IMG/VR virus record: IMGVR_UViG_3300046786_000604
Location: 1 to 12,363 of that record
Length of the DNA: 12,363 nucleotides
Strand: one strand, 5' to 3'
DNA from: a virus
Taxonomy: Duplodnaviria; Heunggongvirae; Uroviricota; Caudoviricetes
The notes under the pieces are model-generated. The model searched no databases, was not told where the DNA came from, and saw only the letters and a list, made by a program, of their open reading frames with translations. Below are positions 1 through 12,363 of this stretch, piece after piece (position 1 is the first letter of the stretch; each line of letters starts with the position of its first letter). The position numbers and the translations under genes are program-made.

Positions 1-267
1 TAATTCGATATTAAAAAATGCTATTCTTTCTTTTAATGCGTTTGCATTAGTTCCATTAAACGAAATAGCAATATCATTTCCACCAATATACCTGGAAATC
101 AATGTTGTTTTTCCAACTTGTCTTCCAGGATTAAACGCAACAGTTTGAAATGACCGTGCATAATCTACCTCAGTTAGATGTATATTTGGTCGTATGGATT
201 GAATTTCTCTATTAAATTCTACCATACTAAAAACAATGTTTTCTAATGTATTATGTAATTTTCTCAT
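1..267 (-). CDS. Partial (runs off left edge) hypothetical protein with Walker-A-like motif
   Basis: Not in the ORF track. Manual translation from ATG at 267 (SD GAGGTG upstream) is open for 89 codons: MRKLHNTLENIVFSMVEF...FNPGRQVGKTTLISRY...NIEL. GRQVGKT follows a hydrophobic strand, as in P-loop NTPases. Confidence 0.7.
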   Translation of the reverse strand, partial: MRKLHNTLENIVFSMVEFNREIQSIRPNIHLTEVDYARSFQTVAFNPGRQVGKTTLISRYIGGNDIAISFNGTNANALKERIAFFNIEL

Positions 268-268
268 A

Positions 269-499
269 TTATTCACCTCTTTCGAAAACTTCAATAGTAT
301 TTTCTAATGGCATGATAATTAATTCAGCTGGCGCTACTTTATCAGCAAATGTTTTTCTAATATCTTCCATATATTGCATTGCTTTGTGTGCTGGCATATT
401 CCCTACGCCAACTTTGATAACCATGATATGTCTATCAGTTAATTCTTGTTTATCCAAAATTTGGATTGAGTTTTCACTTAATTCTATTGTATGTGTCAT
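269..499 (-). CDS. 76-aa protein resembling the clip domain of T4-type portal proteins
   Basis: Tightly packed ORF with GGA SD. Motif VGVGNMPAHKAMQYMEDIRKTFADKV resembles T4 gp20 [26 protein letters not shown] (recalled). CDS confident, homology moderately so. Confidence 0.65.
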   Translation of the reverse strand: MTHTIELSENSIQILDKQELTDRHIMVIKVGVGNMPAHKAMQYMEDIRKTFADKVAPAELIIMPLENTIEVFERGE

Positions 500-502
500 A
501 AT

Positions 503-733
503 TTATTCCTTTATAAAAAGGGGAGTACGTCCATCGATAGTTTTATCTAACCTTAATCCTTCAGTCTTAGTTAACAGAGACTCTAACTGGTCAGAGTGGT
601 GTTTTAAAATTGAAAAACTAAATCTATCTGTTCCACGTTGATCTGGAGTTTGGTATTGTATAGAATAATATACAAATTCTTCATTGTTATCTAATTGGTC
701 TTTAAATACTTCTCTTAATTCTTCAATGTTCAT
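503..733 (-). CDS. Hypothetical protein, 76 aa
   Basis: ORF packed between neighbours with AAGGA SD upstream of the ATG; no recognisable motif. Confidence 0.75.
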   Translation of the reverse strand: MNIEELREVFKDQLDNNEEFVYYSIQYQTPDQRGTDRFSFSILKHHSDQLESLLTKTEGLRLDKTIDGRTPLFIKE

Positions 734-744
734 TTTTATATTCC

Positions 745-1707
745 TTAAAGCTTACAAGATTCGCAATCACTTTCATCATCTTCATTGATACCACTTGGTA
801 ATTCAACTTCATCTTCTGATTTTGAACCAGCTTTATCTATAAGTGAGTAATAAAAACCTTTTAATCCCCACTTATGTCCTAACATCAAATTCTTCGCAAT
901 TAATGTTCCTGGTACTTTTCTATCTGGAAAGTGTTTAGGCGAATAAAATGAATTTACACTGATTGATTGGTCAACATATGCTGCTAATACCGCTGCAGTT
1001 TTTAAATACCCGATGCAATCAGTTTGATCCCACATTAACTGATATTTGTTTTTCAGTTTATGGTATTCTGGAACAACTTGTGTTAATGATGCGGCTTTTG
1101 ATTCTTTAGTTTGAATTAACTGCATTGGCATTTCAATACCATTGGTGCTATTAATAACAACTGAACTAGATTCAACTGGAGCAATTGCCATTTGTGTAGC
1201 ATTACGAACACCGCTAACTTTCATTCTTTCACGTAATTGTTCCCAAGGCAGTTCTGGTGTAAAATCGGTTAATTCATTTACGCCTTCTGCACGTAGTTCC
1301 CACGGGAATATACCTTGACCATATCGGGTTTTTGCACTATCTAAACATGGTCCACGTTCTTCGGCTAGTTCAACACTAGATTCAGTTAAGTAAAATGCCT
1401 GATGTTCCATCCAGCTCTTAACTTCGGCTAACATTTCAGGCTCACCGTATTTCAACCCGCGTTTAGCTGCCCAGTACGCCAAGTTGGTAATACCAATCCC
1501 AATAGGACGAATTTCATCGTTTGATAGTTTAGAGTGGATTGACAAGAAGTCTTGATAATCTAAGATATTGTTTAGGCTACGATGAAGGATACGGCAAGCT
1601 CTTCTCATATCTTCTGGATTTCTGCAATTACCCCAATTGATTGAACCTAAGGTACACAGTGCTATTTTTGGAACTTTTCTAGTGCATTCTTTTTTAATTA
1701 TTCTCAT
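745..1707 (-). CDS. nrdA: Class Ia ribonucleotide reductase alpha subunit, C-terminal fragment (320 aa incl. 14-aa N-terminal tail)
   Basis: IALCTLGSINWG (E. coli C462-equivalent), RPIGIGITN, APVESSS/NSTNGIE, GFYYS (Y730/Y731 equivalents), C-terminal CESCKL cysteine pair. Start set at ATG 1707 (MRIIKKE) after GGAAATAGAA; the track start at 1737 is in frame but has no SD. Confidence 0.95.
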   Translation of the reverse strand: MRIIKKECTRKVPKIALCTLGSINWGNCRNPEDMRRACRILHRSLNNILDYQDFLSIHSKLSNDEIRPIGIGITNLAYWAAKRGLKYGEPEMLAEVKSWMEHQAFYLTESSVELAEERGPCLDSAKTRYGQGIFPWELRAEGVNELTDFTPELPWEQLRERMKVSGVRNATQMAIAPVESSSVVINSTNGIEMPMQLIQTKESKAASLTQVVPEYHKLKNKYQLMWDQTDCIGYLKTAAVLAAYVDQSISVNSFYSPKHFPDRKVPGTLIAKNLMLGHKWGLKGFYYSLIDKAGSKSEDEVELPSGINEDDESDCESCKL

Positions 1708-2401
1708 TTCTATTTCCATATAATTTACAATTATCAAAATGATATTGAGTCATTCTACTGATCCCACCTGTTTTATTACAATGTGGGCATGTTACTTTTT
1801 TCATCGGCTTGCCTTTTTTAGAATTAGACATATTGATATTATTTTTTAATCTTAATTCAGGCGATTGTTCGTGTTTAAGCCACTTTTTAAAATTTGATAT
1901 ACTTATTTCTTTTCTATCTATAATTCTACATACTGTTGGTTGTTTTCTTCCTTTAAGAGAAATACTAGTTTTAATGTTTGGAATACCTTTACGTGGACTA
2001 GGTTTTCCTTTATTATATGGTGATTTTCCTTTTCTAGCGATAGAGACCCCTAGGTTTGGAATACCTTTACGTGGACTAGGTTTTCCTTTATTGTGAGAAA
2101 TAAAACTTATCCCTAATGTTGTAAACTTACCGTCACCATTATGCATGTTATAACTTCGTATATCATTTTTGGCATCTAAAAGCGTTAAAAGCTCTGTTTC
2201 TAAATTAACCATATCGATAGGTTCACCAATTGCTAAAATCGTTCTCTCCCATTCATCATAATTTTTCTTAATCAATGGTTTTACAATTTTACTAGAACAT
2301 ATATAACCATCATGTGGGTGACAATTTTTTCTAGTGCGTGACCCTAAGTACCATCTTAGGGATACTTTATTCTTCCAAATATATACAAATGCTTGGCTCA
2401 T
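1694..2401 (-). CDS. GIY-YIG (Seg-like) homing endonuclease with NUMOD3-like repeats and C-terminal CxxC/H/C motif
   Basis: FVYIW-x8-WYLGS, conserved R, DGYICSS, E helix (NLETEL) and YN motif. Basic KGKPSPRKG repeats. C-terminal CPHC...HFDNC. Sits inside nrdA. Confidence 0.85.
   Translation of the reverse strand: MSQAFVYIWKNKVSLRWYLGSRTRKNCHPHDGYICSSKIVKPLIKKNYDEWERTILAIGEPIDMVNLETELLTLLDAKNDIRSYNMHNGDGKFTTLGISFISHNKGKPSPRKGIPNLGVSIARKGKSPYNKGKPSPRKGIPNIKTSISLKGRKQPTVCRIIDRKEISISNFKKWLKHEQSPELRLKNNINMSNSKKGKPMKKVTCPHCNKTGGISRMTQYHFDNCKLYGNRNENN
1976..2092. repeat. Perfect 39-bp direct repeat, 2 copies (1976-2014 and 2054-2092)
   Basis: gtttggaatacctttacgtggactaggttttcctttatt occurs twice, 78 bp (26 codons) apart; encodes NKGKPSPRKGIPN. 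Confidence 0.95.
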
Positions 2402-3927
2402 AATAATAAATCTGTAATATCATCATCTTCTGTCAATTCCCTAACTTTCTTCATATCACCGTTAGACAATAAAACTTTGTGTTGCCCTGGAATTAATACT
2501 TCAGTACCATCGTCTAAACTCAGTTTAAACTCTCCTTCATCATCTAATGATTTTAATGGAACTGTTGGCAAATTTATCTCTAAACATAAATTTGATTGAT
2601 ATATTGTGTGATGTTCTGGATCAAATGGTCCTTGCTTCATTACATTATCAATGAATACTAAGTAGATTCTACCGGTATCGGTTCTTTCTTTTAGAATACC
2701 GCCTTTGAATACTTCTTCAGCACTCATTGTTTTTTTACGTAAGTCTTTACGTTTTTCGTATTTTACGTAGAGTTCTTCAAATTTTGTGGTATTTTGATAG
2801 AATGCTTCGTATAAATCTGGTACTTCGTTCGGATCAAAGAAAGTAATGTTTCCTTTATCCTTAAAACGTCTCCAAAAGAATGCTGATAATACAACACCAT
2901 AATCCATATGGCGAACACGAGTTTCTTCAGTTCCTTGATTGTTTTTAAGTACAATCAGGTCATCGAATTGATAATGCCAAATTGGGTAAAATACTGTTGC
3001 CGATGCATTTCTAACACCACCTTGCGAGCACGAACGTAGATCACCAAACCATTTTTTAAGGAATGGAATGAATCCGGTATGCATAATTTCACCATTTCTA
3101 ATAGGTGAACCTAGTGGGCGCAATCTACCAACTTCTAAGCCTATGCCAGCACGTTTACTGGCATATTTTGCCATCATTTCGCCAGAAGCAAATATAGAGT
3201 CAAGATCGTCATCGCTCCGTATAAGGACGCAGCTAGAAAATTGTTTTGTTGGAGTTCCAAGCCCAGCAAGAACAGGAGTAGCAAGAGTGAATAGACCATC
3301 GGACGCAGCATTATAATATTCCTTTATGTATTTCATTCTAGCAGAATTTGGTTCTTCTTTATGAAAGACCGTAGCTGCAGCAACCATATATCTAACTTGT
3401 GGAGTTTCGTATACTTCTTTGGTAGCACGATTTCTTAATAGATATTTTTCTATTAACTGTTCGATTGCTGCATAAGAATATTGTTCGTCTTTATCATGGT
3501 CAATGAACGAGTCCATTTTATTCCATTCATCTTCTGAATACCAATCTAGAAGTTCTGGGGTATAAAGTCCTATTTCTATATTTTTCTTTACGATGTCATA
3601 AAGGTTTGGTGGTTGATATTGTCCATATACATCTTTACGAAGCATTGATAACCGTTGTTTACCTGCCACAAATTGATAATTTGTATGACCGATATCAGGA
3701 TTGGCTTCTATGTCAATAAGATTAACTATTGCACGTAATGTAATTTCATCGATTTCTTTGGTCGTAATGCCATCATAATAATGCGGTTGACTTTCGATTT
3801 CAATCATTGACTGGCTAACATCAGCGATACCGCTACAAACTTTAGCGATTTGATGCTGCCATTTTTCTAGGTTTAATGGTTCTTTAGTACCATTTCTTTT
3901 GATTACTGTTATTTTATTCATATCCAT
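2398..3927 (-). CDS. nrdA: Class Ia ribonucleotide reductase alpha subunit, N-terminal fragment with ATP cone (about 509 aa incl. 44-aa C-terminal tail)
   Basis: VIKRNGTKEPL ATP cone, ETPQ, LATPVLAGLGT, FSSCVL (C225-equivalent), SQGGVRNASA, QSNLCLEI (N437/C439/E441 equivalents at 2578-2592). Start probably 3927 or 3921 rather than 4020. The TGA stop overlaps the endonuclease ATG (ATGA). Confidence 0.95.
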   Translation of the reverse strand: MDMNKITVIKRNGTKEPLNLEKWQHQIAKVCSGIADVSQSMIEIESQPHYYDGITTKEIDEITLRAIVNLIDIEANPDIGHTNYQFVAGKQRLSMLRKDVYGQYQPPNLYDIVKKNIEIGLYTPELLDWYSEDEWNKMDSFIDHDKDEQYSYAAIEQLIEKYLLRNRATKEVYETPQVRYMVAAATVFHKEEPNSARMKYIKEYYNAASDGLFTLATPVLAGLGTPTKQFSSCVLIRSDDDLDSIFASGEMMAKYASKRAGIGLEVGRLRPLGSPIRNGEIMHTGFIPFLKKWFGDLRSCSQGGVRNASATVFYPIWHYQFDDLIVLKNNQGTEETRVRHMDYGVVLSAFFWRRFKDKGNITFFDPNEVPDLYEAFYQNTTKFEELYVKYEKRKDLRKKTMSAEEVFKGGILKERTDTGRIYLVFIDNVMKQGPFDPEHHTIYQSNLCLEINLPTVPLKSLDDEGEFKLSLDDGTEVLIPGQHKVLLSNGDMKKVRELTEDDDITDLLL

Positions 3928-3976
3928 ATGATGTGTACTCTCAATCCGTATTACTATATTAATTCTGTTTAGGTAG

Positions 3977-3984
3977 TATTTAGT
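3977..3984 (-). promoter_or_regulatory. Possible late-type promoter box ACTAAATA upstream of nrdA
   Basis: Same TAAATA core as in front of the structural genes, about 50 nt before the nrdA start; could be chance in AT-rich DNA. Confidence 0.35.
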
Positions 3985-4017
3985 GGGTTGGATTGATGTG
4001 TGAAAAATTTTGTAAGT

Positions 4018-4065
4018 CATTGAAATAGAACAGAATCTTATAAAAAGACGCTGTACTATTCAATG
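4018..4065 (-). other. Imperfect 48-nt stem-loop in the nrdA 5' leader
   Basis: cattgaaatag (4018-4028) pairs with ctattcaatg (4056-4065) with one bulge; inner pairings are acag/ctgt and tctt/aaga. Confidence 0.55.
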
Positions 4066-4075
4066 AATTATAGAT

Positions 4076-4104
4076 ATTATACACTACATAACAAGAAATG
4101 TCTA
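4076..4104 (-). promoter_or_regulatory. Sigma70-type promoter for the nrdA operon
   Basis: TAGACA (4104-4099), 17-bp spacer, TATAAT (4081-4076), in the intergenic gap. Confidence 0.75.
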
Positions 4105-4113
4105 GTGAAATTT

Positions 4114-5829
4114 TTAACTAATTGCTGTGTAGGTATAATGTAGATACCCAGCATCATTTGTAAGAAGGTTGGTATACGCAATGCTTAACGAATAGGGATC
4201 CTCACCATTATCAAGTACCCCACCATTGATATCTAAGAAAGACACTTGGAAATCTAGTAATAGTGAGTTATCAATCGTGCCTGTACAGTTATATTCATCA
4301 GTTAATTGAATATGTTTAGCATCAATATCTACTACTATTGATAAAACCCCAGCTCTAGTTTCGTTGTTTAAATTTTTATAATAATATTTGATATTATAGG
4401 TAATAGAACCATCTGGTACCCCATCCACTGAACCTGCTAATGGTAATCTAAATAAATCAGTACTATAAGTATTATATCCTAAAGAAACTCTGGTGGTTCC
4501 AAATGAACTATATTCACAATGACCACTAACTTCTGGAATATATGCATAGGTAAGTGATGGATGTGATGATATTGCGGTGCGGTCTGATTTAATATTGTTA
4601 ATAACATTTCCGTAATATCTAGAATAAATTTGTGGGAATTCTTGATTATTTACATTCCCAAAATTGTTTCCTACATTGTATAATTCTATATTAGAAACAT
4701 TATTACCTGTACCTAAATCTATGAATATGGCATTTTGTTGCACACTATAGAACTTGTAATTATTGATTATAGTATCTCTTGAACCAAATTGTTGACCAAT
4801 ATTTACACCATCTGAATTAAAACCTAACACAAACCCTTGCTTTACATTAGTGACATATCCTTCATCAAACAAATTATTTATAATATCATTATCTGAATAT
4901 ACTCCGTAGTTGAAACCTGAAATATATATATTTTTAAAAATATTACGTTCACATGTTACAAGTGAGGTAAAACCATATAATGCAATGCCTTTACTTAATT
5001 TGGTAATATCACCGACCCATCCTCCTTGTAGATTTAAATCTTCGAACGTACTATCCCTAACTGACTCTAATTGCAATGCAACTTGATCAATTGATGAAGT
5101 TATAATTGATAATCCTTTAAATAATATGTATCGTGGTTGATTTGTATATTGGACATCGTTGGAATCGTTTGTAAAGTTACCATCTAGATTTGTATCTATT
5201 AATCTACTACCCATCCCTGCTGGATTGCCAGGGGTAGATAAATCATTGACAAATCTAACTACTGGAGTGGATGATGTATGACTGATTATAGTTTTACTAG
5301 AACCTTCCCCTATGATCGTAGCGTAGCTTGGAATGAATAATGTCCCAGTAATTTTATATGTACCTGCTGGTATTTTTAATGTAATTCTTTTATATGAATT
5401 ATTATATGCTGTCCCTGCTGTATTCAAAAATAATTGATCAATTGCTCGTTGTAATGAGATAGTATCATCTACGATGCCGTCACCAATTACCCCAAAATCT
5501 TTTGTTGAAACATAATCATCTAAACGGTCTTGTACAGTACGATATACTGGATGATTAGAATCAATCCCAGTATGAATATTGGTATTATTGTCTTTATAAA
5601 CTCGTTGGAAAATATTAAGAAGATCTGGATTGTTATCCAAATCTTTATATGTTAATAGTTTTGTATTACCAACTGATGGAGCTCCTTCAGAAACTGAACC
5701 ATTTCCAATATATAACTCTTGACTATCAACACACCATGCTAATTCACCACTAGCTAATTGTGGAAGTCCTGTCCCTTCTAGTTTTTTACCACGTCTTTGT
5801 TGGATTCTTGAGATTTGTACAACTGCCAT
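4114..5829 (-). CDS. Virion structural protein (tail fibre/spike-like) with pectate-lyase-like beta-helix
   Basis: N-terminal QISRIQQRRG...LPQLASGELAW...QELYIGNG attachment-type segment, then VSTKDFGVIGDGIVDDTISLQRAID and IPAGTYKITGTL (Pectate_lyase_3-type start), then Asn/Gly-rich beta-helix rungs. GAGG SD. Confidence 0.75.
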   Translation of the reverse strand: MAVVQISRIQQRRGKKLEGTGLPQLASGELAWCVDSQELYIGNGSVSEGAPSVGNTKLLTYKDLDNNPDLLNIFQRVYKDNNTNIHTGIDSNHPVYRTVQDRLDDYVSTKDFGVIGDGIVDDTISLQRAIDQLFLNTAGTAYNNSYKRITLKIPAGTYKITGTLFIPSYATIIGEGSSKTIISHTSSTPVVRFVNDLSTPGNPAGMGSRLIDTNLDGNFTNDSNDVQYTNQPRYILFKGLSIITSSIDQVALQLESVRDSTFEDLNLQGGWVGDITKLSKGIALYGFTSLVTCERNIFKNIYISGFNYGVYSDNDIINNLFDEGYVTNVKQGFVLGFNSDGVNIGQQFGSRDTIINNYKFYSVQQNAIFIDLGTGNNVSNIELYNVGNNFGNVNNQEFPQIYSRYYGNVINNIKSDRTAISSHPSLTYAYIPEVSGHCEYSSFGTTRVSLGYNTYSTDLFRLPLAGSVDGVPDGSITYNIKYYYKNLNNETRAGVLSIVVDIDAKHIQLTDEYNCTGTIDNSLLLDFQVSFLDINGGVLDNGEDPYSLSIAYTNLLTNDAGYLHYTYTAIS

Positions 5830-5847
5830 AAAATATCCTCTTTGATA

Positions 5848-5855
5848 TATTTATA
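5848..5855 (-). promoter_or_regulatory. T4-type late promoter box TATAAATA
   Basis: Exact match 18 nt upstream of the ATG at 5829, just after a terminator. Confidence 0.7.
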
Positions 5856-5868
5856 ACATTTTGAACAT

Positions 5869-5893
5869 AAAAAAGCCCTAGTCTTCTAGGGCT
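5869..5893 (-). terminator. Rho-independent terminator
   Basis: 8-bp stem AGCCCTAG/CTAGGGCT, 4-nt loop, U-tract, 10 nt after the stop at 5904. Confidence 0.9.
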
Positions 5894-5903
5894 ATGTGAA
5901 AAA

Positions 5904-6464
5904 TTAAGCTACTGTGAAAGAAGTTGCATCAGTTACGGTTGTTCCAGATAAATCGAACCCGATGGTAAATTCACCACCTGTGACTGATGTACTTGCTGCT
6001 TGATTAAGTGTTAAACTAGTCCCAGCTGATACTGATGAAACAGTAGTTCCTGGTAATATACCAGGCCCAGTTACTGTTGCCCCAACCATTGTTGCTAGTG
6101 CTGAAGATGTTGCTAACGTAACAGTTCCATTAGTAGTACCGGTAATCGTTCTAACACCAGACACTCTGCGAATACGAGTTCTTAGTTCAGCTGCATCATT
6201 AATTGCTTTATCCATTACCACATGGATTTTACCTGAATTATCAGCTGGTGACCAGTATGCTAGTGGACTGATTTCTTTGACGATTGCTTCTAATACGCCA
6301 TCTGCCAATTGAGTTGATGAATCAATATAACTATCTTCATTTTGTAAATCAATTGCAGTTCCACCTGCAATTTTTACTGTAATTAAATATAAATTAGAAT
6401 TTACATTGTATAATGTTCCAACTTTTGTAGCTGAACCATTAATTCTTGATACCATTAAAGTCAT
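5904..6464 (-). CDS. Putative virion structural/decoration protein, 186 aa
   Basis: Thr/Gly/Ala/Ser-rich, GGAG SD, own TAAATA box and terminator. The C-terminal third has a GATVTGPGILPGTTVSSV-type beta module. Confidence 0.65.
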   Translation of the reverse strand: MTLMVSRINGSATKVGTLYNVNSNLYLITVKIAGGTAIDLQNEDSYIDSSTQLADGVLEAIVKEISPLAYWSPADNSGKIHVVMDKAINDAAELRTRIRRVSGVRTITGTTNGTVTLATSSALATMVGATVTGPGILPGTTVSSVSAGTSLTLNQAASTSVTGGEFTIGFDLSGTTVTDATSFTVA

Positions 6465-6485
6465 TTTAAAAATCTCCGTTTTAAG

Positions 6486-6493
6486 TATTTATC
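6486..6493 (-). promoter_or_regulatory. Late promoter box GATAAATA
   Basis: TAAATA core overlapping the exonuclease stop codon, 21 nt upstream of the ATG at 6464. Confidence 0.6.
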
Positions 6494-7208
6494 AGTTATT
6501 CTTGTAATATAATTCCACACGATCCCACCATTTATTCTCCCAATGACTAAAATTTTCTGGTTTTAGAATAAATTCTTGATATTGTGGAATACCCCATATA
6601 CCAGGGGATGTTTCCGGTGGTTTTACACACATTAAAATTACACCTTTCCGTACATTGGTACCATGTACCTTATTATGGGCTAGTGCATATGCAGTTAATT
6701 GAAGATAATAATCCTCAATCCATTCTTCTTTTTTAGGTTTATTGGATTGTTTATAGTCAAATATTGCTTCATCATTTGTATGAATACCCAATGCATCAGC
6801 AGTTCCTGCATATAGCCCTGGATAATATAATCCAACCTCAGACCCCCATATTTCATTTATATTTAAAAATCCATTAGATATAATAGTATCAGCCATTAGA
6901 TGGCTTTGTTTACTATATGGATTTGTACCAGCTGGAGTCAATTGGCCATTTGCAATAAAGTCTTCTAAAAACTTATGCATTCGTGTTCCACGGCCAGCAG
7001 CTTCAGTTGTTATTTCTTGTGCTTTTGTTTCGCCGACCGACTTCCTCCATTTCATAATGGATTCCATCTTTTCTTTTGATTTTGTCTTGTCAAGAATTGT
7101 TGTTACTGAGGGAACCTTAGAACCATCTGGGCAAAGATATAATCGTTTGCCCTGTTCTTCGTTTCTATTGATTGGTGTGTAATTATAGCGTTCTGTTAGT
7201 AAAGTCAT
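6492..7208 (-). CDS. PD-(D/E)xK superfamily exonuclease (MGME1/phage exonuclease-like)
   Basis: PSVTTIL, RGTRMH-x2-E, SEVGLY, YAGTAD, IFDYKQS, DYYLQLTAYA motifs. No four-Cys Fe-S set. Confidence 0.85.
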   Translation of the reverse strand: MTLLTERYNYTPINRNEEQGKRLYLCPDGSKVPSVTTILDKTKSKEKMESIMKWRKSVGETKAQEITTEAAGRGTRMHKFLEDFIANGQLTPAGTNPYSKQSHLMADTIISNGFLNINEIWGSEVGLYYPGLYAGTADALGIHTNDEAIFDYKQSNKPKKEEWIEDYYLQLTAYALAHNKVHGTNVRKGVILMCVKPPETSPGIWGIPQYQEFILKPENFSHWENKWWDRVELYYKNN

Positions 7209-7213
7209 AAGGT

Positions 7214-7242
7214 ATTATATAACATTTACTAACAGAGGTCAA
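7214..7242 (-). promoter_or_regulatory. Sigma70-type promoter, probably giving a leaderless exonuclease mRNA
   Basis: TTGACC (7242-7237), 17-bp spacer, TATAAT (7219-7214), then only 5 nt (ACCTT) before the ATG at 7208; no SD. Confidence 0.85.
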
Positions 7243-7245
7243 TTA

Positions 7246-7605
7246 CTATTTTGATTTTAAAGCATGTTTAGCCATACTAGATACTTGTGAATGTGTTGGG
7301 TCTACTTCTTGATTGTTAACCATATCAGGTTGTTGACTATCAGGCACTAATCTAATACCATTATCATCAAAACTATCTCTATTACCATTTACAATGTTGT
7401 GTAATGGACCACTTGGATCTTCTGAATCGTATCGTAAAGCAAATGAATTGTAATCTATACTTGGACCACCAAAGTTTGATAATGCTGTATTAATAGTATC
7501 CCAATCTACTGGTGTTTCTTGTTTCTCTGGATGGAAATTTAAATCCGCTTGCAGTAATTTTAAAACTTTAACAAGCGGATCATCTGCTTCAGCAGCTTCA
7601 ATTAC
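7246..7605 (-). CDS. Unannotated 119-codon ORF lacking a start codon, in the -1 frame of the 7602-8564 gene; probable frameshift extension
   Basis: Manual translation VIEAAEADDPLVKVLKLLQADLNFHPE...VSSMAKHALKSK* fills the 390-bp gap almost exactly. No ATG/GTG/TTG occurs between the upstream in-frame TAG and codon 87. Confidence 0.8.
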   Translation of the reverse strand, partial: VIEAAEADDPLVKVLKLLQADLNFHPEKQETPVDWDTINTALSNFGGPSIDYNSFALRYDSEDPSGPLHNIVNGNRDSFDDNGIRLVPDSQQPDMVNNQEVDPTHSQVSSMAKHALKSK

Positions 7606-8564
7606 TTTTTTTTTGAGCTTAAAAGCATTCCTAGTCTACGACTATAATCAATACTTTCGCGTTTCATTCTACCAGCTTCTGTGGCTGGGGGCATTTCACC
7701 ACCTTCTTCACCACCAATATCTCCACCTAATTCTGGAGTACCGGTTTCACCACCCATTGGAGAACCACCCATTGGAGAACCGCCCATTGGAGAACCGCCC
7801 ATTGGAGCACCCATTGTTTCACCTTGCTCACCTGACACAATCGCCAAACCATTTGAAAGACCTTCACGACCAGCAACCAATGCTGTGTAGATCCCTTCTA
7901 ATGCTTGGGATACAACTTGATTAAATTGCCCTGATACCTCACTACCTTGTTCTGCTCTGATTGAGTCTAACAATTCTAATAATTGATCTGCTTTCATCGC
8001 TGCAGTATCTTCAATCCAGTTAGTGATCTTACCAACCATATCTTTTGTAGCTAAGATATTTTCTGCTTTTTGTTCTTCACCTTCTAATAGCATCCAACTT
8101 GCCTGTGATTCAGACAAATCGTATCTTAATGTCAATTCAGCAGCTAATTCTTGTCTATCAGATTCACCCAATTGAATTCGTTTAATTGCATTTTTAATCC
8201 AACTTTCTGGTACTGACATTTTTTCTGCGCGGTGACGAATTGCCGATACCATGGCCTCATTGCTTATTTGCTTACGAGGTTTTTCAGAATTTTCTGCCAA
8301 TTCAGCAGCTTCTTCTCTTTCGAAGATTGCTTGATTAACTACGTCTAATAAAGCACGAGTTTTTTGATATTTTGAATTTTCTAAAATATTATCATAACTT
8401 TCGTTCATTTCTAGTTGGCTTAATTCAGTGCGTAATTTATTACGTACATCTTCTAGTTGAACGTCTGAAAACTGTTCTAATTTTAATTTGTAACCGAAAG
8501 TCTTAGCCATGCTTTCGTTTAGTTTTTTACTTGTTACTTTTTGTGATAAATCTTTAATTTGCAT
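7602..8564 (-). CDS. Acidic, helical, putative prohead core/scaffold-like protein, 320 aa
   Basis: Glu-rich helical sequence with many [LIM]-x-E motifs and a Gly/Pro/Met low-complexity tail. TATAAATA box and AAGGA SD upstream. Function is inferred. Confidence 0.55.
   Translation of the reverse strand: MQIKDLSQKVTSKKLNESMAKTFGYKLKLEQFSDVQLEDVRNKLRTELSQLEMNESYDNILENSKYQKTRALLDVVNQAIFEREEAAELAENSEKPRKQISNEAMVSAIRHRAEKMSVPESWIKNAIKRIQLGESDRQELAAELTLRYDLSESQASWMLLEGEEQKAENILATKDMVGKITNWIEDTAAMKADQLLELLDSIRAEQGSEVSGQFNQVVSQALEGIYTALVAGREGLSNGLAIVSGEQGETMGAPMGGSPMGGSPMGGSPMGGETGTPELGGDIGGEEGGEMPPATEAGRMKRESIDYSRRLGMLLSSKKK
7605..7614 (-). other. Slippery site A9-G (TCA AAA AAA AAG TAA)
   Basis: Contains A_AAA_AAA and A_AAA_AAG heptamers directly before the zero-frame stop. 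Confidence 0.7.
7750..7809. repeat. Tandem repeat, 4 x 15 bp (cc[a/g]cccattggag[a/c]a)
   Basis: Units start at 7750, 7765, 7780 and 7795; they encode (A/S)PMGG x4. Confidence 0.95.
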
Positions 8565-8596
8565 GTTAGTGTTCCTTATAACATTTCTCTATCATG

Positions 8597-8604
8597 TATT
8601 TATA
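8597..8604 (-). promoter_or_regulatory. T4-type late promoter box TATAAATA
   Basis: Exact match overlapping the stop at 8600, 32 nt upstream of the ATG at 8564. Confidence 0.7.
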
Positions 8605-9034
8605 CAAAAGTATGTTTAAACATTCTAGAAATAATTTTTTTATAGTATTCAGATTGGTTGGTACTTTCCTCCAATTTTGTTAATACTATGAGGTATTTTT
8701 CATCTGGTAATTTATCAATCATGTTTTTAAATATTAAAGTATCACTATAATTAAACCAATAGCTATTATCTAATTCTTTTATTTCATGGCATCTATTATA
8801 TTGCCTATGGTTATAAAATTTAGCGGCCATTAACGCACAACTTTTCAAATAGTATTGATTGATCAAATCTTTATTTAAAATGTTAAAAACACCCCAATTA
8901 CCATTAGGCAATTTTTTAACTAAAAAATCTTTATAACCAAGTGCCCCATTAGGTAGAATTTTTATTGGTAAATTTGCTTGAAGTTCTTGGTCAAAATAAT
9001 TTGCTAATTCTTTAATTACTGTCTTTGTTTTCAT
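8600..9034 (-). CDS. Hypothetical protein, 144 aa
   Basis: ORF overlapping the upstream gene, GGTGG SD; no recognised motif. Confidence 0.8.
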   Translation of the reverse strand: MKTKTVIKELANYFDQELQANLPIKILPNGALGYKDFLVKKLPNGNWGVFNILNKDLINQYYLKSCALMAAKFYNHRQYNRCHEIKELDNSYWFNYSDTLIFKNMIDKLPDEKYLIVLTKLEESTNQSEYYKKIISRMFKHTFV

Positions 9035-9224
9035 TAGCCACCACCGAGGGGTTGTTAAATCCTATCTTAGAAACCAGATTCTTACGAATCATCGATTGAA
9101 TTCTAAATTGTTCATGTTCACTAAGACTACTTAATTTTACTGGTGATTGTAATTTTTCTAATAACTTGGACTCCTCATTAGTCATCCAAATTTCCATAGT
9201 AGTAAATAATTCTTTTAGTTTCAT
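9012..9224 (-). CDS. Hypothetical protein, 70 aa
   Basis: ATGA overlap with the upstream gene stop at 9221-9224. Confidence 0.8.
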   Translation of the reverse strand: MKLKELFTTMEIWMTNEESKLLEKLQSPVKLSSLSEHEQFRIQSMIRKNLVSKIGFNNPSVVANENKDSN

Positions 9225-9712
9225 CTTAGGTTAGCTATTGTAAGCCATCTATTCAATTCATCATTTTCAGGTAATACATCACGGGAATTGCCTCCAGTTG
9301 AACTTATATTACTACCTCTGGCTGCTCTTTCGTATGCTCTATCAACTATTTTATTGATTAAGTTATCTGTTCGATCTCCACCAACATCGTTATTTCCATT
9401 GTCAACTAGGTCTGCTTGTTCTTCGTCACTGGTTTCACCCATTGTAGTAGATAATTGTGAAGATAAATCAGATGGTAATTCAACTTCTGCACCAACCTTT
9501 GGTCCAACTTGTTGTTGATCAGTTGAAGAAGTTTGAGTCATTGCATTTGGGTCTAATGAAAGCTTGTTAGGATCATTCGGGTCCATTTGATGAATCGCTG
9601 TCATTTTTTCTGGAGGAAGTGTTAATTTAACACCATCTTGGGCGGTTAGTTCAATTCCTTGAGGACTTGATTGTGTTACCTTGTAATTTTCCATTATTTC
9701 TTTAATTTTCAT
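9221..9712 (-). CDS. Acidic hypothetical protein, possible head-internal protein, 163 aa
   Basis: AGGA SD, MKIKEIME start, acidic low-complexity middle, C-terminal helix ELNRWLTIANLR. Confidence 0.7.
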   Translation of the reverse strand: MKIKEIMENYKVTQSSPQGIELTAQDGVKLTLPPEKMTAIHQMDPNDPNKLSLDPNAMTQTSSTDQQQVGPKVGAEVELPSDLSSQLSTTMGETSDEEQADLVDNGNNDVGGDRTDNLINKIVDRAYERAARGSNISSTGGNSRDVLPENDELNRWLTIANLR

Positions 9713-9723
9713 TCTTGATCCTA

Positions 9724-9963
9724 TTAGAATTTCATAATGATAGTAACAATAGTTGAAAGCATACCAGCTACAATAGTTGCAGTAGCACCAATAATAACTT
9801 TACTCATACTTGCTTTACTTTCTTCAATTTTTCCAGAAAGTGTTTCTACTTTTGTTTCAATTGTATGTAATCTGGTTTCTAGATTTTGGTATCTCAATGC
9901 ACATAACTCTACGTGACTTTCTAGGTTTTCTTTTTCAATATCGGTTGGTTTCAACGTTGTCAT
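9724..9963 (-). CDS. Coiled-coil protein with C-terminal transmembrane helix (XhlA-like topology), 79 aa
   Basis: Heptad pattern LETRLHTIETKVETLSGKIEE followed by hydrophobic VIIGATATIVAGMLSTIVTII. GGAG SD. Confidence 0.75.
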   Translation of the reverse strand: MTTLKPTDIEKENLESHVELCALRYQNLETRLHTIETKVETLSGKIEESKASMSKVIIGATATIVAGMLSTIVTIIMKF

Positions 9964-10001
9964 TATTATCTCCAGGTATCCTGTTCAAGGGGTGTATGTT
10001 A

Positions 10002-10009
10002 TATTTATT
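10002..10009 (-). promoter_or_regulatory. Late promoter box AATAAATA
   Basis: TAAATA core overlapping the stop at 10005, 38 nt upstream of the ATG at 9963. Confidence 0.55.
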
Positions 10010-10409
10010 GCTTTTTATGGAAAACAATATTCTTATTTTTACCTTCTGTAACAAATACCGCGAAATTTTGCTCTAATAATTCATCAAGACCATCAATATA
10101 TGGTACTAACTCGAAATCTTCTTTTAAGAACCCAACCGGATCGTTATCATTAAAGTATACATCTTCCCTTTCAGTTCCAAAATCAAACCGCCATACTCTA
10201 ATTATCTCATTGGTATCAAATCCTATCAGACTACCTTTTACTTCAGTCATAATAGGATTTTCAAAATATGATAAATTAGCTCTTATACCTAATGATTGCA
10301 GAACGGTATTGAAATTCTGTTCTTTCCATCGAGCAGCTTCTTTACCTAATTCAGCTCTATATTGTCCGGTATGTGTAATATCTACGAGTGTATATAATTT
10401 ATAATTCAT
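10005..10409 (-). CDS. Hypothetical late protein, 134 aa
   Basis: Start moved to ATG 10409 (MNYKLYTLVDIT) because the ATG at 10427 abuts the terminator U-tract, upstream of the TAAATA box. Confidence 0.75.
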   Translation of the reverse strand: MNYKLYTLVDITHTGQYRAELGKEAARWKEQNFNTVLQSLGIRANLSYFENPIMTEVKGSLIGFDTNEIIRVWRFDFGTEREDVYFNDNDPVGFLKEDFELVPYIDGLDELLEQNFAVFVTEGKNKNIVFHKKQ

Positions 10410-10413
10410 AACG

Positions 10414-10421
10414 TATTTAAT
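10414..10421 (-). promoter_or_regulatory. Late promoter box ATTAAATA, probable leaderless transcript
   Basis: 4 nt upstream of ATG 10409, just downstream of a terminator; no SD. Confidence 0.6.
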
Positions 10422-10427
10422 AGACAT

Positions 10428-10461
10428 AAAAAAAAGGAGTTACATTTCTGTAACTCCTTTT
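10428..10461 (-). terminator. Rho-independent terminator
   Basis: 13-bp perfect stem AAAAGGAGTTACA/TGTAACTCCTTTT, GAAA tetraloop, U8 run. Confidence 0.9.
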
Positions 10462-10484
10462 AATTACTTAATGGTAATTAGTAA

Positions 10485-11009
10485 TTAAACTAATGAACCA
10501 ATTGACGCACCAACGAAGTTGTTTGCACCAGCTGCAACATCAATTGCAGTAACTGCAATAGTACCATTGTAAACGAAACCAGCACTACCAACAGGTGTTT
10601 TGTTTCCTAAACGACCTGATAATGCATCAGTAATAGCTGATTCTAAATCGGTCCAAGTTTTGTCTTGAACATTTGCGTTTGAACCAGTACCGCTATCATT
10701 GGCAGTGTCATACGCGACAACTGCAACGAAATCAGTAGCAGTTGGTTGACCGATTGCATAAATTTCTGCAACTGTTTGGATTGCACGAACTGCAGCTGAA
10801 TAGTAGCTATCGCTATCAGTATATGCACCAGTATATGCACCCGATGTTGCACCAGTAACAACATATGCTTGTTTTGTTAAGTCGATATCGCTATCGCCAC
10901 CTGTACCAGCGTTGATGTTGATAATACGTAATTGACGTGTGCCAAAGTTTGTGCTTGGGCTAGTTTTTAAATAGTTAGTGGTAACTGTAGTACCGATTAA
11001 TGATGGCAT
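10485..11009 (-). CDS. Putative virion structural/decoration protein, 174 aa
   Basis: Thr/Ala/Gly-rich, AGGAG SD, own TAAATA box and terminator. 12-bp tandem duplication at 10818-10841 (GAYT x2). Confidence 0.65.
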   Translation of the reverse strand: MPSLIGTTVTTNYLKTSPSTNFGTRQLRIININAGTGGDSDIDLTKQAYVVTGATSGAYTGAYTDSDSYYSAAVRAIQTVAEIYAIGQPTATDFVAVVAYDTANDSGTGSNANVQDKTWTDLESAITDALSGRLGNKTPVGSAGFVYNGTIAVTAIDVAAGANNFVGASIGSLV

Positions 11010-11061
11010 AATATTTTCTCCTATATGCGTTTCAACTCACTACTCTGTGAGCTTGTAATAT

Positions 11062-11069
11062 TATTTAGT
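11062..11069 (-). promoter_or_regulatory. Late promoter box ACTAAATA
   Basis: Intergenic, 52 nt upstream of ATG 11009, followed by a small CTCAC/GTGAG hairpin. Confidence 0.55.
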
Positions 11070-11090
11070 GTTTTTTTAGAAAATGGCTTG

Positions 11091-11351
11091 TTAAGTCTTG
11101 TTTTCTTTACTTTCTTGAATTTTCTTAATACCTCGTTTGAATTTAGAGCCATCTCCAGCTTTAATGCTATTGATAAATCGTCTTTCTAATTCACATGCAG
11201 TTTCTTCATCGTAGGTTTCTCTGATGGATTCCAATAAATTAATTGCACTTTGAATGATGTTAGAACCACGACTTTCGATAATTAAATCGCTATCCCGGTT
11301 CATCCCAATGTTGCTTAATTCTTGTAAAATGCTTCTAGTACTCTTACGCAT
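11091..11351 (-). CDS. Helical hypothetical late protein, 86 aa
   Basis: Start reassigned to ATG 11351 (MRKSTRSILQE) with AGGGA SD and a TATAAATA box; the longer track start overlaps the divergent promoter. Confidence 0.8.
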   Translation of the reverse strand: MRKSTRSILQELSNIGMNRDSDLIIESRGSNIIQSAINLLESIRETYDEETACELERRFINSIKAGDGSKFKRGIKKIQESKENKT

Positions 11352-11370
11352 AGTATTATTCCCTATACTG

Positions 11371-11378
11371 TATTTATA
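11371..11378 (-). promoter_or_regulatory. T4-type late promoter box TATAAATA
   Basis: Exact match 19 nt upstream of ATG 11351. Confidence 0.7.
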
Positions 11379-11396
11379 GTAATATGAAAAATGTGC

Positions 11397-11424
11397 TTGA
11401 TTTTTAAAGTTTCTATGGTATAAT
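11397..11424 (+). promoter_or_regulatory. Sigma70-type promoter with extended -10
   Basis: TTGATT (11397-11402), 16-bp spacer, TG-G-TATAAT (11416-11424); AGGAG SD at 11451-11455. Confidence 0.8.
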
Positions 11425-11461
11425 TTACTTTCACAACAACAGACATACACAGGAGAATATT

Positions 11462-11719
11462 ATGTCAACACAACAAAGGGAAGTACTTAAAACTCAACCA
11501 CAAGGTAAAACAGGCTATGACATCAGATCTGATATCTTAATGATGGCTAAAGATCTAGCAATAAAAGAATTTGAGTCGGAATTTAGAATTTATGAATTAT
11601 TTCATATGCTAGAAAACCGAGAAGTATTTAGTGAATCACCTGTTAAGCCAGTGTTTCCAACAATCGATAAAGTTCTTGAGATTGCTAACAGAATGAATGA
11701 TTTTGTTGGTAAGAAATAA
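11462..11719 (+). CDS. Small helical hypothetical protein, 85 aa; the only supported plus-strand gene
   Basis: Own promoter, strong SD and terminator. Confidence 0.9.
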   Translation: MSTQQREVLKTQPQGKTGYDIRSDILMMAKDLAIKEFESEFRIYELFHMLENREVFSESPVKPVFPTIDKVLEIANRMNDFVGKK

Positions 11720-11721
11720 CT

Positions 11722-11748
11722 AAAAAGGCCCTTCGGGGCCTTTCTTTT
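11722..11748. terminator. Bidirectional rho-independent terminator
   Basis: AAAGGCCC-TTCG-GGGCCTTT with a C(UUCG)G tetraloop, flanked by an A run on the left and a T run on the right, between convergent genes. Confidence 0.92.
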
Positions 11749-12148
11749 ATTCTACTGATTCTTGCTGAAATAGTTCAGGATGCATCTTACCCCATTTACG
11801 CATAATTATACCAGCCATGTAATTTGCCTCATTTTCATGCGGACTACCATCTTTTCCACTATCATTGTTTAATTCATTATTCAAATCTTGCCGATAGTGG
11901 ACTAATTCATGTGCTAATGTTCTACAACAATCCATGATATGACGATTCTTGATAGTTAAGTTAATCTTATGACCACCATAACCACCAAAAGAACGATATT
12001 CTACACTATGGGAGTTATCTTTTTGAAGGTTGATGTTTGGTAAACTATCTAATTGCAATTCTTTTTTGGCAAACTTAATGAAGGCATGAAGAATATCTTC
12101 TGCTTTATCTCGTTTTAATCCTTCTGATAGTATTTCTCGTATTTTCAT
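11747..12148 (-). CDS. Zincin-like (HExxH) metallopeptidase, ImmA/IrrE-like, 133 aa
   Basis: RTLAHELVH (HELVH at 11897-11911) and downstream ENEANYMAG third-ligand helix. Start reassigned to ATG 12148 (MKIREILSE). Confidence 0.75.
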   Translation of the reverse strand: MKIREILSEGLKRDKAEDILHAFIKFAKKELQLDSLPNINLQKDNSHSVEYRSFGGYGGHKINLTIKNRHIMDCCRTLAHELVHYRQDLNNELNNDSGKDGSPHENEANYMAGIIMRKWGKMHPELFQQESVE

Positions 12149-12153
12149 AGTAG

Positions 12154-12161
12154 TATTTATC
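12154..12161 (-). promoter_or_regulatory. Late promoter box GATAAATA, probable leaderless transcript
   Basis: 5 nt upstream of ATG 12148; no SD. Confidence 0.65.
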
Positions 12162-12165
12162 TTCA

Positions 12166-12363
12166 TCAACTCCAACAAACATAATTGGGTAATTTTCTAT
12201 ATGTATCGTTTGTTGCCGTAAAGACCTCATTTTGTATAGATTTATTAGGTGATTGGTTATTAAAATTTTTAATAGTAGGGATTGATGAATCATTAAGACT
12301 TGAATTTGTCAACCAATAATTTACAGAAGTTAATGTGGTATCAACAATAGATGCATTAACTTT
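12166..12363 (-). CDS. C-terminal part of a gene entering from the right edge
   Basis: Manual translation is open for 65 codons (KVNASIVDTT...YRKLPNYVCWS*), ending just before the TAAATA box. Confidence 0.55.
   Translation of the reverse strand, partial: KVNASIVDTTLTSVNYWLTNSSLNDSSIPTIKNFNNQSPNKSIQNEVFTATNDTYRKLPNYVCWS

Follow-up and report, generated by a model that had tools for sequence, protein, structure and literature searches.

The window analysed here, a 12,363-nucleotide stretch of a Caudoviricetes virus genome, carries on its minus strand a class Ia nrdA that, read directly from the sequence, is divided into an N gene (2398-3927) and a C gene (745-1707). The two are adjacent open reading frames on the same strand with a free-standing homing endonuclease gene between them, which is the host-gene arrangement of a fractured gene (Table 1). 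The N-gene start at 3927 was chosen after a database copy of 509 aa (P0004). The native part of the N-fragment contains the ATP-cone, the all-alpha domain and the first half of the barrel, includes the active-site motifs FSSC and SNLCLEI, and ends in ...SLDDEGE, after which the non-RNR residues of the N tail follow (P0001:498-540). The 320-aa C-fragment begins at the ATG at 1707-1705 with MRIIKKECTRKVPK and continues into IALCTL, which holds the second active-site Cys and opens a native part that also contains the YY pair and, C-terminally, the redox motif CESC before the stop at 745-747. The break falls in a loop that has the thiyl-radical Cys/Glu motif (SNLCLEI) before it and the following active-site Cys (IALCTL) after it, between the residues equivalent to C439/E441 and C462, with non-native tails on both pieces. 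The last 14 nt of the endonuclease gene are shared with the C gene. Pfam gave no match for the endonuclease. On visual inspection it has an N-terminal motif, VYIWKN..YLGS, that resembles GIY-YIG. A megablast of the locus against phage genomes returned no match.

Table 1. Features of the split nrdA locus in the window
Feature	Coordinates	Strand	Evidence
nrdA N-fragment, native part	2530..3927	-	Pfam PF03477, PF00317, PF02867 positions 1-220/523
N tail, 43 aa, acidic, Hint-derived by homology	2401..2529	-	PF14890 positions 51-92/155, E 0.011
ATGA overlap, N-gene stop (TGA) / endonuclease start (ATG)	2398..2401	-	Direct sequence reading
Homing endonuclease gene, free-standing, 235 aa	1694..2401	-	PHROG 314 'homing endonuclease', E 2.9e-10
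C tail, 14 aa, basic, MRIIKKECTRKVPK	1666..1707	-	Conserved in ~100 clusters
nrdA C-fragment, native part	745..1665	-	Pfam PF02867 positions 223-522/523; translation

In an alignment with the uninterrupted NrdA of Xanthomonas phage X1, the N piece stops at residue 458 and the C piece picks up at residue 461, indicating that the native sequence is complete and that both tails are insertions. As K14 of the C tail is aligned with the native Arg461 of X1 NrdA, the foreign part of this tail amounts to at most 13 aa. Unsplit close relatives read ...LDDxxGRIALCTL... with neither tail present; the tails are missing from uninterrupted homologues and hence do not represent an ordinary NrdA loop, a case that the earlier note had named as fatal to its proposal. 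That note had described a 44-aa N tail foreign to RNR, and such a tail does exist, but only 43 aa are foreign, the 44th residue being a native Glu at 2530-2532. Its charge counts were reproduced, with 11 D/E and 5 K/R in the N tail and 6 K/R and one E in the 14 aa of the C tail counted from the C-gene ATG.

The residues required for protein splicing are absent, as the earlier note had also claimed. There is no block A, as only native NrdA sequence lies upstream of the N tail, and the first tail position, where a Cys or Ser would be sought, is an invariant Phe. Within block B, His17 is invariant and aligns with the block-B His, while the Thr position is Pro in most tails. Blocks F/G with their His-Asn are absent from the 14-aa C tail, which ends in VPK and is followed by Ile or Val (Ile at +1 in the window). 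With block A, blocks F/G and the +1 nucleophile all gone, the sequence leaves no means of linking the pieces by a peptide bond. In all 47 loci both pieces come with a start and a stop of their own, and a search of positions 600-4200 against Rfam (E <= 1) revealed no intron and no other relevant RNA.

By sequence, the N tail is clearly what remains of a split intein, and its homologous counterpart in N-inteins is their C-terminal half, which carries block B. When a profile built from 23 tails was run with hmmsearch on 1.84 billion (1.84e9) proteins, it gave 84 matches at a library-wide E <= 1e-3, of which six were family members and 77 lay outside the family, the best intein scoring 4e-9. At least 61 of these 77 have a block-A-like motif 40-100 aa upstream, as expected for inteins, and 23 of the block-A-bearing matches end no more than 21 aa after the match, like natural split N-inteins. 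The alignments span 35-41 of the 43 tail positions. When ten matches were sampled and scanned with Pfam, all ten carried PF14890 or Hint; the sampled N-intein parts end at PF14890 profile position 92-93, the same as the N tail, which ends at the canonical split point as natural split N-inteins do. Comparison by hhalign with real inteins of the same nrdA clade gave a score of 27.5 (P 5e-5), with His placed on the block-B His, and none of 300 column shuffles reached this score. PF14890 was matched by 22 of the 23 family tails (best E 3e-4) and was the sole family-wide Pfam match; because about half of the single-sequence scans (13/23, best E 0.004) also touched Big_4, Pfam by itself is insufficient for the assignment. 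Homology to the Hint fold was found for the N tail alone, which corresponds to about one third of a mini-intein.

The best phmmer match of the N tail in the PDB was the DnaE intein 7qil_A (residues 58-94, E 0.12), and Foldseek with a model of the tail ranked the Npu DnaE IntN 4qfq_A first, with inteins at ranks 1-3 and recurrent in the top 50, all at E >= 0.3. The AF2 model of the isolated tail (pLDDT 81) did not superpose on Hint structures, VIA-align giving no Z >= 2. The 23-tail profile found only unrelated PDB sequences (E > 0.5), driven by the KVRELT motif, as it was too specific for so small a library, and tblastn with the tail gave nothing meaningful. The gapless match to DnaE inteins, from which the N tail had originally been proposed to be the second half of a split N-intein, was reproduced in the top matches of phmmer and Foldseek, and the proposal itself is supported by PF14890 and the profile search. 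Of the two kinds of check suggested for it, the profile searches supported a Hint relationship and the structural one yielded no significant superposition. The best matches are spread across many host genes, among them GyrB, PolA, RecA and UvsW, and do not single out a donor intein.

The C tail has the consensus MKI[IV]KKEC[TV]RxVP[KQ], in which position 8 is almost always Cys (or Thr). The earlier note had likened it to the starts of C-inteins; in a fixed-register BLOSUM test against seven such starts, the score of the window's tail was reached by 17-29% of background N-termini, so the likeness lies within background. Sequence does not connect the C tail with C-inteins, and a Hint origin for it is a plausible possibility.

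Relatives of the window nrdA shed further light on the tails. True split inteins lie 17 aa upstream in several of them (L006, P0140, P0146, P0147, P0150, P0155), and in the L006 relatives this real intein aligns with the N tail for 42 aa with no gap, the two ends lying within 1 aa of each other. An origin of the N tail by simple deletion from this neighbouring site-2 split intein was rejected, since the sites are separated by 17 aa of extein on the wrong side; it is also contradicted by P0155 and P0157, where both elements occur together. The L008 relatives have a second tail type at the same nrdA site, with the polarity known from Aeromonas phage Aeh1. A search for similar tails on other host genes, which the earlier note had called for, found truncated tails on two other split phage genes, a family B DNA polymerase (L057), which has a Hint-like N tail and no C tail, and a CxxxCxxC protein without a name (L058). 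Positions 6-24 of the tail profile are matched by two repeat proteins, P0159 and P0191. P0205 and P0232 are on contigs shorter than 1 kb, whose gene context is uninformative.

The N tail shows a dN/dS of 0.115 compared with 0.108 for the adjacent enzyme core, and with dS saturated this implies protein-level purifying selection over a long divergence. Its identity is 77% versus 79% for the core, and its length is always 43 aa, with no indel in 43 codons across 29 clusters. The opposite charges of an acidic N tail and a basic C tail, pointed out earlier for the window, are conserved across the family, N tails ranging from -5 to 0 and C tails from +2 to +5. This polarity and the purifying selection give indirect support to the view that the tails may be required for holoenzyme assembly and activity. 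A complex prediction for the tails alone (N tail plus the first 30 residues of the C fragment) scored 0.14, with the mark at 0.32, and counts neither for nor against their binding. The gap between the pieces holds at least five different endonuclease groups in the relatives, in either orientation, or no gene, while the flanking tails are identical, and tails at endonuclease-free loci are equally conserved. Since the same tails accompany unrelated endonucleases or none and their divergence follows that of nrdA, the portable 'tail-HEG-tail' cassette envisaged in the earlier note does not fit this family.

The combined results suggest a model that we consider fairly probable, in which nrdA is permanently split, a vestige of a split intein persists as a tail, the pieces assemble non-covalently via their tails, and the gap is a landing site for endonuclease genes. 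Most likely, the two pieces meet after translation and stay together with no peptide bond between them. The halves of split inteins associate via charged strands located where IntN ends and IntC begins (10.1101/546465), and the N and C tails, acidic and basic respectively, would put this electrostatic capture to new use, the short C tail presumably sitting where the first strand of a C-intein belongs. Such an association would bridge the broken loop and restore the active site. Different homing endonuclease genes would come and go in the gap between the tail-coding ends, with the tails being inherited together with nrdA, and a break point, once tolerated, would become a reusable landing site for unrelated endonuclease genes.

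In Aeromonas phage Aeh1, Friedrich et al. reportedly described in 2007 'genes in pieces' of the order nrdA-a / mobE / nrdA-b. The split Aeh1 NrdA is active and its tails are required; fragments lacking them still form the a/b heterodimer, but lose activity and the dATP-driven dimerisation into a dimer of heterodimers (Crona et al. 2010, PMC3045599). If the Hint-derived tails of the window act in the same way, they would be unneeded for joining N and C and would instead promote the dimer of heterodimers or shape a composite active site. We regard this as unlikely, yet as the alternative that deserves most attention: the window is broken at the same barrel position, and a mere zipper has no need of the near-invariant Cys (or Thr) at C-tail position 8. 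Transfer from Aeh1 is uncertain, however, as its tails are of opposite polarity and without database matches (PMC3045599), and the part retained in the window is the split-intein segment that mediates fragment association (10.1101/546465). By analogy with the Aeh1 tails, which are dispensable for the heterodimer, 'clasp', the role foreseen in the earlier note, may be the wrong job description for the window tails.

It is also conceivable, if improbable, that the tails are relics without function at the protein level, kept for endonuclease target or expression signals in the DNA or because the split is too young. Tail-coding DNA indeed adjoins or overlaps the endonuclease start and stop, and endonuclease turnover at the junction suggests that the junction DNA is the homing site; against this stand the purifying selection on the protein (dN/dS 0.115, dS saturated), the indel-free 43 codons in 29 clusters and the undiminished conservation at endonuclease-free loci. 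A chance likeness of the N tail to inteins, or a convergent beta-hairpin motif of other origin, might be read from the marginal single-sequence E values (Pfam 0.011, PDB 0.12), the scores of Big_4, the matches of P0159 and P0191 to profile positions 6-24 and the missing rigid structural match (VIA-align). This is very improbable given library-wide E values down to 4e-9 against bona fide inteins, alignments over 35-41 of 43 positions that put His on the block-B His and end at natural split sites, and the failure of all 300 column shuffles to reach the score. Covalent joining of the pieces, by unconventional protein splicing or at the RNA level, could employ the conserved C-tail Cys/Thr 8 as a nucleophile, but we give it hardly any credence, as residue 1 is an invariant Phe rather than a nucleophile, a terminal Asn is missing, +1 is Ile or Val, Rfam reports no intron at E <= 1 in 600-4200, and the pieces are separately started and stopped in 47 of 47 loci.

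Split NrdA with assembly tails was previously known from a single phage, Aeh1, and the origin of the tails has been an open guess since 2010. The window family provides sequence-level evidence that a decayed split intein can be such a tail, of which the half with block B survives as far as the canonical split point, and this tail is kept in at least 47 viral contigs and ~100 protein clusters under selection as strong as that on the enzyme core. A testable path emerges, from a fractured gene with a splicing split intein to non-covalent assembly and then to loss of the catalytic parts. More broadly, and held tentatively at somewhat less than even confidence, truncated and catalytically dead split-intein halves ('hemi-Hint' tails) may be a recurrent, selectable way for essential phage genes to survive endonuclease fission, as in nrdA, L058 and L057. 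If so, they would add a third way to the two already provided by RNA splicing and protein splicing, would evolve from fractured genes once non-covalent association suffices, and would be natural, orthogonal, non-splicing heterodimerisation tags; the tails described here are candidates for small tags of this kind, of split-intein origin.

The fractured genes of Dassa et al. 2009, among them NrdA-1 to -7, have a free-standing endonuclease gene between split intein halves, and in the NrdA-2 inteins the N part is negative and the C part positive (PMC2677866). The window shares their gene order, the overlap of the endonuclease stop with the downstream piece and, as in NrdA-2, the acidic N and basic C parts. 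The inteins of those genes are complete and predicted or shown to trans-splice, whereas the window lacks about 60% of the Hint domain along with all catalytic residues, so that no complete split intein able to trans-splice is present, and the insertion point lacks the +1 nucleophile. Naturally split inteins are said to associate by 'capture and collapse', as Shah et al. reportedly put it in 2013. Like Npu DnaE and gp41-1, the window keeps the C-terminal end of IntN and possibly the start of IntC, where the charge network that starts their association lies; unlike them, its tails cannot collapse into a full Hint fold and have no chemistry. With Aeh1, compared here by its published description and not by its full sequence, the window has in common that a class Ia nrdA is broken after the Cys/Glu motif and before the following active-site Cys, that an endonuclease gene stands free between the pieces, that the tails are non-native and oppositely charged, and that splicing is lacking. 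The published Aeh1 peptides and their charge polarity are unlike those of the window: in Aeh1 the endonuclease is of the HNH type (mobE), the N tail is basic and the C tail acidic, and the window has the reverse polarity and another endonuclease. The earlier note knew of no description of the Aeh1 tails as Hint-derived and asked for this to be checked; Crona et al. 2010 had already suggested that the Aeh1 tails are possibly remnants of a degenerate intein, without evidence there, as their database searches with the tails found nothing (PMC3045599). The intein origin of the Aeh1 tails is thus speculation, whereas the N tail of the window is demonstrably derived from a Hint domain.

The nrdA gene of the window, which encodes the large subunit of ribonucleotide reductase (RNR), is split, and its N gene, the intervening endonuclease gene and the C gene all lie on the minus strand (see table). 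The active-site motifs FSSC and SNLCLEI are located in the N piece. The N gene ends in a TGA that overlaps the ATG of the 235-aa gene, the last 14 nt of which overlap the C gene. Position 3927 is the likely N-gene start, because the extension upstream of it (MTYKIFHTS...) is not conserved in relatives. The coordinates, sequences and charge counts recorded in the earlier note for the acidic N tail ending the N piece and the basic C tail opening the C piece were all correct on re-reading of the window.

Features of the split nrdA in the window and of related loci (L, loci; P, proteins or clusters)
Feature	Position	Strand	Remarks
Longest N-gene ORF, extension	3928-4020		opens 31 codons upstream of database-copy start
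N gene	3927 to 2398	-	start as in database copy P0004, 509 aa; ATP-cone, all-alpha domain, Pfam RNR barrel positions 1-220
N tail	2401-2529 (498-540 of P0001, the window N-piece ORF)	-	exactly 43 non-RNR residues after ...SLDDEGE
Endonuclease gene, 235 aa	1694-2401	-	PHROG 314 'homing endonuclease', E 2.9e-10
C gene	starts 1707	-	14-aa basic peptide, then IALCTL..., barrel positions 223-522, CESC redox tail
C-tail position 8	1684-1686		Cys nearly invariant, Thr in MKITKKETIR variants; close to active-site break
Gene between tails			235-aa type of the window
Gene between tails			258-aa type
Gene between tails			232/238-aa type; only about 37 N-terminal residues in common with the window's type
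Gene between tails			253-aa type
Gene between tails		opposite	363-aa HNH-type, PHROG 655
No gene between tails	L042 (2085-2100), L043		N-gene stop overlaps C-gene start as ATGA
Split family B DNA polymerase	L057 (2-2171)		
Split CxxxCxxC protein	L058 (3845-6929)		
Intein at NLC/C	L006:1380-5089		
Intein at ...GDLRSC	L003:2901-6035		
Second tail pair	L008:1934-5035		
Split UvsW helicase	L061:1-5558		

Both tails are insertions and not native loop. In alignments with the uninterrupted NrdA of Xanthomonas phage X1 (772 aa), the N piece extends to residue 458 and the C piece begins at 461, and close metagenomic relatives that are unsplit here read continuously ...LDDxxGRIALCTL.... With the N piece as tblastn query and 50,697 phage records as target, no alignment in the 40 records listed passed query residue 502. 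The tail segment is thus absent as an internal loop from X1, the relatives and the tblastn alignments, which disposes of the possibility, raised in the earlier note, that it is a loop of uninterrupted NrdA.

The N tail is derived from an intein (Hint) domain, as had been proposed and as Pfam, hhalign and an exhaustive profile search all indicate. Intein_splicing (PF14890) is the only Pfam family to match the window tail (E 0.011, profile positions 51-92 of 155), and it matches 22/23 family tails with a best E of 3e-4; on its own the Pfam evidence is weak, because Big_4 likewise matches 13 of the 23. In the PDB, phmmer ranked first residues 58-94 of 7qil_A, a DnaE intein (E 0.12), reproducing the gapless alignment to DnaE inteins given in the earlier note. 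Comparison of the tail profile with real inteins in relatives of the same nrdA by hhalign gave a score of 27.5 (P 5e-5) and aligned the tail His on the block-B His, while 0/300 column shuffles exceeded 16.9. We regard as decisive an exhaustive search with the tail profile (hmmsearch), in which 84 of 1.84 billion representative proteins reached a library-wide E <= 1e-3. Six of these are the tail family itself; among the other 77, at least 61 carry a block-A-like motif 40-100 aa upstream together with [TSGA]xxH inside the match, and 23 of those stop no more than 21 aa past the match, like natural split N-inteins. The best intein E-values were 4e-9 (P0162), 4e-8 and 5e-8. Ten sampled proteins, with host genes including GyrB, PolA, RecA and UvsW, all carry PF14890 or Hint in Pfam (8/10 above gathering score), and where these are split, the intein portion stops at PF14890 position 92-93, exactly the end of the tail match. 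The relative L006 has a true split intein 17 residues upstream of the tail site; the last 42 residues of its N-intein align gaplessly with the tail, and the two stop codons are at most 1 residue apart in the alignment.

Two giant proteins with DNGETVLLNGGDEVLL-type hairpin repeats, P0159 (4589 aa, 24 stretches) and P0191 (1621 aa, 11 stretches), match tail-profile positions 6-24 only; neither is an intein, and their matches call for caution on the first half of the profile. Structure prediction adds little. The AF2 model of the isolated tail comprises five short strands (pLDDT 81), and a Foldseek comparison ranked the Npu DnaE N-intein first, with inteins recurring through the top 50, but at E >= 0.3 throughout, and VIA-align of the model gave no Z >= 2.

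The likeness of the C tail to a C-intein start, also put forward in the earlier note, is visible but does not rise above background. The tail occupies the C-intein start position, is basic with K alternating with hydrophobic residues, and its opening resembles that of the C-inteins in related split systems (MIKIKKI..., MKITRITKI...); in a fixed-register test against C-intein starts, however, 17-29% of background N-termini scored as high as the window C tail. A Hint origin of the C tail is plausible and, in our judgement, slightly on the probable side. C-tail variants with the ending ...EGR or ...PGGR suggest a foreign part of only about 10 residues and a partial duplication of the native loop, with a copy on either side.

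All catalytic residues of splicing have been lost, in agreement with the first reading of the sequence. Block A is absent from the N tail, the first residue of which is an invariant Phe, and the block-B Thr position is mostly Pro; blocks F/G and the terminal His-Asn are absent, and the +1 residue is Ile or Val. As an Rfam search also detected no intron, what is now known of splicing chemistry excludes covalent rejoining of the pieces.

A word search recovered the N tail in 29 clusters, always as 43 aa with no indel and at a mean column identity of 83%, and it occurs in 47 IMG/VR loci; the C tail (consensus MKI[IV]KKEC[TV]RxVP[KQ]) is found in about 100 clusters. Over the 10 locus pairs in which dS was usable, the N tail had a dN/dS of 0.115 and the 100 codons preceding it 0.108, with mean identities of 77 and 79%, respectively. 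Divergence of the tails tracks that of the core (Spearman 0.64 and 0.58 for N and C tails, respectively, the pairs not being independent), and their net charges are complementary, ranging from -5 to 0 in N tails and from +2 to +5 in C tails. Together, the dN/dS, the tracking of divergence and the steady charge indicate that the tails are under protein-level purifying selection and inherited with nrdA.

In gp41-1, a second C2-related Hint unit spans the IntN end and the IntC start, and a charge network between the IntN-end and IntC-start strands is held to initiate fragment association (10.1101/546465); NrdA-2 split inteins have the same charge polarity as the window tails (PMC2677866). The acidic N tail and basic C tail would pair as split inteins do in the capture step, and this pairing would keep both barrel halves together and close the loop beside the active site. 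The main rival explanation is that the tails may act instead at the level of a dimer of heterodimers. It draws on Aeromonas phage Aeh1, whose split NrdA is active in a tail-dependent manner and whose tails are dispensable for the a/b heterodimer but required for the dimer of heterodimers (PMC3045599).

The 'tail-HEG-tail cassette' of the earlier note is unfit for the nrdA tail family, where the same tails flank differing endonuclease genes or nothing. The ATGA overlap in L042 and L043 is presumed to be the empty site receiving the various endonuclease genes, and the break, being tolerated, is most readily understood as a landing site where one endonuclease gene replaces another. Over a longer time scale the tails may still have been portable, because similar truncated tails, which it had been suggested to seek beside endonuclease genes in other host genes, were found on other split genes at L057 and L058. 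The L058 protein comprises a complete intein, 31 aa of extein and a 40-aa Hint-like tail with neither block A nor the His, 45% identical to the nrdA tail (17/38 aligned positions, manual count); an HNH-type gene follows, and the C piece opens MIVKKVER, near the nrdA C-tail variant MKIVKKVCTR. The L057 polymerase is cut within its catalytic GD/TDS motif; its N piece carries a terminal Hint-like tail (about 40 aa) in which Ala replaces the block-B His, a NUMOD3 endonuclease gene follows, and the C piece opens directly at (M)TDSVFY with no C tail.

No donor intein for the N tail could be named. It is unlikely to have arisen by simple decay of the split intein at the neighbouring site 2, since the 17-aa extein between the sites is on the wrong side, and such decay is further disfavoured by the coexistence of both elements in P0157 and P0155. 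Our guess is that the middle portion of a fractured-gene cassette was captured illegitimately at a nearby break. P0155 is a 96-aa mini-gene of C-intein, 19 aa of extein and tail, so in some phages NrdA is made from at least three gene pieces.

Several other inteins were observed in these loci. In L006, P0140, P0146, P0147, P0150, P0155 and P0157, an intein lies directly after the thiyl-radical Cys (NLC/C), at a point that precedes the tail site by 17 aa; it is canonically split around a PHROG 655 HNH-type endonuclease gene, and contiguous in P0013, P0016 and P0157. A second nrdA cut, after ...GDLRSC in L003, L004 and L005, holds an atypically split intein in which a 364-aa ORF separates an N-intein of only about 19 aa (CVTPDTWVEVL...) from a C-intein of about 135 aa, and this intein is uninterrupted in P0012. 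In L061 a canonical split intein, the C-intein of which starts MKITRITKI..., interrupts the UvsW helicase; its 85-nt gap has no endonuclease gene, and a family B polymerase at this locus is likewise fragmented. The L063 version of this UvsW intein has, between its halves, a 292-aa ORF with a weak match to a Tn7 TnsA-like N-terminal domain.

A literature search for Hint homology of such tails found no paper showing it, and a split nrdA with a Hint-derived tail is of clear interest for the intein, homing-endonuclease and RNR fields. Already known are fractured genes with true split inteins (PMC2677866) and the split nrdA with tails of Aeh1, for whose tails descent from a degenerate intein has been proposed, although database searches with them gave no match (PMC3045599). 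At nearly the same break as in the window, L008, L009, P0141, P0142, P0151 and P0152 have an unrelated second tail pair, a basic N tail of about 33 aa (MNPERKLIRVKK...) and an acidic C tail of about 27-30 aa (MNELYEEI...YEYYEVDE...), separated by two small ORFs with no recognisable endonuclease. These tails have the same polarity as reported for Aeh1, and are likened to it by polarity only.

Follow-up and report, generated by a model that had tools for sequence, protein, structure and literature searches.

An invariant A9 run at the end of a late gene as a probable programmed -1 recoding site in uncultured T4-like phages

Background

Nine A or T residues in a row is the length at which bacterial RNA polymerases slip (PMC1088944; PMC5009743), and also a length that many bacterial genomes select against (PMC1088944). 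With the A9 run of Thermus dnaX, slipped product amounts to about 50% (PMC1088944; PMC5009743), and polymerases of AT-rich hosts may resist slippage on 9-mers (PMC1088944). At the level of translation, frameshifting at A_AAA_AAC has been proven in a cluster of IS elements (PMC4066793). As to T4 heads, the protease gp21 cleaves after L/I-x-E, and cargo joined to the C-terminus of IPIII is packaged into them (PMC9026906).

The locus described here lies in a 12,363-nt stretch of viral DNA (the window), from a record of only 20% completeness. Its gene A ends in an A9-G run directly followed by the stop codon, and a second coding region, B, continues in the -1 frame. Our comparative data argue that C-A9-G is a programmed -1 recoding site from which a trans-frame A-B protein arises (probability about 0.88). 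According to this proposal, the majority of transcripts or ribosomes would yield the 320-aa A protein ending at TAA, and a set fraction would pass into the -1 frame to give a 439-aa A-B protein (...SSKKK-VIEAAE...). Two forms of 320 and about 439 aa had already been proposed in a sequence-only reading of the window; the run, the -1 ORF and the frozen codons in relatives now lend them strong comparative support.

Results

Gene A and the overlapping -1 frame

The elements of the locus are as follows:

8597–8604, minus strand: T4-type late promoter box TATAAATA, 32 nt before the gene A ATG
7602–8564, minus strand: gene A (P0001), 320 aa, all-helical
7605–7616, minus strand: slippery run TCA AAA AAA AAG, with A9 at 7606–7614 and G at 7605
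7602–7604, minus strand: 0-frame stop TAA, abutting the run and terminating the 320-aa form
7246–7605, minus strand: -1 frame ORF B, 119 codons (7249–7605) plus TAG (7246–7248)
7214–7242, minus strand: promoter TTGACC-N17-TATAAT, sigma-70-like, which serves the next gene (a PD-(D/E)XK exonuclease)

For comparison we used 80 related viral contigs, comprising 57 distinct sequences with 51–98% identity to gene A (the window clade). As a sequence motif, the exact late box TATAAATA occurs 34–41 nt upstream of the gene A ATG in 49 of the 57, and the remaining eight have a box with a single mismatch, [GC]ATAAATA. The neighbours of gene A are DNA-metabolism genes, and its location is outside the head module. 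More than 1100 homologs were found, with called lengths all of about 300–345 aa. Pfam and PDB sequence profiles gave no match to gene A, its sole PHROG match being PHROG 14154 'virion structural protein' (residues 157–248, E 7e-9). AlphaFold2 modelled gene A with low confidence (pTM 0.30); the BFVD matches to the model are uncharacterized phage proteins. Residues 247–293 form a disordered Gly/Pro linker, after which the C-terminal helix, ending ...RMKRESIDYSRRLGMLLSSKKK, is conserved; the final codons are TCA AAA AAA AAG TAA.

In the -1 frame, the stop-to-stop open stretch covers 7246–7635. As noticed earlier, the 119-codon ORF fills the apparent gap behind gene A: it ends 3 nt before the TTGACC (7237–7242; TATAAT at 7214–7219) of the next gene's promoter, the boundary at which the recoded unit ends. 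That B lacks a usable start was likewise borne out. The earliest ATG, GTG or TTG in the -1 frame of the window is a GTG at codon 86, and no start is conserved in relatives, where the first canonical one falls at widely differing positions (codons 1–107) and lacks a Shine-Dalgarno sequence. No late promoter box was found inside B in the window-clade relatives. In all 80 contigs the -1 ORF extends over 105–124 codons, and the +1 frame is closed within 1–5 codons. Since the identical arrangement of A-run, stop and -1 ORF recurs in all 80, a chance origin is excluded.

Both frames are under purifying selection. In B, third-position differences dominate, and the pair L074/L075 differs there by 11 synonymous and no non-synonymous changes. 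A profile search with B retrieved 443 representatives. B is thus a real protein, encoded in the -1 frame. Some sequencing platforms make errors in homopolymers, which could suggest that a sequencing error splits a single 439-aa gene, or that the gene was recently broken. However, the same layout recurs in 74 distinct sequences, which come from many independent metagenomes and reach as low as about 30% identity in B, selection acts on both frames, and the called A homologs are uniformly short. We rejected sequencing error or a pseudogene on the grounds of the conserved layout and the selection in both frames; its probability is practically negligible.

For residues 11–90 of B, AlphaFold2 predicted a structure with a pLDDT of about 77–94. 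The model is a compact alpha/beta, winged-helix-like fold with a basic C-terminal helix, and its predicted topology fits H-S-H-H-S-S. Winged-helix domains are the top structural matches, although these are weak (best Z 4.5, TM 0.3–0.45), so that B is only weakly assigned as winged-helix-like, from the model. Searches of Pfam and PHROGs with B returned nothing, and PDB sequence profiles gave only noise at E 0.03. Because megablast, blastn and tblastn searches with the region, A, B, P0192 and stand-alone B found no match among 50,697 GenBank phage records, the A/B family appears to be uncultured.

Conservation of the slippery run

We compared 74 distinct A9-type sequences, 57 from the window clade and 17 from three sister clades. 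C-A9 is invariant in all of them, and in all the conserved run is accompanied by an overlapping -1 ORF, which supports the view that the -1 frame is reached by a shift or slippage at the run. On the plus strand the run reads T9 at 7606–7614. The dnaX-type heptamer A_AAA_AAG, recognised at the gene end in the earlier reading, was confirmed to lie in 0-frame phase. Within the window clade the run is A9 in 48 members and A10 in nine; of the sister-clade sequences, 16 have A9 and one (L147) has A10. The base following A9 is G in 44 clade members, A in nine and C in four, the last codon accordingly being AAG, AAA or AAC. Runs of A6 to A8, such as A6G or A7G, were seen in none of the 74. Of the 57 relatives, 56 have TAA and one has TAG as 0-frame stop, which adjoins the run in every case; in one sister clade it lies one codon further on (AAG GCT TAA).

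The run is also frozen at the codon level. Synonymous identity reaches 1.00 only at TCA/CCA AAA AAA (1434–1596 sequence pairs) and is 0.25–0.85 elsewhere; in the remainder of the genes Lys is encoded by AAA in 72% and Ser by TCA in 34% of cases. The A9 opens precisely at the third base of the codon preceding KKK.

Upstream of the run, an AGGA had been put forward as a stimulator. It is located at 7629–7632, 16 nt from the A_AAA_AAG heptamer, and consists of Leu-Gly codons with a synonymous identity of only 0.43–0.50. The Gly codon at this position is mostly GGC in relatives, where GGC is the commonest Gly codon. In dnaX-type cassettes such an optional Shine-Dalgarno-like element is expected 10–14 nt 5' of the site. 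We rejected AGGA as a conserved Shine-Dalgarno-like stimulator.

Homopolymers of nine mutate quickly, and replication slippage could in principle maintain a mixed phage population of A9 (split) and A10 (fused) alleles, akin to phase variation. The genome has fewer long A/T runs than expected, which would fit such a switch: by a first-order Markov model, and with the reserve that the sample is small, a 77-kb genome piece has two A/T runs of at least nine against about 5.8 expected, and three runs of eight against 10.9. On the other hand, the fused allele was the consensus in none of about 100 contigs (74 distinct A9-type). An in-frame A-B fusion was absent from the best 150 of the 443 profile matches and from a search for longer proteins, the latter a weak test. 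Moreover, the variants with A10 carry a G-to-A substitution, which leaves the frame unchanged. Such a DNA-level switch is highly improbable.

RNA structure downstream of the run

Two stem-loops follow the run in the window:

7584–7595, minus strand: small hairpin CTGC-TGAA-GCAG, 4 bp, 9 nt past the last sense codon
7542–7581, minus strand: main hairpin, with an 11-bp outer stem GATCCGCTTGT/GCAAGCGGATT and an inner 4-bp stem, 23 nt past the last sense codon

The minimum-energy fold contains both (-20.5 kcal/mol, z -3.66), and none of 200 dinucleotide shuffles was equally stable. An equivalent hairpin is formed over Asp-Pro-Leu codons in most clade members. Across the window clade, the 60 nt past the stop have a mean z of -3.14, with 72% of values below -2, compared with about -0.3 elsewhere in the gene. 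The hairpin arms employ atypical Pro (CCC) and Arg (AGG) codons and show some covariation; where codons are inserted, the hairpin is displaced by 12 nt. Its start lies 0–41 nt from the last sense codon, most frequently at 8–14. In the relative L119, a 7-bp stem with a GC-rich GAGGCC/GGCCTC core, closed by a G-U pair, sets in 5 nt beyond the site, at z -5.6. For 52 junctions, RNAalifold did not find a single consensus structure because the register of the hairpin varies between sub-clades. The hairpin is real and selected in the window clade, at a distance of 8–29 nt from the site. We also considered structure upstream of the run and rejected it (mean z -0.64).

In the sister A9 clades no downstream structure was found (mean z -0.35). 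The small hairpin and the long stem, both suggested earlier as stimulators, are borne out as parts of the minimum-energy fold, and selection on downstream structure is specific to the window clade. As the sister clades lack downstream structure and one of them has its stop moved by a codon, the run is the only universal element.

Separate B genes in more distant relatives

More distant relatives encode B with an ATG of its own that overlaps the A stop (ATGA), in the same -1 geometry and without the A-run. The stop-start overlaps are either ATGA or TAATG, and stand-alone B begins with M-[RK]-[LIF]-x-E. On the tree, two changes between the A9 and ATG layouts suffice, and the ATG-type L107 is nested within an A9 clade; judged from this topology, the layouts have interconverted at least twice.

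Such relatives raise the question of whether B of the window could also be a separate protein, made without any frameshift by (re-)initiation at a non-AUG codon near the stop. The sequence-only reading had named ATT (7600–7602) as a possible start, and three members of the window clade (L025, L065 and L068) do carry an ATG as second -1 codon where the window has ATT, giving the same TAATG overlap. In most relatives, however, the position is AAT, ATA, ACT or AGT, none of them start-capable, so that it is not conserved as a start. The scattered canonical starts described above also speak against initiation, and the frozen A9 would be left unexplained. This route is very unlikely. Homologs with their own ATG, which had been named as evidence against recoding, do occur, but only in distant lineages; as these have ATGA instead of the A-run, the recoding reading is strengthened.

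Polymerase or ribosome

In the version of the recoding reading that we favour, RNA polymerase would slip on the nine A's and add one A to the mRNA, and the extra A would have an effect equal to a -1 shift. We see about an even chance that polymerase slippage on A9 is the essential, conserved mechanism. The run exceeds the length of the heptamer in all 74 sequences (at least nine A's) and its tenth base is variable, both of which point to polymerase. The sister A9 clades, with no structure downstream and in one case a displaced stop, point the same way, and the shortage of long A/T runs in the 77-kb piece, a small sample, would fit a slippage-prone polymerase.

Alternatively, slippage could be mainly ribosomal, by programmed -1 frameshifting on A_AAA_AAG or A_AAA_AAA_AAG, with polymerase in a minor role; the adjacent 0-frame stop ('shifty stop', with a slip in the P site) and the downstream hairpin would then assist. 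A_AAA_AAG ranks with the most efficient -1 motifs of E. coli, and here it is in phase. As the run begins at the third base of a codon, the tRNA-Lys in the E, P and A sites could re-pair in the -1 frame. The structure selected in the clade, with its low z-scores, CCC/AGG codons and partial covariation, the close stem of L119, the prevalence of G as tenth base and the invariable junction of run and stop would likewise fit a ribosomal event. Yet a heptamer needs only seven bases, whereas no fewer than nine are kept throughout. Classical -1 stimulatory structures lie 5–9 nt from the site, whereas the hairpin spacing is variable in the clade and 23 nt for the main hairpin of the window. The sister A9 clades without structure, the lack of an RNAalifold consensus and the non-conserved AGGA also count against this alternative. 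A mainly ribosomal mechanism is possible but on the improbable side.

Several features of the locus sit uneasily with polymerase as the main actor, namely the selected hairpin, the G in tenth position in 44 of 57 members, the stop abutting the run and the phase in which the run opens. The possible resistance of polymerases in AT-rich hosts to slippage on 9-mers (PMC1088944) also weighs against it. A downstream RNA hairpin would be unable to act on polymerase at the run, which indicates a ribosomal component. Since this hairpin is under selection in the window clade, ribosomal -1 slippage on A_AAA_AAG probably raises the yield there, in addition to any slippage by polymerase.

Phage context and a possible route into the capsid

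Three relatives that are 96–100% complete according to CheckV (two 372-kb genomes with terminal repeats and a 356-kb linear contig) encode a gp21-type protease, with PF03420 (Peptidase_S77) above cut-off, and PF07068 (gp23) was found in G001. Because of the gp21 protease and gp23 in complete relatives, the phage is, by gene content, T4-like. The A-B junction in the window carries a motif of the gp21 type, defined according to PMC9026906:

7597–7605, minus strand: junction codons GTA ATT GAA (V-I-E), a [VIL]-x-E motif

All 74 A9-type sequences have [LIVFM]-x-E within the first seven residues of B, and 41 of 43 ATG-type sequences have it at residues 3–5, the background being 0.2% per position. 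An N-terminal M-x-[ILF]-x-[ED]-[LFIV] is present on both A and stand-alone B; this is a short motif that shares no homology with T4 CTS proteins. That gene A encodes a head core protein is made plausible by its late promoter, its all-helical fold, the gp21 protease and the L/I-x-E motifs.

It is possible, though we hold this tentatively, that A is a prohead-core or internal protein, that the fusion brings B into the prohead and that a gp21-type protease frees B at the junction. The fusion would then bear the winged-helix-like B into the prohead, and cleavage at [VIL]-x-E would release a protein equal to the mature product that relatives make from a separate M-[RK]-[LIF]-x-E gene. The suggestion of capsid targeting and cleavage comes from motif resemblance, and the place of gene A among DNA-metabolism genes as well as the weak winged-helix assignment speak against it. 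The PHROG 14154 match is the single hint of A in proheads or virions. A further step, which we regard as rather unlikely, is that the slip is a natural 'piggy-back' capsid loader, with lineages alternating between it and a separate, translationally coupled B. In that case, B of the window lineage would no longer have a start and a targeting peptide of its own, and would enter the prohead as a fixed fraction of the core protein A.

Significance and comparison with known systems

The findings point to a deeply conserved recoding signal in uncultured T4-like giant phages of fresh water, which form a large group. As the 119-codon ORF is overlooked or cut short by standard gene callers, annotations of these genomes lack an entire protein domain. 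The family also contrasts two modes by which B may be expressed, ATGA-coupled re-initiation and A9 slippage, and the conserved A9 together with the clade-specific hairpin offers a clean system to separate polymerase from ribosomal slippage. Should a protease cut at the junction, recoding could set the dose of a cargo protein within the capsid.

Thermus thermophilus dnaX (tau/gamma) and the IS elements with 9A runs likewise have an A9 near the end of the coding region that is conserved beyond the need of the protein, and make two products from one gene, as proposed here. In Thermus dnaX the slipped mRNA leads to the shorter product, whereas in gene A it would lead to a longer one with an extra folded domain, which is nearer to the IS orfA-orfB fusions and Shigella spa13. 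Unlike Thermus dnaX, gene A is a phage late gene, for which slipped mRNA is predicted from sequence.

With E. coli dnaX and the IS3, IS911 and IS1 cassettes, the locus shares the in-phase heptamer, a downstream stem-loop (in the window clade), a second frame without its own start, as in orfB, and a putative fusion of the orfA-orfB type. It differs from them in that a conserved Shine-Dalgarno-like element is absent, the hairpin spacing is long and variable, the run comprises 9–10 A's instead of six, and the 0-frame stop abuts the site.

Lambda G/GT and T7 10A/10B resemble the proposed arrangement in being late genes with a major short and a minor extended form, but gene A is neither a tail chaperone, as in lambda, nor a capsid shell protein, as in T7. 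T4-like phages are not known for frameshifting. Vladimirov et al. 2022, as cited in PMC10885494, reported them to be without it even for tail chaperones.

No sequence homology to the T4 internal proteins, gp22, gp67 or gp68 was found. The likeness to the T4 internal proteins (IPIII) is one of a late gene, an N-terminal motif and a hydrophobic-x-Glu at the A-B junction, and a gp21-type protease is common to T4 and the relatives of the window phage. By this analogy, the IPIII fusions of T4 were engineered, whereas the A-B fusion would be a natural one, made by recoding.

Layout of the junction

Every gene near the finding lies on the minus strand. The features around the junction are:

8597-8604: T4 late-promoter box TATAAATA, upstream of gene A
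7602..8564, minus strand: gene A (P0001), 320 aa, 3' end TCA AAA AAA AAG TAA
7606-7614, minus strand: run of nine A residues (T9 on the plus strand)
7635 to 7246, minus strand: open stretch of the -1 frame, with 119 codons from the slip point (7249-7605) plus TAG, here called B
next gene, minus strand: PD-(D/E)XK exonuclease, with TTGACC-N17-TATAAT 3 bases past the TAG of B, then the exonuclease ATG

The sequence-only reading had described a gene ending in A9-G, followed by a 119-codon -1 frame without usable start codon that closes 3 nt before the next promoter. This layout is borne out in the sequence; the earliest ATG, GTG or TTG of the -1 frame is codon 86 (GTG). A perfect 12-nt inverted repeat (7192-7203 / 7225-7236; TCTGTTAGTAAA / TTTACTAACAGA) flanks the -10 box of the exonuclease gene together with its start codon (7208). 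At the same spot in relatives the arms differ in sequence, yet are still complementary. The repeat may be an operator or a start-hiding hairpin in the 5'-UTR of this gene.

The window stems from a 77.1-kb IMG/VR virus record with a CheckV completeness of 20%. Complete 372-kb relatives with terminal repeats encode a T4 gp21-type prohead protease (Peptidase_S77, above the Pfam cut-off) and a gp23-type capsid protein, and neither A nor B matched cultured phages in GenBank. Outside the window (G000:C1:30904-31032, same record) we found a 165-aa ORF whose match to the T4 gp23 capsid-protein family is confined to the first 44 positions (E 9e-13); its product is small and carries a stretch resembling the N-terminus of gp23.

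Conservation of the A9 run

More than 1100 homologs of gene A were found; the best 120 span 184-346 aa, mostly 300-346 aa with the shorter ones being partial, and their C-terminal end reads ...RMKRESVEYSRKLGMLLSSKKK. Conservation was analyzed in 80 related viral contigs (57 distinct), with 51-98% identity in A. In all 80, gene A ends in [TC]CA AAA AAA AA[G/A/C] followed by TAA or TAG, and the -1 frame stays open for 105-124 codons past the run, whereas the +1 frame is shut within 1-5 codons. Of the 57 clade members, 48 carry A9 and nine carry A10, the latter arising by G-to-A substitution rather than insertion. Among pairs with the same amino acid (1434-1596 pairs), codon identity is 1.00 at TCA, AAA and AAA, compared to 0.23-0.91 at every other tested column; elsewhere in these genes AAA accounts for 72% of Lys and TCA for 34% of Ser codons. 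Judged from codon choice, the constraint on the run acts on nucleotides and spans three bases beyond what a slippery heptamer needs.

An exact late box is located 34-41 nt 5' of the ATG of gene A in 49 of the 57 relatives (one mismatch in the remainder), and none was present from 150 nt before the junction through the end of the -1 ORF. B would therefore be expressible solely from the late mRNA of gene A.

The product of the -1 frame

Pairwise differences in the -1 ORF fall mostly on third codon positions (2663 there, 1521 on first and 988 on second positions), and those between close pairs of loci are nearly all synonymous (11:0 for L074/L075, 16:4 for L033/L035), a pattern by which the -1 ORF is protein-coding. 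Its product can be aligned from the first residues ([VIL]-x-E-x-x-[DE]-P-L...). AlphaFold2, using 51 sequences, predicted a compact alpha/beta domain (pLDDT 77-94 over residues 11-90, as means of 10-residue blocks) of winged-helix-like topology, with weak structural matches (best Z 4.5, TM 0.3-0.45).

Among relatives, the first canonical start of the -1 ORF is spread over codons 1-107 and no Shine-Dalgarno sequence precedes it. The ATT at 7600-7602, named earlier as a refuting case should it serve as a non-AUG start, was rejected: relatives mostly have AAT, ATA, ACT or AGT here, and only three have ATG. As far as the sequences tell, B has no route other than recoding at the run.

Polymerase slippage or ribosomal frameshifting

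We consider RNA polymerase slippage the essential mechanism, with a probability of about one half. A stretch of at least nine A residues is all that the four recoding clades have in common, relaxation to A6G or A7G was seen in no lineage, and the tenth base of the run is variable. Sister A9 clades lack downstream structure (mean z -0.35 versus -0.12 in ATG-type controls, in which B has its own ATG). The 77-kb piece has only two A/T runs of at least nine, with about 5.8 expected. T4-type late transcription is served by the host core polymerase. In many bacterial genomes A/T runs are selected against from length nine, and slipped products reach about 50% for the A9 of Thermus dnaX and 25-30% for Shigella spa13 (PMC1088944; PMC5009743). 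The sole other nine-A/T run of the record (G000:C1:52709-52717, outside the window) directly follows a start codon, ATG AAA AAA AAA TTC..., in a gene for a P-loop kinase-like protein (MKKKFYMLIGIPGSGKST) with a second Met six codons later.

That ribosomal frameshifting is the main route is a tentative alternative. A_AAA_AAG, one of the top -1 motifs in E. coli, is in phase, the stop directly adjoins the run, and G predominates at position 10; an IS element shifts frame at A_AAA_AAC (PMC4066793). Both hairpins proposed by the sequence-only reading were found in the window, where the stretch of 71 nt beginning with the run has a folding energy of -20.5 kcal/mol (z -3.66; none of 200 dinucleotide shuffles was as stable). 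Throughout the clade, the 60 nt past the stop are the single structural outlier along the gene (mean z -3.14, 72% below -2); 29 of the 32 other windows range from +0.28 to -1.22, and outside that range lie the flanking -60/+60 windows (-1.55, -1.65) and the 3' end of B (-2.22, -1.77). Codon choice in the stem arms is atypical (Pro CCC 22/57, Arg AGG 21/27), and the arms covary partially, 65% of cells being paired versus 30-51% in slid controls. However, the hairpin starts 0-41 nt past the last sense codon (most often 8-14; 23 in the window), moves by 12 nt in sequences with inserted codons, and yields no single consensus structure in RNAalifold, all of which argues against a classical stimulator. 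The upstream AGGA, put forward as another possible stimulator, is under no constraint in relatives, and structure upstream of the run is absent (z -0.64). Both kinds of slippage may well be additive in the window's clade; other explanations, taken together, are improbable.

In the sister-clade locus L119 (~410-470), A9-G and TAA are followed by a 7-bp stem 5 nt past the last sense codon (z -5.6), with a GC-rich GAGGCC/GGCCTC core and a closing G-U pair. This textbook arrangement would make L119 a good construct for testing a ribosomal component.

Relatives with a separate B gene

A profile search with B retrieved 443 representative proteins. In distant phages B occurs either as a stand-alone ~115-aa protein, which begins at its own Met with the conserved leader M-[RK]-[LIF]-x-E-[FVI], or as the N-terminal domain of larger proteins (261-771 aa). 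Distant relatives share with the window the order A, B, a ~226-aa gene and a Mtd_N/pectate-lyase tail-spike-like gene. In locus L088, gene A ends ...KRESIEHRLRLTKLLVGR-TGA and the ATG of B overlaps the stop as ATGA, which reproduces the -1 geometry of the window.

A further 80 loci gave 60 distinct classifiable junctions. The possibility, raised beforehand, that homologs start the downstream ORF from their own ATG holds for 43 of these distant junctions, chiefly as ATGA, and not for the window's clade, which has A9 or A10 throughout. The other 17, from three additional clades, are C-A9-[G/A] recoding junctions, in one clade with the stop one codon further (AAG GCT TAA). On the B tree the A9/ATG label requires only two changes (shuffled mean 35), and the ATG-type L107 (...CCA AAA TGA) sits within an A9 clade; the two layouts are thus interchangeable in evolution. 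An in-frame A-B fusion was found neither among the best 150 of the 443 matches nor in a search for longer proteins, so that short and long forms, or a set ratio, appear to be wanted.

In some relatives B forms the N-terminal part of a long protein rich in Ala and Gly (proteins concerned: P0192, 771 aa; P0163, 463 aa; P0162, 134 aa). The long protein ends ...KESMEYMRLSIEYNKIKS, a motif resembling the helix ...KRESIDYSRRLG at the C-terminus of gene A, which suggests domain shuffling or circular permutation of A and B. The largest ATG-type clade (among L103-L168) has a short coiled-coil protein of ~95-147 aa (...KQIQDQIKQKQ..LQKQLAxIK) in place of gene A; its B starts with near-invariant ATGAGATTTTTTGAATT (MRFFEF), containing a T6 run.

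Comparison with known systems

T4 prohead core and internal proteins carry a short N-terminal capsid-targeting sequence, gp21 cuts after L/I-x-E, and cargo on the C-terminus of IPIII is packaged into heads (PMC9026906). Gene A resembles such proteins in being late, helical and acidic. Its model, of low overall confidence, is all-helical and comprises two long helices and one at the C-terminus, plus a Gly/Pro linker predicted to be disordered; residues 157-248 provide a weak virion link (PHROG 14154, 'virion structural protein', E 7e-9). The N-terminus of A, M-Q-[ILV]-x-[DE]-L with invariant L15-N16-E17, resembles the stand-alone B leader M-[RK]-[LIF]-x-E. All 74 recoded sequences have hydrophobic-x-Glu among residues 1-7 of B (background 0.2% per position), and 41 of 43 ATG-type sequences have it at residues 3-5, so that a candidate protease site is encoded at the fusion junction. 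A cut at this site would yield a mature B identical to the one that relatives express from a gene of its own. Judged from these features, gene A may be a prohead core or internal protein of the T4 type.

Recoding at A-runs is an already known kind of event, and T4-like phages are reported, as cited in PMC10885494, to do without frameshifting, tail chaperones included. Judged by the literature and phage records that were searchable, this instance is new. New in combination are the gene family, its occurrence in T4-like giant phages, the evolutionary toggling with ATGA coupling and the candidate protease site at the junction.
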